The notes under the pieces are model-generated. The model worked only from the letters and a program-made list of their open reading frames with translations. It was not told where the DNA came from and made no database searches. Position numbers and translations under genes: made by a program. Below, piece after piece: positions 1 to 64,000 of a stretch of DNA of 64,000 bases; the first letter of the stretch is position 1; each line of letters opens with the position of its first letter. Source of the DNA: an uncultured Latescibacterota bacterium (GTDB taxonomy: Bacteria > Latescibacterota > UBA2968); contig OY282377.1 in NCBI GenBank assembly GCA_958295785.1, positions 3,328,385-3,392,384 of the forward strand. Reading direction: 5' to 3'.

Positions 1-1105
1 CGCCGACGTGTTGGGCATCCCCTTTGATTTTACGGCAAAGCCCGTCGTTGCCCCGCCGCAGAAGCCGCGAGCGACCATTCAGGTAAAAGCCATACGCCCC
101 GAACGAGACGCGCTCGAAATTCGCTTTCCGCGCGTGGCCGGGTATCGCGTGGCATTGCCCCAAGAGCGACTTCGCGCCGCGTTTCATGAAGACGCGACAT
201 TGGTACTCACGCCCGATCTCGTGGGGCCATCGCGCACGCGCAACCAAGGAATCATCGGCGAGGGCGTCGATCTCACGCTGGTTCACACCAACAACCTGCG
301 GCACGCGACCCTGCTCTTTCACCTGACCAAGCGGTTGCTCTACACAAAGTGGCGCGATCCGGGCGAAGTGCCAAAGCTCCACCTGTTCGGCCAACTCAAA
401 CAGATCACGCGCCAGTGGCTGGACGACCACCTCGTTTGCAAGGGCGGCACGTACCCCGCGCAACTGATGTACCAGGAACTGGCCGACATCGCCTGCGAGC
501 GCATCACCGCCGCGATCACGCGCCACCACGCCGCCGAGCGTCCCGTTGAGGCCATGCTCGATTCCTACAACCCCTGTGGCTCCACCGCGCAGGTCAATTT
601 CAACACGTCCAAGACCCGGCGCTACGAAACCGATGCCCGGCGTTGCCACGTCAACTGGGTCGTCCTCGACAGCGACTGGGAAGCCGAGTTTTGCCGCGTT
701 GCCGAATCCCATCCGCGCGTCAAAGCCTACGTGAAAAACCACAATCTCGGCCTAGAAGTGCCCTATCGCACGGGTGCAGAGTCCCGCACCTACATCCCGG
801 ATTTCATCGTGCAGATCGACGATGGCAAGGGCGATGACGACCCGTTGCACCTGATCGTGGAGATCAAGGGCTATCGCGGCGAAGACGCAAAGGACAAGAA
901 GACCGCGATGGAAACCCATTGGGTTCCGGGCGTGAACCGCCTCCGCGATTACGGGCGCTGGGCCTTTGCCGAATTTACAGATGTTTACGAGATCGAATCC
1001 GCATTTGCCGATAGCGTGCGCCGGTTGGTCGCGAACCCGCAACTGACCGAGCTCGGAAATGAGGCCGCCGAAGGCTCTGCGGGCGGAGATACGACACTAC
1101 ATTGA
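1..1105 (+). CDS. Type III restriction endonuclease Res subunit, C-terminal part (5' end outside window); PD-(D/E)xK nuclease region
   Basis: ORF open to the window edge. C-terminal motifs YIPDFIV ... DDPLHLIVEIKGYRGED fit a PD..ExK endonuclease core as in Res C-termini. A Type III-like Mod lies on the same strand 3.8 kb downstream. Family assignment is from memory, not search. Confidence 0.5.
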   Translation, partial: ADVLGIPFDFTAKPVVAPPQKPRATIQVKAIRPERDALEIRFPRVAGYRVALPQERLRAAFHEDATLVLTPDLVGPSRTRNQGIIGEGVDLTLVHTNNLRHATLLFHLTKRLLYTKWRDPGEVPKLHLFGQLKQITRQWLDDHLVCKGGTYPAQLMYQELADIACERITAAITRHHAAERPVEAMLDSYNPCGSTAQVNFNTSKTRRYETDARRCHVNWVVLDSDWEAEFCRVAESHPRVKAYVKNHNLGLEVPYRTGAESRTYIPDFIVQIDDGKGDDDPLHLIVEIKGYRGEDAKDKKTAMETHWVPGVNRLRDYGRWAFAEFTDVYEIESAFADSVRRLVANPQLTELGNEAAEGSAGGDTTLH

Positions 1106-1187
1106 GCAGGAGGCTGTTCATGGTTTGACGCAGACGCGAAAGGACGAACGGAGTATTGACAAAGCCATCAACCCTAGAAGTTGACAA

Positions 1188-2252
1188 ATGGTGATGGGTA
1201 TTCTATCTTTATTTGAGTCAACAAAAAAATTGACTAAATTACTCATCCCAAAAATGGAGCGAGAAATGCAAGAAGCATTACAGGACACAGGCGGCAATAA
1301 TCAGCACGACGAGTCCCGGCGAAAAATGGAACGAAAAATACAAAGCGCGTTACAAGGCTTGGCTACCAAACGGCGGCGTTCCGTTCTTTGCTTCTATGGA
1401 GATATGGATCAAAAATCTGTCCAAAGGGTGCGTCGTATCGCGTCTCAACTAAAAGCATCCAATAAGTTATCGGTCTTGTTGGATTCTCCCGGAGGCTATA
1501 TTGAGGACGCCTATAGAATAGTTTTGACACTGCGAGAATACGCGGAGGATATCGAAGTGCTCGTGCCTCGGTGGGCAAAAAGTGCTGCGACCTTTTTTTG
1601 TCTCGCGGCGAATACCATTTATATCGGACGGTATGGAGAGTTGGGACCCCTTGATCCACAGATGCTAGATCTACAAGGAAGTGCGATGCTGATCCCCGCA
1701 CTGGAATCGTTTAAGGCACTTGATCAACTGTTTATCTTTTCTCTGGATTCATTGGATGGGATAGTCCAGCAATTGTTAAATAATGCGCCTATGGATATTC
1801 CCTATGCAATAGAACACGCACAACCATTATTCGCCGCAATCGTGTCGCCACTGTACTCCCAAGTTGATCCATATGAATTAGGCAATGCGGGAAGGGCGTT
1901 GGCTACCAGCGAGGAATATGCGATGAGAGTCATGGAGAGATGGGGATATTCAGAGATGGAAGACGACGCAAGACGGTGGACAGTACGACATTTAGTTTGG
2001 AACTATCCGACGCATGGATTTGTTATTGACTTGAAGGAAGCGAAACAGATCGGACTGAAAGCCGAAAGACTTGACCATGACTGTGACGAGATGTGCAGGG
2101 AGATATTGGAACTGCTCGACAGCGCAGATATCTCTGGCTACATTGGCATTGAAGTCCCCCCACCAGATGTCCAAGACAAGGAGAACAGGCATGAACCCAA
2201 AGGAGAGGAAATTGCAGAGAGGGATTCGGAGAGGCAACAGAACGCCGTTTAG
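1188..2252 (+). CDS. ClpP-fold serine protease of the S49/SDH (SppA-like) family, AT-rich foreign gene
   Basis: Motifs LLDSPGGYIEDAY and SAATFFCLAANTIYIGRYGELGPLDPQ are typical of ClpP/S49/SDH peptidases. GC content is markedly lower than the flanks. RBS-like AG-rich leader. Confidence 0.55.
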   Translation: MVMGILSLFESTKKLTKLLIPKMEREMQEALQDTGGNNQHDESRRKMERKIQSALQGLATKRRRSVLCFYGDMDQKSVQRVRRIASQLKASNKLSVLLDSPGGYIEDAYRIVLTLREYAEDIEVLVPRWAKSAATFFCLAANTIYIGRYGELGPLDPQMLDLQGSAMLIPALESFKALDQLFIFSLDSLDGIVQQLLNNAPMDIPYAIEHAQPLFAAIVSPLYSQVDPYELGNAGRALATSEEYAMRVMERWGYSEMEDDARRWTVRHLVWNYPTHGFVIDLKEAKQIGLKAERLDHDCDEMCREILELLDSADISGYIGIEVPPPDVQDKENRHEPKGEEIAERDSERQQNAV

Positions 2253-2587
2253 ACGCGAGAAGCCGTCCGAGCGATCGTCTCTTCGCGTCATGGATTGGTT
2301 GCGGCAAAGGCGAATCTATCGCGGCATCCGCCATGTGCCTTTCATGCCCTATGAGGATGATAGATCCAAGGGCAGATCGGGGTACTGAAAAGTCCAATTT
2401 CTGATCACATTCGCTCCACGGCAGTACGTCTTGCTCCTATCCGCGCAGCGCGGGCGGTCATGGGTAAGGCCGATCCCTTGGAGCTTTTTTTTGCCAGAAT
2501 ACACGACGGGGTACAACTGATCGCCGCTTAGGCCAGTAGTACCCCGGTTTCGCTGAGTGTCCCAACCTTAGTCATCAAAGAAAGGAG

Positions 2588-2839
2588 ATGATCGTGAAAG
2601 ACATTACCATGAGTGCCGCCGAGAACTTGATCGTATCAGCACACCGATGCGCGGCGGCGAACCGCACGACCTTAAACGCGCAATTTCAGTTGTGGCTGAA
2701 AGACGACATTCAGCGCAACGGAGACTGCGTTCAACGCGAAAATCAGGTTGCCGAAGCCATGAAAGTCATCCGCGATCTGCAAGGCAACATCTTCACTGGC
2801 GGGCGAAAATTTACTCGGGAAGAGATGAATGAGCGTTGA
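2588..2839 (+). CDS. hypothetical 83-aa protein (cassette copy 1)
   Basis: RBS AAAGGAG 6 nt upstream. An identical paralog at 3668..3919 differs by 2 aa, so coding is conserved in the duplicate. Confidence 0.5.
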   Translation: MIVKDITMSAAENLIVSAHRCAAANRTTLNAQFQLWLKDDIQRNGDCVQRENQVAEAMKVIRDLQGNIFTGGRKFTREEMNER

Positions 2840-3110
2840 AAGTTTGCTATTGCCCCTAGGATTGGTTATCATAATCGGCCTTAGTTCTGAACACCCTGCT
2901 GGGGAGGCTTCTTCATTCCACCGGCTCCCCAAGTCGGCTCTTGGTGGACAACCGCCGGATATTGACCGGCACCTTCTTTGATCTTAAAATGGGCATCCTC
3001 TTAGGAATAGTGAATGCCTGCCTAAAAAAATGACTGGAGGTCAAATAAGGAATTAAGAAAGAATTTGACCAAGCTATTCAATCGCAAGAGACGATCCACC
3101 CGGAGGTTTT

Positions 3111-3590
3111 ATGGCTACAATGACCTTTGATACCTACGCCTTTGTCAAGGAACTGGTTCAGGCCGGAATGCCTGAAGAACAGGCTGAGGTGCTGGCGCGT
3201 TCACAAGCGGCGTTGATTGCTGAAAAATTGGCGACCAAGCAGGATTTGAAAGAACTGGAATTGTGTGTGAAACGCGACCTGAAAGAACTGGAAGTGCGAT
3301 TGAAACGCGATATGAAGGAGATGGAATTGCGTCTGAAGCACGATATCCAGAAATTGGAACGCGATATGAAGGAGATGGAAGCCAATTTGAAACGCGATAT
3401 GAAGGAGATGGAAGCCAATTTGAAACGCGATATGAAGGAGATGGAATTGCGTCTGAAACGCGATATCCAAAAATTGGAACGCGACATGAAGGAGATGGAA
3501 TTGCGTCTGAAGCACGATTTGACCTTGCGTCTCGGCTCCATGATGGTCGTCGCTATCGGCGTAGTCGCTGCGCTGGTGAAACTCCTATAA
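3111..3590 (+). CDS. DUF1640-like tail-anchored coiled-coil protein with 11-residue (33-bp) repeats, copy 1
   Basis: RBS GGAGG. N-terminus MATMTFDTYAFVKELVQAGMPEEQAEV..LATKQDL resembles DUF1640 (from memory). Hendecad repeats LKRDMKEMExx follow. C-terminal hydrophobic anchor MMVVAIGVVAALVKLL. Confidence 0.6.
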   Translation: MATMTFDTYAFVKELVQAGMPEEQAEVLARSQAALIAEKLATKQDLKELELCVKRDLKELEVRLKRDMKEMELRLKHDIQKLERDMKEMEANLKRDMKEMEANLKRDMKEMELRLKRDIQKLERDMKEMELRLKHDLTLRLGSMMVVAIGVVAALVKLL

Positions 3591-3667
3591 GGATAATCCA
3601 TAGGTGATGGAGAAGCGGGCTTTGTTGCCTTGTTGTTCATTTTGGTATTAGTCATCAAAGAAAGGAG

Positions 3668-3919
3668 ATGATCGTGAAAGACATTACCATGAGTGCCGAC
3701 GAGAACTTGATCGCATCGGCACACCGATGCGCGGCGGCGAACCGCACGACCTTAAACGCGCAATTTCAGTTGTGGCTGAAAGACGACATTCAGCGCAACG
3801 GAGACTGCGTTCAACGCGAAAATCAGGTTGCCGAAGCCATGAAAGTCATCCGCGATCTGCAAGGCAACATCTTCACTGGCGGGCGAAAATTTACTCGGGA
3901 AGAGATGAATGAGCGTTGA
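3668..3919 (+). CDS. hypothetical 83-aa protein (cassette copy 2)
   Basis: Near-identical duplicate of 2588..2839. Confidence 0.5.
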   Translation: MIVKDITMSADENLIASAHRCAAANRTTLNAQFQLWLKDDIQRNGDCVQRENQVAEAMKVIRDLQGNIFTGGRKFTREEMNER

Positions 3920-4190
3920 AAGTTTGCTATTGCCCCTAGGATTGGTTATCATAATCGGCCTTAGTTCTGAACACCCTGCTGGGGAGGCTTCTTCATTCCA
4001 CCGGCTCCCCAAGTCGGCTCTTGGTGGACAACCGCCGGATATTGACCGGCACCTTCTTTGATCTTAAAATGGGCATCCTCTTAGGAATAGTGAATGCCTG
4101 CCTAAAAAAATGACTGGAGGTCAAATAAGGAATTAAGAAAGAATTTGACCAAGCTATTCAATCGCAAGAGACGATCCACCCGGAGGTTTT

Positions 4191-4757
4191 ATGGCTACAA
4201 TGACCTTTGATACCTACGCCTTTGTCAAGGAACTGGTTCAGGCCGGAATGCCTGAAGAACAGGCTGAGGTGCTGGCGCGTTCACAAGCGGCGTTGATTGC
4301 TGAAAAATTGGCGACCAAGCAGGATTTGAAAGAACTGGAATTGTGTGTGAAACGCGACCTGAAAGAACTGGAAGTGCGATTGAAACGCGATATGAAGGAG
4401 ATGGAAGCCAATTTGAAACGCGATATGAAGGAGATGGAATTGCATCTGAAGCACGATATCCAGAAATTGGAACACGACATGAAGGAGATGGAAGCCAATT
4501 TGAAACGCGATATGAAGGAGATGGAATTGCGTCTGAAGCACGATATCCAGAAATTGGAACACGACATGAAGGAGATGGAAGCCAATTTGAAACGCGATAT
4601 GAAGGAGATGGAATTGCGTCTGAAACGCGATATCCAAAAATTGGAACGCGACATGAAGGAGATGGAATTGCGTCTGAAGCACGATTTGACCTTGCGTCTC
4701 GGCTCCATGATGGTCGTCGCTATCGGCGTAGTCGCTGCGCTGGTGAAACTCCTATAA
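4191..4757 (+). CDS. DUF1640-like tail-anchored coiled-coil protein, copy 2 (29 aa longer through extra hendecad repeats)
   Basis: Same N- and C-termini as 3111..3590. The internal repeat count is expanded. Confidence 0.6.
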   Translation: MATMTFDTYAFVKELVQAGMPEEQAEVLARSQAALIAEKLATKQDLKELELCVKRDLKELEVRLKRDMKEMEANLKRDMKEMELHLKHDIQKLEHDMKEMEANLKRDMKEMELRLKHDIQKLEHDMKEMEANLKRDMKEMELRLKRDIQKLERDMKEMELRLKHDLTLRLGSMMVVAIGVVAALVKLL

Positions 4758-4887
4758 GGATAATCCTAGGTGATGGAGAAGCGGGTTGCACCTGTCTTTA
4801 CAGTGAAGACATGCAGGAAGGTCAACAGATACGGGGCTTGACCATTCAAAATCCATTCAAGTAACCATTGCAGAAAGGATCGCGCCC

Positions 4888-7800
4888 ATGGCGAAACGAT
4901 CAAGAACGCCCAAATCCGTTGAGACCCTCACGCACGGCGACGCGACGCGCAAGAATATTCCCACCGCCGAGTATCAGCCCGTGATGCGAGCGGAGGATCA
5001 GGCCCCAATCCGCGTCGCATATCAGCGGCGCAACCGCGATCTCGATCCGCAACTCGTTTGGCGCGGCAAGGACGAGCAAGATTGGTCGGACCTCGTTGTG
5101 CCCGCGCCGCCGCTTTTCATTCAGGAAAAGGTGCATCCGAAAGTGCTGATCGACGATCTGTTGCGCCAAAGCGCGGAGACAGCCACCACCGCGCCGGGGT
5201 TCCAGCCCGATTTGTTCGCCGACTTCAACGGCCTGCCCGACCCAAGCGCGGCGACCGAGTTCTACCAGCACGACGCCAACTGGTCGAACCGCATGATCCT
5301 CGGCGACAGCCTGCAAGTGATGGCCTCCCTGGCCGAGCGTGAGGGCCTGCGCGGTCAAGTGCAGTGCATCTATATTGACCCGCCCTACGGCATCAAGTTC
5401 AATTCCAATTTCCAATGGTCCACCACCAGCCGCGACGTGCGAGACGGCAAGCGCGAGCACATCACGCGAGAGCCTGAGCAGGTGAAAGCGTTTCGGGATA
5501 CGTGGCGCGATGGCATCCATTCCTACCTGACCTACCTGCGCGACCGCCTGACCGTAGCGCGGGATTTGTTGACCGAGAGCGGTTCGGTGTTTGTGCAGAT
5601 CGGCGATGAAAATGTCCATCGGGTGCGGGCGTTGATGGATGAGGTGTTTGGGGATGAGAATTTTGTCGGGGAGATTATTTTTAAAACCCGTAGCACATCT
5701 ACCAGCAAAAATCTGTCTGCGTTGAATGATTACATCATATGGTATTGTAAAGATATTAATGCACTAAAATTCCGTCAATTTTACATGCAGAAAAGTGCTG
5801 ACAGGGCGCGTTTCAATTTTGCCGATATTGATGGCGAAATTTTCAGTGTCAATGAAAAAAATATCAATATCGGAAGCGTTAAGTATTTCTCAAGTAGTAG
5901 TCTGTTCTCAACAAGCGGCGGAGACGCTTCCCGGATTCCCTTTGAGTTCTGTGGGAAAAAATATACCCCGGCAATCTCTCGTGGATGGCGATGCTCACTT
6001 GATGGGCTATTACGCCTTACCTATGCAAGCCGTATATTCAACCAAGGTAATTCTATCCGCTATAAATACTTTCACGCCGATTTCCCATTCGTCGAGGGCG
6101 GGAATCTATGGGATGATCAAATGTCCGAGCAAAACAAATCTTATGTGGTGCAAACATCTCCAAGACCCATTGAACGCTGCATCCTCATGACCACCGACCC
6201 TGGCGACCTCGTTCTCGATCCCACCTGCGGATCTGGCACAACCGCTTATGTCGCCGAGCAATGGGGCAGGCGGTGGATCACCATTGACACCAGCCGAGTC
6301 GCGCTCGCGTTGGCGCGTGCCCGCATCATGGGGGCGCGCTATCCCTACTACCTCCTCTCGGACAGCGCGGAGGGGCAGCGCAAGGAAGCGGAAATCAGCC
6401 GCACCGCGCCATCGGAAACGCCCGCATACAACGACATCCGCCAAGGCTTTGTGTATCAGCGCGTGCCGCACATCACCCTGCGCGACATCGCCAACAACGC
6501 GGAAATCGACATCATTTGGGAGAAATATCAGAAAACGCTCAAATCGCTTCGGGCATCGCTCAACAAGGCGGTGAACGAGGATTGGCGGGAATGGGAAATC
6601 CCGCGCGAAGCCGACGAATCGTGGTCGGACGCGGTCAAGGCATTGCACGGCCAATGGTGGGAACAGCGCATCGCACGGCAAACAGAGATCGACGCGTCTA
6701 TCGCGGCGAAAGCGGACTGCGAGTATCTCTACGACAAGCCCTACGAGGAGAGAAAGAAGGTGCGCGTCGCCGGCCCGTTCACGGTGGATAGCCTATCGCC
6801 GCACCGCGTTTTGGGCATCGATGAAAACGACGACCTCATCGACAGCGCGGCAGATCCCGAACTCGAGCACAGCGAATCGCAGGATTTTTCCGGGATGATT
6901 TTGGAGCACCTCAAAACCGCTGGCGTGCAACAGGCGCGCAAAGACGACCGCATCGCGTTTTCATCCCTCGCGCCGTGGCCGGGCGATTTGGTTTGCGCCG
7001 AAGGCACGTACGCCGAGGGCGACGCGGATTCTGGCATTTACAAACGCGCTGGCATTTTCATCGGCCCCGAGTTTGGCACGGTCTCGCGTCCCGATCTGGC
7101 GAGGGCCGTGCGCGAGGCGGGCGAGGCCGATTTCGATGTGCTCATCGCCTGCGCGTTCAACTACGACGCCCAATCCACGGATTTCGACAAACTGGGGCGC
7201 GTCCCGGTGCTCAAAGCGCGCATGAACGCGGATCTTCACATGGCCGACGACCTCAAGAACACGGGCAAGGGCAATCTGTTCGTGATTTTCGGCGAGCCTG
7301 ATATTTCAGTGGCGAGTGAAGAGTGGTTAGTGGATGGTTCAGAAAGGAGAATCGCGCCGTATGACATCTTTAAGCTCGTATCGGGAACGGATCGGCTGGC
7401 AGAAGTCAATAGACTTGACCGTGAGGAGTTACGCGCTCATGCGGCGCTTTCCCGCCGAGGGGAGATATGGGATTACCTCACAGATGCGGCGTGCCGCGTC
7501 CTCAATTCCGGCGAACATCGCGGAGGGACAGGCAAGGCGAACAACGAGGGAATTTCTCCAGTCGCTTGGCATTGCGCGGGGGTCTCGGGCGGAACTGGAG
7601 ACCTTTCTGACCTTATGCGAAAGGCTGGCACTGATACGGAGAGAGGCTTCCGAGAACTTGTTGGCAGACTGCGCCGAGATCAACAAAATGCTCAACGCGC
7701 TGATGAAATCACGCGCCACTCGCCACTAACCACTCGCCACTATACACAGGTCACTGTCCACGGCGTTGACGTCTTCCACCCCAACACCGGCGAGATTCGC

Positions 7801-8070
7801 AGCGATGACGCCGATGGAATCGCCTGTTGGTTCATCGACACGGACTATAACGAGGAGAGTTTTTTCGTGCGCCACGCCTACTTTCTCGGCGCGAGCGATC
7901 CGTACAAATCCCTCAAGACCACGCTCAAAGCCGAGATCGACCCAAACGCTTGGGCCACGCTGCACAGCGACACCTCGCGGCCGTTCGCCAAACCCAAATC
8001 CGGGCGCATCGCGGTCAAGGTGATCAACCACTTGGGCGACGAGGTGATGAAAGTGTTTCGGGTTTCATGA
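4888..8070 (+). CDS. mod: Type III-like Mod / beta-class N6-adenine DNA methyltransferase (1060 aa including a ~145-aa in-frame insertion)
   Basis: Motif IV IYIDPPYGIKFNS, then a low-GC TRD, then motif X/I SPRPIERCILMTTDPGDLVLDPTCGSGTT. Conserved C-terminal tail VHGVDVFHPNTGEI..IACWFIDTDYNEESFFVRHAYF..IAVKVINHLGDEVMKVFRV. Confidence 0.8.
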   Translation: MAKRSRTPKSVETLTHGDATRKNIPTAEYQPVMRAEDQAPIRVAYQRRNRDLDPQLVWRGKDEQDWSDLVVPAPPLFIQEKVHPKVLIDDLLRQSAETATTAPGFQPDLFADFNGLPDPSAATEFYQHDANWSNRMILGDSLQVMASLAEREGLRGQVQCIYIDPPYGIKFNSNFQWSTTSRDVRDGKREHITREPEQVKAFRDTWRDGIHSYLTYLRDRLTVARDLLTESGSVFVQIGDENVHRVRALMDEVFGDENFVGEIIFKTRSTSTSKNLSALNDYIIWYCKDINALKFRQFYMQKSADRARFNFADIDGEIFSVNEKNINIGSVKYFSSSSLFSTSGGDASRIPFEFCGKKYTPAISRGWRCSLDGLLRLTYASRIFNQGNSIRYKYFHADFPFVEGGNLWDDQMSEQNKSYVVQTSPRPIERCILMTTDPGDLVLDPTCGSGTTAYVAEQWGRRWITIDTSRVALALARARIMGARYPYYLLSDSAEGQRKEAEISRTAPSETPAYNDIRQGFVYQRVPHITLRDIANNAEIDIIWEKYQKTLKSLRASLNKAVNEDWREWEIPREADESWSDAVKALHGQWWEQRIARQTEIDASIAAKADCEYLYDKPYEERKKVRVAGPFTVDSLSPHRVLGIDENDDLIDSAADPELEHSESQDFSGMILEHLKTAGVQQARKDDRIAFSSLAPWPGDLVCAEGTYAEGDADSGIYKRAGIFIGPEFGTVSRPDLARAVREAGEADFDVLIACAFNYDAQSTDFDKLGRVPVLKARMNADLHMADDLKNTGKGNLFVIFGEPDISVASEEWLVDGSERRIAPYDIFKLVSGTDRLAEVNRLDREELRAHAALSRRGEIWDYLTDAACRVLNSGEHRGGTGKANNEGISPVAWHCAGVSGGTGDLSDLMRKAGTDTERGFRELVGRLRRDQQNAQRADEITRHSPLTTRHYTQVTVHGVDVFHPNTGEIRSDDADGIACWFIDTDYNEESFFVRHAYFLGASDPYKSLKTTLKAEIDPNAWATLHSDTSRPFAKPKSGRIAVKVINHLGDEVMKVFRVS
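7361..7729 (+). CDS. four-helix-bundle protein (23S rRNA intervening-sequence protein family) nested inside the mod ORF in another frame
   Basis: RBS AAAGGAGAA then ATG. Translation YRERIGWQKSIDLTVRSYALMRRFPAEGRYGITSQMRRAASSIPANIAEGQARRTTREFLQSLGIARGSRAELETFL matches the family hallmark IPANIAEG. Lies entirely within 4888..8070 in frame +2. Confidence 0.75.
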   Translation: MTSLSSYRERIGWQKSIDLTVRSYALMRRFPAEGRYGITSQMRRAASSIPANIAEGQARRTTREFLQSLGIARGSRAELETFLTLCERLALIRREASENLLADCAEINKMLNALMKSRATRH

Positions 8071-8100
8071 CCGCTTGAGACATCCATCAAAGGAGTTGCG

Positions 8101-8400
8101 ATGCTCAACACTGCGTTGGCCGTTGTGAAAAACGGCAAAATCGAAACGATAGAACACATTGCGTTGTCCGAAGGCCAAAAAGTGCTGGTAACTCTGTTGC
8201 CCGACGATGCGACTTTCTGGCAAGAAGTTAGCCAACAAACGCTGAAACGAATTTGGGACAACAAAGAGGACGATGTATATGCCCAATTAGACGTCGCCAA
8301 ACGCCGGGAACATGTGGCTCAGTTGAAGAATTCTTTCCAAAAAATGAGCCGCGATATGGGGCCTCGTAAATGGACGCGGGAAGATCTCCATGCCCGATAA
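8101..8400 (+). CDS. hypothetical protein with DUF104-like (AF2212-type antitoxin-like) N-terminus
   Basis: RBS AAAGGAG. N-terminus LAVVKNGKIETIEHIALSEGQKVLVTLLPDD resembles the DUF104 pattern. Confidence 0.45.
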   Translation: MLNTALAVVKNGKIETIEHIALSEGQKVLVTLLPDDATFWQEVSQQTLKRIWDNKEDDVYAQLDVAKRREHVAQLKNSFQKMSRDMGPRKWTREDLHAR

Positions 8401-8404
8401 AGAT

Positions 8405-8430
8405 AGGGAGGTCAAAGAAATTTGACCTCC
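8405..8430 (+). terminator. perfect hairpin gggaggtcaaa-gaaa-tttgacctccc after 8101..8400
   Basis: 11-bp stem with a GAAA loop. The 3' tail is A/T-rich. Confidence 0.4.
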
Positions 8431-8627
8431 CTAAATTATTGTAAAATATTTGGATGCGGAAAATTAAATCCAATGTTTGGATGTTGCGATATTAGAATTT
8501 TCAGATATATGTTGACGAATGAGATGGATTTTGATACATTTCGTAAAATTCGACATTCAACGAGAAGTATCTAAAATATCTTGTTGTAAGTGGTGGTTAT
8601 TTTCCAGTACAGACGCGAGAGGATATC

Positions 8628-9893
8628 ATGCTGACGCAACGCGAACTGGGGCAGCGGTTGAAGCGTGCGCGCGAGGCAATCGGGTTGACCCAACAGCAGG
8701 TTGCCGATAGCGTCGCGCTTACCCGCGTTGCAATTTCCCAAATCGAATCGGGACGACGGGCGGTCAGTTCATTTGAACTCCTGCATCTCTCGCGTCTTTA
8801 CGGGCGAGATATGGTCAGTTTTTTTGACGAAAATGCCCACATGCAGGAGGCGGAAAACGCACTGACTGTCCTGTTTCGCACGCATCCCGAACTGGTTCAA
8901 ACCCCTGCGTGCAGAGAAGCATTGCAACGGGCCGATGAGATATTCCGAGAATATCTCAATTTGAAAGCCCTTTTGGATTTGGATACAGAACAGAACCTGC
9001 CGCCTGTATATGCTTGTCCCGAACCGAGAAATGTTTGGGAAGCCATTCATAAGGGCGAGCGCGTCGCCGAGGCGGAACGCAGTCGTCTGGCGTTGGGGCA
9101 TGATCCCATCCGCGATATGACCGAGTTGGTGGAATCGCAGGGCATACCCATCATTGAAATCAATTTGGATGATCAGATATCTGGTCTCTTTATCGCCCAT
9201 ACAGAAACGCAGTTGTGCATCTTCGTCAACCGAGAACAACTCGGTAGGGCAAGGGCGCGAGTCGCATTTACTATCGCCCATGAATACGGTCACATCTTGC
9301 TTGACCGGGATAAAGTCAGTGCCATCAGCAGAATCTCAAACGAGCGCGATTTGTTTGAAGTGCGTGCGAATGCTTTTGCCGCCGCGTTTCTCATGCCGGA
9401 AGAAGGGGTGAGTCAATTTCTCAAAACCATCGGCAAAGGCGCGTCCAGCCGCGAAAAGCTGTTGGCCTATACCGTGCCCGACCTGCTCGTGGGGCATCAC
9501 CGCCGCTTGGCATCCACCCAAGTCCTCACGCTTTACGATGTCGTCAAGTTCTGCGCGTATTTTGGAACCAGCTTTGAAGCCGCCCTGTACAGATTGAGAA
9601 ACACAAAGTTTCTTTCCGAGGGATCATTTGATCAACTCTACGAACAAAAAGAAAAAGCGAGGAAAATTGGACAACATCTCAAAATAGAAGAAGGAAGGCG
9701 AGACCACCCCAGCAGTTTCGCGGTCAATTTCACGGGGCTGGCTATCGAAGCCTATCGGCGCGACAAAATCACGTACGACAAATTGGTCAATCTCGCAGCA
9801 CAAGTGAAATTTGATTCTGAGGTCATAGACGAAGTACTCTCCTGCATGGGACTGGAAAACAATCGCGAAGAAGCGATCTATCTTCCGGAGTGA
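8628..9893 (+). CDS. XRE-family HTH fused to an ImmA/IrrE-family (DUF955) metallopeptidase domain
   Basis: N-terminus LTQRELGQRLKRAREAIGLTQQQVADSVALTRVAISQIESGRR (HTH_XRE). HEYGHILLD supplies the HExxH motif, and ANAFAAAFLMPEEGV matches ImmA/IrrE. Confidence 0.7.
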   Translation: MLTQRELGQRLKRAREAIGLTQQQVADSVALTRVAISQIESGRRAVSSFELLHLSRLYGRDMVSFFDENAHMQEAENALTVLFRTHPELVQTPACREALQRADEIFREYLNLKALLDLDTEQNLPPVYACPEPRNVWEAIHKGERVAEAERSRLALGHDPIRDMTELVESQGIPIIEINLDDQISGLFIAHTETQLCIFVNREQLGRARARVAFTIAHEYGHILLDRDKVSAISRISNERDLFEVRANAFAAAFLMPEEGVSQFLKTIGKGASSREKLLAYTVPDLLVGHHRRLASTQVLTLYDVVKFCAYFGTSFEAALYRLRNTKFLSEGSFDQLYEQKEKARKIGQHLKIEEGRRDHPSSFAVNFTGLAIEAYRRDKITYDKLVNLAAQVKFDSEVIDEVLSCMGLENNREEAIYLPE

Positions 9894-9926
9894 TCTCGTG
9901 TAGAAAAAACAGAGAGCCAGTCATGC

Positions 9927-10418
9927 GTGATTACGGACGCAAATATTCTGATCAATTTTATCAAAATTGACCGTGTGGATATTCTCCAACACCTGCGAGT
10001 GTATACTTTTTACTTGCCCGAGGAAGTATATCGGGAAATCACATATCCAGCACAACGGCTCGTTTTAGATCGCGCCCTCAAAAATGGATGGCTGAAAAAA
10101 ATTGTGATAACGGATCAAAATGAATTGCGTTCTTATGCAAAATACAAACGACAAATGGGTGATGGAGAGGCCGCGTGTTTGGCGATTGCGATTTGTCGAA
10201 AGTGGCTCATGGCCTGCGATGAACAAAAAAAGAAACTGATTTCCAGAACAGTTTAGCATCATTTGGGAGCGGGCTATCTCCTGAATACACCGGGTATTTT
10301 GCTCAAGGCCATACGCGAGAGCATTCTCACTATATCACAAGCAGACGCAATCAAAAACACGTTGGCGCAGAACCGATTTGTCATGCCATTTGCCTCTTTC
10401 CAGAATTTTAGCGCACCA
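9927..10418 (+). pseudogene. PIN-domain (DUF3368-like VapC-type) nuclease gene interrupted by one in-frame TAG at 10254-10256
   Basis: GTG start. N-terminus ITDANILINF..DGEAACLAIAI is PIN-like. After the TAG the same frame continues HHLGAGYLLNTPGILLKAIRESIL..., a PIN C-terminus. Confidence 0.55.
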
Positions 10419-10513
10419 TAGCCCTGCTTCGAAAAAAAAGGCGTGAGGGTTTGTTTCCGCACGGCCTGTTACTCGGTCCAAAGCGATCAAATTTATGGCA
10501 TAAAAGAAATCCA

Positions 10514-10593
10514 TTCGCCAAACCCATATCCGGGCGCATCGCGGTCAAGGTGATCAACCACTTGGGCGACGAGGTGATGAAAGTGTTTCGGGT
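10514..10593 (+). repeat. direct repeat copy 2 of the mod 3' terminus (80 bp, 1 mismatch vs 7984-8063)
   Basis: ttcgccaaaccca[t]atccgggcgcatcgcggtcaaggtgatcaaccacttgggcgacgaggtgatgaaagtgtttcgggt matches the mod C-terminal coding sequence. Confidence 0.9.
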
Positions 10594-10611
10594 GTAAAGG
10601 AGTGGTAATTT

Positions 10612-13600
10612 ATGAATTTTCCAGACCAAAGCCATATTGACCGAGTCCGTGAAGCACTCTGGCAACGTTCAAGCGATGCGTCCGTCATGGTTGGGAGCGG
10701 TTTCAGCCGAAACGCCTTGAAATCCCGACCAGATGCAGACGACCCTCCAACATGGCGCGAAGTGACAAAAGCGGTATCCGATAAACTGTATTCCCAAGAC
10801 GACGGTAGCGATGTGATTTTGAGATCCTCGGCAACGGGCGACTTTTTGCAGTTGGCCCAAGAGTATGAGGCCGCGTTCGGACGCGGGGACCTGCATCTCT
10901 TTATCCAAAGGTTGATTCGGGACGACGATTTCAAGCCAGGTGATCTACATACGCGGTTGCTACGGCTTCCTTGGCGCGATGTCTTCACAACCAATTGGGA
11001 CACGCTTTTGGAACGGGCGTGTTCTTTTGTAGCTGATCGCGCCTACAGCGTTGTGAGAAACATGGATGAGATTTCGTTGGCTGATCAGCCTCGCATTATC
11101 AAACTGCACGGATCGCTTCCCGCACATTTCCCGCTGATTTTCACGGAAGAAGATTATCGAACTTATCCAAGGAAATTTGCTCCGTTCGTGAACACCGTTC
11201 AGCAAGCAATGATGGAAACAGTATTTTGTCTGATCGGCTTCTCGAGTGATGATCCAAATTTTTTGCAATGGTCGGGATGGGTTCGTGACAATCTGGGTGA
11301 ATCCGCCCCGAAGATATATTTGGCCGGATGGCTGGATTTGTCACCTCACAGGCGCAGGATGCTTGAAGACCGCAACATGGTTTCTATTGATCTTGCGCGT
11401 CATCCGCATGCGAACAAATGGCCGGAACACAAGCGACATCAATACGCAACCAATTGGATTTTGCATTCATTGGAACGTGGACGCCCATACGAAGTCACAG
11501 AGTGGCCTTCTCGATCAGAGCGGCAACTTCTACCAATACCGAAAGAACTTCAACCTGTTAAAGAAGTTGTTCCTGATGAACCAAGAGAGGAGATAGATGC
11601 GCCAGCGTGGCCTGGAAATGATTCGGGAAATTTATTAGAAAAGGTGAAGGAATGCCTCAAGATTTGGACGCATAACAGGAAAATCTATCCGGGTTGGTTA
11701 GCTACCCCCGCAAGTGCGCGACATTCCATGAGTTGGGACACCGAACAATGGGAATCACCGATTTTAAGCGTGCTTCCCAACTTTGCTCCAGTAGAACGCT
11801 TGAAAGCCATTCGGGAGTTGATGTGGCGCAGGGAAATCATGCTGGATCCGATCTCTAACGAACTTGAAACCGCCGCCCAAAAAATCTTGGAAGAGATAGA
11901 CTGCCAAGCTCGAACAATTGGGGGTGTTGCCGATACAAGCGTTAATTGGGCGGACATGCGGGAAACTTGGCGTACTGTCGCGCTCGTGCTCGTGACAGCA
12001 ACGAGATTTGAATTTGATGAAGACCTGTTTGAGGAACGGATTGCGGCACTGTCCCCTTTCCGTGACGATCATCCAGACATCGTTCAACGGATACATCACG
12101 AGCGTTGTCTATGGGCGGTTTATGCGCTCAATTTCGAGAAGTTGGAAGGCTTACTCAAGGATTGGAAAACTGAAAATTGTGATCCAGTCTGGATGATGAG
12201 AAAAGCCGCTATCCTTTTCGAAATAAATCAAAATGACGACGCAATTCAACTGATCAACCACGCGCTTTCGGCTATCCGTGAGAATCTTGGCGATAAACGT
12301 AGCTTAGCCGGTCCTTCCCGCGAGGGTTGGGCACTGTGGTTGGCACTGGCATTTGAAGAAGGATGGGGGGAACCAAATAAAAACCTTATTGACGCACCTC
12401 CAGCTTTCAGAAGATGGCAGGAGTTGGCATCGCTGAAATGTGATGCCTTCACAGAGAAACACTGGTACGCCGAAGCAATCAAAGGCAGTGAAGAAAAAAA
12501 AGAAAAACTGCCCTTCGACCTTGGTCAGGGGCAAGGGTATCACTTTCACCTATCCAATGCCGAATATGATCGATATATTGCAGCTTATCGTGCAATTCGT
12601 CTCTCTGAAGTAGCCGGGTTACCTCCATCTACTAGCAGTTTTGTCGTAGCTTCGGATATATTGAAACTTGCCGCCGATAGGCTAGCCATGACGAATCCAG
12701 AGATGACCGCACGTCTGATCCTTCGAGTTTTGAACTATGACGGGGACTCTATGCTCACGCATGTTCTTTCGCGTCCTCGGGTGGCCGCTATGCCAGTGGA
12801 CTCGGTGGAAAGGCTTATTCAGGTCTGTAACAATGCCATTGAATACGCGCTCCCTTGGATATCGGGTGGACGCAGGCATGCCATGTTCTGGATTGAACGA
12901 TTTCGCGTTGTCTTGGAAGTACTATCTCGGCTTGTTCTCCGATCTGATCCCGAAACGGCAGAAACTATTTTTGATAAAGCACTTGAATATTACCGAAATG
13001 ATCACATAGCTCAGTGCCGGCTTTTAGAAGGACCTGTCCAACATATTCTGAAACGTTCTTGGGAAACCTTACCTAAAGATCGCCAGACTGACCGCGTGCT
13101 CGATCTGTTGAATGCGCCTATTGTTGGTATAGACGGATTTACTGGATCTGAAGGCTACCCAGATCCCGGGAAATTGCTATATCACAGAAATCCTCTGCCC
13201 ATTCGCACGTCGGACAACGAGAACCACTGGCAAGAAATCATCAGTCTGAATGTGCGTGGTTTGAACGCTGGTGGGGAAGCGCGCAAACGAGCATCTGTCA
13301 GAATAGCCCAAATAGCCTCGAAAGGACGGCTGTCGGATGATGAGGAATCGCAAGTCGCTCAAGCACTTTGGAGCCAAGATCATACCAACCCCAATGATCT
13401 ACCGGGTGGAACTAATATCTATGAGTGGGTATTTCTTCTATTACCACAGCCGAAGCCAGGCCTTGCAGAAGAGCGTTTTCGTCGCAAATGGCTCAATACT
13501 GACAACCTCTCTCAAGGCGATGGGGCCGATTTGGATGAAATTCTCTCGCAAGTTGGTTCTGCGATTTCCGGACTAAAAGCTCACCAGCATCAGCTAACGC

Positions 13601-14415
13601 TTTCGGATAAAGAGAAGAACTATCTTGCAGACCTTGTCGGGCGGTGGGCAGAATGTCGACCGTTGCCAAAAATAGGGCACTTTCCAGATAATGAGCGCAT
13701 TCGTCTTGAGAATCGGGCCATTGATGGCCTGCTATTTATCCTATTGGCAGTGTCGATTCCAGAAACCACAGCTACAAAACTCTACAAAAAAGTTCAAGAC
13801 CTAAAAGAATCTGACACGCCAGGGCTGAGGCTTATCGCCAGCATTGTTAAGGCATTGCCCGATCAGGTTGATGAAATCGCTTTGTTTGTAAGAATGGAAT
13901 TGACATCTGATAATAAAGGCTGGGCCGGGAATGCTACACGGGGATTAAATTTTTGGTTAGAGGCTGCGTCCGATTCAACGCTCGGCATACAGCCTCCACC
14001 TGATGACTTGGTTCATGAAATTGGCATCGTAATCGCTACCCGTAGAAAAGTAGTTCTCAAACAGGCATTGGAGATAGCAAAATGGGTATTTGAGGAAGGA
14101 AGTGAGGAACAGAGAGAAGTCATTAGCCAGTTGACGATACAGGGGCTGGGTTATCTGATTGAGGAATTGCGATACGACAGAGAGCACGATCAGGATAATG
14201 ACTTTGATGTGCCGTTTTTGCGCTGGGTCTGCACACATCTTGCCTTAGCAATGGCGGAGCATGGCTTGGCCGACGACCCGACTGTTGCTCGCTGGCTGGA
14301 GATTGCCAAAGAAGACCCGCTCCCGGAAGTGCGGCAGGCAAAGCATTCCGCTTTTGCTCGTCAGCATAAGGAGAAGGAAAGCACGGGCGAAGAGCCAATG
14401 TCTCAAGCCGAGTAA
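10612..14415 (+). CDS. SIR2-like (SIR2_2/DSR-type) NADase-domain protein with ~950-aa alpha-helical C-terminal region; defence-associated sirtuin-like
   Basis: RBS AAAGGAG. N-terminal motifs VMVGSGFSRN, FTTNWDTLLE, IIKLHGS, LIGFSSDDPNF match the SIR2_2 family. Size and architecture resemble DSR1/DSR2. Confidence 0.65.
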   Translation: MNFPDQSHIDRVREALWQRSSDASVMVGSGFSRNALKSRPDADDPPTWREVTKAVSDKLYSQDDGSDVILRSSATGDFLQLAQEYEAAFGRGDLHLFIQRLIRDDDFKPGDLHTRLLRLPWRDVFTTNWDTLLERACSFVADRAYSVVRNMDEISLADQPRIIKLHGSLPAHFPLIFTEEDYRTYPRKFAPFVNTVQQAMMETVFCLIGFSSDDPNFLQWSGWVRDNLGESAPKIYLAGWLDLSPHRRRMLEDRNMVSIDLARHPHANKWPEHKRHQYATNWILHSLERGRPYEVTEWPSRSERQLLPIPKELQPVKEVVPDEPREEIDAPAWPGNDSGNLLEKVKECLKIWTHNRKIYPGWLATPASARHSMSWDTEQWESPILSVLPNFAPVERLKAIRELMWRREIMLDPISNELETAAQKILEEIDCQARTIGGVADTSVNWADMRETWRTVALVLVTATRFEFDEDLFEERIAALSPFRDDHPDIVQRIHHERCLWAVYALNFEKLEGLLKDWKTENCDPVWMMRKAAILFEINQNDDAIQLINHALSAIRENLGDKRSLAGPSREGWALWLALAFEEGWGEPNKNLIDAPPAFRRWQELASLKCDAFTEKHWYAEAIKGSEEKKEKLPFDLGQGQGYHFHLSNAEYDRYIAAYRAIRLSEVAGLPPSTSSFVVASDILKLAADRLAMTNPEMTARLILRVLNYDGDSMLTHVLSRPRVAAMPVDSVERLIQVCNNAIEYALPWISGGRRHAMFWIERFRVVLEVLSRLVLRSDPETAETIFDKALEYYRNDHIAQCRLLEGPVQHILKRSWETLPKDRQTDRVLDLLNAPIVGIDGFTGSEGYPDPGKLLYHRNPLPIRTSDNENHWQEIISLNVRGLNAGGEARKRASVRIAQIASKGRLSDDEESQVAQALWSQDHTNPNDLPGGTNIYEWVFLLLPQPKPGLAEERFRRKWLNTDNLSQGDGADLDEILSQVGSAISGLKAHQHQLTLSDKEKNYLADLVGRWAECRPLPKIGHFPDNERIRLENRAIDGLLFILLAVSIPETTATKLYKKVQDLKESDTPGLRLIASIVKALPDQVDEIALFVRMELTSDNKGWAGNATRGLNFWLEAASDSTLGIQPPPDDLVHEIGIVIATRRKVVLKQALEIAKWVFEEGSEEQREVISQLTIQGLGYLIEELRYDREHDQDNDFDVPFLRWVCTHLALAMAEHGLADDPTVARWLEIAKEDPLPEVRQAKHSAFARQHKEKESTGEEPMSQAE

Positions 14416-14501
14416 ATTGATAGAACCAACGATAGGCAGGCGAGAGGCAATGGCCCTGAAAAATTTTATGTACTGAACGGTATTGCCGTACACATTGCGA
14501 T

Positions 14502-14792
14502 ATGATCATTCGTTCTGTTCGACACAGGGGATTGCGCCAGCTGATAGAACACGACAATCCCCAATTCCTGCAACGCGACTTGGTTGACCGAGTACGCAAG
14601 ATATTGACGGCACTGATCTTGGCTGAGGATTTGGACAGTTTTATCGCCGATGCCCCTCAAGGCTGGCGCGTCCACCGTCTCTCAGGTAACCGTCAAGACG
14701 CCTGGAGCATTTCGATATCTGGCAATTGGCGGATCACGTTTGAAGAAGATACGGGCTATATTGACCGCTTAAACTTGGAGGATTACCACTGA
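14502..14792 (+). CDS. higB: HigB-type RelE/ParE-family toxin
   Basis: MIIRSVRHRGLRQLIEHDN ... GNRQDAWSISISGNWRITFEEDTGYIDRLNLEDYH matches the HigB killer-protein family. Toxin sits upstream of antitoxin, as expected. Confidence 0.7.
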   Translation: MIIRSVRHRGLRQLIEHDNPQFLQRDLVDRVRKILTALILAEDLDSFIADAPQGWRVHRLSGNRQDAWSISISGNWRITFEEDTGYIDRLNLEDYH

Positions 14793-15097
14793 TGGCAACC
14801 GATGGCCTCACAGTGACCATGACCCCTTCGCATCCGGGCGACTTCATTCGCACAGAGGTCATTGAGGAGTTGGGGGTAAGTGTGACGCGGGCAGCCGAGA
14901 TTCTGGGGGTTCGTCAAGCGACGCTTTCGGAGGTGCTAAACGGCCATGCCGCGCTATCGCCGGAAATGGCCCTACGCATCGAAAAGGCATTTGATATCAG
15001 CATGGATATGCTACTGCGAATGCAGGCTTGGTATGACGCCTCGCAAATGCGCGCCCGGGCAAATGAGATCGAGGTTCAACGGTACGCGTCCGCTTGA
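14792..15097 (+). CDS. higA: HigA antitoxin (XRE HTH)
   Basis: PSHPGDFIRTEVIEELGVSVTRAAEILGVRQATLSEVLNGHAALSPEMALRIEKAF matches HigA. Its start overlaps the higB stop (TGATG). Confidence 0.7.
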   Translation: MATDGLTVTMTPSHPGDFIRTEVIEELGVSVTRAAEILGVRQATLSEVLNGHAALSPEMALRIEKAFDISMDMLLRMQAWYDASQMRARANEIEVQRYASA

Positions 15098-15109
15098 TAG
15101 ATAGAGGCA

Positions 15110-15140
15110 GTGATGAAAGTATTTCGCGTTTCATGACCGC
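15110..15140 (+). repeat. direct repeat copy 3 of the mod 3' terminus plus 11 bp of native downstream flank (31 bp, 2 mismatches vs 8044-8074)
   Basis: gtgatgaaagtAtttcgCgtttcatgaccgc versus native gtgatgaaagtgtttcgggtttcatgaccgc. Confidence 0.75.
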
Positions 15141-15398
15141 ACTCGTGCGAGCGCATTGTGCGACTCTCCTTGGAACAATCGGTTTAGACATGTTTAGATG
15201 ATTTAGCCACAAAAGGCACACAGATGCTGTTACATAAAATGTTTCGCATGTAAGGGCACTGCGACGAAAGGCAGTGTCATCCATGAAAAAAAATGAAGAT
15301 TGGAGAGAGCTAAAGCGGAAAATTGATCGGGTCAAGCGCGATGTTTTCAACAGAAACCACTTGACACATCCTTGAGTGTGCGATACATTTTAAAACAT

Positions 15399-16488
15399 AG
15401 GACTTACGCAATTTTCATTGGAATATGAGGTGCTTTGAGTTGTTGTCTCAAGAAGTCAGCCACCCCCCGGTATTTGACTTGATAAATGGTTTGTCCTGTT
15501 TGATAGGCCACCTGCGCGAGTCTTATCCAAACGAACATCGCACACCCAATATGATTTCGTACCATGCGTGCCAACCGACATTGACACTTTTCAAGCCCGG
15601 TTACCTGTTTGACTTCGCGGTGAAATTGCTCAATTTTCCATCTTTGGTGACACACCTGTTGTACCCCTGAAGAATCGTTTTGAGCATGGTCGTTCGTTAC
15701 GACATACGCCGTGCGTCTGGCAGCAGACGCCACCCGGAATAATTTCACTTTGTGGTCTTTGGGGAACCCTCTGATTTTAATTAGCTTGCCTTGTTTGCGC
15801 TCCGCTTGAGTCCAAGTTAAGCTATCTACGCGCTGGTAGGGGGTTGTGCCTGCCGAATCGTCCACGCGCCGGTTCGTCTTGAGGGGACAATAATAGGTTT
15901 TTTGCATCTGCTCTATGTGTAGCATGACTGTTTTGGTCGCATACCAACTGTCCATCAAGACCCCGGTAAAAGGGAGGCCCTTCTGATAGACCAACCCAGA
16001 GAGCATGTCCTTGAGATGATCCCATTTGGTTTTGCCATCGCCTTGCGGGTCATAAATCCGATAGTCAATCAGCCAGAACCGATCCTGTTGCGGATGGACA
16101 TAGACACATGTGACCACCCCAATGCCGTTGATGACGCCTTGGGCGTTGCCGCTCTATTGACGGCGCACTCACGCGATCTTGCGTGCGTGTCGCTTGTCTA
16201 AAACCGTGTCATCAAAGATCACATAGCCTTTGGGCGTCAACGCGATGTGGTCTTTGACGTGTTCCCACACCAAGCGGGGAGGGATACGATCACCGGCGAG
16301 ATAGCGGTTGATCATATCATGACTGAACCCTTCGCTATGGTCGGCGAAATGGGTCAGGGTATAGTTGAGGGGACTGCTAAGCAGATACTGACAGTAATCC
16401 AAACGCGTCGGGTGGCGCATTGACACCTCCTCAAAGTGATAAATTTTACGGAATTGCACCCTTTGTTAACTCAGCATGCGTAAGTCCT
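15399..16488 (-). mobile_element. IS701-like (IS4/IS5 superfamily) insertion sequence, ~1090 bp, 12-bp terminal inverted repeats, 7-bp TSD AAAACAT
   Basis: Left inverted repeat (IRL) aggacttacgca at 15399-15410 and right inverted repeat (IRR) tgcgtaagtcct at 16477-16488. AAAACAT at 15392-15398 and 16489-16495. The element encloses a DDE transposase. Confidence 0.65.
15404..16459 (-). pseudogene. IS701-family DDE transposase with two in-frame stops (TGA 16169-16171, TAG 16154-16156)
   Basis: N-terminal part ..IFDDTVLDKRHARKIA* and C-terminal part ..DSWYA..QRWKIEQFHREVK (R-x3-E-x6-K signature) share one frame. The stops fall where the IS701 consensus GVxRQYSGTxGK has Gly (TGA) and Tyr (TAG). 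Confidence 0.65.
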
Positions 16489-16556
16489 AAAACATAGAGA
16501 TATAAACCTTTCTGTTCGCAAGAAATTGTAAGCGCACGGAAAGAGAGGGAAGGATA

Positions 16557-16594
16557 AAGGGTGCTTATGTGTAATTGAGCACCCTTCTTTTTTT
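16557..16594 (+). terminator. rho-independent terminator-like hairpin + T7 run
   Basis: aagggtgcttatgtgtaattgagcaccctt followed by cttttttt. Confidence 0.45.
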
Positions 16595-16656
16595 GAGGAG
16601 AATGTGGCATGGACATAACAGCGGTCTATCTCGATGGTGGATACAAGGAGACGCCA

Positions 16657-17013
16657 ATGTCTAAAATTGACTTTTACACCTGGAACAGATGAAGCACCTG
16701 TCGCAAGGTGAAAGCGTGGCTTTCACGAGAAGGGGTGGATGTGGTGGAAAGGGATTTTTTTGTGGATGGCTTTACAGACGCAGAACTTCGGGCGTTGCTC
16801 GGAGACCTGCCGCCGGATGACGTATTCTCGTGGCGGAGTCCGTCTGCGCGTGCGCTGAGGCGCGACCGAGATGCGGTGTCGGCAGACGAACTGATCCGTC
16901 TGATGGTGGCACAGCCTCGGCTGATCCGCCGGCCCTTGATCCGCGCAGGCGGGCGCCTGTTTGTGGGCACGGACAAGGCGGCGATGGCAGAGGCATTTCC
17001 CGGATTGGCGTGA
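16657..17013 (+). CDS. ArsC/Spx/YffB-family thioredoxin-fold protein with in-frame TGA at the first position of the CxxC-equivalent motif; candidate selenoprotein or nonsense pseudogene
   Basis: RBS AAGGAG 6 nt before ATG. Translation MSKIDFYTWNR-[TGA 16690-16692]-STCRKVKAWLSREGVDVVERDFFVDGFTDAELRALL...LIRRPLIRAGGRLFVG matches the family over ~118 aa. In Spx the same position reads SPSCTSCRK. A perfect 8-bp hairpin gtgaaagc-gtg-gctttcac starts 15 nt after the TGA. Confidence 0.5.
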
Positions 17014-17043
17014 CGCGCTTGCGTACAAGAAAGGGATTCACCG

Positions 17044-17470
17044 ATGAATTTCAACACCACCACATTTCGCCAATTGATGGGCAATGGCCTGAGTGATCGC
17101 GTGCCCCAGTTCCAACGCGATTATTCATGGGGCACGGACGAATGGGACGACCTGTGGCAGGACATGGTCGGGCTGTTTGGCGAAGACCCGGACCCGCGCA
17201 TTACATGGGCTACTCGGTGTTGCAATCGCCCGACAACCGAGCGTTCGACATTCTCGACGCGAGGCGTTCACCTATTTGGCAACAGCGGACAATCGCACGT
17301 TGGGAAAGACCGGCTTCTCAGAAAAGCGTCCTGTTTATCAAAAAAGCCAATTCGCCATCACTCGCAAATCAGCAGAAAACTGCGACACTTGGACGACCGA
17401 CAAAATTCGTTCACATCAGAACTGGATGGGCGAACGGGCATCTGGCGCGTCAATTTCTGAACCGACCTCA
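17044..17470 (+). pseudogene. DUF262 (GmrSD/ParB-like nuclease N-terminal domain) gene remnant, frameshifted and truncated
   Basis: NFNTTTFRQLMGNGLSDRVPQFQRDYSWGTDEWDDLWQDM matches the DUF262 N-terminal motif. The continuation (..ILDARRSPIWQQRT ~ DGQQRLT) appears only in other frames. Overlapping 3-frame ORFs signal decay. Confidence 0.5.
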
Positions 17471-17471
17471 A

Positions 17472-18527
17472 TCATCCCACCTCGACTTCTCGCCCCGTGC
17501 GACCCGATTCAAACACCGCATTGATAATTTCCACGGCATGGCGCGCGCTTTCAAGGCCGATCATCGGATCGCGGTCTTCGTTGATGGCCTCGACCAAGTC
17601 CGCAATAATCGTGGTGTGTCCGTCTGAACTGACCGCCATGGGGTCCGCGGAGATGTTCTTCTGCTTGTCTTCCCGGCTGCCGTACAAGCCCAGCATCTCT
17701 TCTTCTTCGGCTTCGTTCTCGCCCTGAATTTTCCAAGTGATCAGCTTTGACGCATCTTTCATAATGGACCCCTTCGCGCCGTAAATGGTCACCAGTTGGG
17801 AAAGGCCGGGGTAGCAACAGGTCGTCGTATAAACCGTGCCGATGGCGCCATTTTTGAATTTGAACAACGCCACAGTCTGGTCCTCGGCTTCGATGTCGTG
17901 CCCAAAGACGCCAAACATGCCCATCACAGACGCGACACCGCCGGCGAGCCACTGGATCAAATCCACGGTATGCACCCCCTGATTCATCAGTGAACCGCCG
18001 CCATCGAGATCCCATGTCCCCTTCCACGAGCCGTGTGCGCCCTGATAATAGCTCTGTGCGCGATACCACGGCAGATGGCCGTGTACCCCGATCAACTCGC
18101 CCAACTTGCCGCTGTCTATCGCCTCTTTAATGCGCCGGTTTAAGGGATCCAGACGCGCTTGAAAAATACACCCGGCCTTGACGCCGGCATCTTTCACCGC
18201 ACCGATGAGTTGATCCACGCGCTCGGGCGTAATATCCGCTGGCTTCTCCACGATCATGTGCTTGCCCGCATCTGCGGCCTGAATGCCCAGCGCGGCGTGC
18301 TTGCCAGACTCCACGCAAATATTGACGATCTGCACTTCATCGTCCTGAAGCATCTCTTCGTAACTCGCGTACGCCTTGCACCCATATTGCTCGGCCACCG
18401 GCTCCAAACGATCTTCATCCACATCGCACACCGCCACCAACTTCGCCCCTTGGGCCTCTGTGACAGATCGACAATGATGCTTGCCCATCCCCAGTCCAAC
18501 AACGCCAAAACCCAGTTCTTTTGCCAT
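17472..18527 (-). CDS. Gfo/Idh/MocA-family NAD(P)-dependent oxidoreductase
   Basis: N-terminal Rossmann motif GFGVVGLGMGKHH. Family-typical length and C-terminal domain. Confidence 0.8.
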   Translation of the reverse strand: MAKELGFGVVGLGMGKHHCRSVTEAQGAKLVAVCDVDEDRLEPVAEQYGCKAYASYEEMLQDDEVQIVNICVESGKHAALGIQAADAGKHMIVEKPADITPERVDQLIGAVKDAGVKAGCIFQARLDPLNRRIKEAIDSGKLGELIGVHGHLPWYRAQSYYQGAHGSWKGTWDLDGGGSLMNQGVHTVDLIQWLAGGVASVMGMFGVFGHDIEAEDQTVALFKFKNGAIGTVYTTTCCYPGLSQLVTIYGAKGSIMKDASKLITWKIQGENEAEEEEMLGLYGSREDKQKNISADPMAVSSDGHTTIIADLVEAINEDRDPMIGLESARHAVEIINAVFESGRTGREVEVG

Positions 18528-18744
18528 GACATCCTCCTATCGGAAAGATACAGATCGATTTCTCAAACGCGGCTCAATGTAATGAGACGCACTTTTGCGA
18601 ACAAGCCAAAAACCATCCCATAAGCCCTTGACATTTGGCGGAAAGAGGCGAAAAAAAAGATGGGAACGAGAGAAACAGAAGAGCTTGAGCTTCTGTGCTC
18701 ACCTCAACTACCAAACGGTTCGCAGTCCGTTGCCCCATTCTGTC

Positions 18745-18900
18745 CCCATCACCCGTAGGGACAGGCCCCTGTGCCCGACCAAATAGCCATCAGTTCCCTG
18801 CCTCCATCAGTCGTAGGGACAGGCCCCCGTGCCTGTCCTCGCACCCAGCGGTTACACCCAGCGGGCGAGCACGGGGGCATCGCCCCTACGTTTCCATCCT
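18745..18900. repeat. cluster of GC-rich REP-like palindromic repeats
   Basis: gtagggacaggcccc(c)gtgcc(tgtcc) twice, plus gagcacgggggcatcgcccctacgtttccatcct..atcttac. The same units occur at 6 other intergenic sites. Confidence 0.7.
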
Positions 18901-18913
18901 CGTATCTTACCTC

Positions 18914-20395
18914 TTAACTTCCATAAGCCCGTGCGAAAAGCAGAAAATCGCCCATTCCCACTTGCCCGTCCAGATCCAAATCAAAACGGGCGAATACCGT
19001 GGCGTATTCGCCCACCACTTTTCCGAAGGCATTGGCAAACAGGAGAAAATCTTCAAAACCCACTGTCCCGTTGCCATCAAAATCGGCACTGCGGGAGGTG
19101 CTCGCCTTGAGAAAAAGCTGCCGAACCGATTTGAAGACCGCGTCATCGGGCACTTTGGGCAAGGCATAAGTCACCACGCCCTCGCAAAAGCCTTGCCGCC
19201 GTTGCACCAGTGCCATTTTCACCTTGTCGCGGATGCGCTCGGGCGCGGCCGGTTCTCCGTTCCGTTTGACAAACTGCGGCCGGTTCGCCGCGATCATCAC
19301 CACCAATGGCAGGCGATACGCGCCCGCGCCCCGATAGGCCGGCGCGAAGTTCGCGCTCCAGTGTCCTTGAACCACCTGCTGCCACTCTCCCTCTGCGACC
19401 AAGCCCGCCACGACGGGTTCTTGGACTTCCACAGTGACGGGAAAGTTGGATACGCGCTTGCGGTCATAGACCCGAATGGTCAGGGTGACCTGTGATTTTT
19501 CCCCCACCCAAGGCGCGAGGGGCAGATCGACTGTTTGCCATATTCGTTCGCCGCCGGCCACGTCTTCTTCCCACACCACTTGGTCATCTATGAGCACCTG
19601 CTTGAAGTGGTAGCCCGCTGTTGGCCCCTCATAGCTGTCTTGTTGCGCCGTGCGAAGGACGTATTGCGCGGCATTGGACAGCACGCGAAACCGACGTTGA
19701 AGGCTGACGTGATCGCCCACTGCGGAGCGGGTGTACGCGGGATGGGAAAATTGCCATCTCGCGGGCGCGTCCAAGCGGTCATTTAACAACAGCCATGCCC
19801 GTTGCACGGTTTGCGCGGTTTTGGGATAGGCCGCCACCACGCCATCAATGGCCTCGCCATAGCCATCTATAAATTCCCGGTTTAACTCGCGGTAATACAT
19901 CAGGGGCCAGAACTCGAGATCGGGATTGACGGCCCGGGCCCGATGGCGCATGTCCAATACGTAATCCGGGGTGTACACATTGCGATTCGCCCAAAAGTCG
20001 TCGATCACAAATGCCTTCAAATTGGCATGGTCAATTGACAACCGCGCGATCTCTTCTGCCCAGCGCGGATAATCCAAGCGAAACGGCTCGGAATACCGCG
20101 TCCCGTAAATCGGCGGGCTTTCCGATGGCGGCACCAGATAAACCCATGTGTCGATCCCCGCGTCGCGCGCTACGGGCAAAAACCGCTTGAGATCGTCCCA
20201 ATCGGTTGCTCTGTGCCAGATCAAAAAAAAGTAGGTGTTGACGCGCAGTTCAGACAAGCGGCGCACCAGCACGGGCACATCCACGCGGTCGTCGGCCCCT
20301 CTCACCTCTGCATTGTAATCGGCCAGCACGGGCGGCGATTGGGCCAGCGCGGCCCTCGCGCTGAATATGAGCAGGAATCCGATAGCGAAACGCAT
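18914..20395 (-). CDS. secreted glycoside-hydrolase-like protein with C-terminal dockerin type I repeats
   Basis: Signal peptide MRFAIGFLLIFSARAALAQ (the start at 20395 has GAGG upstream). The C-terminus has two Ca-binding dockerin repeats DFDGNGTVGFEDFLLFANAFG / DLDLDGQVGMGDFLLFARAYG. Confidence 0.7.
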   Translation of the reverse strand: MRFAIGFLLIFSARAALAQSPPVLADYNAEVRGADDRVDVPVLVRRLSELRVNTYFFLIWHRATDWDDLKRFLPVARDAGIDTWVYLVPPSESPPIYGTRYSEPFRLDYPRWAEEIARLSIDHANLKAFVIDDFWANRNVYTPDYVLDMRHRARAVNPDLEFWPLMYYRELNREFIDGYGEAIDGVVAAYPKTAQTVQRAWLLLNDRLDAPARWQFSHPAYTRSAVGDHVSLQRRFRVLSNAAQYVLRTAQQDSYEGPTAGYHFKQVLIDDQVVWEEDVAGGERIWQTVDLPLAPWVGEKSQVTLTIRVYDRKRVSNFPVTVEVQEPVVAGLVAEGEWQQVVQGHWSANFAPAYRGAGAYRLPLVVMIAANRPQFVKRNGEPAAPERIRDKVKMALVQRRQGFCEGVVTYALPKVPDDAVFKSVRQLFLKASTSRSADFDGNGTVGFEDFLLFANAFGKVVGEYATVFARFDLDLDGQVGMGDFLLFARAYGS

Positions 20396-20633
20396 GATGG
20401 CGACCTCGGGCGAGTATCCGCTAATGAACGCAAATGAAAAGAAAAGATAAAAGGCGACAAGTGAGGAGTGAGAGGGCCAAAACCACTGCAAACGACTGAC
20501 GCGCCACTCGAGGCAGTCATATCATTTTTGTGGCTTATTACTCTGAGATGTACCTATATTAAGACCGCGCAACTTCAAAATAAAAAGAAAATCTGTGGCT
20601 CGCTTCAAGTGAGAATTTAACGATCAAAACGCT

Positions 20634-22616
20634 ATGGCTCTTCTCCAAACCCCATCTTTCACCTCTGAGGATGTCCAACACAAAGCGGCGCGCATCACGC
20701 CTCGCAGCATTGTTTTCGGGCTGGCGATCTCTTGTCTGGCAAGCGCGTGGGTGACGTATTCTCGCACGGCTGCCAACACGTCCGCCGTCAACATCACCCA
20801 CCTGCCCGTCGCCATCTTTGCCATCTTCCTCTGCGTTTTTACGGTCAATACCCTCTGGAAAATGCGGTTCGGCAGACCGGGCTTGGCGCCTCGAGAACTG
20901 GCTGTCATCTTTGCCATGGGCCTGATCGGCGCCCTCATTCCCGCGCGCGGTCTCACCGGCATCTGGCTGGGGCTGATGGCCGCGCCCTATTATTTGGCGA
21001 CGCCGGAAAACGGGTGGATCGACAATGTCCAACCCTATCTCTCGCCCTATCTCTTTCCGCCCAATGACCATCTCCAGACCACATTTCTCTACGAGGGCTT
21101 GCCCTCTGGCGTGCCCATTCCGTGGGAAGTTTGGATCGGGCCGATTTTTTGGTGGATCACTTTTATTTTGGCCGGCTTTGTCGCGTGCTTCTGCATCGTG
21201 GTCATTCTCCGCAAGCAATGGGTTGAAAGCGAACGCTTGGACTATCCCCTGCTCGCGCCGGTGCTCGAAATGGTCGGGCGCGATTCCTCGGCGCAAAGCG
21301 GTTGGCCGACCCTGTTTCGGGGCTACCTCTTTTGGATCGGTTTTGGCCTGGCGTTTGGCATCATCGGCTGGAACATCATCACCTATTTTTATACGACGGT
21401 TCCCCGCATCAGCATGAGCCCCAATGCCGGGCTTTTTTATTTTGCGCGCCTCTTCCCGCCGCTGTTGACGCATATCAATACTTATACCATCGGCTTTGGC
21501 TATTTTGTCAACCTCGAAATTCTCTTTTCAATCTGGTTCTTCCACTTTCTGCTGATGGGCGAAATCGCGCTGATCCGCAAAACCGGCTTTCAGTTTGGGC
21601 GCATGCACCAAAAAGGCGGCGGATGGGGCGATCCCCTGGTGCAGTGGCAATGCATGGGCGCGCTGTTCGTGTTCGTCGGATGGGGGCTTTGGACAGCGCG
21701 CCGCCACCTGAAGGCGGTCTTTCGGAAAGCGTGGACAAACGACCCCGATGTGGAAGACGCGGATGAACTTCTGTCCTATCGCACCGCGGTGATCGGCCTG
21801 ATTCTCGGTCTCATTTATATCATCGCATGGCTTCTGAAGGCGGGGGTCGCGCTGGGTCTTTTGGCGATCACCATACCGGCTGCCATTGTCATCTACATTG
21901 CCCTGGCGCGCTTTGTGTGCGAATCCGGCACTCTGTACTTGGGCATCCCCACAACGCCGCTCAATGTGGGCTTTCAACTCATTGGCACCGTCACCATCGA
22001 TCCCAGAACCATCGCCGTGGGATCGACCGCCCACGCGCTGCGCTGGATGCTGTTTATGCCCGCGTTGTCGCAGAACGCCAAAGTTTTCGACCAAGTGCCC
22101 GGCAATAAACGCACGCTCTTTTGGGTGCTGCTTTTGGGCTTGCTCGGCGCGCTTGTGGTCAACATTTCGATGGTGCTCTACTTGGGCTACACGCACGGGG
22201 CGTACAATTTTACGGAATACCCCTTTACCCGGTACGCGCCCCGCCTCTACGACGCCATTGTCACCAAAATCAAATCGCCCGAACCGGCTTCATGGGAGCG
22301 GATGGTGCTGTTCGCCTTTGGGGGCCTGGTTTTTGCCATACTCACGGCCCTGCGCTATCGCCTCCCCTGGTGGCCGATTCACCCCGTGGGCTTTATCATC
22401 ACCACCACGAGCATTCTCCACGAAATCACCTCGCTCATCATCGTCTGGCTGTTCAAAGCCATCGTCATTCGAGTGGGCGGTGTCTCCCTCTACCAGAAAT
22501 ATCGCCCGCTCTTTTTCGGCATCATCGCCGGCAGGGCCACGGGCGTGCTCGTCTCGTTTGTCGTCGATCTGATCTGGTTTCCCGGCGGGGGCCACGGCGT
22601 CCACGGTTGGGCGTGA
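20634..22616 (+). CDS. polytopic membrane protein, unknown function (660 aa)
   Basis: Many hydrophobic helices and protein-like composition. No recognisable catalytic motifs. Confidence 0.6.
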   Translation: MALLQTPSFTSEDVQHKAARITPRSIVFGLAISCLASAWVTYSRTAANTSAVNITHLPVAIFAIFLCVFTVNTLWKMRFGRPGLAPRELAVIFAMGLIGALIPARGLTGIWLGLMAAPYYLATPENGWIDNVQPYLSPYLFPPNDHLQTTFLYEGLPSGVPIPWEVWIGPIFWWITFILAGFVACFCIVVILRKQWVESERLDYPLLAPVLEMVGRDSSAQSGWPTLFRGYLFWIGFGLAFGIIGWNIITYFYTTVPRISMSPNAGLFYFARLFPPLLTHINTYTIGFGYFVNLEILFSIWFFHFLLMGEIALIRKTGFQFGRMHQKGGGWGDPLVQWQCMGALFVFVGWGLWTARRHLKAVFRKAWTNDPDVEDADELLSYRTAVIGLILGLIYIIAWLLKAGVALGLLAITIPAAIVIYIALARFVCESGTLYLGIPTTPLNVGFQLIGTVTIDPRTIAVGSTAHALRWMLFMPALSQNAKVFDQVPGNKRTLFWVLLLGLLGALVVNISMVLYLGYTHGAYNFTEYPFTRYAPRLYDAIVTKIKSPEPASWERMVLFAFGGLVFAILTALRYRLPWWPIHPVGFIITTTSILHEITSLIIVWLFKAIVIRVGGVSLYQKYRPLFFGIIAGRATGVLVSFVVDLIWFPGGGHGVHGWA

Positions 22617-22732
22617 CGAATGGACGAAAAGGCAAGACGCGAGATGATCGCCCATCCACTCTGCACTTCGGCCCGCCCTTACGCGCTCATCCCTTGGCTT
22701 TTGTGCCTTTTGTGGCGAAACGCGCTTTTCAC

Positions 22733-23464
22733 CTACACATAATCTTCTGCATTATCCACGGGATCGTAGCCAATTTCTTCGCGTGCATTTTGAATATCCC
22801 AATACGCCCGTGCGTTGCCCGAGATGCCGTAGTAAATCGCAAAATCAATTTTCTCAGGTGCGTCAATGCTTCGCCAAGTCAATTGCACGGTGTCTTTGTA
22901 ACTCAGCCAGGTCGATAAAATGCGGTCGCCGTTTCGATTGCGGACAGAGGAAACCGGTTGAAAGGATCCGATGCGGTGGCAGATCACGGACAGGCCGTAT
23001 TCATCGACATAATATCGCCCCAAGGCTTCGCCATAAGCTTTGCTCGCGCCGTAATAACTGTCGGGGCGCACGGGCATTTCCCATGTCGTGTAAATGGGGC
23101 CTTTTTTTTCGTACATGCCGGTGACGTGGTTGGTGCTGGCAAAAATCACCCGCTTCACTCCCTCGCGCTTGCACGCTTCGTAAATATTGTGCGTGCCGAT
23201 GATATTGGCCGCGACGGTTTCTTCAAATGTCGCGCCACCCGACGGATTACCCGCCATGTGGACCACGGCATCCATCCCATCCACAGCCTCTTCCATCTTT
23301 TCCAAATCCGCGATGTTTGCGACCCTCACTTCCTCGTCGTACTTCTGATCCAGAACGGTGCGGTGATACAGCACCCGCAACTGATACCGGTCGTGCAAAC
23401 CATCTGTGAGCACTTTGCCAATTCGCCCGGCAGCACCGGTAATCAACACCTTCTTTTTTTTCAC
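22733..23464 (-). CDS. NAD-dependent epimerase/dehydratase (SDR family)
   Basis: N-terminal VLITGAAGRIGK. Catalytic YGASKAYGE (YxxxK). Confidence 0.8.
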   Translation of the reverse strand: MKKKKVLITGAAGRIGKVLTDGLHDRYQLRVLYHRTVLDQKYDEEVRVANIADLEKMEEAVDGMDAVVHMAGNPSGGATFEETVAANIIGTHNIYEACKREGVKRVIFASTNHVTGMYEKKGPIYTTWEMPVRPDSYYGASKAYGEALGRYYVDEYGLSVICHRIGSFQPVSSVRNRNGDRILSTWLSYKDTVQLTWRSIDAPEKIDFAIYYGISGNARAYWDIQNAREEIGYDPVDNAEDYV

Positions 23465-23647
23465 ACCATCTCCCTTGAAAAAAGTGTTTCACATCAAATA
23501 AACATCTACGCGACAAAACGCATAGATACAGCCTATACCCATTTGATTTCAAGTTGACCCCCGACCACGGCTTCAGACAGGCACAGGGACGCCGCCTCTA
23601 CGATAGCAGGTCTCAATGAGGAAAGGGGAGGGGGCATAGTTCGTTTT

Positions 23648-23765
23648 AAGAAGCCCTAACATAAAGAAATCAAGCGTCTGAAACAGATGAGTGAACACCC
23701 GCAGGTACGCCTCAAAGGCGGCCTCTCACAAATCCATGGCAACGCTTTTTGTTAGGGACTCTAAG
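23648..23765 (+). mobile_element. MITE copy 1 (~118 bp) with 17-bp terminal inverted repeats (TIRs) and TAA TSD
   Basis: taa|gaagccctaacataaag...ctttttgttagggactc|taa. The core aatcaagcgtctgaaacagatgagtgaacaccc is conserved. Confidence 0.8.
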
Positions 23766-23779
23766 ACCGTTTCTAAGCA

Positions 23780-25501
23780 TCAGATCGCATCCTCGCGTGT
23801 GAGTTCGCGGGGGGCGACCATCAGGGTTTTTTCATTGCGAATGGTGACCAAGCCCGGGCGCGCGCCTCGGGGTTTTTGCACATAGCGCACTTCCGTGTGG
23901 TTGACCGGCACGCTTTTGGCCCCTCGCGCTTTGCTCCAGTACGCCGCAAGCGCGGCGGCTTCTTTCAGGGTCTTGCGAGAGGGGCGGTCGGCTCGGCCAT
24001 CGCGCTTGAGGATAACGTGGGATCCCGGGCACCCGTGGACGTGCAAAAAGATGTCGTCTCGCGCCGAGCTTTTGGTCAACCGGTCGTTTTCCGCGTTGTT
24101 CCGCCCCACCAGCACGCGCCAGCCGTCTCGCGTGCGATACCGCCTGGGGTGAATGTCGCCGGGCTGGCGTTTGGACTTGGAGGGCGATCTTTTCTTTTGT
24201 TTTTTGATCAAGCGCACGGCTTCCAATTCTCGGCGCATGGCGTCGAGTTCATCTTCCGATTGGATGGCGCAGAGGTGGTCGATATAACGCTGGAGGTCGT
24301 CCTTCTCCTGTTGCGCGACCTCGAGGCGTTTGCCGAGGATGGGCGCGCCTTTTCGCGCTTTTCGCGCCCGCTTGAGATAGTCGCTGGCATTTTCCGAAGG
24401 CGTGCGCCGCGGGTTGAGGGGAATGACCACGTCCGCGTTGGCAGGGTCAAACAGATCCGGCAGGGTTATGGATTCGACATGGAGGGGGATTTGCGCGAGG
24501 TGGCACATCAGCAAATTGCCCATTTTTTTGTACTGATCTGCGCGGCCCGCATCGGCTATATCTGCGCGGATGCGCGCGATTTTTCGCTCTGTGGTGGTCA
24601 GGCGATTTCGCAGGTCTTTTTCCAAATTTTTCTGTTGCCCTTTGCGCGCTTCTGCCCGCACTTCTCTCGCGGCAACATCCGCGATAGCTCGGCTCAAGGT
24701 TGGATATGTCTGTTCGGGCTGTGTGTGCCGAAGGGATAGGGCGCATACCACACTGCGATTGTCGTTGTCGCCTACGCGCGTTCCCCCGTCGCAAAATGGC
24801 GGCTTTTGAAAAAAGGCGCGGATGGTTTGGGCAAACGCGGCGAGCGCGTCGGGCGAGCGCGGGCGTTTTTCCATCAGGCCAGCGAGGTGGAGCAATTCGC
24901 GGGCGGATACCGGATCGAGCCCGGCGATGTGTTGGGTCAGCGCGTTGGCGCGGGCATCTTCAGGACAGTCGGTCAAAAAGGCCAGCGATTGTGCGGTCAA
25001 AATTTCGGGCGGGATGCGGGCGAGCGCGGGCGGCGGCTGATAGGTTTTTCCCGGGTATATGGCCCGCACGCGGTTTTGGCGCGAGCGAATGGATCGGAGC
25101 GATCCCAAAATTTTATCCGTCGCGCTATGGACGAGAATGACATTGGCATATCGCCCGATCAATTCCACGACAAGGCGGCAATCCGTGGACGTGCCAATGC
25201 GGTCGCGTTTGCGCGCGACGAGATGCACAATGCGTTCGTGGGCAATGTGTTCAATGCCGATAATCCCCCCACCGCGCAAGTAGCGATCCGCCCAGGGCAA
25301 GCGCGTGCGCCGCGCAGGCGGTTGGGCAAACACCACGCAACTCCTGTTCGGATGCGCGGAAAGCAAGAGATGACCGGCATCGCCCAGGTTCAAATACAGA
25401 TCGCGTTGATCCACCAAAAAGACATCGCGGATGAGACGATGGTCAATTTGCGGTCGCAGTTCATCGCACAATCTGCGAAGTGTGAGCGGGCTGAGATTCA
25501 T
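23780..25501 (-). CDS. rqcH: RqcH/FbpA-like NFACT-family ribosome quality control protein
   Basis: NFACT-N N-terminus, central coiled coil, and C-terminal DUF814/NFACT-R motif IFLHVHGCPGSHVILK. Confidence 0.7.
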   Translation of the reverse strand: MNLSPLTLRRLCDELRPQIDHRLIRDVFLVDQRDLYLNLGDAGHLLLSAHPNRSCVVFAQPPARRTRLPWADRYLRGGGIIGIEHIAHERIVHLVARKRDRIGTSTDCRLVVELIGRYANVILVHSATDKILGSLRSIRSRQNRVRAIYPGKTYQPPPALARIPPEILTAQSLAFLTDCPEDARANALTQHIAGLDPVSARELLHLAGLMEKRPRSPDALAAFAQTIRAFFQKPPFCDGGTRVGDNDNRSVVCALSLRHTQPEQTYPTLSRAIADVAAREVRAEARKGQQKNLEKDLRNRLTTTERKIARIRADIADAGRADQYKKMGNLLMCHLAQIPLHVESITLPDLFDPANADVVIPLNPRRTPSENASDYLKRARKARKGAPILGKRLEVAQQEKDDLQRYIDHLCAIQSEDELDAMRRELEAVRLIKKQKKRSPSKSKRQPGDIHPRRYRTRDGWRVLVGRNNAENDRLTKSSARDDIFLHVHGCPGSHVILKRDGRADRPSRKTLKEAAALAAYWSKARGAKSVPVNHTEVRYVQKPRGARPGLVTIRNEKTLMVAPRELTREDAI

Positions 25502-25584
25502 AAGCGGTCAGGAAACCAAGCGGTTAGCAATCAGCAGTCAGCAATCAGCAGTCAGCAAAACAAGCGATCAGTTGTCAGTCCGTC

Positions 25585-25770
25585 CGGCCCCATCTCCGTA
25601 GGGACAGGCCCCCGTGCCTGTCCTTGCACCCAGTAGCGCGGCGGGGGCTGAAAGCTGATGGCTGATTTTCAGCGATCAGTCGTCAGTCCGCCCGGCCCCA
25701 TCTCCGTAGGGACAGGCCCCCGTGCCTGTCTTTGCACCCAGCAGAGCGGCGGGGGCTGAAAGCTATTTTC
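25585..25770. repeat. two tandem REP-like units plus CAGCAATCAG microsatellite
   Basis: catctccgtagggacaggcccccgtgcctgtcc(t)tgcacccag..gcggcgggggctgaaagct occurs twice, preceded by cagcaatcagcagtcagcaa. Confidence 0.8.
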
Positions 25771-25904
25771 CCCAAACCGCAAAAGTGTACCAATAAACGA
25801 AAAAAATGAAAAGTAAAACATAAAAAATCAACCGCGCTATTCCATTTCCATTTTTCACCAGAACGGGAAACACCTATTGACATCACCGCAAACCGCTGTA
25901 AATT

Positions 25905-26440
25905 CATCTCATACCAATTTGATTTTTATTTGTCCGTATCCTGCCTCCCATCAGGGAGGGATGAGAAATGAGGAACAGATATTTTCCGTAGAGATCATGC
26001 GTTGCTCGTCTCAAGCGTTTGGTTCTGCCTCTTTGTGGATTGCCTTCGATGCGTTGGCTACGCCTGTGCCTACGGCGTGCGGCGTCAAACGCTCAAATTA
26101 TTCGCGTTTTCATACTTGTTTTCAACAGCAAAAAAAGTAGGCGAGCGGGGTACAACTGCCCCAGCAGTTCAAAAATGCCGCTCTCAAACGCCGAGGGGCT
26201 GGCACAGCGCAAAACGCTTTTGTAATAGCACGACATGCGCTGGCCTGCCAAGTGGGTTGCAAGAGGGAGGTTGGTTGCGAGACGGCCTTGCGCGCTGTGC
26301 GCGATGGCTTTATCCGATGGTCTTTTGGGATGGCCTGGTTGCAATGGCTTCTTTGAATGACTGCGTAAGGTCAAGGGGATCGCTTGCTGGCAACATAGCG
26401 CATTACATGAGGACAACAGCTATTCAATTTGGTATAAATT
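25905..26440 (+). repeat. ~530-bp non-autonomous element copy A (TIR taccaatttga/tcaatttggta), flanked by 13-bp direct repeat taaattcatctca
   Basis: ~85% identical to the reverse complement of 35545..36075. Internal GGGGTACAACTGCCCCAGCAGTT motif. taaattcatctca immediately flanks both ends. Confidence 0.7.
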
Positions 26441-26535
26441 CATCTCAAACGCATTTCATTCCCATTCCAATGGGACAGACGCTATCGCCAGAAAGGGAGG
26501 CACCGCCATGAAGGACCTGTCTATACATCCTGATG

Positions 26536-26676
26536 CTTGCAACACTCCTCGTTTCGTGTTCTGATTCTGGAGAAGAAGCATTAGCACCTGTGAAAATCGG
26601 TGACAAGTATGGGTATATCAACAAGGCCGGCGAGATCGTTATCAAACCGCAATTTGATGATGCTGGATATTTTTCA
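26536..26676 (+). CDS. small lipoprotein-like ORF (46 aa) with one WG-type repeat; possibly a gene fragment
   Basis: MLATLLVSCSDSG lipobox. GDKYGYINKAGEIVIKPQFDDAG resembles KWG/WG repeats. A rho-independent terminator follows at 26704-26751. Confidence 0.3.
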
Positions 26677-26703
26677 AAGTGATCTTTGTGGTCAAGATAA
26701 AAA

Positions 26704-26751
26704 AAAGCCCCATCTGAAATCGCTTGTGCGACCTCGGATGGGGCGTTGTTT
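26704..26751 (+). terminator. rho-independent terminator
   Basis: gccccatctgaaatcgcttgtgcgacctcggatggggc followed by gttgtttt. Confidence 0.5.
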
Positions 26752-26771
26752 TGATGGCGAATGCAGCCGCT

Positions 26772-26969
26772 TCAACTGTCCTGTCCAATCATTCGCTGGT
26801 ATTCGTCATGATGACCGATCCAAACCCAGATGAAATCTTCACCGTCTTCTACGGCAAGTGCTCTGTGGGCAATACCAAGGCGAATGGACCAAAATCTGCC
26901 AATTTTCTTGAAATGCAAAGAAGGGTGCCTTGGATTCGCTTTGAGCAATAGAAAATTCCGTCTCGCCAC
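26772..26969 (-). CDS. RelE/ParE-family toxin-like protein (65 aa)
   Basis: C-terminus FWSIRLGIAHRALAVEDGEDFIWVWIGHHDEY matches the RelE/ParE pattern RIGxYRxIY....IxVLRIGHRxxxY. Confidence 0.4.
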   Translation of the reverse strand: MARRNFLLLKANPRHPSLHFKKIGRFWSIRLGIAHRALAVEDGEDFIWVWIGHHDEYQRMIGQDS

Positions 26970-27031
26970 CTTTTGGACAGCTTCGGGAAGTTTCTCAAAG
27001 TCTCTCCAAAAGTGTGTTGTTGTCCGATGTA

Positions 27032-27241
27032 TTAAAGTGCCTTGAGCATTCCCTGTTCTTTTTCTTTTTTGGCCTCGGCAATTAAAAAATCCAACTTGCC
27101 CGATTTTGAGTCCGCCTCGATCTGCCTGTCCCAGTTTTCCCAGTCTTTTTCACTGAACCATTGCCTCAATGCGACGTAATCCGTTTCGGACAGGGCTTCA
27201 ATCGCCGCCTTAATGGCTTCTACATTTGCCGCCATCTCCAC
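27032..27241 (-). CDS. putative antitoxin/addiction-module component (69 aa) upstream of the RelE/ParE-like gene
   Basis: Small acidic helical protein placed immediately 5' of the toxin-like ORF on the same strand. Confidence 0.35.
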   Translation of the reverse strand: MEMAANVEAIKAAIEALSETDYVALRQWFSEKDWENWDRQIEADSKSGKLDFLIAEAKKEKEQGMLKAL

Positions 27242-27325
27242 CTCCTTATGATGGCTTGACAGTTTGGAGTCATACTGGTATTGTTTAGAGACTTACTCCC
27301 TAACCCCTTCCAACTTGGAGCTTTT

Positions 27326-28861
27326 ATGTCGAAAAAACAACCTTTTTCCCCTGTGGATTTGCAAAAAGACCTCAAGGATTTCCTCGAGCAAAAATACGGG
27401 AATCAGGTGGTCGTGCAACAGGGAGAACCCGCCGGGATGCGGGAAGGCCCGCGCGTGGAAGAACCCGCAGAGGAGACCATTGATTTTGACCTCAAACCCG
27501 AAGAATTAGAGGCGTATTTAGACGAGTATGTGGTCGAGCAGGGCGAGGCAAAAGAAGTGTTGGCAACCAAGATCTGCACGCACTACAACCGCATGAAGCT
27601 CGACCGCGAGGACCCGGAGTTTTCGCGCAAAAACGTGGGGCAGATCAAAAACAATATTCTCCTGATCGGGCCTACGGGCGTGGGCAAAACGTATTTGATC
27701 AAGTTGATTGCCCAACGCATTGGCGTGCCATTTGTCAAGGGCGATGCGACCAAATTCAGCGAAACGGGATATGTGGGCGGCGATGTCGAAGACCTCATTC
27801 GGGAACTGGTGCGCGAAGCCGATGGCAGCATTGCAAAGGCGCAATACGGCATTGTGTACATCGACGAAATCGACAAAATCGCGTCGGCCTCAAATCTGGC
27901 CGGCCCGGATGTATCGCGCACCGGCGTTCAGCGCAACTTGCTCAAGTTGATGGAAGAAACCGAGGTCGATCTCAAGGCGCCGCACGACCTCACGTCGCAG
28001 ATGGAATCGATGATGCAATTTCAGCGCAGCGGCAAAGTGGAGCGTCAAAAAATCAACACGCGCAATATCTTGTTTATCGTCAGCGGTGCGTTCAGCGACC
28101 TCGAAGATATCGTGCGAAAGCGGCTCAATTTGGGCAAAGTCGGGTTTCAATCCGGGCGCGACATATCCCATGAACAGGAACGGGATCGGACCACGCTTTT
28201 GCAGGAGGTCAAAACAGAAGACCTGATCGAATACGGGTTTGAATCCGAGTTTGTGGGGCGGTTGCCGGTTATGGCGATTTTGACGCCCCTGAGCGTTGAG
28301 AATCTCTACGCGATTTTGAAAAGCCCGACGAGTTCGGTGATCGTGGGCAAGAAACGCGATTTCAAAGCCTACGGTATCGATCTGACCTTTGACGATGCCG
28401 CGCTCGGGTTGTTGGCCGAACAAGCCGCTTTGGAACAAACGGGGGCGCGAAGCCTGGTCAGCGTTTGTGAACGCGCCTTGCTCAAATTTGAAAAATCGTT
28501 GCCATCCACGGATATCGCCGCGTTTCGCGTCACGCCAAATGTGATCGAATCCCCCGAGCACGCGCTTCAGCAATTGCTGGTCTCGCGGGGCACGGGCGCG
28601 TTTGTCGAGCAATTTCGGGGCACCTATGGCATCGCGCTCGCCTTTGACAATGAGGCACTTGGGGAACTCGCCGATAAGGCCGCCAACGAACATCGCACCG
28701 TTGACGAGGTCTGTCAGGCATTGTTCGACGATTACGGGCACGGGCTGAAATTGTTGGGGCACGCATCTTTTGAAATCACCGCAGAAGCCGTGCGCCAGCC
28801 CAAAGCCTTTCTCAATGGTTTGGTCAAGGCGTTCTATCAAGCGGATAGGGCACAAAAATAA
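27326..28861 (+). CDS. ClpX-like AAA+ ATPase lacking the N-terminal zinc-binding domain, with extended/duplicated C-terminal small domain
   Basis: Walker A ILLIGPTGVGKTYL. ATKFSETGYVGGDVEDLIREL, then Walker B GIVYIDEIDKIA. Sensor region SRTGVQRNLLKLMEE as in ClpX. No C4 zinc finger at the N-terminus. Confidence 0.7.
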   Translation: MSKKQPFSPVDLQKDLKDFLEQKYGNQVVVQQGEPAGMREGPRVEEPAEETIDFDLKPEELEAYLDEYVVEQGEAKEVLATKICTHYNRMKLDREDPEFSRKNVGQIKNNILLIGPTGVGKTYLIKLIAQRIGVPFVKGDATKFSETGYVGGDVEDLIRELVREADGSIAKAQYGIVYIDEIDKIASASNLAGPDVSRTGVQRNLLKLMEETEVDLKAPHDLTSQMESMMQFQRSGKVERQKINTRNILFIVSGAFSDLEDIVRKRLNLGKVGFQSGRDISHEQERDRTTLLQEVKTEDLIEYGFESEFVGRLPVMAILTPLSVENLYAILKSPTSSVIVGKKRDFKAYGIDLTFDDAALGLLAEQAALEQTGARSLVSVCERALLKFEKSLPSTDIAAFRVTPNVIESPEHALQQLLVSRGTGAFVEQFRGTYGIALAFDNEALGELADKAANEHRTVDEVCQALFDDYGHGLKLLGHASFEITAEAVRQPKAFLNGLVKAFYQADRAQK

Positions 28862-28871
28862 ACCTTACCCT

Positions 28872-29126
28872 CTACAAAATCCCCTTCGCCTTCAACCGCA
28901 CAATCAACTCCTCTTGCATCCGATTGCCATTCAGCGGGAAATCGCGTCGCGTCTTCGCATCCAACAGACGCTGAAATTCATATAGATCATCGACTTGCAC
29001 TGCCGAGCGGCGCAACTGCTTGAGCCGTTGCAAATCGTCAATGGCCCGAATGCCAGCGGCGAATTGATCGGCCACGGGCGGATCAAAGCGAATCTCCAGC
29101 ACATCAATTTGGTATCGGATGGTCAC
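28872..29126 (-). CDS. hypothetical protein (84 aa)
   Basis: ORF immediately downstream of murQ on the same strand, with a 4-nt overlap. Confidence 0.3.
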   Translation of the reverse strand: MTIRYQIDVLEIRFDPPVADQFAAGIRAIDDLQRLKQLRRSAVQVDDLYEFQRLLDAKTRRDFPLNGNRMQEELIVRLKAKGIL

Positions 29127-30025
29127 TCCCCCAAGACCGCGTTTAAGACACCCTTATTTTTTTTGAGCAATGCACGGGCTGTTTCGATAGAGACAGCCCG
29201 TTTTGTCATGACGAGGGCGGTTTTGAGGTCGCCCTGTGCGCGGTCGAGTGCTTTGCGGCTTTCTTCCGGGGGGAGATCCGCGATAAGTCCCAAAATGCGC
29301 TGGGCGCGATCCGAGAGTTTGTCGCAGGTGGGGGCGAGATCGATCATCAGGTTTTCATAGACTTTGCCCAAGCGGATCATCGCGGTCGTGGTGATCATGT
29401 TGAGGACGAGTTTGGTCGCCGTGCCCGCTTTCATGCGCGTGGACCCGGCGATGACTTCCGGCCCGACGACTGGGACGATTGCAACATCTGCGCGTGCGGT
29501 TCGCGCGGGATTGCATGTGAAAAACACGGTCTTCGCGCCGATGCGTTGGGCATATTCGAGCGCGCCGAGGACAAAGGGCGTGACCCCACTCGCCGCAATG
29601 CCCATAACGACATCATCGGATGTACAGGCGCGGGCTTCAAGGGCCGCTTTTCCGTCTTCGGGGTGATCTTCCGCACCTTCTTGCGACTGCGTCAACGCGG
29701 GCACACCGCCTGCGATAATGCCCTGCACCATGTCGGGTTGTATGCCGTAGGTCGGCGGGCATTCAGCCGCGTCGAGCACGCCGAGCCGCCCGCTGGTTCC
29801 CGCGCCCACGTAAAAGAGCCGCCCGCCCTTTTGAAATGCCGATACCACGAGATCGACAGCGCGGGCAATGTCGCCTATCGCGCCTTCAACCGCGCGGGCG
29901 ATTTTTTGATCTTCGGCATTGATGATTCGCAGCGCATCTACTGTGGAACAGCGGTCGATGTGCGTGCTGTTGGGGTTGCGCTGTTCCGTGAGCAACCCCG
30001 CCCATTTTGAGGCTTGCTCGTTCAT
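29123..30025 (-). CDS. murQ: N-acetylmuramic acid 6-phosphate etherase MurQ (SIS domain)
   Basis: MNEQASKWAGLLTEQRNPNSTHID...GRLFYVGAGTSGRLGVLDAAECPPTYG matches MurQ. Confidence 0.8.
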   Translation of the reverse strand: MNEQASKWAGLLTEQRNPNSTHIDRCSTVDALRIINAEDQKIARAVEGAIGDIARAVDLVVSAFQKGGRLFYVGAGTSGRLGVLDAAECPPTYGIQPDMVQGIIAGGVPALTQSQEGAEDHPEDGKAALEARACTSDDVVMGIAASGVTPFVLGALEYAQRIGAKTVFFTCNPARTARADVAIVPVVGPEVIAGSTRMKAGTATKLVLNMITTTAMIRLGKVYENLMIDLAPTCDKLSDRAQRILGLIADLPPEESRKALDRAQGDLKTALVMTKRAVSIETARALLKKNKGVLNAVLGE

Positions 30026-30178
30026 CTCTGCCTCCGAGAAATGCAACCACAGATAAACGCGGAGAGAATGCCAGGAAAATGCCAAAAACCCTCAGACAAT
30101 CCCTCGCAAAACCCATCTTCATTCCCCCCTTTTTAGGGGAGTATAAGAGGAGAGGCCGACCACTGACCCCTGATTTTT

Positions 30179-32941
30179 TTATTCATCTTCATTCATGCGC
30201 CGAAGGGTCTGACGCAGCGCGTCGATGCTTTGTCCGTAATCGGAAAACGCGCCCGAGCGCAAGTGTTTTTGGGCGGTTTCAAATTGGCGATAGGCCTGGC
30301 GGGCGAGTGCTTCGAGGTCTTCGGGCAAATTTTCAGACGCGGGCAGGGCTTTGATTTTGGCAAACACCCTGTCGAGCGCGTCGTTGAGGTCTTCGCCCAT
30401 CGCGAGGCGGTCCCCGTGAATGGCGAGCACGCGCTTGAGTTCTGGCATGCCGTTTTGGGAGGCGCGCAAATAGAGCGGTTCAACGTAAATGAACGAGTTG
30501 CGGATGGGAATGACCAGCAAATTGCCGCGTATGACATCGGAGCCGCGCTGATCCCACAGGGTGATCTCGCGGGAAATATCCGTGTCTTGATTGATGCGTT
30601 GTTCGATGAGCATCGGCCCGTAGATGAGCTTTTCCTTGGGCAGTTTATAGACCGTGAGTTGTCCGTAATTTTCGCCATCGCAACGCGCGAAAATCCAGCC
30701 GATCATGTTGGGTTTGTTCGATGGCGTGGCCGGAAGCATGAGGATGTATTCTTCGCGCTCCTCACCGGGCAAGCGAGCCATCACGTAATACGGGTGCATG
30801 CGAATGGGGCGGTCCATCGTGCCGTAGTATTCCGTGGGGATTTCCCACACATCTTCGCGGTTGTAGAACACGATGGGCGAGGTCATGTGATAGGTGTTGT
30901 AGAGCGATGCCTGAATGTCGAAAAGGTCGATGGGATAGCGCAGGTGGGCGCGCAGCGCGGGACTGATTTCATCGGCTGATTTGAACAGGTCCGGAAAAAT
31001 CGCCATATAGGTTTTGAGCAGCGGATCGCTCGTATCCCATGCGTAGAAAGAGACGCTGCCATGGTACGCGTCCAGCACCACTTTGACCGAATTGCGGATG
31101 TAATTCATTTCCCGCACATAAGGCCGGCCATAAGGCATAGAATAGGGGAACATGTTGGAGATCGTATAGGCGTCCTGTATCCAGACCAAGCGGCCTTCGA
31201 CCAAGACGAGATAGGGGTCGCTGTCGAAGTGGAGAAAGGGCGCGATTTTGTCGAACCGCCGAGGGGCATTTTCGCCAAAGCGCGTGCCGATGTGCCGGTC
31301 GAACATCATGCGGCTTTGCGGCGTGATCGCATCGGTAAAGAGGATGAAGGGATCGGCAAAGCGCAGGGCAAACGCGAGGCGCGTCAAAAACCCGCCCATG
31401 GGCACGCCGCCGCGCCCTTTGTAGGTCGTATAAATATTTTCATCGCCTTTGGGATAGTCGAACTCCGGGGTGTTGGTCTGAACGAGGACGTAGTCGCGCA
31501 TGTCCTCGCCGTAGTAGAGTTCGGGGCGGGCAACCGCAAGCCCGGCCGATGCGGCAGGGGGAATATCCTTGAGGAGAAACCCGGGCAGTCCCTCGGCGGC
31601 GATCTCGTTGGCCGGACTCATGACCAAGCCGTATCCGTGCGTGTACACCAGATGGCGATTGACCCACGTATCCCCGGGCAGGTCGCGCGGGTTTCTGGCG
31701 AGTTCGCGCGCGGCCAGCATGACCTGCCGATAGTCGCCATCAATGCGATAGCGATCCACATCCACACTGCGGAACTTGTAGTAGGATCGAATTTCCTGAA
31801 TCTGCGAGTACGTGTCCATCAAGGGCCGCCGGTCCCACAGGGGAATGCTCTGTATGGTGGCCTGATTGTTTTCGATATCGCGCGCCGTGAGGTCGGATTC
31901 TCCGGGAAAGGGCACTTCCTCAATTTTGTCCAAGGCATAAGCTTTGCGCGTGTAGTTGATGGCGTGTTGGATATAAGGGGCTTCCCGGTCAAATTCATTC
32001 GCCCGCACGACCACGAGTTCAAAGACAATGGGGATGAACCAACTCGCGACAATAAGCGCGCCGAGATAGGCCGCCGCGCCAAATCCGGGAATTTTCCAAG
32101 TGCGTAAGCGCGTGTTGTAAATGAGCAACCCCGCGAGGACAATGAGGCCGACGAGCATGACGCGATAGGCCAGAATCTGAATGTTGAGGTCCGTGTAGCC
32201 CGCGCCAAAAAAGGCTTCTTTGCGAAAGGAGTAGAGCAGTTCGTATTCTTTGAGCCAATAGCCCCACGCGAGTAAGAGGCCGAGCGCGGCGGCGAGAACC
32301 GAGATGTGCGCCCGCACATGCGGGGTTGTGATCCAGCGTTTGTCGTCGTAGCGAATGGCTCGGTCTCTGTGATAGGAAACAGTTGTGAAGATGCCCGTTA
32401 CGAGGATGGCGGCGATAAACCAACCCTGCAAAAAATTGTACAGCGGCAGGCTGAAAACGTAAAATGCGAGGTCGTACCCAAAAATGGGATCCGCAAGGCC
32501 AAAAGCAGAGGGATGGGCGTATTTGAGGACAACGGGCCACGCCGCGGTGCTCGCAACGCCCATAAAAAAGGACAACAGCGCGACAATGCCGATCCATGCG
32601 TAGCGTTGCCGGCGGGAGTGATCGGGCGGTGTGGAAACATCGCCATCAATGACGACCTCGAGCGCCATGATGCGCGTGGGTTGTCCATAATGCCGAGCAG
32701 CGGCAATGCTCAGGCCGCAGATCAGGGCAAACGCGCTGCCAAATGCAAACAAGACGAGGGTCTTGGTGCGGATGACCGTGACATAGGTATCGCGGAACCC
32801 GAGTTCTGAAAACCAGAGATAATCGGTATAGACCACCGCGAGCAGCCTAAGCCCGATGAACGCAGCAAAAACAGCAAAACCCAAAATGAGTATGATCAGC
32901 GTGCGTTTTGGCATGAGAATTTCCGGTTTTTGAAAAAGCAA
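30179..32941 (-). CDS. UPF0182-family large membrane protein
   Basis: 920 aa with N-terminal TM helices MPKRTLIILILGFAVFAAFIGLRLLAVVYTDYLWFSELGF, typical of UPF0182. Confidence 0.7.
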   Translation of the reverse strand: MLFQKPEILMPKRTLIILILGFAVFAAFIGLRLLAVVYTDYLWFSELGFRDTYVTVIRTKTLVLFAFGSAFALICGLSIAAARHYGQPTRIMALEVVIDGDVSTPPDHSRRQRYAWIGIVALLSFFMGVASTAAWPVVLKYAHPSAFGLADPIFGYDLAFYVFSLPLYNFLQGWFIAAILVTGIFTTVSYHRDRAIRYDDKRWITTPHVRAHISVLAAALGLLLAWGYWLKEYELLYSFRKEAFFGAGYTDLNIQILAYRVMLVGLIVLAGLLIYNTRLRTWKIPGFGAAAYLGALIVASWFIPIVFELVVVRANEFDREAPYIQHAINYTRKAYALDKIEEVPFPGESDLTARDIENNQATIQSIPLWDRRPLMDTYSQIQEIRSYYKFRSVDVDRYRIDGDYRQVMLAARELARNPRDLPGDTWVNRHLVYTHGYGLVMSPANEIAAEGLPGFLLKDIPPAASAGLAVARPELYYGEDMRDYVLVQTNTPEFDYPKGDENIYTTYKGRGGVPMGGFLTRLAFALRFADPFILFTDAITPQSRMMFDRHIGTRFGENAPRRFDKIAPFLHFDSDPYLVLVEGRLVWIQDAYTISNMFPYSMPYGRPYVREMNYIRNSVKVVLDAYHGSVSFYAWDTSDPLLKTYMAIFPDLFKSADEISPALRAHLRYPIDLFDIQASLYNTYHMTSPIVFYNREDVWEIPTEYYGTMDRPIRMHPYYVMARLPGEEREEYILMLPATPSNKPNMIGWIFARCDGENYGQLTVYKLPKEKLIYGPMLIEQRINQDTDISREITLWDQRGSDVIRGNLLVIPIRNSFIYVEPLYLRASQNGMPELKRVLAIHGDRLAMGEDLNDALDRVFAKIKALPASENLPEDLEALARQAYRQFETAQKHLRSGAFSDYGQSIDALRQTLRRMNEDE

Positions 32942-33266
32942 CTGCGGATGAACACAGATGACGCAGATAGGGGCTAAACGCCGATAGCCGACAGTTTCCT
33001 TTTGAAGTCACACATGGGGTTAAAGTACAAGAAACGAATGGGTTGAACAAGGTTTTTGTCTGCGTGCGTGCAATGCGTGTTTGCCCGTTTTAGAACTTGA
33101 CAAAGATGGGATATGGCTTTATTCATAAATGCGAATTGCAGGTCAAAAACGCGATTGCCAATGTGCATATTTTTGACGTGAGAGACCCCGCTTATGTTGT
33201 CTTTCGGCAGGCGAATTGAGCGTCTCCGCGTTTTCTTCTCTCATTTTTTTCAATCAAAGATCGAAA

Positions 33267-34631
33267 ATGGACGTTATCCAAGCATTGCATACACCGCGCA
33301 CAAAACCGCCCGTGGCGTTTAAAGATCTCGCGCATCGCGCGTTGCGCCGAGACGAATTTTGGCGGCGCATTCCCGCTTTTAGAAACACAGACGCACGCAC
33401 CTTTCACTCGCATGTGTTTCAGATGCGCCATTCGATTACCAGCGTGGGCAAGTTGAGGGCCGCCATTGGCGATCTCGTGTCCGATGGCTTTTATCGAGAA
33501 GTCGTGGCAGGGCTGCAACACGCGCCGATGAGCGTGCGAATTTCGCCGTATATTTTGAGCTTGATCAATTGGGATGACCCGTATTGCGATCCGATTCGCA
33601 AACAATTTTTGTCCCTCAGATGCGAGCAAAAGATAGATCACCCCGAGTTGCACCTCGATTCGCTCAACGAATTGGGAGACGCGCCCGTTGCGGGGTTGAC
33701 CCATCGCTATCCAGACCGCGTGTTGTTTCTCGTGTTGGACACCTGCCCCGTGTATTGCCGGTTTTGCACCCGAAGTTATGCGGTGGGGTTGGATACGGAA
33801 GATGTCGAAAAGGTGAATCTGCGGGTCAATCGGGCGCGGTGGGACGACGCGATAGGCTATATCCAATCGCGCATCGAGGTCGAAGATGTGGTGGTCAGCG
33901 GGGGCGACGTGTATCAACTCAAGGCCGATCAGTTGGAAGAATTGGGCAACCGCCTGTTGGATATCGACCACATTCGGCGCTTCCGGTTTGCCACCAAAGG
34001 CCCGGCCGTGATGCCGCAAAAACTCATTGCGGATGACGCATGGGTCGATGCGCTGACGCGCGTGGTGGATCGCGGGCGTGCCATGCACAAAGACGTGGTT
34101 CTGCACACGCATTTCAATCACCCCGCGGAAATCACGGACATCACGCAGGATGGACTCAATCGGCTGCTGTCGCGCGGGATCGCGATTCGCAACCAAGCCG
34201 TGTTGCAGCGCGGCGTGAATGACGACACTGAGACGATGATGCTCTTGGTCAAACGGCTGAGTTATCTCAATGTGCAACCCTATTACGTGTTTTTTCACGA
34301 TCTCGTGCGCGGCGTTGAAGATTTACGCACCACGCTCGATGACGGCCTCGCCCTTGAAAAAGCCATTCGCGGCACCACATCCGGGTTTAACATGCCCACG
34401 TTCATCGTGGATACCCTGGGCGGCGGCGGAAAGCGAGACGCGCATTCTTATGAGTATTACAATCGGGAAACCGGGATCGCCGTTTATATCAGCCCCGTGG
34501 TCAAGCCCGACGCCTTTTTCTTGTATTTTGATCCGCTTTGGCGTTTGAGCCGAGATGTTCAGGCGCGGTGGCAGGATGAGGTGGAGAGGAACAAGATGAA
34601 GGCAGAGGCGATAGAAGCGGCGGGAAGATGA
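33267..34631 (+). CDS. KamA-family radical SAM aminomutase (lysine 2,3-aminomutase-like)
   Basis: CPVYCRFCTRSY gives the CxxxCxxC cluster motif. Overall length fits KamA/EpmB-like proteins. Confidence 0.7.
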   Translation: MDVIQALHTPRTKPPVAFKDLAHRALRRDEFWRRIPAFRNTDARTFHSHVFQMRHSITSVGKLRAAIGDLVSDGFYREVVAGLQHAPMSVRISPYILSLINWDDPYCDPIRKQFLSLRCEQKIDHPELHLDSLNELGDAPVAGLTHRYPDRVLFLVLDTCPVYCRFCTRSYAVGLDTEDVEKVNLRVNRARWDDAIGYIQSRIEVEDVVVSGGDVYQLKADQLEELGNRLLDIDHIRRFRFATKGPAVMPQKLIADDAWVDALTRVVDRGRAMHKDVVLHTHFNHPAEITDITQDGLNRLLSRGIAIRNQAVLQRGVNDDTETMMLLVKRLSYLNVQPYYVFFHDLVRGVEDLRTTLDDGLALEKAIRGTTSGFNMPTFIVDTLGGGGKRDAHSYEYYNRETGIAVYISPVVKPDAFFLYFDPLWRLSRDVQARWQDEVERNKMKAEAIEAAGR

Positions 34632-34714
34632 GAGGTGAGACAGGAGAGATGAGAAGGCCACCCATCTGTCATTCCGGCGAAAGCCGAAATCCAGTTCGCT
34701 TAAGTAATCAGCAA

Positions 34715-34865
34715 TCAGCAGTCAACCCGTAGGGACAGGCCCCTGTGCCTGTCCTCTCTTTATTTTTCTTCATCTGTGTTCATCCCTGCTTACATCACTC
34801 AGGGACATGCCTGTGGTTGCTTTTAGGGACAGATTGGGCGGGGGCTGAACGCTGATTGCCAAAAG
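34715..34865. repeat. REP-like palindromic repeats
   Basis: cagcaatcagcagtcaacccgtagggacaggcccctgtgcctgtcc plus gggcgggggctgaacgctgatt. Confidence 0.7.
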
Positions 34866-34986
34866 CTGAACGCTCATTACGCAAAAGGGGCGACCAAACG
34901 CGGTCGTCCCTTTTTGTCATGAGAATATGTCGTTGAAAAATAAAATGATACTCAGAATGGATAGGGCTGTCAACTCAGTGCGTTGT

Positions 34987-35453
34987 TCACGGCGATTCGC
35001 ACAGCCAGCGTGCCATAGCTTTATCGGGATCGGCGATTTCTTCGAGGGAGGAGTAATAATAATCTTCCCAGCCGCGTTCTGGCAAACCCGTAAAGAGCAT
35101 GAGGTTGAGGGGATAGTGTTCCGAGTCGGTGCAACGGCGGAAGTCATCGCGGAAGAGAAAGGTTTTTTTCCCCAAAGCAATGGCAACGCCGAGCTCGACC
35201 ATCACGCCTTCATCGGGTGGGGTGCCATTGACAATGGCAAATACGGCGTCCGATTCCCCGACATCGCGCAGGTCGGCCTGCCCGATTTGATACGCCCATC
35301 CGGCTCGTGTCCGGTCAATTTGCTTGTTGCGTTCAAAAGGCTCCCAAACTTCTGCGCCCAGGGATTCGAGCGCGTGAACAAATTCGGGCAAGAGGTTCTG
35401 TTTCTGTTGCGCTGAAAATCCGTAGGGGCTGGCGAGATAAATCGTTTTGGACA
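34987..35453 (-). CDS. nucleoside 2-deoxyribosyltransferase-like protein
   Basis: RBS GGAGG. MSKTIYLASPYGF ... GVMVELGVAIALGKKTF matches the NDT family. Confidence 0.65.
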
Positions 35454-35544
35454 TGGCGGCCTCCGAAAAAAATAATAGACGAATCAACGAATGGATGAAT
35501 CGCAGGGGCACGGCCCCCGTGCTCGTGTGAAAATCAGTGGTCAG

Positions 35545-36075
35545 TTGTTATACCAAATTGAATAGCTATTATCCTCATGTGATGCGCTATGTTGCCAGCA
35601 AGCGATCCCCTTGACCTCAGAGAAGCCATTGCAACCAGGCCATCCCAAAAGACCATCAGACAAAACCATCACGCACAGCGCGCAAGGCCATCTCGCAACA
35701 CACATCCATCTTGCAACTCTCTTCGCAGGCCAACGCATGTCGTGCGACCCGCAAAGCGATTTGCGCTGTGCCAGCCTCTCGGCGCATGAGAGCGGCATTT
35801 TTGAACTGCTAAGGCAGTTGTACCCCGCTCGCCTACTTTTTTTGCTGTTGAAAAAAAGGAAGTCGCCGCACGCCGTAGGCACAGGCGTAGCCAACGCATC
35901 GAAGGCAACCCAGGAGGAGTTAGGACCAAACGCTTTAGACAAGCAACGCCTGAGTGCTACGGAACGTCTGTTCCTCATTTCTCATTCCTCATTCCTCATT
36001 CCTCTCTGATGGGAGGCAAGATACGGACAACTTAAAATCAAATTGGTATTGGGGGAGTAGGTCCCGATAATTTTA
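35545..36075 (-). repeat. ~530-bp element copy B (inverted relative to copy A)
   Basis: ataccaaattga...tcaaattggtat termini. Internal ggggtacaactgccttagcagtt. Contains (aatgagg)n. Confidence 0.7.
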
Positions 36076-36161
36076 AGATGGCTTCTGACATTTGGCAATG
36101 ACTTTCGCCTTGCATGCGCGGTACTTGAAAGATATAATAGCGTCTCAACTGCGAGAGCGAA

Positions 36162-37442
36162 ATGGGATTTTTACCAAAAAAGGGCAATGCGCGGTTCAAT
36201 TTTATCGTGGGCGTGTTCAACGGCGGGGTGTTCGCATTTGGCATATCGTTTTTAGACCCCACAACTGTTTTGCCCGTTTTTATTCGGCATTTTACGACAT
36301 CGGATACGCTGGTCGGGTTGGGCAGTTCGCTGCACCGTGCGGGTTGGCATTTGCCGCAGTTGCTCGTGGCGGGATATTTGGAGCGGCGCGTGCGGCGGTT
36401 GCCCGTGTACAGGCAGGCCAATGCCGTGCGTATGTCCCTGATTTGGGCCATTGTGCCCCTGATCGCGTGGTATGGACTGGCGCGGCCAGGTTTGGTGTTG
36501 GGCGGGTTTCTCGTCCTGTATGGCGTGGCGTCTTTGTTTGGCGGGCTTGCGGGCAATGCCTATACCGATATTGTGGGCAAATCCCTGCCGCGGTCGCACA
36601 CGGGCTTGTTTTACGCCTCCCGTTCGTTTTTGGGCGGCGTGTTGAGTATTATCGCGGGCGTATTGATCGAGTATTTTCTGCGCCCCGCAAATGGATATGA
36701 TTTTCCGATGAACTACGGCGCGATTTTCGCCCTGGGCGCGGGAATGATGAGTTTGGGCATTGGGTGTTTTTGTCTGGTTCGAGAGCCAGAGGGCGAGGTG
36801 AGCGCGGCGCAGAGAAACGCCATTGAGGTGATGCGCGGCATTCCGCGCTTGTTGCGCCGAGATCGCAATTTCGGTCGTTTTCTCTGGGTGCAAATCCTGT
36901 CTTCTGGCATCGGGTTTTCACTCCCGTTTTACGTGGTGCTCGCCCGCGAGGCGTTTGGCATTTCAGAAAGTACGGTCGGCTTTTTTTTGGCTGTGCAAAC
37001 CATTGGCGCGGCTGTTTTTAACGTGATATGGGGGCAGTTGTCCATCAAGCGCGGCAACCACCGCGTGGTGTTGGCCGCCGTGTTGGGCGTGGCGCTGATC
37101 CCGTGTTTGGCATTGGTTTTGAGCAGCTATGCCAGTGTGTTGCAACGCGCTTCCGAATGGGTGATCGCAGGCTGTTTCGCGCCGATTTTTTTTCTAATCG
37201 GCGGCACCACAACGGGCATTTTCATCGGGTTCAAAAGTTATCTTTTGGATATCGCCCCCGCAGAACGCCGCCCGACTTATGTGGGCATCACCAATACCGT
37301 GCTGGGCGTGGGGTCGCTCTATCCCATACTGGGCGGCGTGCTCGCGGATATGGTGCATCTACAAGGCGTGTTTGCCCTGTCTGCCCTCACGGTCTTTGCG
37401 GGGCTGTGGCTGTGTTTTTATTTGAAAGCGATGGGTCGTTAA
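36162..37442 (+). CDS. MFS transporter
   Basis: 12-TM hydrophobicity pattern, 426 aa. Confidence 0.65.
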   Translation: MGFLPKKGNARFNFIVGVFNGGVFAFGISFLDPTTVLPVFIRHFTTSDTLVGLGSSLHRAGWHLPQLLVAGYLERRVRRLPVYRQANAVRMSLIWAIVPLIAWYGLARPGLVLGGFLVLYGVASLFGGLAGNAYTDIVGKSLPRSHTGLFYASRSFLGGVLSIIAGVLIEYFLRPANGYDFPMNYGAIFALGAGMMSLGIGCFCLVREPEGEVSAAQRNAIEVMRGIPRLLRRDRNFGRFLWVQILSSGIGFSLPFYVVLAREAFGISESTVGFFLAVQTIGAAVFNVIWGQLSIKRGNHRVVLAAVLGVALIPCLALVLSSYASVLQRASEWVIAGCFAPIFFLIGGTTTGIFIGFKSYLLDIAPAERRPTYVGITNTVLGVGSLYPILGGVLADMVHLQGVFALSALTVFAGLWLCFYLKAMGR

Positions 37443-37466
37443 GCGAACATTTTCGAGGAGTGAGCA

Positions 37467-38948
37467 ATGCCCAAACAACCCAATATTCTGTTTGTGTTGA
37501 CCGATCAGCAACGCTGGGATACCATCCACGCGGCGGGCAATCCGCATATTCGCACGCCAGTGATGGATCGGCTCTGCCGCGAGGGCGTGAATTTTACCAA
37601 GGGATATACGCCATCGCCGGTTTGCGTGTCGGCGCGCGCATCGATCATCACCGGGCAATATCCGCACAACAACGGCTGTTTTGACAATGGATTCCCGCAA
37701 CCGACAGACCGCCCCTCGTTGATGGACTGCCTCGCGCGGGCAGGGTATTATTGTCACGGCGTTGGGAAGATGCACTTTACGGGTGATCGAAGGGGACTGC
37801 GGGGATTTCACACGCGCGATGTACAGGAAGAACTTTGCGGGGCGGTCGATGTGGACGATTACCTGAAGTTCGTACACGCGCAGGGCTTTGACCACGTCCA
37901 CGATGTGATGGGCGCGCGCGGGGAGATGTATTATATCCCGCAGATTTCCCAACTGCCCGCCCGCCTTCATCCCACCGCCTGGGTGGCGGACCGCAGCATT
38001 GACTTTTTGCAAAACCGCGATGCGTCCAAGCCGTTTTTTTTGTGGTCGAGTTTCATCCATCCGCACCCGCCGTTTTCCCCGCCAACGCCGTGGAACAAAC
38101 TCTATCGCGGCGCGTTGATGCCCTTGCCCAAACGCCCCGATAACACGGAAGACCTGTGGACGCATTTCAATCGCCATCAGAATCGCTACAAGTACCGCGA
38201 TGCGGGGTTGGATGATCGCATGTTGCAAGTGATGCGCGGGTATTACTGGGCGTGTGTGTCGTTTATCGACTACAGCGTGGGGCGAATCATCGACGCACTC
38301 GAAAAACAAGGGGAATTGGATCATACCCTGATTGTCTGGTCGTCTGATCACGGCGAGTTGCTCGGGGATTACAACTGTTTTGGCAAGCGCAGTTTTCTCG
38401 ACGCGGCCGCGCGCGTGCCCATGCTGGCGCGCTATCCCGACCGATTCCCGTGCGGTGTCGCGGAAGAAACGCCCTGTGGTTCGATGGATTTGATGCCGAC
38501 GTTTTTGGGCGCCGCGGGCGTTTCTGAAGTCGAGGCGGATTTGGACGGTTTGGACATGGCGGGTATGGTCGGCAGCGAGAACAAGCGCGTGATTTACGGG
38601 CAGATTCAGCGCGGCCAGCGCGGCGTGTACATGGCGTACAACGGCGATTTGAAATACATTTATTCGGCGGGCGATCAAAAGGAATATTTGCTCGACCACC
38701 GCGTAGATGCAGAAGAGACGCGCAATTGTGCGTACAATGTGCTGTACGCCTCAGCCGTGAAAGCCATGCGCGAAAACCTGATTGGCTTCTTTCAGGACGA
38801 GGGCTATACCGAACCCTTAGATGGCGGCAATTGGAAAGCCTTTGATCGAATTGCCGATCCCAAAAGCGCGGATGCAAATTTGTTGATCCAAGATGCGGGT
38901 TGGGCGACTCCCCACTACCGTATTCCGGGGTATTCGAGTACCCCATGA
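37467..38948 (+). CDS. sulfatase-family hydrolase
   Basis: NILFVLTDQQRWD, and the site C-V-S-A-R where the formylglycine C-x-P-x-R normally sits. Confidence 0.7.
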   Translation: MPKQPNILFVLTDQQRWDTIHAAGNPHIRTPVMDRLCREGVNFTKGYTPSPVCVSARASIITGQYPHNNGCFDNGFPQPTDRPSLMDCLARAGYYCHGVGKMHFTGDRRGLRGFHTRDVQEELCGAVDVDDYLKFVHAQGFDHVHDVMGARGEMYYIPQISQLPARLHPTAWVADRSIDFLQNRDASKPFFLWSSFIHPHPPFSPPTPWNKLYRGALMPLPKRPDNTEDLWTHFNRHQNRYKYRDAGLDDRMLQVMRGYYWACVSFIDYSVGRIIDALEKQGELDHTLIVWSSDHGELLGDYNCFGKRSFLDAAARVPMLARYPDRFPCGVAEETPCGSMDLMPTFLGAAGVSEVEADLDGLDMAGMVGSENKRVIYGQIQRGQRGVYMAYNGDLKYIYSAGDQKEYLLDHRVDAEETRNCAYNVLYASAVKAMRENLIGFFQDEGYTEPLDGGNWKAFDRIADPKSADANLLIQDAGWATPHYRIPGYSSTP

Positions 38949-39111
38949 GAGGATGAGCAACAACTTTGACCTTGCCAATGCTTTCCCCATGCCGCATTCT
39001 AACGACAATCCGCAAACAGTGTTTGGGACGATGCGTAAACACATACATTAACGCATCAAATATTTCGCGGACTCGGCAGCTATTTGAACAAAAGATTCAT
39101 CCGTAAATCAA

Positions 39112-39141
39112 AAAGAGCCTATTTTACAGGCTCTTTTTTTT
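39112..39141 (+). terminator. rho-independent terminator
   Basis: aaagagcctattttacaggctct + T8. Confidence 0.6.
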
Positions 39142-39194
39142 GGCATAATCATTGCATTAGAGATTGCAAAAACGCCGATTTCAAACGAGGCATT

Positions 39195-40304
39195 ATGTGC
39201 GATTATGCCCTACCTTGGTTGGTGCTCTACGCAGTGCCGGGCCTGGGGCCTGCTGCTTACTGCGCCCTTATCGAGCATTTTGAAACGCCCGAGAATATTC
39301 TTTCGCAATCTCCCCAATCGCTTTGCAGTGTCCCCGGCATTGGCCCGAGCACGGCGCAATCTATCTGTTGCAACCGGGACTGGGCATGGGCGCGTGATCA
39401 AGTTGCGCGGGTGCAGGGCATGGGCATTCAAATTTGCACGCTTTCCGATCCACTCTATCCCACCATTCTAACCCAAATCTACGCCCCGCCCTCGCTGCTG
39501 TTTGTAAAAGGCGACATCAGGGTGTGCCACCAGCCCACAATCAGCATCGTGGGATCGCGTTCCTACACGGCGTATGGACGAGAAACCGCGCATCGCCTAG
39601 GGGGCGATCTCGCCAGATCGGGGATCACTGTGGTCAGCGGCATGGCCGTTGGCATCGATGCCCATGCACACCGCGGCGCGCTCGAGCACGGCGTGACCGC
39701 AACGGTGCTCGGCAGCAGTTTGGATCGCCCCTAGCCCCCTGAAAACCGCGCCCTATTTGACCAGATTTGCGAACGCGGCGTTGTGTTATCGGAATTTCCC
39801 TTGGGCACGGCGCCAGAGCCGCACAACTTTCCCAGGCGCAACCGCATCATCAGCGGCTTGAGCTTGGGCACGGTCGTTGTTGAGGCCGGCACGCGGAGCG
39901 GAGCGCTGATCACCGCCCAATTTGCCCTTGACCAGAACCGCGATGTGTTTGCGGTCCCCGGTCCGATTTATTCGGGCAAAAGCCGGGGCACCAATGGCCT
40001 GCTTCGCCAAGGCGCCATTCTCGTTCAAATGGCGCAAGATATTTTGAGCGAGATCGAACTGCATCCCCCATCCTCCGATCAATCCCCTGAGCAAAACACG
40101 CCCCGCGATCCCGTTCTCCCCGAGCGAGAACAGCGCGTATGGGACGGCCTCGCACGCCTGTCTGACGCCGATGCCCCAGTGCATATTGACGCGCTTGCAA
40201 GGGAGACGGGATTCTCTTCTGGCGAGGCCCTCGACATCCTCTTGGGGCTTGAAATACAATGTCATGTCGAGCAACTGCCGGGCATGCTTTTTAAGCGCAA
40301 GTGA
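39195..40304 (+). pseudogene. dprA: DNA processing protein DprA with in-frame TAG (39732-39734) at the conserved Tyr of the LDxxYPxEN motif
   Basis: ..VGIDAHAHRGALEHGVTATVLGSSLDRP*PPENRALFDQICERGVVLSEFPLGT..RNRIISGLSLGTVVVEAGTRSGALITA. Both halves are in one frame. Confidence 0.7.
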
Positions 40305-40449
40305 AGCGCGGATGGACGAATAGACAGAACGGAGTACAACTGCGTAGCAGTTTATCAGCGACATGAATCGTAGGGGCGCGGCCCCTGTGCCCGCCCGAAC
40401 AGAGAAATAGACAAATGGACAGAACGGGCATAGGTATGCCATCCCATAC

Positions 40450-40503
40450 AAAGAGAGCCTTCTCACCCGCTTACGCACGCGGGAAAAAGGCTCTCTTTTG
40501 CTT
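40450..40503. terminator. bidirectional hairpin between dprA (+) and lexA (-)
   Basis: aaagagagcctt...aaggctctcttt has a 12-bp stem with T-rich tails on both strands. Confidence 0.5.
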
Positions 40504-40517
40504 CAATGGCGCATCGT

Positions 40518-41141
40518 TCAAAAAGACCGCATCAAACCGACAATTTTACCGGCGATTCGGAATGAATCGGAACTTTTACCTACCACAATGGGTTGGTAGG
40601 CTTTGTTTTCGGGCATCAATTTGACTTGCGAACCCTCTCGATAATAGCGTTTGACCGTGGCTTCTTCGCCGATCACAGCCACGACAATCTCGCCTTGATG
40701 CGCGGATTCTTGCTGCCGTGCGAGCACAAAATCGCCATCGAAAATCCCGGCATCGCGCATGCTATCGCCCTCGACTTTGAGGGCAAACACATTGCCTCGC
40801 GGCACAAAACCGGAATCCACTGCGAGCGTGCGCTCGATGTTTTCCGTTGCGAGGATGGGTTCGCCGGCAGCCACGCGACCGATCACGGGCACTTCGCGCA
40901 CATCGCCGGAAAGAGACGCATCTTGGTAATCCGTCAATTCAATGCTGCGCGACAACATGGCGGTTCGCCGAATATACCCCTTTTTTTCTAAGGCAGTCAG
41001 GGTGGTTCGCACGCCATTGGTCGATGCAATGCCAAACGCCACCATGATTTCTCGGATCGTAGGTGGGTAGCCATTGTTGCGGATCACCTGAGCGATGAAA
41101 TCGTATATCTCTTGCTGGCGTGCAGTGAGTTTTTTTCGCAT
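40518..41141 (-). CDS. lexA: LexA repressor
   Basis: N-terminal winged HTH. AG cleavage site VAAGEPI. S24 peptidase motifs GDSM ... KRY. Confidence 0.85.
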   Translation of the reverse strand: MRKKLTARQQEIYDFIAQVIRNNGYPPTIREIMVAFGIASTNGVRTTLTALEKKGYIRRTAMLSRSIELTDYQDASLSGDVREVPVIGRVAAGEPILATENIERTLAVDSGFVPRGNVFALKVEGDSMRDAGIFDGDFVLARQQESAHQGEIVVAVIGEEATVKRYYREGSQVKLMPENKAYQPIVVGKSSDSFRIAGKIVGLMRSF

Positions 41142-41557
41142 AACACACCTCCTTATTTCGAGTGAAAGACCTTTTTCCCTTCACATGCACATTTGAATAT
41201 AGTGAACGTTAGTGCATCCGTCAAGTTTTTATTCAAAATAAATTCCGATTTCCGCCCAAAGTTCCCGACCTTCGCCCGCTCTAAACGTTGCGAATCCCTC
41301 CGCATATCCTCTGCTTGACACCGCAAATACCCCCTTGTATTTTATGTTTGTGAACATACGAATAGACGGAACGGGGGTACAACTGGCCGTTGAACGGGCT
41401 TGAGAGGCAACCCGTTGTACCCCATTGCTCAGGCTGGTTCATCAATGTCGAACGGGTCTGCGGCAGCAAATCATCTACGCAGGTAGTGGTTTCGGCTAGA
41501 TGGTGGCCTTCTCGCGTTTTGCCTCTCGCTTCTCGCCTTCAGATCGGAAAGAGTACC

Positions 41558-42508
41558 ATGAAAAATCTCGCGTTTGACACGTACGTACCCTTTGCCTGGC
41601 AGGGCATTGGCTTGGCGATTCCCTCGGAATGGAATCCCGGCAAAATATCGGGAGAGGCCAACTCGGGCGAAGCGCGCCTCGATGATTCGCAAATTGCGCG
41701 TCTCGAGCTCGAATGGAAAGAAGCGCGGGGGGATGACCGCGTGGCGCAAATTGTGGATCGCTATATCGAGGGACTGGCAAAAAATGCCAAAAAACAAAAG
41801 AGTCGCCTGCGCGTTGAACGCAATCCCCAAGCGATTGACCTCGACCTTCCCGCCATGCAAAACACGCAGTATTTTTTGTGGGAATCGCGTTATACAGTCC
41901 ACACCTTGGCGACGTATAGCCCCATCTCGGATCGTCTCATTTTTATTCGCATCATGGAGCACCCAGATGAAACCCTCACCCCTGTTCTGCCCCGCGTTCT
42001 CAACACGCTTCGAGACACCGCGCCCGGCGAACCCTATACATGGGCACTCTACGACCTGATCTGCCAATCTCCGCCCGGATATGAACTCGAAAATTTTGAC
42101 CTCAAATCCGGGCATATAGGCTTGAAATTTGAAAGGGAAAACACCCTGCTCAACATCGACCGCCTCAGCTTGGCGCGCACCATTCTCAACAACAAAAATC
42201 TCGATGAGTGGTACATGGAGTTTTTTGCCAAAAGCCTCCGACACATGCACGTTGAAACCGATCTCCAAATCCGTGGTCCCAACCTCGTGCTCTCGGTCAA
42301 TGGCCGCCCCAAGAGCCGCTGGCATGGCCTGCTTCAGCCCTTGCCCTTTTGGAACACGCGCCCCCGGCAAAATCTATCGGGACGGGTTTGGACGGATTTG
42401 GAGGCGAATAAAATTTTTGCTGTTCAAACATTTTGGAAAAATTCCGAAGACGCGCCAGATTTGGATGCTTGTTGCGCGGACGTAACAGCCATTTCCAACG
42501 GAACGTAA
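41558..42508 (+). CDS. hypothetical protein (317 aa), divergent from lexA
   Basis: RBS GGAAAGAG. Protein-like composition. No family recognised. Confidence 0.45.
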   Translation: MKNLAFDTYVPFAWQGIGLAIPSEWNPGKISGEANSGEARLDDSQIARLELEWKEARGDDRVAQIVDRYIEGLAKNAKKQKSRLRVERNPQAIDLDLPAMQNTQYFLWESRYTVHTLATYSPISDRLIFIRIMEHPDETLTPVLPRVLNTLRDTAPGEPYTWALYDLICQSPPGYELENFDLKSGHIGLKFERENTLLNIDRLSLARTILNNKNLDEWYMEFFAKSLRHMHVETDLQIRGPNLVLSVNGRPKSRWHGLLQPLPFWNTRPRQNLSGRVWTDLEANKIFAVQTFWKNSEDAPDLDACCADVTAISNGT

Positions 42509-42527
42509 AAAACTGTGGAGTTCTGAT

Positions 42528-42950
42528 ATGTTCTTTAAGAAACAACCCAAAATTGGCCGCGAGGCCATGTTCAAATCCAAGCCCGTTCGCAACAATCAGG
42601 TCGAATGGGAGAAAAATGACGACGGCGAAATTCACGTCACCCTCACGCGCGGCGATTCGTGGAAGGTGCGTACCCTTTCCAAAATTTTCTGGATTCCCAA
42701 GACAAAAACCCTGGTGCTCGACGAAATTGGCGCGCAGGTCTGGGATATGTGCGACGGTCGCACAACTGTCGAAGCCATCATCAAACGCCTGGGCAAAACC
42801 CACCAACTCAATTTGAAAGAAGCCGAAATCTCGTTGCTCGCCTATCTCAAAAAGCTCGGGCAAAAGGGATTGCTCGGGTTTGCCGTTTCAAAAAAAGACC
42901 TGCCCGGCAGCAAGCGCCGCAGACGCGCCAGCGGCAAGGCATGGGGATGA
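42528..42950 (+). CDS. PqqD-family (RiPP recognition element-like) protein
   Basis: VLDEIGAQVWDMCDGRTTVEAIIKRLGKTHQLNLKEAEISLLAYLKKLGQKGLL matches the PqqD/RRE pattern. Confidence 0.55.
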   Translation: MFFKKQPKIGREAMFKSKPVRNNQVEWEKNDDGEIHVTLTRGDSWKVRTLSKIFWIPKTKTLVLDEIGAQVWDMCDGRTTVEAIIKRLGKTHQLNLKEAEISLLAYLKKLGQKGLLGFAVSKKDLPGSKRRRRASGKAWG

Positions 42951-43002
42951 GCCGCACAGGCGAGTATAGCCTACAACGCAAACTTCAGACGAGGAGAACA
43001 CC

Positions 43003-43581
43003 ATGAGCGAAGCCATCGCCTTTGACACACATCAATTCGTCAAGCACCTGACAGCCAATGGCTTTACCGAACAACAGGCCGAGGTCCTGGCCAACGAGCA
43101 GGTCAACTTGCTCAACAGCAACTTGGCAACCAAATCCGACATCGCGGCTGTCAAGGCCGATATCGAGGCTGTCAAGGCCGACATCGAGGCCCTACAGTTG
43201 GCTATTGAGTCCAAAATCGAGACCCAGCAGTTGGAGACCGAGTCCAAAATTGAGGCACTGCGATTGTCCACCAAGGCCGACATCGAGGCGCTGCGATTGG
43301 CGACTGAGTCCAAAATTGAGGCACTGCAATTGTCCACCAAGGCCGACATTGAGGCTGTCAAAGCCGACATCGAGGCGTTGCGATTGGCGACTAAAGCTGA
43401 TCTTGAGGCCCAGCAGTTGGCGACTGAGTCCAAAATTGAGGCGTTGCGCCTGTCCACTGAAGCCAAAATTGAGGCTATCAAATCCGATCTGCTGAAATGG
43501 ATATTTGGCCTCGCGCTCAGCTTGGGCGGCCTGATAGTCGGTCTATTTGCCATCGCAATCAAGATGCTTGGGGCGAACTGA
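43003..43581 (+). CDS. DUF1640-like tail-anchored hendecad-repeat protein, locus 2 copy 1
   Basis: MSEAIAFDTHQFVKHLTANGFTEQQAEVLANEQ..LATKSDI, then 11-aa repeats IEALRLATESK etc., then a C-terminal TM helix. Confidence 0.6.
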   Translation: MSEAIAFDTHQFVKHLTANGFTEQQAEVLANEQVNLLNSNLATKSDIAAVKADIEAVKADIEALQLAIESKIETQQLETESKIEALRLSTKADIEALRLATESKIEALQLSTKADIEAVKADIEALRLATKADLEAQQLATESKIEALRLSTEAKIEAIKSDLLKWIFGLALSLGGLIVGLFAIAIKMLGAN

Positions 43582-43676
43582 ATTTGTCTGTCCGTTATAT
43601 GCCAGCGGCAAGGCCTGGGGATGAGCCGCACAGGCGAGTATAGCCTATAACGCGAACTTCAGACGAGGAGAACACC

Positions 43677-44342
43677 ATGAGCGAAGCCATCGCCTTTGAC
43701 ACGCATCAATTCGTCAAGCACCTGACAGCCAATGGCTTTACCGAACAACAGGCCGAGGTCCTGGCCAACGAGCAGGTCAACTTGCTCAACAGCAACTTGG
43801 CAACCAAATCCGACATCGCGGCTGTCAAGGCCGATATCGAGGCTGTCAAGGCCGACATCGAGGCCCTACAGTTGGCTATTGAGTCCAAAATCGAGACCCA
43901 GCAGTTGGAGACCGAGTCCAAAATCGAGGCACTGCGATTGTCCACCAAGGCCGACATTGAGGCTGTCAAGGCCGACATCGAGGCGCTGCGATTGGCGACT
44001 GAGTCCAAAATTGAGGCACTGCAATTGTCCACTAAGTCCGACATTGAGGCTGTCAAGGCCGACATCGAGGCGCTGCGATTGGCGACTGAGTCCAAAATTG
44101 AGGCACTGCAATTGTCCACCAAGGCCGACATTGAGGCCCTGCGATTGGCGACTAAAGCTGATCTTGAGGCCCAGCAGTTGGCGACTGAGTCCAAAATTGA
44201 GGCGTTGCGCCTGTCCACTGAAGCCAAAATTGAGGCTATCAAATCCGATCTTTTGAAATGGATATTCGGCCTCGCGCTCAGCTTGGGCGGCCTGATAGTC
44301 GGTCTGTTTGCCATCGCAATCAAAATGCTTGGGGCGAACTAA
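43677..44342 (+). CDS. DUF1640-like tail-anchored hendecad-repeat protein, locus 2 copy 2 (29 aa longer)
   Basis: Tandem duplicate of 43003..43581 with the repeat region expanded. Confidence 0.6.
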   Translation: MSEAIAFDTHQFVKHLTANGFTEQQAEVLANEQVNLLNSNLATKSDIAAVKADIEAVKADIEALQLAIESKIETQQLETESKIEALRLSTKADIEAVKADIEALRLATESKIEALQLSTKSDIEAVKADIEALRLATESKIEALQLSTKADIEALRLATKADLEAQQLATESKIEALRLSTEAKIEAIKSDLLKWIFGLALSLGGLIVGLFAIAIKMLGAN

Positions 44343-44380
44343 ATTTGTCTGTCCGCCGAAGGAAACATCAATGGAACTTC

Positions 44381-44616
44381 TTTTTATTTGGTTTCTGTTT
44401 GGCATTGTCAGCGCGGTGGTTGCCACAACAAAAGGACGAAGTGGTTGTGGTTGGTTTGCCCTTGGAATTTTGCTCGGTCCATTTGGTTGCATTCTGGCAT
44501 TGGTCGTTCCAAAAAATCAGGCCGTGGCCGAGAAAGAAGCCGTTAAACGCGGCGAGATGAAAAAGTGCCCATACTGTGCTGAACTGATAAAAGCAGAAGC
44601 GATTAAGAGTCCCTAA
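44381..44616 (+). CDS. small 2-TM protein with C-terminal half zinc-ribbon, 3' end supplied by a MITE
   Basis: MELLFIWFLFGIVSAVV..GILLGPFGCILALVV..KKCPYCAELIKAEAIKSP*. The stop TAA lies inside the MITE TIR (ccctaacaaa). Confidence 0.4.
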
Positions 44617-44722
44617 CAAAAAGCGTTGCCCTGGATTTGTGAGAGACAGACTTTGAGGCATTCCTGCGGGTGTTCACTCATCTGTTTCAGACGCTTGATT
44701 TCTTTATGTTAGGGCTTCTAAG
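44604..44722 (-). mobile_element. MITE copy 2 (inverted orientation), TAA TSD
   Basis: taa|gagtccctaacaaaaag ... ctttatgttagggcttc|taa. Confidence 0.8.
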
Positions 44723-44793
44723 TGTCGCTATTGCGGAGAAGATGTAACCGGAAATTAGCCGACGTATCTTTCGATTTTTTTTTGAGTTTAATC

Positions 44794-44822
44794 TTGACAT
44801 TTTTGTATGCTTTGGGTAAGTT
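44794..44822 (+). promoter_or_regulatory. putative sigma70 promoter of the suf operon
   Basis: TTGACA-N17-TAAGTT ~40 nt upstream of sufB. The -10 element is weak. Confidence 0.3.
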
Positions 44823-44858
44823 TGCGCGGTGCTGACCCTTTCAATAAGGAGTTTTACC

Positions 44859-46328
44859 ATGAGTTCCCAAACGCAAGAGCTCGAAACGCTGGCGACGGGC
44901 GATTACAAATTTGGCTGGGTGACGGATATCGAGCAGGAATCCGCCCCCCCAGGTCTGAATGAAGACATCATTCAATTTATCTCCGAGAAAAAAAACGAGC
45001 CCGATTGGTTGCTCGCATGGCGCTTGAAAGCCTATCGCCACTGGCTGACCATGACCGACCCGCTCAAGCGCAAAAAGAGCGAGCAGTGGGCGATGGTCAC
45101 ATATCCGGATATCGACTATCAGCGCATCGTGTACTACGCCGCGCCCAAGAATGCGGGTGAGGGGCCGGAAAGTTTGGACGAGGTCGATCCCGAACTTCTG
45201 GCGACTTATGAAAAACTCGGCATTCCCCTCGAAGAGCAAAAAATGCTGACCGGCGTGGCTGTCGATGCGGTTTTTGACAGCGTTTCCGTGGCGACGACCT
45301 TTAAGGAAACCCTGGCCGAGGCGGGGGTCATTTTCTGCTCGTTTTCAGAAGCCGTGCAAGAGCATCCCGATCTGGTGAGAAAGTATCTCGGTTCGGTCGT
45401 GCCGCATACCGACAATTATTTTGCGGCCCTCAACTCGGCGGTCTTCAGCGATGGGTCGTTCTGCTATATCCCCAAGGGCGTGCGCTGCCCAATGGAGCTA
45501 TCGACGTATTTCCGCATCAACGCCGCCAACACAGGCCAATTTGAACGCACCCTCGTCATCGCCGATGAGGGGGCTTATGTGTCGTATTTGGAAGGATGCA
45601 CAGCGCCGATGCGCGACGAAAATCAGCTTCACGCCGCAGTGGTGGAGCTCGTCGCGCTGGGCAATGCACAGATCAAATACGCCACAGTGCAAAACTGGTA
45701 TCCGGGCGACATCAACGGCAAGGGCGGCATTTACAACTTCGTCACCAAACGCGGCGCGTGCCGGGGCGTCAATGCCAAAATTTCGTGGACGCAAGTAGAG
45801 ACGGGCTCGGCCATTACGTGGAAATATCCGAGTTGCATTTTGCAAGGCGACAACTCGGTGGGCGAATTTTACTCGGTCGCTGTCACCTCCCTCAAGCAGC
45901 AGGCCGACACTGGCACCAAGATGATCCACATCGGCAAAAACACGCGGAGTACCATCATCTCCAAAGGCATCTCTGCCCTGCGCGGGCAAAACACCTATCG
46001 CGGTGCCGTGCAAGTGCTCAAGGGCGCGCGCGACGCCAGAAATTTTACCCAATGCGATTCCATGCTCATCGGCGACCAGTGCGGCGCGCACACCTTTCCC
46101 TATATCGACGTCCGCAATCCCTCCGCACAGGTCGAACACGAGGCCACCACGTCCAAAATTGGCGAAGATCAAATTTTCTATTGCAACCAGCGCGGCATCT
46201 CCACAGAAGACGCGGTTTCCCTGATCGTCAATGGGTTTTGCAAGGAAGTCCTGGCAGAATTGCCCATGGAATTTGCAGTCGAAGCCCAAAAACTCCTCGG
46301 CATCAGCCTCGAGGGCAGTGTGGGATAG
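44859..46328 (+). CDS. sufB: Fe-S cluster assembly protein SufB
   Basis: RBS AAGGAG. Characteristic SufB sequence throughout, e.g. [43 protein letters not shown]. Confidence 0.9.
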
Positions 46329-46360
46329 GAACTATCCGAAAGCGCAAAGGAGGCCATCAC

Positions 46361-47407
46361 ATGGCAAAACAAATTGCACTCTTCAATCACAAGGGCGGCG
46401 TGAGCAAGACAACGACCACCTTCAACCTCGGCTGGATGCTGGCGAACAAGGGGAAGAAGGTGATCCTCGCCGACTGCGACCCGCAGTGCAATCTCACGGG
46501 CATGGTTTTAGGATTCATGGATGCTTGGGATTTTTCATCGACTTACGAGTCAAAAAAGGTGAAAAATATCCGCGATGGTCTCGCCCCCGCTTTTGAATCT
46601 CGGCCAGCACCTATTGAACCGGTAGTCTGCGAGCCAATCAAGGGGCAACCTAACATGCACCTGTTGCCCGGTCACATTGGCCTCGCCGAATACGAAGTCA
46701 CCTTGGGTATTGCACAAGAGTTGTCAGGCTCGCTCGTAACCCTACAGAACTTGCCAGGCTCTCTTCACCATCTCTTTTCTAAAACTGCCGAGAAGTACGA
46801 CGCCGATTTTATCCTTGTGGATATGAGCCCGAGTCTGGGGCCCATTAACCAAAACCTTCTGATGACGAGTGACTATTTCATCGTACCGATGATGCCGGAT
46901 TACTTCTCGGCGATGGCGACGGATAGCCTTGCCTCTATTTTGCCCAAGTGGTCAGAATGGGCAAAGGAAGCAAAAAAAATAAAAGCGCTCAGGGAGGCGA
47001 TTTATCCTTTTCCCGATAAGACACCCAAATTTCTCGGTATGATCGTTCAGAAATTTAGGCCAAAAAAAGAAATTCCTGCCGCTGCATTCCAAAATTGGAT
47101 CGATCAAATAGAAAAAGGAGTTGGGGAAAAGCTCATACCCGTGTTAAGAGAACGCGATATGTTGCTTCCAGAGAAGGTCTATCAAAAAAATGGCTTTCAG
47201 ATAGACCAACCGCTTCTTCAGATGGCAGACTTCAACAGTCTGATCGCCCTTTCGCAAAAGCACAACGCTCCTATTTTCGATTTGACCGATGAGCAAATTG
47301 GACAAACGGGAGTCGTGCTTGAAAGTACCAAGAAATCCATGCTTCAATTTCGGGATTTATACGCCAAAGGGGCGGATCTAATCATAAAGCTCGTTGAACA
47401 TGCTTAG
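46361..47407 (+). CDS. ParA/MinD-superfamily ATPase (deviant Walker A), AT-rich insertion in the suf operon
   Basis: RBS AAGGAGG. NHKGGVSKTTTTFNLGWMLANKGKKVILADCDPQCNLT. Its 3' end overlaps the next ORF by 8 nt. Confidence 0.7.
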   Translation: MAKQIALFNHKGGVSKTTTTFNLGWMLANKGKKVILADCDPQCNLTGMVLGFMDAWDFSSTYESKKVKNIRDGLAPAFESRPAPIEPVVCEPIKGQPNMHLLPGHIGLAEYEVTLGIAQELSGSLVTLQNLPGSLHHLFSKTAEKYDADFILVDMSPSLGPINQNLLMTSDYFIVPMMPDYFSAMATDSLASILPKWSEWAKEAKKIKALREAIYPFPDKTPKFLGMIVQKFRPKKEIPAAAFQNWIDQIEKGVGEKLIPVLRERDMLLPEKVYQKNGFQIDQPLLQMADFNSLIALSQKHNAPIFDLTDEQIGQTGVVLESTKKSMLQFRDLYAKGADLIIKLVEHA

Positions 47408-48002
47408 TGCCATTCGACAATTTCGTGCGAATATGGAACGGGTACGCGCTATCGGCGGGTTGTATGAGGCACTCGATCAATTGACGACACCTGCCGTAGA
47501 TGCAACAGATCTTTTACGCACACAAATCGCGATGGCTATAAGCGCGCTCGACCATTACATCCACTCGATCACCCGGATTGGGATGTTAGAGGTGTACGAT
47601 GAAAAACGTCCTCCGACCAATGCTTTTTCGCGCTTTCAAGTGACGATAGATGCGGCCATGACAGGGATTGCCGAATCGGTCGGAAACGCTTGGTTTGAGA
47701 TGGAAATCCGCGAGAAACACGGATATATGGCCTTTCAGCATCCAGACAAGATAGCGGATGCGGTGCGGCTTTTCTCATCGTGCGAGTTATGGACATCCGT
47801 TGCTTCGCAACTGGGGTTGACAGTACAAGACGTGAAAAATCGGCTTCGCCTTATCGTCGATCGCCGCAATCGGATCGTTCATGAGGCCGACCTGGATCCG
47901 AGTTATCCCGGGAGCCGTTGGCCTATTTCACCTTCTGACTCGGCGGAGGCCGCAGATTTTATCCAAGACATTTGCGAAGCCATTCATGAGGTTGTTACAT
48001 AA
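47400..48002 (+). CDS. HEPN-like protein (Rx4-6H motif RRNRIVHE near the C-terminus) co-operonic with the ParA-like ATPase
   Basis: ATG at 47400 overlaps the upstream stop. ..LRLIVDRRNRIVHEADLD fits the HEPN Rx4H signature. The predicted protein is all alpha-helical. Confidence 0.45.
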   Translation: MLSAIRQFRANMERVRAIGGLYEALDQLTTPAVDATDLLRTQIAMAISALDHYIHSITRIGMLEVYDEKRPPTNAFSRFQVTIDAAMTGIAESVGNAWFEMEIREKHGYMAFQHPDKIADAVRLFSSCELWTSVASQLGLTVQDVKNRLRLIVDRRNRIVHEADLDPSYPGSRWPISPSDSAEAADFIQDICEAIHEVVT

Positions 48003-48028
48003 ACCGCAACACAATGAGGGATGAATAC

Positions 48029-48778
48029 ATGTTGGAAATTCGGAATTTGCATGCCGGTGTGGAGGGCGCGAAAATTTTGCACGGCATTGATCTCGCGGTC
48101 AATGCGGGCGAAACCCACGCCATTATGGGCCCCAATGGGTCGGGCAAGAGCACATTGGCGCAGGTGCTCGCGGGGCACGAAGCGTATTGCGTCACGGCGG
48201 GCGAAGTTTTCTATCGGGGCGAAGACCTGCTCGATATGGCCCCTGATGAGCGCGCGGCGCAGGGCTTCTTTCTCGCGTTTCAATATCCGGTGGAAATCCC
48301 CGGCGTGAACAGCGCGTACTTTTTGCGGACGGCCCTCAACGCCATTCGCAAAGCGAGAGAGGAAGATGAGATCGATGCGTTTGACTTTCTCTCCCTGATC
48401 CGCGACAAACTCAAACTGGTCGAAATGGACGAAAAATTTCTCAATCGCCCGGTCAACGAGGGCTTTTCTGGCGGAGAAAAAAAACGCCATGAAATTTTGC
48501 AGATGGCCGTTTTGGAACCCCGCCTCGCCATTCTCGACGAGACCGATTCCGGCCTGGACATCGACGCGTTGCGCGTTGTTGCCCATGGGGTCAACACCCT
48601 GCACGGCCCGGACAAAGCGACCATTGTGGTGACGCACTACCAGCGGTTGCTCAACGACATTGTGCCCGATGTCGTCCATGTGATGCTCGACGGGCGCATT
48701 GTGCAATCGGGCGACAAAACCCTCGCCTTGGAATTGGAAGAAAAGGGATATGACTGGATAAAAGAAAAACGCGGTTAG
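48029..48778 (+). CDS. sufC: Fe-S cluster assembly ATPase SufC
   Basis: Walker A GPNGSGKST, ABC signature FSGGEKKR, Walker B LAILDETDSGLD. Confidence 0.9.
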   Translation: MLEIRNLHAGVEGAKILHGIDLAVNAGETHAIMGPNGSGKSTLAQVLAGHEAYCVTAGEVFYRGEDLLDMAPDERAAQGFFLAFQYPVEIPGVNSAYFLRTALNAIRKAREEDEIDAFDFLSLIRDKLKLVEMDEKFLNRPVNEGFSGGEKKRHEILQMAVLEPRLAILDETDSGLDIDALRVVAHGVNTLHGPDKATIVVTHYQRLLNDIVPDVVHVMLDGRIVQSGDKTLALELEEKGYDWIKEKRG

Positions 48779-48873
48779 ACAAACCCCGCCCCACGCGGCC
48801 AATCCGTCCATCCCCCTCGCATCCGACAGTGGAGATAGGCGGGACGGATAGCTTCTTTGAGGAAATGCGACAC

Positions 48874-50163
48874 ATGGCATACAATCACCCATCGTGGATT
48901 CGGAAATTTGAAACAGCGTGCAATGGGCAACCCCTTCGAGCCTTGCGCGAAACGGCAATGGTCGATTTTGACCGGTTGGGCTATCCCACCACCGCGGATG
49001 AAGCGTGGAAAAGCGTGAATCTGTCCGCGCTCATCAAGCCCGATTTCCAACCCGCTGCCCCTGTCCCGCTGTCAGATGCAGAATTGGCCCCCTTTCTCTA
49101 TCCCGACCTGCGGGCCATCCGCATCGTCTTTGTCAATGGGCACTACGCGCCAACACCTATATCTGAGGCGGCCTTAACTATCGCCAATCTCGCCGATGTG
49201 TATGACCACGCGCTCGTCAAAGCGCGTTTGGGAACACTCGCGCGAACAGCAAACCTGCCCTTCACGGCCCTCAACACGGCCTTCATGCGCGATGGCGTAT
49301 TTATCCGCGTTCCGCCAAATGTCGCGGTTGAAACACCCGTGCATCTCCTCTTTCTCACAACGGCTTCAGAGGTGCCCACGATATCGCATCCTCGCGTCTT
49401 GATCATCGCGGAAGAGAACAGCCAACTCGCGCTTGTCGAAACGCATGCCGGAATCGATACAGGCGTTTATTTTAGCAATGCGGTGACGGAAATCATCGCC
49501 CGCGACAATGCCAGTGTGGATCACATTCGCCTCGGGCTGCAAAGCAAGGAGGCATTGCACATCGCCAATTTTCAGGCCGAACTCGGGCGCAACAGCCGGC
49601 TGACTTTGCACGATTTTACCCTCGGCGGGGCATTTGTGCGCCACGACATCAGCGCGTACTTGCGCGGCGAGGGCGGCGAGGCCACGGTCAATGGCTGTTA
49701 TGTGCTCAACGGGTCTCAGCATGTGGATAATTATACCCTGCTCGAGCACGCCGAACCCCATTGCCCGAGCCACGAACTCTACAAGGGGATTTTGGGCGGG
49801 TCCGCGCGCGCCATTTTTCGGGGAAAAATTCACGTCCACCAAAAGGCGCAACACACAGACGCTTACCAGCAAAACGAAAATATTTTGCTATCGGACAATG
49901 CGCGGGTCAACGCCAAACCACAACTCGAAATCTATGCGGACGAGGTCAAGTGTTCGCACGGCGCGACTATCGGGCAACTCGACGAAAACGCCTTGTTTTA
50001 TTTGCAAGCGCGGGGCATTGCCAAAGCCGAGGCCCGGCGGCTATTGTTGCGCGCCTTTGCCGAAGAGGTCGTCGGGCGCGTGCCCCTTGCCCCTGTGCGG
50101 TCACATCTGAGCGATTTGATCGACGCGCGCCTCGCCCACATCCACGCAGAGGACATGGCATGA
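48874..50163 (+). CDS. sufD: Fe-S cluster assembly protein SufD
   Basis: SufB/SufD-family beta-helix region. Sits between sufC and sufS. Confidence 0.8.
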   Translation: MAYNHPSWIRKFETACNGQPLRALRETAMVDFDRLGYPTTADEAWKSVNLSALIKPDFQPAAPVPLSDAELAPFLYPDLRAIRIVFVNGHYAPTPISEAALTIANLADVYDHALVKARLGTLARTANLPFTALNTAFMRDGVFIRVPPNVAVETPVHLLFLTTASEVPTISHPRVLIIAEENSQLALVETHAGIDTGVYFSNAVTEIIARDNASVDHIRLGLQSKEALHIANFQAELGRNSRLTLHDFTLGGAFVRHDISAYLRGEGGEATVNGCYVLNGSQHVDNYTLLEHAEPHCPSHELYKGILGGSARAIFRGKIHVHQKAQHTDAYQQNENILLSDNARVNAKPQLEIYADEVKCSHGATIGQLDENALFYLQARGIAKAEARRLLLRAFAEEVVGRVPLAPVRSHLSDLIDARLAHIHAEDMA

Positions 50164-51440
50164 ATTCGCCATTGGACATCCTAACGCTTCAACCGCCCGA
50201 GGCTATCGCGCGTCCGGCACAGCCTTTTGATGTGCGCCGCATTCGCGCAGATTTTCCCATTTTGGGCGAACGAGTGCGGGGCCAACCGCTCGCGTACCTC
50301 GACAACGGCGCCACCGCGCAAAAACCATACGCGGTCATCGACGCGCTCGCGCATTATTACGCAACGCAAAATGCCAATGTGCATCGCGGCGTACACCACC
50401 TCTCGCAGGTTGCGACCGACGCGTACGAAGCGGCGAGGAGAAAAGTCGCATCCTTCATCAACGCGGCCTCGGACCGGGAAATCATTTTTGTGCGCGGAAC
50501 CACCGAGGGCATCAACCTCATCGCGCAAACTTTTGGACGCGAGGGCGTTGGCGAAGGCGATGAAATCATCGTCAGCGAAATGGAGCACCATTCCAACATC
50601 GTTCCGTGGTGGATGCTCTGCCGGGAAAAGGGCGCGAAATTGCGCGTCATTCCCATGAACGACCGGGGCGAATTCCGTTTGGATGCGTATAAAACCCTGT
50701 TCTCGCCGCGCACAAAACTCGTGTCTTTTGTCCACATTTCCAACGTGCTCGGCACGGTCAATCCGGCCGCGGAAATGGTGGGCATCGCGCGTGAGCACGG
50801 CGTGCCCGTACACATCGACGGGGCGCAAGCCGTGCCGCATCAGCGCGTAGATGTGCGCGAGATAGATTGCGATTTCTACACGTTTTCCGGGCACAAAATG
50901 TTCGCGCCCACCGGCATTGGCGTCCTCTACGGCAGGGAAACGCTCCTCGAATCCATGCCGCCCTACCACGGCGGGGGCAGCATGATCCAGCATGTGGATT
51001 TTGACGAGATCACGTACGCGGACTTGCCCAACAAGTTTGAAGCCGGCACGCCCAATATCGCGGGCAGCATTGGCTTGGGCGCGGCCATCGACTATCTCAA
51101 CAGCATCGACTTTGACGGCGCAGCGCGATACGAAGCCCAGCTCTTGGAATACGCCCACGCGGCCTTGCGCGCGGTGCCCGACCTCAAATTGATCGGCACG
51201 GCAAAGCACAAAGTGGGCGTGCTCTCGTTTGTCCTGTCCGACATTCACCCCCACGACGCGGGCACGATTCTCGACCTTGCCGGCGTTGCCGTGCGCGCCG
51301 GGCACCACTGCGCCCAACCCATTATGAAACACTACGACATCCCCGCAGCCACGCGCGCCTCGTTGGCATTTTACAATACCCGCGAAGACATTGACGCGCT
51401 GGTGCGCGGGCTTCACAAAGTGCGAAAGGTTTTTGGCTGA
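50160..51440 (+). CDS. sufS: cysteine desulfurase SufS
   Basis: ATGA overlap with the sufD stop. Class V aminotransferase. SGHKMFAPTGIGVLYG carries the PLP lysine. RAGHHCAQP carries the active Cys. Confidence 0.9.
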   Translation: MNSPLDILTLQPPEAIARPAQPFDVRRIRADFPILGERVRGQPLAYLDNGATAQKPYAVIDALAHYYATQNANVHRGVHHLSQVATDAYEAARRKVASFINAASDREIIFVRGTTEGINLIAQTFGREGVGEGDEIIVSEMEHHSNIVPWWMLCREKGAKLRVIPMNDRGEFRLDAYKTLFSPRTKLVSFVHISNVLGTVNPAAEMVGIAREHGVPVHIDGAQAVPHQRVDVREIDCDFYTFSGHKMFAPTGIGVLYGRETLLESMPPYHGGGSMIQHVDFDEITYADLPNKFEAGTPNIAGSIGLGAAIDYLNSIDFDGAARYEAQLLEYAHAALRAVPDLKLIGTAKHKVGVLSFVLSDIHPHDAGTILDLAGVAVRAGHHCAQPIMKHYDIPAATRASLAFYNTREDIDALVRGLHKVRKVFG

Positions 51441-51901
51441 TGTCCAATTTGCGCGAACTCTACCAGCAACTCATTCTGGATCACAACAAAAATCCCAGAA
51501 ATTTTCGCGCGCTCGATCCCGCGGACCGCTATGCCGAAGGCCACAACCCCCTGTGTGGCGATAGGGTGCAGATCTATCTCCAAATTGAGGGCAACCGCAT
51601 TGCAGAAATCGGCTTTCAAGGGTCGGGATGCGCGATTTCCAAAGCATCGGCGTCTTTGATGACCGAAGCCGTTCAAGGCAAAACCCTCGGCGAAACAGAA
51701 GCCTATTTCAAAGACTTTCAGGCGATGCTCACCGATCCGACCAGCGAGCCGGACCTCAACCATATAGGCAAATTATCGGTTTTTGCCAGCGTGCGCGACT
51801 ATCCCACCCGCGTCAAGTGCGCGACCCTGTCGTGGCACGCGCTTCGGGCAGCCATAGAAAATGCCCACACACCCGCAACCACAGAAAGAGATGACCCATG
51901 A
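51440..51901 (+). CDS. sufU: SufU/NifU-type zinc-dependent sulfur transfer protein
   Basis: NPLCGDRVQIYL ... GSGCAISKASASLMTEAV ... VKCATLSWHAL. Confidence 0.85.
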   Translation: MSNLRELYQQLILDHNKNPRNFRALDPADRYAEGHNPLCGDRVQIYLQIEGNRIAEIGFQGSGCAISKASASLMTEAVQGKTLGETEAYFKDFQAMLTDPTSEPDLNHIGKLSVFASVRDYPTRVKCATLSWHALRAAIENAHTPATTERDDP

Positions 51902-52311
51902 GCCTCTTGAACATATTCCGCAAAGATGACGCCCCTGCAACACCCAAAGGGGAAATTCACAATATCGAAGCCCCGCCAACGCCCGCATCAAAAGACCCCA
52001 TCGACCCCGAGGCGGTCCGGGAAGAAATTGTGAAGGCCCTCAAAACCGTGTACGATCCAGAAATTCCGGTTGACATTTACGAACTCGGCCTCATCTACGA
52101 TATCAAAGTGGAAGAAGACGGCAATACATTCGTTCTAATGACGCTGACCGCGCCCAACTGCCCGGCCGCGGGCATTTTGCCCGGGCAAGTCGAATCGGCC
52201 GCCCGATCAGTCGATGGCGTTTACGATGTCAAACTCGATCTCGTTTTTGACCCCCCCTGGACGCCAGAACGCATGTCAGAAGCGGCCAAACTCGAGTTGG
52301 GGATGTTTTGA
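51898..52311 (+). CDS. DUF59/MIP18-family Fe-S assembly protein (SufT-like)
   Basis: VYDPEIPVDIYELGLIYDIKV ... LTAPNCPAAG. Confidence 0.75.
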   Translation: MSLLNIFRKDDAPATPKGEIHNIEAPPTPASKDPIDPEAVREEIVKALKTVYDPEIPVDIYELGLIYDIKVEEDGNTFVLMTLTAPNCPAAGILPGQVESAARSVDGVYDVKLDLVFDPPWTPERMSEAAKLELGMF

Positions 52312-52357
52312 ATGCGGCACTTCGCGGTGTCCATTTTCCATCTCAAAAGGAAAAACA

Positions 52358-53938
52358 ATGCTCTTGACGCTTAAACAGGCGAGCGAATGGGCATCGGAAT
52401 ACGCCAATAAAAACGTGACGCCTTCCAATATCTCGTATTTGATTCAGTACGCGCGGATCAAATGTGTCGTCAATAACGGCGTCAAGCTCATTCCCAAAGA
52501 AAGCCTGATTGCGTACTACGCCGCGCACCAAAAGCGCCGAGAGACCCGGTGGAAAGAACAACTCGGAAGCGACTTGAATTGGCATCTTTCCTTTGAAGAG
52601 GTCAAAGAAGCGGAAACCACGAAGCACGTACACCGGTTGCACCCCTACAAAGGAAAATTCATTCCCCAACTGGTCGAATATTTCTTGGACGACCATACGG
52701 ACGACTTTAAGCGGGACACCTATTTTGAGCCAAATGATATTGTCCTCGACCCTTTTTGTGGCAGTGGGACCACACTGGTTCAAGCCAACGAACTGGGCAT
52801 GCACGCCATTGGCATTGATATTTCGGCTTTCAACGCTTTGATCGGCAATGCCAAAGTTGCGGGTTACAATTTGGGCGAGTTATACGCCGAAAGCTGGAAA
52901 ATTACAACCGCCCTGAGAAATTTTGTATCCCGCTCGAACATCCTCACATTTGACTCTAAACTCGCTGAACGGCTCGCGGCCTTCAACGCGGCGCATTTTT
53001 CCGTTGCTTTCAAGCAGCGGGTCAAAACCGGGGAAATTGATCAGAAAAACTACGGCAACGAAAAGGACGCCGCCTTTCTGAAAACGTATCGCCAACTCGT
53101 TGCGGAGTACCAAATTGATTTACGGATGTCTGCGGACTCGGGTAGCTTTATGCGACATTGGTATCTGCCGTGCATTCGGGCGGAGATCAATTTTGTCCAC
53201 AGCATGATTCGACAAGTCGCAGATGAGGCGACCCAAAGAGCACTGATGCTGATTTTGAGCCGCACCATCCGCTCGTGCCGGGCGACAACCCATGCGGATT
53301 TAGGCACGTTAAAAGAACCGATCACAACGACCTATTATTGCCGAAAACACGGAAAAATCTGCAAACCGCTGTTTTCCATTTTGGGTTGGTGGGAGCGATA
53401 CAGCGAGGACAGCGTACAGCGATGGGATGCGTTTAGACAGATAAAAACGGATACTTTTCAACACTGTTTGACCGGGGATTCTCGAACCATCGACATTTTT
53501 AAGGCCGTCAGACAGGCGAATCCGCGTCTCGCCGAACGCGCCGAAAAACAACGGATCAAGGGCATTTTTTCCAGCCCGCCTTATGTCGGTTTAATCAACT
53601 ACCACGACCAACACGCCTATGCCTACGATTTGTTTGGTTTCAACAGGCGCGATGAATCGGAGATCGGCCCTTTGTTTAAGGGCAAGGGGAAAGAGGCCAG
53701 AGCATCGTATATTCGAGGGGTGTCGGAGGTCTTAAAGAATTGCAAGCGATTTTTGGCAAAAAATTGCGACGTGTTTCTCGTGGCAAACGATCAGTTTGAC
53801 ATATATCCGACCATAGCGGAAAGAGCGGGGATGCAAATTGTTGACCAGCACAAACGGCCCGTCTTAAATCGCACGGAGAAAAACAGGGGTTCGGCGTATT
53901 CCGAAACGATATTTCATCTGAAAGCACAAAATCACTAA
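52358..53938 (+). CDS. alpha-class N6A/N4C DNA methyltransferase with N-terminal extra domain, AT-rich
   Basis: Motif X HPYKGKFIPQLVEYFL and motif I LDPFCGSGTT near the N-terminus. Motif IV FSSPPYVGLINY lies ~250 aa later. GC is lower than the flanks. Confidence 0.7.
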   Translation: MLLTLKQASEWASEYANKNVTPSNISYLIQYARIKCVVNNGVKLIPKESLIAYYAAHQKRRETRWKEQLGSDLNWHLSFEEVKEAETTKHVHRLHPYKGKFIPQLVEYFLDDHTDDFKRDTYFEPNDIVLDPFCGSGTTLVQANELGMHAIGIDISAFNALIGNAKVAGYNLGELYAESWKITTALRNFVSRSNILTFDSKLAERLAAFNAAHFSVAFKQRVKTGEIDQKNYGNEKDAAFLKTYRQLVAEYQIDLRMSADSGSFMRHWYLPCIRAEINFVHSMIRQVADEATQRALMLILSRTIRSCRATTHADLGTLKEPITTTYYCRKHGKICKPLFSILGWWERYSEDSVQRWDAFRQIKTDTFQHCLTGDSRTIDIFKAVRQANPRLAERAEKQRIKGIFSSPPYVGLINYHDQHAYAYDLFGFNRRDESEIGPLFKGKGKEARASYIRGVSEVLKNCKRFLAKNCDVFLVANDQFDIYPTIAERAGMQIVDQHKRPVLNRTEKNRGSAYSETIFHLKAQNH

Positions 53939-53953
53939 TGGGCGGTATGCGAT

Positions 53954-54583
53954 ATGGACCGCGTTTTCATCTACTGGGACAATTCCAATATTTTTCACGA
54001 GGCGCAACGCCTTGCCGAAGAACGCAATGAAGGTGCTGACGCCCGTTACCGCGTGCGTATTCACTTCGGCAACTTGTTGCGCTTGGCGCATGCCGACCGA
54101 CCGCTGGCAAAGGCACTCGCCGCCGGTTCTGTGCCGCCGGAAATGCGCCAGTTGTGGAATCGGATGGAAAGCGGGGGTGTGGAAGTCCAGTTGTTTGACC
54201 GCGGCAACCCAGAACGCGGCGAACAAGAAATGCCCGACCGCGTGTTGCAGTTGCGAATGTTGGAAGACGCGCTGGATTACAACGGCGACCCCGGCATTGT
54301 GGTGTTGCTGACCGGCGATGGCGCGGGCTACTTGCAAGGCGCGGGTTTCCACAGCACGCTGGCGCGCATGCACAAACGCGACTGGCGCGTGGAAATCCTG
54401 TCGTGGGCACACGCTTGCAACCAGCGGATGCGCCGATGGGCAGAAGAAAACGGGGCGTTTGTGGCGTTGGACGACTTTTACGAAGCCATAACCTTCAGGG
54501 AGCCATCCAGGGCCGGGTTTGCGCTCGCGGCGGCACGCGATTCTGCGGCATTGGATTTGTCGCAGCGGGCGATGGCTCAATGA
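53954..54583 (+). CDS. NYN/LabA-like (PIN-fold) nuclease domain protein
   Basis: MDRVFIYWDNSNIFH ... IVVLLTGDGAGY matches NYN motifs. 16 nt downstream of the MTase. Confidence 0.6.
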   Translation: MDRVFIYWDNSNIFHEAQRLAEERNEGADARYRVRIHFGNLLRLAHADRPLAKALAAGSVPPEMRQLWNRMESGGVEVQLFDRGNPERGEQEMPDRVLQLRMLEDALDYNGDPGIVVLLTGDGAGYLQGAGFHSTLARMHKRDWRVEILSWAHACNQRMRRWAEENGAFVALDDFYEAITFREPSRAGFALAAARDSAALDLSQRAMAQ

Positions 54584-54606
54584 CGCGAAAATAGAAAGGT
54601 GTTTTT

Positions 54607-55089
54607 ATGAAATTGAGCGCGCAAGAAGAATACGGCCTGCGCTGTCTCCTGCAAGTCGCGCAGCGCGAATCCGAAACGGGAGCGAGCATTGCGATTCCCG
54701 AAATCAGCCGCGCCGAAGGCTTGTCCCCCGCCCATGTGGGCAAACTCGTGCGCCTGTTGCGAATTGGCAACCTCGTCAAAAGCGTGCGCGGTCAAGCTGG
54801 CGGTTACAAATTGGCGCGACCCGCCCGCGAAATCCTGATCGCCGATGTGCTCGACGCGCTCGGCGGTCCGTTCTTCAACGACGACTTTTGCGACGAACAC
54901 ACGGGCCATGAAGCGTGTTGCACGCATTCTGTCAACTGCTCGATTCGCACCCTCTGGAACGCCATCCAATTTGTGGTCGACCAGATGCTCGACCGCATTA
55001 CATTGCAAGACCTGATGGGCGATGGGCAGCAGCTTGAAACCCATCTCGCGCACAAAGCCGACAAACTCTTGCAGGTGGCGATGCCGTAG
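54607..55089 (+). CDS. Rrf2-family (IscR/SufR-like) transcriptional regulator
   Basis: N-terminal wHTH LSAQEEYGLRCLLQVA. Cys-rich cluster region C..EAC..C..C. Confidence 0.75.
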   Translation: MKLSAQEEYGLRCLLQVAQRESETGASIAIPEISRAEGLSPAHVGKLVRLLRIGNLVKSVRGQAGGYKLARPAREILIADVLDALGGPFFNDDFCDEHTGHEACCTHSVNCSIRTLWNAIQFVVDQMLDRITLQDLMGDGQQLETHLAHKADKLLQVAMP

Positions 55090-55134
55090 AGGCGTGAGAC
55101 GAGAGACGTAAGATGGGCCTTCTCACCTCTTGTA

Positions 55135-55200
55135 TCTTTGGGCGAGCACGGGGGCATCGCCCCTACGTTTCTATCCTTCCATCTTACGTCTTACTGCTTC
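55135..55200. repeat. REP-like unit
   Basis: gggcgagcacgggggcatcgcccctacgtttctatccttccatcttacg. Related reverse-complement copy at 57110-57160. Confidence 0.7.
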
Positions 55201-55261
55201 CGTTTGTTTTGCCGACCACTGCCCACTAACTGCTGAGAGCTTTTTTTTGAGGAGAAATGTT

Positions 55262-55846
55262 ATGAAGATCACCGTTACGGATGTTGCACAAACAGAAATC
55301 ACCCGCTTGATTTATGAACAAGAACAGGTGATTACAGGCGTGCGGATTGCCGCTGAGGCGACATCCCCGTTGCAGGCCAACTACCGCCTCGCCTTTGTGG
55401 CCGAAGGGCAGGACACGGGCCGCGATACCGCGATTCCATTCGATGGCTTCAACATTTACATCGACGGAGACAGCGTGCCTTATACCCAAGACATCACGCT
55501 CGATTTTGTCGATGGCCTGATGGGGCGCGGTTTCAAAATTGACAACCCGCACAAAGTGCCGCCGCACCTCAAAGGCAGCGTGGCTGAAAAAATCCAAATG
55601 GTCATCGACGAAAAAATCAACCCGAGCATTGCCGCGCACGGCGGGCATGTGGCATTGGTCAATGTGGAGGAAAACGCAGCCTATCTTCAATTTGGCGGTG
55701 GATGCCAGGGCTGTGGGATGGTCGATGTCACGCTCAAGCAGGGCGTGGAAGTCATGATCAAAGAAGCCGTTCCCGAGATCGAAAGCGTCCGCGACATCAC
55801 AGACCACGCCGAAGGCACCAATCCGTATTATCAAGCCGCGCAGTAA
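55262..55846 (+). CDS. NfuA-like Fe-S carrier (degenerate A-type domain + Nfu domain)
   Basis: C-terminal LQFGGGCQGCGMVDVTLKQGVE carries the Nfu CxxC motif. Confidence 0.65.
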   Translation: MKITVTDVAQTEITRLIYEQEQVITGVRIAAEATSPLQANYRLAFVAEGQDTGRDTAIPFDGFNIYIDGDSVPYTQDITLDFVDGLMGRGFKIDNPHKVPPHLKGSVAEKIQMVIDEKINPSIAAHGGHVALVNVEENAAYLQFGGGCQGCGMVDVTLKQGVEVMIKEAVPEIESVRDITDHAEGTNPYYQAAQ

Positions 55847-56097
55847 AGGCCCGATGCCCACCGCTACGCGCAAAAACAAAGCACCCGATTCTCTTATGTG
55901 AAATCGGGTGCTCTGTTTTGGATCCCGTTTTAACATTGATTGTGACTGCGAAAGGCGCGAAAAGACGCGAAAAAACAATTAAATTTGTGTAACCTGGAGG
56001 CTGTCCAAAGCGGTCGCACGCGCCGGAATTTCTGCGGCAAAAGAATGAGATTGTCGATGCGATATTCCCCGCCTTGTAGGCACTTTGCACTATTTCC

Positions 56098-57075
56098 ATG
56101 CCCCACATCATTGTCGAAAATCTGATCAAAACCTTTCACATCGCCCAGCGGCAGCCCGGGGTTTGGGGTGCGTTGCGCGGCGTCATACATCGCAACTACC
56201 GCGAGATCGCGGCCTTGGACGGCATCTCGTTTGCGATTGAGCCCGGGGAACTCGTGGGTTATATCGGGCCGAATGGCGCGGGAAAATCCACCACGGTCAA
56301 AGTCTTGTCCGGCATTCTCGTGCCAGACGCGGGGCATTGTGAAATCCTCGGGCGCGTCCCGTGGAAAGAACGCATCGCGCATGTGGCGCGAATCGGCGTG
56401 GTCTTTGGGCAACGCACGCAATTGTGGTGGGATTTGCCGGTCATCGAATCTTTTGATTTGCTCCGCGACATCTACCGCGTTGACCCGCGCCAATACGGGC
56501 AAACCCGCGATGAATTGATCGCCCTGCTCGCCCTCGAAGATCTCCTCGACATTCCGGTGCGCCAACTCAGTTTGGGACAACGCACGCGCTGCGACCTGGC
56601 CGCGGCCCTCATCCATCGCCCGGCCATCCTGTTTTTGGACGAACCCACGATAGGCTTGGACGCAGTCGCCAAACTCGCGGTGCGCGACTTTATCAAACGT
56701 CTCAACCGCGAGCAAAACATCACGGTCATCCTCACCACGCACGACATGGACGACATCGAAGCCCTTTGCACGCGCGTCATGGTCATCGCGCAGGGACAAA
56801 TTTTGTCCGATGGCACGCTCGAAGCCCTCCGCGACCGAGTCACCAAAGAGCGGCGTCTGATCGTCGATCTGGAAGGCACGGAAGACATCGCGGATCCGGA
56901 CGCCCATGTGATCTTGCGAGACGGGCATCGCGTGCATCTCGCGTTTGATCCGGACCGCATACCCCCCGCGGAGTTGATCGCCCGCATCACCGCGCATCAC
57001 CCCGTGCGCGATCTCTTTGTCGAAAACGCGCCTATCGAGGAAATCATCTCGCGCCTTTACGCAGAAAATCGCTGA
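56098..57075 (+). CDS. ABC transporter ATP-binding protein
   Basis: GPNGAGKST, LSLGQRTRC, ILFLDEPTIGLD. Confidence 0.85.
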   Translation: MPHIIVENLIKTFHIAQRQPGVWGALRGVIHRNYREIAALDGISFAIEPGELVGYIGPNGAGKSTTVKVLSGILVPDAGHCEILGRVPWKERIAHVARIGVVFGQRTQLWWDLPVIESFDLLRDIYRVDPRQYGQTRDELIALLALEDLLDIPVRQLSLGQRTRCDLAAALIHRPAILFLDEPTIGLDAVAKLAVRDFIKRLNREQNITVILTTHDMDDIEALCTRVMVIAQGQILSDGTLEALRDRVTKERRLIVDLEGTEDIADPDAHVILRDGHRVHLAFDPDRIPPAELIARITAHHPVRDLFVENAPIEEIISRLYAENR

Positions 57076-57264
57076 CGGATTTGCCACAAAAGGCACAGAA
57101 TGCGAAGATAAAAACGTAGGGGCGCGGCCCCGTGCTCGCCCAAAGATACAAGACGTAAGCCCCACCCAACCACCCAACCGCGTTTTTCCGATTCGTTGAT
57201 AAACGGGCTTGATAAACGGTCAGTTGTCCCCCGCTTTGCGGATTCGCCGCGTACTGTGAATTTT

Positions 57265-58077
57265 ATGAACACATACTTATCTGACAGCAAAGCGTACGCG
57301 GCGGTTTGTTCGGCCAGGTTCCGCACGCTCTTGCAATACCGCGCCGCGGCATTTGCGGGGTTTGGCACGCAACTCTTTTGGGCTCTCATCTACATCATGA
57401 TCTTCGAAGCGTTTTACCGATCCTCACCTGCGACACAGCCCATGACCTATCCCGAAGTCGTCACCTATATCTGGCTCTGCCAAGCCTTTCTCGTCATCCT
57501 CCCGTTCAATGCAGACCCCGACATCCGCGCTATGGTGCGGTCGGGCAATGTGGTCTATGAACTCCTGCGCCCGGCCAATTTGTATTTTTTCTGGTACAGC
57601 CGCGCCATCGCGCAACGCACTGCGCCCGGGGTGTTTCGCGCCCTGCCCATACTCATCATCGCGCTCGTCTTTTTTGAGATGGATCTGCCGCCCGATTTTT
57701 TAGCTGCAGGGGCATGGTTCATCTCGATGATCTTTGCGGTCCTCATCAGCGCGGCCCTCACCAATCTGTTGAACATTTCCCTGTTGTGGACCCTATCGGG
57801 CGAGGGCATAAGCGTCCTCCTCGCGGCCTCGGCAGGGCTGTTGAGCGGGCTGACAATCCCCTTGGTGTTTTTCCCGGACTGGTCGCAGGCATTCATCGCC
57901 TTCCTCCCGTATCGATACGTGATGGACATTCCCTTTCGCTTTTACCTCGGCCACCTCTCGGCAGACCAAATCTGGAATCACTTGCCGTTTCAAATTGGGC
58001 ACCTCGTCGCGCTGATCGCGGCGGGGCGTCTCATTCTCAACCGCGGGATTCGCAGGCTCGTGGCGCAAGGAGGATAG
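57265..58077 (+). CDS. ABC-2 family transporter permease
   Basis: 6-TM hydrophobic profile. Sits downstream of the ATPase. Confidence 0.65.
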   Translation: MNTYLSDSKAYAAVCSARFRTLLQYRAAAFAGFGTQLFWALIYIMIFEAFYRSSPATQPMTYPEVVTYIWLCQAFLVILPFNADPDIRAMVRSGNVVYELLRPANLYFFWYSRAIAQRTAPGVFRALPILIIALVFFEMDLPPDFLAAGAWFISMIFAVLISAALTNLLNISLLWTLSGEGISVLLAASAGLLSGLTIPLVFFPDWSQAFIAFLPYRYVMDIPFRFYLGHLSADQIWNHLPFQIGHLVALIAAGRLILNRGIRRLVAQGG

Positions 58078-58079
58078 CG

Positions 58080-58883
58080 ATGACCAACGCGCTTCGCCTT
58101 TACGTGCATTATATCGGTCAATCGGTTCGCAGCCAGATGCAGTATCGCGCGTCATTCCTCATGCTCTCGCTGGGGACTTTCTTCCAAACGGGCATCGATT
58201 TTCTCGCGGTTGCCGCGCTCTTTGCGCGATTTGAACACATTCACGGATGGGCCCTCCCCGAGGTCGCGTTTCTCTATGGCCTGATCAACATCGCCTTTGC
58301 GTTTGCCGATGCTGCATCTCGCGGGTTTGACCTGTTTGGCATCATGGTCAGAAGCGGCGATTTTGACCGCCTCTTGTTGCGCCCGCGCAGCACGGCCTTG
58401 CAACTCGCCGGGCAGGAACTCACCCTGCGCCGCGTGGGGCGTCTGCTCCAGGGCTCAATCGTCTTTTTGTGGGCGTGTCACACCCTGGACATCGCGTGGT
58501 CCGCGCCCAAGGTCTGTCTCGCGTTGTTCGCCATCTTCGGCGGGGCTTGCCTTTTTGTGGGCCTCCTGGTCATGCAGGCCACGCTCGCGTTTTGGACCAC
58601 CGAATCTCTCGAACTGATGAACACCATGACGTATGGGGGCGTGCAGACCGCGCAGTATCCCATGACCATTTACCGCGCCTATTTTCGCAAATTTTTTACT
58701 TACGTCGTTCCCCTCGCGTGCGTAAATTACCTGCCCGCGCTGGCCGTTCTCGAACGCAGCGACCCCCTCGGATTTCCCGTTGTCTTGCGGTGGATCGCGC
58801 CCATCATCTGCATTGTCTTTCTCGTTGTCGCCCTCCAAGTCTGGAAAATCGGCGTGCGCCATTATCGCTCTACGGGGAGTTGA
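58080..58883 (+). CDS. ABC-2 family transporter permease (second)
   Basis: RBS AAGGAGG then ATG 58080. Multi-TM. Confidence 0.65.
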   Translation: MTNALRLYVHYIGQSVRSQMQYRASFLMLSLGTFFQTGIDFLAVAALFARFEHIHGWALPEVAFLYGLINIAFAFADAASRGFDLFGIMVRSGDFDRLLLRPRSTALQLAGQELTLRRVGRLLQGSIVFLWACHTLDIAWSAPKVCLALFAIFGGACLFVGLLVMQATLAFWTTESLELMNTMTYGGVQTAQYPMTIYRAYFRKFFTYVVPLACVNYLPALAVLERSDPLGFPVVLRWIAPIICIVFLVVALQVWKIGVRHYRSTGS

Positions 58884-58932
58884 GGACCTAGGACAGACGA
58901 ATAGGCGAATCATTTGCCCAAAGGGGCTTTCT

Positions 58933-60204
58933 TTGAACACCACCACGCTCTTTGACCAGGCGTATGAAAACCGCAAACGCCCGATTCTAAAAAAAGTCGT
59001 CGATCAAATTCGACCGATTTACACAGCGGAAGAACTGACCGCCATGCGCGTTGATCCCATCAACCGCGCGATTCTGTCGCAGCGTTCGGGGCGCGGTTTT
59101 GTCAATCGGGATTTGCTCGAAACCGCGCTCGGCAATTTGCTCGAATGCGTGGCGCCCGGCTCTCACAATGTGTCTGAAACCGATTACGCGACCCTGATTG
59201 AAAATATCGAAGAAATTGTCGATCAGCTCTACGCGATGATCTACCAATCGCTTCAGGCCGCGCAAGGCCAGGCCGATCCGATAGAAGAGGTGGCGCTGCA
59301 ATCGGCGTTCGCGCTCGTCTCTCAGTTGCCCCGCCTGAAAACCCGCGCGCTGTGGAACCGCTTTGCCTCGCTCAAAGACCCCGCGGTTTGGGATGCGTAT
59401 TTGCGAAACGCCTACGGGTTGGACGAAGACGATCTCGCTTCTTGGATCTTTTCGCCCATCATTGACGACGCCATCGAAGCGCGTTCGTTCGCGCCTTACG
59501 AAACCTTTCTCGCGGACAAGGGCTTGGAATTGGCCTTGGCGTATCAGATGCAACTCGTCGCGAGTGCCTATCCCGGATGGCGCGTTTTGTTCTACCACGA
59601 CATCGCCCATGCCCTGACGCAAAAAGGCGAGATTGAAACGTTCGACTGCACGCCCATTCCCTTGTTGCCGCGCGCCATCTCGGAACTCGGCGGACGCTAT
59701 TATCAGGCCGACATCCATCCGGAAACCACCATCGCGGACGCCAATTTTCTCGAACACCCCCACCGCGGCCTCACCACAGGGCAAACGGGCGTGATCGGGT
59801 ACGGGTGCATCATCTACCCCTGCACCCTCGGCGGGCTTACAGAACGCGCACGGCAGAGACATCCCACCATTGGCAATTTTGTCAAAATCGGCACAGACGC
59901 CACCTTGCTCGGCCCGGTTGTGATCGGCGACCGCTCCACCATTGGTAGCGGCACGGATATTTACGGCTTTGTGGAAACGGGCACCGGTTGTCAAATCGCG
60001 TCGTCCGTCGTACTCGGCACCGTGCGGTCCGGCGCGCGCGACCCGGGCAAAATCATCTTGGGGGATCACGTCCGCGTAGGCGACGGCACCATTGTCGAAA
60101 ACAGCACGGAACTGGATCTCATCATTCCCGACAAATCCGAAATCCCGGCCCGCTCCCACATCGTCAACGACGGCTTCGGCAATCCCAAATACGCACGGGA
60201 GTAA
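58933..60204 (+). CDS. protein with C-terminal left-handed beta-helix (hexapeptide repeat) domain; start uncertain
   Basis: Hexapeptide repeats GTDATLLGPVVIGDRSTIGSGTDIYGFVETGTGCQIASSVVLG. The N-terminal half is unassigned. Confidence 0.5.
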   Translation: MNTTTLFDQAYENRKRPILKKVVDQIRPIYTAEELTAMRVDPINRAILSQRSGRGFVNRDLLETALGNLLECVAPGSHNVSETDYATLIENIEEIVDQLYAMIYQSLQAAQGQADPIEEVALQSAFALVSQLPRLKTRALWNRFASLKDPAVWDAYLRNAYGLDEDDLASWIFSPIIDDAIEARSFAPYETFLADKGLELALAYQMQLVASAYPGWRVLFYHDIAHALTQKGEIETFDCTPIPLLPRAISELGGRYYQADIHPETTIADANFLEHPHRGLTTGQTGVIGYGCIIYPCTLGGLTERARQRHPTIGNFVKIGTDATLLGPVVIGDRSTIGSGTDIYGFVETGTGCQIASSVVLGTVRSGARDPGKIILGDHVRVGDGTIVENSTELDLIIPDKSEIPARSHIVNDGFGNPKYARE

Positions 60205-60345
60205 AAGCGAAAGGCAGTGATCAGGGGGCGGTGGTTAGCCCGCTCAACGAATCTACGAATCAGCGGAACGGGGTACAACCGGCCGGTTCTCAGGTCAGTT
60301 CATCAACTCAAGGCCCGATAAAATCATTCGCAGGAGAAATACGAT

Positions 60346-60582
60346 ATGGACACATCTACCGTTGACCTGAAATTTGCTGCTGATCTGTTGCGCTTGCCCT
60401 ATTCGCAAATTTGGAGTGACTATGATGAAAGGGCTGATGTCTTGTATCTCAGCTTTGAGAAACCCCAGCGCGCCGATGACAGTGTGATGGAAGCTGACGG
60501 GAATATTTACCACTATCGCGGTGACCGTCTGGTTGGTATTACGCTGCCCAATGCGCGCACGCGCTTCTGTGCAGATGGCTGA
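60346..60582 (+). CDS. DUF2283-family small protein
   Basis: YDERADVLYLSFEKPQ...GNIYHYRGDRLVGITL matches the DUF2283 pattern. Confidence 0.5.
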   Translation: MDTSTVDLKFAADLLRLPYSQIWSDYDERADVLYLSFEKPQRADDSVMEADGNIYHYRGDRLVGITLPNARTRFCADG

Positions 60583-60729
60583 CCTTTTGCGCCATACCCA
60601 AAAAATAAAAAGCCCGAGTTCATTGCGAACCCGGGCTTGTGTTTTGCAAAAAAAGAGAACGCCCCTGCATCGAAAGAGCCGGGGCGTAAACTTCGGCTCA
60701 GATGCGTTTTTGAGTGCTTTTCCGAACAC

Positions 60730-62288
60730 TCAGTACCAAAGATGCGAAAAATGTACACCAATACCGAACGTTGTTAAGCCAGATGCGGGTTTGCCCCAAG
60801 TCGCGTCTAAACCGATGATCCAATTCTTTGAGACCTCGCGCCCAACGCCAATACCGAGTCCAAATCCTGTTGAAGATTCATAATTATCTTCAAATGGCGC
60901 AAAAACACTATTGAATCCAATGACTGCCGAAATGAAATTCGCATGGGTATCTTCGGATAGAAAGTAAGTTATTCCAAGTCCACTCGTACTGCTGGCAATC
61001 GTGATACCAACAGAATCGTACCAGAGGACTTTATTAGACCAAGTTATTGCTGTCCGATTGCTCGGCGCATATCCAATGAGAAAGTCTGTTTTCACAGCAA
61101 ACTTTGACTCAGTACCAAGAGTCAGATCATTGCGGGCATATCCCATACCGGGACCAACTCCCAGTATAAATCCCGCCCTATTTCCATCAGAAGCAAATCC
61201 AGTTCCAGAAAATTTGTTGGGCTTCAATTCCTCGCCTGCTTCCTGCTTTGCTTTGATCTCCTTGTCAATGGCAATCAAGTTGGCAAAGCGTTCTGAATAG
61301 GGTGGGTGTATTGTTTTGTAGAAACTCCCGCTTATTTCGTTCACCCTGCGCCAAAACTCGGAGACATCTGTTGTTGGTATGCCTGCGTTCGCCAACAGAT
61401 ACATGGCTAAATAGTCGGCTTCGCGCTCAAAGTCCTTGCTAAAGGCCCAGTCCTCATTTGACGATTTTGACGAATTCCAATCATTATTCCCAAATGGACC
61501 ACTTGAACGCGGAATAATAGCTATCAGAGTGATAGCTATTATCTTACCAATCAAGGAATCACGTTTCATCCTGCTTAAGTGCTTTTTTATCTTATGCGCC
61601 AATTGGTGAGCAATGACAAACTGAAGTTCTATGTCGGACTGTGTAAAGTCCATCATGCCTCTTGTGACGTAAAGCGTTCCATCGGCAAAAGCGTAGACCT
61701 GTTCGCTCATCATCATCATATCAATGGCGAAAGGCGTAGCTTCAATGCCTCGTATGTTCAAAGTCAAGAGTTTCTCATCGCGCTCGACAACGAAGTTCAC
61801 CCATCCATCATCATGGGCGTCTTCCATTTTTTTTTGAAATCTTTCGAGGACTTAAATCGCTTGTTCATGACAGCAACAATGCGATCTCCGGGCTGCATTC
61901 CTGCAGTGTCGGCGGGCGAGTTTTTCAAAACGTACCACACATACACGGCAAAAGGCTTGTGTGTATCAAAGCCAAATTCTTTGATCAAAACTTCGCGTTT
62001 GTATGGTTCTATATCTTTTTCATAGTGATCGAGGGCGGCGTAAAGGAATCCGAAATCGTATCCAACTTGTCGGTGGGGACTGACGTTCACGGCAGCGCGT
62101 TGTAGAGGATAGGCCAAATTGTAAAGCTTGATCATGCGTACCTTATAGTCTTTCACAATCTGGCGGTAGGCTTCCTTCAATTCTGCGGCCTGTTCGGCGT
62201 TCGGTGGTTGATGTCGCGTGGAAGCGCAACCCAAAAACAGGATCGAGAGCACGCAAAAGAACAAGCAATGATAAATCCATTTTTTCAT
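60730..62288 (-). pseudogene. lipoprotein with PDZ-like segment, M48-like peptidase domain (HQLAH instead of HExxH) and C-terminal beta-barrel, split in two ORFs at an A9 homopolymer (61827-61835)
   Basis: N-terminal part MKKWIYHCLFFCVLSILFLGCAS ... ends KKKWKTPMMMDG*. C-terminal part MEDAHDDGW... starts at the same A-tract in another frame. Changing the tract by 1 nt fuses the two parts. The C-terminal part ends with the aromatic residues GIGVHFSHLWY. Confidence 0.5.
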
Positions 62289-62453
62289 CTCAATCTCCTT
62301 TGTTGTGAAAAAGAAAACAGCGATAAATTGAACCGCCAGACCTGTACACCGCTTCGCGTTTCTGAAACCTCCTTTCAATGCTTCATTCATTGCCTTGATC
62401 AAAATCCGATCAAGAACAAGAATGTCCACAAGAACGCCGCTAACAACTCCGAT

Positions 62454-62572
62454 TAAGAAGCCCTAACATAAAGAAATCAAGCGTCTGAAACAGATGAGTG
62501 AACACCCACAGGAACGCCTTAAAGTCGGCCTCTCACAAATCCAAGTCAACTCTTTATGTTAGGGCTTCTAAG
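62454..62572 (+). mobile_element. MITE copy 3, TAA TSD
   Basis: taa|gaagccctaacataaag...ctttatgttagggcttc|taa. Confidence 0.8.
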
Positions 62573-62646
62573 TCTTTCGTCATTCCGGCACACGCGCCAG
62601 TATCGAAAATACCGGGGCATTTTTGCGCGCAGAGTAAATTCAATTC

Positions 62647-63030
62647 TCAAGAAGAAGAAGATCCACTACAGTTTTGAGAAGACCTTTCTACGCTACTGAT
62701 GAGCGTTATGCCGCCAGATGTTACGCCCACCCCAAAATCCTGACCACTCTCACATCGGCTTCTCAAGTCGCTATTGAGATTGAGTTGCGAACAGGCAGTT
62801 CTGAGGGCAGCACGCAAGGCTTCCTCTTGAGTAGCACCTGTGCCGCTGCCACTTCCCGATCCAGAGGGTGAACTAAGATTTCCGATCGTCGCGGGCCTAA
62901 GGGTCAAGGTCACGGTACATCGCCATGAGCTTGACCCATTTGATCCACTCGGATCGTCCTTTCCACAGGCATAAGCGAAGCACATGACCATCAGAGTGCC
63001 CCCAAAGAGAAGCAACAGCTTGAACTTCAT
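62647..63030 (-). CDS. small Gly/Ser-rich lipoprotein
   Basis: MKFKLLLLFGGTLMVMCFAYACGKDD signal/lipobox. MITE copies lie on both sides. Confidence 0.45.
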   Translation of the reverse strand: MKFKLLLLFGGTLMVMCFAYACGKDDPSGSNGSSSWRCTVTLTLRPATIGNLSSPSGSGSGSGTGATQEEALRAALRTACSQLNLNSDLRSRCESGQDFGVGVTSGGITLISSVERSSQNCSGSSSS

Positions 63031-63106
63031 TGCCCAAGTTCGCGCTTGCTTACAAAGATATTGCATAAGTTTCCTCCTTGAAAAAGGGATATATGAGCCT
63101 GTCTAA

Positions 63107-63236
63107 CTAAGAGTCCCTAACAAAAAGAAATCAAGCGTCTGAAACAGATGAGTGAACACCCGATAGACAAGCTCGAAACGCCTCAAAGTCGGCCTCTCAC
63201 AAATCCCTGTCAACTCTTTATGGTAGGGCTTCTAAA
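63107..63236 (-). mobile_element. MITE copy 4, TAA TSD
   Basis: taa|gagtccctaacaaaaag...ctttatggtagggcttc|taa. Confidence 0.8.
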
Positions 63237-63466
63237 TCTACGGCATCGAGAAAGCGTTGTGAAAAAAAAACTTTTCAAAGGCGATGACAAATGAAACGAA
63301 TGGGTGAGGCGAGCTGACCGCTGGAAATCGGCTATCAGATTTACTAACATTGTGCTTCGCGTGCATCTATCAACCCCCCATCCCTCCGCCCAAAGCGATG
63401 TATGGGCTGACGGCTTGTTTTGCTGACCGCTGACCGCTTGGGCGGCGGATGGGAGGAAGGGCACAT

Positions 63467-64000
63467 TCATTCAAACGGCATGACAGCGGAGGGATGATCG
63501 GATGCGGCGAAAGACAGCACCCGGTCGTGCAGGGTTGGGCCGTGCAATTCGCGGTAATACGCGAACAAATACTCGTTGCAATAGCCCGCCCACTTGCCCC
63601 ATCGCGCCTCGGCCCATTGGCATATCTTCGCCTCGGAACCGGTGACGCCATACCATTCTCGGGCAAATTTTCGCACCCATGTATCGACGGGCACCGCGCA
63701 CAGCCGATCCAGCGAGAAAAGATCGATGCACCGCGCAACCTTGATGCCAACGCCACTGCCGGATAGGGCGTGCAAATCGTCTGCGACAGACCGCCAGGTT
63801 TCGAGGTCCGCGGGACCGCGGATGGCGTTTGCGATAAATCGTGCGGTTGTTGCCACGCGCTCTGAACGCCAGCCAAACCGGTGATGCCTGTAAAATCCGC
63901 CATCCAATTCGGCGAGTGCGTCGGGAGATGGAAATGTCCAGTACGTCTCGCCATCAAAAATCCGTTTATTGCCCAAGGTGCGGGCGATAAATCCGATCCG
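63467..64000 (-). CDS. 8-oxoguanine DNA glycosylase-like HhH-GPD protein (N-terminus beyond window end)
   Basis: GVGIKVARCIDLFSLDRLCAVPVDTWVRKFAREWYG matches the OGG/AGOG HhH-GPD motif. The ORF runs off the window. Confidence 0.6.
   Translation of the reverse strand, partial: RIGFIARTLGNKRIFDGETYWTFPSPDALAELDGGFYRHHRFGWRSERVATTARFIANAIRGPADLETWRSVADDLHALSGSGVGIKVARCIDLFSLDRLCAVPVDTWVRKFAREWYGVTGSEAKICQWAEARWGKWAGYCNEYLFAYYRELHGPTLHDRVLSFAASDHPSAVMPFE

Follow-up and report, generated by a model that had tools for sequence, protein, structure and literature searches.

The window analyzed here, a stretch of 64,000 nucleotides from an uncultured Latescibacterota bacterium, contains a suf operon with the gene order sufB, ATPase, HEPN, sufC, sufD, sufS, sufU and SUF_assoc/DUF59, as assigned with NCBIfam and Pfam profiles. 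The features of the region around the two extra genes are as follows.

44829..46328, plus strand: sufB, the upstream flank of the insertion (NCBIfam SufB NF008773, 2.9e-272; Pfam SUFBD_core).
46329..46360, plus strand: spacer of 32 nt from the sufB stop to the ATPase start, read directly in the sequence.
46361..47407, plus strand: ATPase of the ParA/MinD fold (SIMIBI), 348 aa (Pfam, AF2, Foldseek and PDB profile search).
46391..46414, plus strand: deviant Walker A motif KGGVSKTT, residues 11-18 of the ATPase, with the signature lysine K11 (74-sequence alignment).
46472..46492, plus strand: Walker A'/switch-I region DCDPQCN, residues 38-44 of the ATPase (alignment of 74 loci-derived sequences).
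46628-46630, plus strand: Cys90 of the ATPase (alignment).
47400..47407, plus strand: overlap of 8 nt, ATGCTTAG, shared by the end of the ATPase gene and the beginning of the HEPN gene (sequence).
47400..48002, plus strand: stand-alone HEPN protein, 200 aa, the proposed RNase effector or toxin (Pfam RiboL-PSP-HEPN, PF18735).
47862..47885, plus strand: RRNRIVHE, residues 155-162 of the HEPN protein, the HEPN Rx4-6H catalytic motif (homolog alignments).
48003..48028, plus strand: spacer of 26 nt from the HEPN stop to the likely sufC start (sequence).
48014..48778, plus strand: sufC, the downstream flank of the insertion (NCBIfam TIGR01978 sufC, 1e-108).

The profile matches to sufB and sufC on either side of the pair confirm the original prediction that the suf operon is broken by two extra genes. 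The lower GC content attributed to the pair is apparent as well (47.7% for the ParA gene and 51.1% for the HEPN gene, with GC3 of 55% and 52%, respectively, compared to 54-60% with GC3 of 62-73% in the suf genes). The sufB coordinates are those of the open reading frame as listed, and the real start may be an ATG located 30 nt further downstream. The spacer between sufB and the ATPase gene includes an AGGAGG ribosome-binding site (46348-46353). At the other border, the likely start of sufC is the ATG at 48029, with GAGGGA ahead of it; most SufC homologs align from residue 6 of the ORF that begins at 48014. A consensus-only scan, which is a weak test, detected no promoter-like or terminator-like sites on the plus strand between 46.3 and 48.0 kb, no target-site duplications or repeats were seen at the insertion borders when the junctions were read by eye, and there is no Rfam match anywhere in the window.

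The first gene of the pair encodes a ParA/MinD-type deviant-Walker-A protein, as had been recognized from the KGGVSKTT motif: Pfam (AAA_31, 7.3e-31; CbiA, 7.7e-16) and Foldseek agree, and the Walker A, A' and B motifs are conserved. In the AF2 model (pLDDT 83.6, pTM 0.87), the ParA fold is elaborated by insertions and followed by a long helix at the C-terminus. Foldseek matches this model, with the probability of 1.00, to 3PG5 (DIP2308), Soj (2bek), H. pylori Soj and ParA (8ray). DIP2308, a ParA-like structural-genomics protein from Corynebacterium diphtheriae, is the best match in both sequence and structure (profile E-value of 5e-23 in the PDB search; Foldseek E-value of 2e-13, TM 0.55-0.61) and is of similar length (361 aa), but the identity is only 23-27%. 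Among 74 members of the family, K11, G12, G13, V14, K16, T17 and T18 are each at least 97% conserved, and 72 of the 74 retain KGGVxK[TS]T. The same degree of conservation, at least 97%, holds for K11, K16, D38, D40 and D154, that is, the signature lysine and the Walker A'/B aspartates are present. Three cysteines are also conserved to different extents in these sequences (Cys43 in 96%, Cys39 in 78% and Cys90 in all 74), and Cys43 and Cys90 are kept even in the 36-42%-identical ATPase homologs from Pf prophages and Burkholderia plasmids.

The product of the second gene belongs to the RiboL-PSP-HEPN family (PF18735), which it matches over residues 31-199 with a score of 39.7 bits, above the gathering score of 28.4 (E-value of 6.3e-10), and has the all-alpha organization of the HEPN fold. 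None of the other Pfam HEPN models matches it at E <= 0.1. A precomputed PF18735 match is available for each of the best 120 of its 1038 homologs. These best 120 are 65-88% identical to the protein from the window, which is unusually conserved for a toxin and weighs against the module interpretation discussed below. The predicted Rx4H motif RRNRIVHE is supported on alignment: R155, R156, I159, H161 and E162 are invariant among 50 database homologs, and the pattern RR[NH]x[IVL]xHE is matched by all 75 loci-derived homologs. The predicted length of 202 aa, in contrast, requires a TTG start at 47394, whereas the ATG at 47400 yields 200 aa and agrees with the N-termini of homologs (MLSAI.../MHSAI...); the 8-nt overlap that had been described together with that length stands, counted from this ATG. 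Both ORFs represent real genes and not chance reading frames: there are 1038 relatives of the HEPN protein and more than 6600 of the ATPase in the protein database, the closest of them 80-99% identical.

The overlap between the two genes suggests that their translation may be coupled. Overlapping ORFs are found in 64 of 77 related loci, with 8-29 nt shared, although the exact figure varies with the start codon chosen. Among about 95 loci from more than 10 phyla, the ATPase gene immediately precedes the HEPN gene wherever upstream DNA is available. These loci comprise about 76 of 80 from species genomes (the rest are cut off), Syntrophales contigs, the loci of the closest HEPN homologs, 6 IMG/VR contigs, 2 Pf-type phage records and one B. 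glumae plasmid. The pairing persists even at 30-40% identity, and the more similar the ATPases of two loci are, the more similar their HEPN proteins tend to be (r = 0.72 for the pairwise identities). Thus, this particular pairing is not unusual, contrary to the initial assessment: no examined locus with upstream DNA lacks the dyad, and HEPN proteins of this family are widely distributed. The ATPase is the more conserved partner (median identity of 64% vs 51% for HEPN); this is the opposite of what is seen in many toxin-antitoxin pairs and weighs against the module interpretation.

A collection of 185,579 species genomes contains at least 436 loci of the HEPN family, and a full HMM scan yields about 1500 protein clusters at 50% identity. 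The best 80 of these loci include representatives of Poribacteria, Latescibacterota, Chloroflexota, Planctomycetota, Acidobacteriota, Nitrospirota, Desulfobacterota, cyanobacteria and Proteobacteria. The 150 immediate neighbor ORFs fall into 144 Pfam families, none of which is found in more than 5 loci, so that no recurrent third gene emerges among these neighbors. Nor do they carry a clear defense-island signal: few match defense models and most are housekeeping genes. Homologous pairs are encoded on B. glumae plasmids, most of which are typed as conjugative in PLSDB, and in the accessory region of Pf5-type Pseudomonas prophages, including that of P. aeruginosa PA14; in one close relative, the pair is surrounded by IS66/DDE transposases. 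In viral contigs, the family is rare (6 loci among 2.9 million). Given its unrelated contexts in numerous phyla and its occurrence on plasmids and in prophages, the pair behaves as a self-contained, mobile module. The predominance of housekeeping neighbors, the lack of a PADLOC model for the HEPN protein and the rarity in viral contigs weigh against the toxin-antitoxin or abortive-infection interpretation proposed below.

The location inside the suf operon is indeed unusual, as originally noted. The pair is found between sufB and sufC only in the window and in four relatives (L010, L025, L179 and L180; SufB 96-98% identical), that is, in five genomes of a single Latescibacterota-like clade; the SufB protein of the window is 96-98% identical to those of two Latescibacterota MAG chromosomes. 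None of 66 more distant sufB-sufC junctions contains the pair, including that of the nearest outgroup, L090 (SufB 87% identical, spacer of 57 nt). Conservation of the two genes in suf operons across the phylum, which would have indicated a housekeeping role, was looked for and is not what these junctions show. Purifying selection acts on both genes in the suf clade: dN/dS is 0.14-0.16 in the ATPase gene and 0.23-0.26 in the HEPN gene, with dS comparable to that of the flanking suf genes. The identity of SufD across this clade is only 77-85%. In L025, an IS element sits between the two genes and leaves both ORFs intact. In L089, the ATPase appears to be disrupted and HEPN is intact, which may be an assembly error. 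The split in L025 and the disrupted ATPase in L089 would each be difficult to reconcile with a toxin that is strictly lethal and depends on coupled synthesis of its antitoxin, and they weigh against the module interpretation. Both L179 and L180 contain additional, unrelated low-GC ORFs at the same junction; these looked HicB-like by eye but have no Pfam match. In other lineages, the sufB-sufC junction is occupied by toxin-antitoxin pairs of the ParE type or by a PARIS-like AriA/AriB pair, which lends circumstantial support to the initial suggestion that the module might exploit an essential operon.

Taken together, these observations are best compatible, with a probability that we put at about 65%, with a mobile, selfish module of the toxin-antitoxin or abortive-infection type, in which a HEPN RNase effector is under the control of a ParA-like ATPase and which was inserted once into the sufB-sufC spacer. 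This interpretation draws on the folds and motifs of the two proteins, their constant pairing, the patchy distribution across phyla, the confinement of the suf location to a single clade and the purifying selection, and also on the precedents among HEPN toxin-antitoxin systems and on the ParE and PARIS-like pairs that other lineages carry at this junction; we infer that the HEPN protein is a toxic RNase, that the ATPase controls it and that both genes are co-transcribed with suf. Under this scenario, the pair would have been acquired by an ancestor of the Latescibacterota-like lineage through a single horizontal transfer into the short spacer and would now most likely be transcribed together with the suf genes. 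The 200-aa HEPN protein is predicted to be the effector, a metal-independent RNase acting as a dimer through the Rx4-6H motif, and the ATPase, encoded upstream and apparently translationally coupled, would be its nucleotide-dependent controller. Most likely, the ATPase would keep the RNase inactive in an antitoxin-like manner, by ATP-dependent dimerization or binding, and the RNase could be released upon loss or depletion of the ATPase or by a trigger such as phage infection or ATP collapse. A literature search on the pair of a ParA-like ATPase and a HEPN protein found no experimental work and no paper combining both.

Alternatively, the two proteins could have no toxic role and instead serve in RNA processing or housekeeping, with the ATPase as chaperone or loader of the RNase, and the pair would spread horizontally thanks to an ordinary benefit. 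The very high conservation across phyla, the mostly housekeeping neighbors and the tolerated IS insertion between the genes in L025 fit this possibility. We nevertheless consider it unlikely given the patchy distribution (about 186,000 species genomes, with 436 loci as a lower bound) with no conserved genomic context, the occurrence in prophage accessory regions, on plasmids and beside transposases, and the fact that a stand-alone HEPN protein with a nucleotide-using partner encoded upstream is typically a toxin (PMC3710099).

It is very unlikely that the pair has been co-opted by the suf operon as a domesticated regulator of Fe-S homeostasis, in which, for instance, the cysteine-bearing ATPase would sense redox or Fe-S status and thereby control an RNase that modulates transcripts of suf or of other genes. 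The cysteines at issue, Cys43 (96%) and Cys90 (100%), and the resemblance of the ATPase N-terminus to the GCDPK switch region of NifH speak for such a role, but these cysteines are family-wide and present in about 90 loci outside suf, so that they are not an adaptation to this operon. The retention of the pair in the operon across a clade with SufD identity of 77-85%, under purifying selection, is likewise suggestive, but an addictive module predicts purifying selection and long retention equally well. The consensus scan that found no internal promoter or terminator implies that the pair is probably co-expressed with suf; however, all 66 other suf operons do without it, and the extra low-GC ORFs in L179 and L180 look like accretion of cargo rather than operon design. 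It is very unlikely, too, that the dyad is an unrecognized, widespread class of ATP-gated RNase conflict systems, amounting to a new type of toxin-antitoxin or defense system, with the near-invariant Cys43/Cys90 as a redox or metal sensor, in which the embedding in suf couples RNase control to Fe-S or oxidative stress.

A positioning or partition system of the ParA type, with the HEPN-like protein as a non-catalytic adaptor analogous to ParB or McdB, appears highly improbable. The complete ParA/Soj fold with the signature lysine, the usual pairing of ParA ATPases with a small partner encoded immediately downstream and the annotation of the Pf5 homolog as 'similar to Soj (ParA)' all agree with it, but the HEPN fold and the invariant Rx4-6H motif of the partner rather argue for catalysis. 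Furthermore, Pfam detects neither ParB nor any DNA-binding domain, it is always a HEPN protein that is encoded downstream of the ATPase, and most copies are chromosomal, in random contexts, where centromere-like repeats were not noticed. Finally, the possibility that the ATPase is an Fe-S cluster carrier of the Mrp/NBP35/ApbC type serving the suf pathway, which its position and weak Pfam matches to NifH and PF10609 (NUBPL iron-transfer P-loop NTPase) might suggest, is effectively refuted by membership tests: the PF10609 match is below the cut-off (25.9 vs 27.1 bits) and covers the P-loop only (residues 3-40), the scores with ApbC and MrpORP of NCBIfam are 17-18 bits where the cut-offs are 348-450, the ATPase lacks a CxxC motif, and the association with suf is limited to one clade.

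Should a ParA-fold ATPase be shown to control a HEPN RNase, this would be a new mechanism of neutralization or activation in the biology of HEPN toxin-antitoxin and defense systems, and would provide a function for two accessory genes of a prophage that is studied in the clinical context (Pf5, PA14). The suf location matters less in itself. Nevertheless, because the suf cassette, the ParE toxin-antitoxin pairs and the PARIS-like modules occupy the same junction, these cases suggest that spacers within essential, highly expressed operons are recurrent safe harbors for small selfish or defense cassettes.

PADLOC, the only defense catalog searched, does not include the family. In PADLOC-DB 2.0.0, the HEPN protein has no matches at E <= 0.1, and the ATPase matches only PDC-M28B, through the P-loop (residues 2-40), as do the plasmid and phage homologs; assignment to a cataloged defense system was rejected on these grounds. 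According to a review, the HEPN domain of PD-T4-2, PD-T4-5, PD-T7-3 and ApeA is PF18735.

Among known HEPN toxin-antitoxin systems, the type VII system HepT/MntA (HEPN/MNT) provides a precedent. Its HEPN protein is of a different family and is shorter (about 130 aa vs 200 aa), and its partner is an MNT nucleotidyltransferase, whereas the partner here has no nucleotidyltransferase domain. Because this partner is a ParA-fold ATPase rather than a minimal nucleotidyltransferase, neutralization of the AMPylation type cannot be assumed. In the 2013 classification, the named HEPN clade nearest to this protein is AbiF/AbiD (Abi2; type III toxin-antitoxin systems, ancestors of Cas13), which features an anti-phage RNase effector restrained by a co-encoded antidote. 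The HEPN protein has no Abi_2 match in Pfam and no match in PADLOC. In AbiF/AbiD, the antidote is an upstream non-coding RNA, unlike the protein partner encoded here, with only 32 nt ahead of the ATPase gene; a type III architecture with an RNA antitoxin was dismissed for want of room in this spacer and of any Rfam match.

The pairing is not new either. An equivalent dyad, which combines a ParA/Soj ATPase with a HEPN protein of the MAE_18760 family, was predicted to be a toxin-antitoxin system by Anantharaman et al. (2013, Biol Direct 8:15; PMC3710099), with the ATPase as the antitoxin, acting via nucleotide-dependent conformational change or phosphorylation, and HEPN as the RNase toxin. The pair described here is likewise a two-gene module in which a ParA/Soj-like SIMIBI ATPase is encoded next to a HEPN protein with an intact Rx4-6H motif, and this adjacency is conserved in about 95 loci. 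Going by the Pfam assignment, the difference lies in the HEPN family, which in the present case is RiboL-PSP-HEPN (of the Swt1/Abi2 clade, distantly related to AbiF/AbiD); in the table of the same work, the entry for RiboL-PSP-HEPN reads 'operon with ParB' rather than ParA (PMC3710099). The 2013 prediction covered only a sister HEPN family, and both dyads are predictions.

True homologs of both proteins are encoded in the Pf5 prophage, namely PA14_49030, annotated as a 'Soj/ParA-like putative regulatory protein', and the unannotated ORF downstream of it, as well as by the pairs of an AAA ATPase and a HEPN protein on B. glumae plasmids. For Pf5, Li et al. (2018) noted that the ParA-domain gene is unique to this prophage and nothing more (PMC7379572). 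Compared to the proteins from the window, the Pf5 and Burkholderia ATPases are 36-42% identical and the HEPN proteins 30-36% identical, and the genes are in the same order and closely spaced, with overlapping ORFs in Pf5 and WX-TY and 1 nt shared in B. glumae. These pairs reside in the accessory region of a filamentous prophage or on plasmids that are mostly typed as conjugative, not in a core operon, but they conserve the Walker A motif, Cys43, Cys90 and RRNxIVHE.

The suf operon of the window, as read from the ORF listing and family searches, runs in the order sufB, ATPase, HEPN, sufC, sufD, sufS, sufU and SUF-associated DUF59 protein, in agreement with the original prediction of two additional ORFs within the suf genes.

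Genes of the suf locus (window coordinates)
44829-46328, plus strand: sufB (NCBIfam SufB, 2.9e-272)
46361-47407, plus strand: ATPase ORF, 348 aa (ORF listing and family searches)
47400-48002, plus strand: HEPN ORF, 200 aa (ORF listing and family searches)
likely start at 48029, plus strand: sufC (match 1e-108)
50160-51440: sufS

The ATPase and HEPN ORFs overlap by 8 nt (ATGCTTAG), as predicted; the predicted HEPN length of 202 aa, however, uses a TTG six bases upstream of the ATG at 47400, and it is the ATG that agrees with the overlap and with the N-termini of homologs. The sufB stop codon is only 32 nt away from the ATPase start, with an AGGAGG ribosome-binding site in this spacer, and 26 nt lie between the HEPN stop and the likely sufC start; a consensus scan of the coding strand inside the insert detected no promoter-like or terminator-like sites. 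The GC content of the two genes is indeed lower, 47.7% (ATPase) and 51.1% (HEPN) versus 54-60% in the suf genes, with GC3 of 55% and 52%, respectively, versus 62-73%.

The surroundings of the operon include, upstream of sufB, a PqqD-family protein (42528-42950) and tandem, near-identical CCDC90-like coiled-coil paralogs (PF07798; 43003-43581 and 43677-44342) with a C-terminal hydrophobic segment, which differ in length (192 vs 221 aa) by the number of internal repeat units. Directly after the operon, a type II N6/N4 DNA methyltransferase of lower GC (52355-53938, GC 49%, PADLOC MTase_II 7.5e-225) is followed by an NYN-domain protein (53954-54583); inspection of the neighboring ORFs revealed no gene for a restriction enzyme. 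Both genes occupy the same place in the Latescibacterota MAG chromosomes L010 and L025, and two genomes of Dehalococcoidia (L074, L086) encode NYN homologs (76-77% identity) 5-8 kb from their ATPase-HEPN pairs.

The first protein of the pair is a ParA/MinD-fold ATPase, as originally proposed (Pfam AAA_31, 7e-31; CbiA, 8e-16), with the deviant Walker A motif KGGVSKTT including the signature lysine, and conserved Walker A' and B aspartates. A Foldseek search started with its AlphaFold model (pLDDT 83.6, pTM 0.87) identifies the uncharacterized protein DIP2308 (3PG5) as the top match, followed by Soj and ParA, and a PDB profile search also places 3pg5 first (5e-23). The second protein is a HEPN domain protein that matches Pfam HEPN_RiboL-PSP with 39.7 bits (gathering score 28.4). 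The HEPN motif claimed initially is upheld on alignment: RRNxIxHE is invariant in 50 database homologs and intact in all 75 genome-locus sequences. HEPN proteins in which the Rx4-6H motif is intact act as metal-independent RNases, through a composite active site that forms upon dimerization. The 90%-clustered database contains 1038 relatives of the HEPN protein, the best 120 of which all show 65-88% identity and a length of about 200 aa; a full HMM scan of 1.84 billion representatives yields 1523 clusters at E <= 1e-3, of which 919 reach E <= 1e-10, and almost all of these are stand-alone proteins of about 200 aa.

The pairing itself, initially considered unusual, is the rule. When each species is represented by one genome, a scan identifies at least 436 HEPN loci. 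Among the best 80 of these, 26 are from Poribacteria, and the others come from Latescibacterota, Planctomycetota, Acidobacteriota, Nitrospirota, Desulfobacterota, Omnitrophota, cyanobacteria, Caldilineaceae, Dehalococcoidia and several Proteobacteria (including Pseudomonas alliivorans, Rhizobium multihospitium and Luteimonas). A ParA-like gene is directly upstream in every locus with upstream DNA, the two ORFs overlap in 64 of 77 loci, and the identities of the two proteins across loci are correlated (r = 0.72). The same order is found in all further collections that were analyzed, namely in Syntrophales contigs, in six IMG/VR viral contigs, on Burkholderia glumae plasmids, mostly conjugative by PLSDB typing, and in Pf5-type filamentous prophages of P. 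aeruginosa. In these prophages, the pair is part of the accessory region; the ATPase is PA14_49030, annotated "Soj/ParA-like putative regulatory protein", and the HEPN ORF lacks an annotation. Distant pairs (30-42% identity) still have both motifs, Walker A and HEPN, as well as two cysteines of the ATPase. The immediate neighbors are heterogeneous (150 ORFs represent 144 Pfam families, none in more than 5 loci), few of them match defense models, and one close relative lies among IS66/DDE transposases and a BsoBI fragment. Such a pattern marks the pair as a self-contained module of two genes that moves horizontally and has no fixed third component. The single archaeal occurrence is probably a binning artifact because the "Hadarchaeota archaeon" MAG contig shares 99.9% identity across 4.8 kb with a pair-containing contig of a Dehalococcoidales MAG (L069 and L070).

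We consider it likely, with a probability of roughly 65%, that the pair is a conflict module in which a putative HEPN RNase effector is governed by a ParA-like controller; such a module may act in addiction, in abortive-infection defense, or in both. In HepT/MntA systems, the toxin is a small stand-alone HEPN protein whose gene follows that of a nucleotide-using partner. ParA-type ATPases dimerize upon ATP binding. Given this property, the ATP-bound ATPase dimer could sequester the HEPN protein or block its productive dimerization, and the RNase would be released upon loss of the ATPase, a drop in ATP, or a trigger such as phage infection. This specific direction of control, with the ATPase as the antitoxin, is proposed tentatively. 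Several observations sit awkwardly with this reading: the family is unusually conserved for a toxin, conservation is higher in the ATPase than in the HEPN protein (median 64% vs 51%), the family is rare in viral contigs, and comparison of neighboring ORFs with defense models reveals no clear defense-island signal. In the Latescibacterota MAG OZ242010.1, an IS4/5-family transposase (DUF4096 and DDE_Tnp_1_2, opposite strand; L025:9136-9932) has inserted precisely after the ATPase stop codon and before the HEPN start; neither ORF is disrupted, and the HEPN protein has a new N-terminus, MSTRPSAIQQ... In an alphaproteobacterial MAG (L089:8813-9999), about 130 nt within the ATPase gene are duplicated in tandem, which shifts the reading frame, and the HEPN gene is unaffected. 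The assembly may be at fault here; if this is instead a natural copy with a defective ATPase, it would bear on the antitoxin hypothesis. A benign role of the pair in RNA processing, the strongest of the alternatives, is unlikely in view of the patchy distribution and the mobile-element contexts.

The suf location is unusual, as originally claimed: the pair resides between sufB and sufC only in the window and four other genomes. The proteins of L010 and L025 are 96-98% (SufB), 82-88% (ATPase) and 84-86% (HEPN) identical to those of the window; the values for two metagenomic contigs (L179, L180) are 96% (SufB), 90% (SufC), 77-78% (SufD) and 81-83% (HEPN). From these matches, the window most likely belongs to a Latescibacterota-like lineage. 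Slightly more distant HEPN homologs (77%) are found in unrelated contexts. In the set of the 80 closest metagenomic relatives of SufC (65-78% identity), the junction is visible in 66, none of which contains the pair; the spacer is 0-180 nt in 58 of these and at least 238 nt in 8, and in the nearest outgroup (L090, SufB 87%) it is 57 nt. The pattern named originally as a refutation, a housekeeping gene pair shared by suf operons throughout the phylum, was looked for and not found. Relative to L010 and L025, dS of the pair (0.32-0.52) is comparable to the values for the suf genes on either side (0.21-0.45), and dN/dS is low (0.14-0.16 for the ATPase, 0.23-0.26 for HEPN). These values are consistent with a single insertion in an ancestor, after which the pair was inherited vertically under purifying selection. 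A regulator domesticated specifically for suf is improbable given that the conserved features are family-wide and that other suf operons lack the pair. The suf position is a lineage-specific curiosity of a module that is itself common.

Other lineages carry different inserts at this junction.

Inserts in the sufB-sufC spacer of metagenomic relatives
L107:5500-5900 (metagenome contig): antitoxin and ParE-toxin pair
L111:3638-4113 (metagenome contig): antitoxin and ParE-toxin pair
L161:2691-4553: AriA/AriB PARIS-like pair (AriA 1.8e-29, AriB 2e-9)
L168:4629-5012 (metagenome contig): 23S-rRNA-IVP four-helix protein
L105:2602-3378 (metagenome contig): metallophosphoesterase

In addition, L179 (2606-3958) and L180 (3221-3928), two of the more remote members of the clade with the suf-embedded pair, contain extra low-GC ORFs (43-44% vs 53-54% for sufB) that follow sufB and precede the ATPase gene. 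One protein of about 100 residues (137 aa in L180) is common to both contigs, L179 further encodes a 235-aa protein, and L180 has a 63-aa ORF; Pfam searches with the three other than the 63-aa ORF gave no matches. This looks like cargo accretion. Because of these further inserts, the junction may be a recurrent landing or retention site, a safe harbor for selfish or defense cassettes; the case is circumstantial, a lead that bears on the original idea of a selfish module in an essential operon. Separately, SufB of another metagenomic relative (L160:4090-5159) contains an intein-like element, an in-frame insertion of about 356 aa that starts after YLEGC and ends with ...VHNC. Inteins in SufB are known from elsewhere.

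The HEPN protein as a non-catalytic adaptor in a ParA positioning system is very improbable given its invariant catalytic motif. Among 74 family members, the ATPase cysteines Cys90 (46628-46630), Cys43 (46487-46489) and Cys39 (46475-46477) are conserved in all 74, 96% and 78%, respectively. Cys43 is within the switch-I sequence DCDPQCN, which resembles the GCDPK switch region of NifH, and both near-invariant residues, Cys43 and Cys90, are present in the ATPases of Pf prophages and Burkholderia plasmids (36-42% identity); a metal-binding, disulfide or structural role may be considered for the conserved cysteines. An Fe-S carrier ATPase can be dismissed: the Mrp/NUBPL Pfam model matches below threshold and over the P-loop only, the NCBIfam models ApbC and MrpORP score 17-18 bits against cut-offs of 348-450, and a CxxC motif is absent.

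For the favored conflict module of a HEPN RNase and a ParA-like controller, the best-matching precedent is a ParA/Soj-HEPN dyad, predicted for HEPN proteins of the MAE_18760 family, in which the ATPase was proposed to be an antitoxin acting via nucleotide-dependent conformational change or phosphorylation (Anantharaman et al. 2013, PMC3710099). The ATPase-first order, translational coupling, constant pairing, conserved catalytic motifs and mobility fit the logic of that dyad. In contrast to it, Pfam assigns the HEPN protein of the window to a different family, RiboL-PSP-HEPN, entered in the same study as "operon with ParB" (PMC3710099). The PADLOC check suggested with the original prediction gives no model in PADLOC 2.0.0 that matches the HEPN protein, and no experimental work on the ATPase-HEPN pair was found in the literature. 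In papers on Pf5, the ParA-domain gene is noted as strain-specific and nothing more (PMC7379572); in a Pf-type prophage record (AY324828.1; L170:4001-4528), "Soj-like" Orf317 corresponds to PA14_49030, and the HEPN ORF that follows it carries no annotation, and so the pair has been overlooked in work on Pf5. This kind of dyad is known by prediction only, and the window pair adds a member to it.
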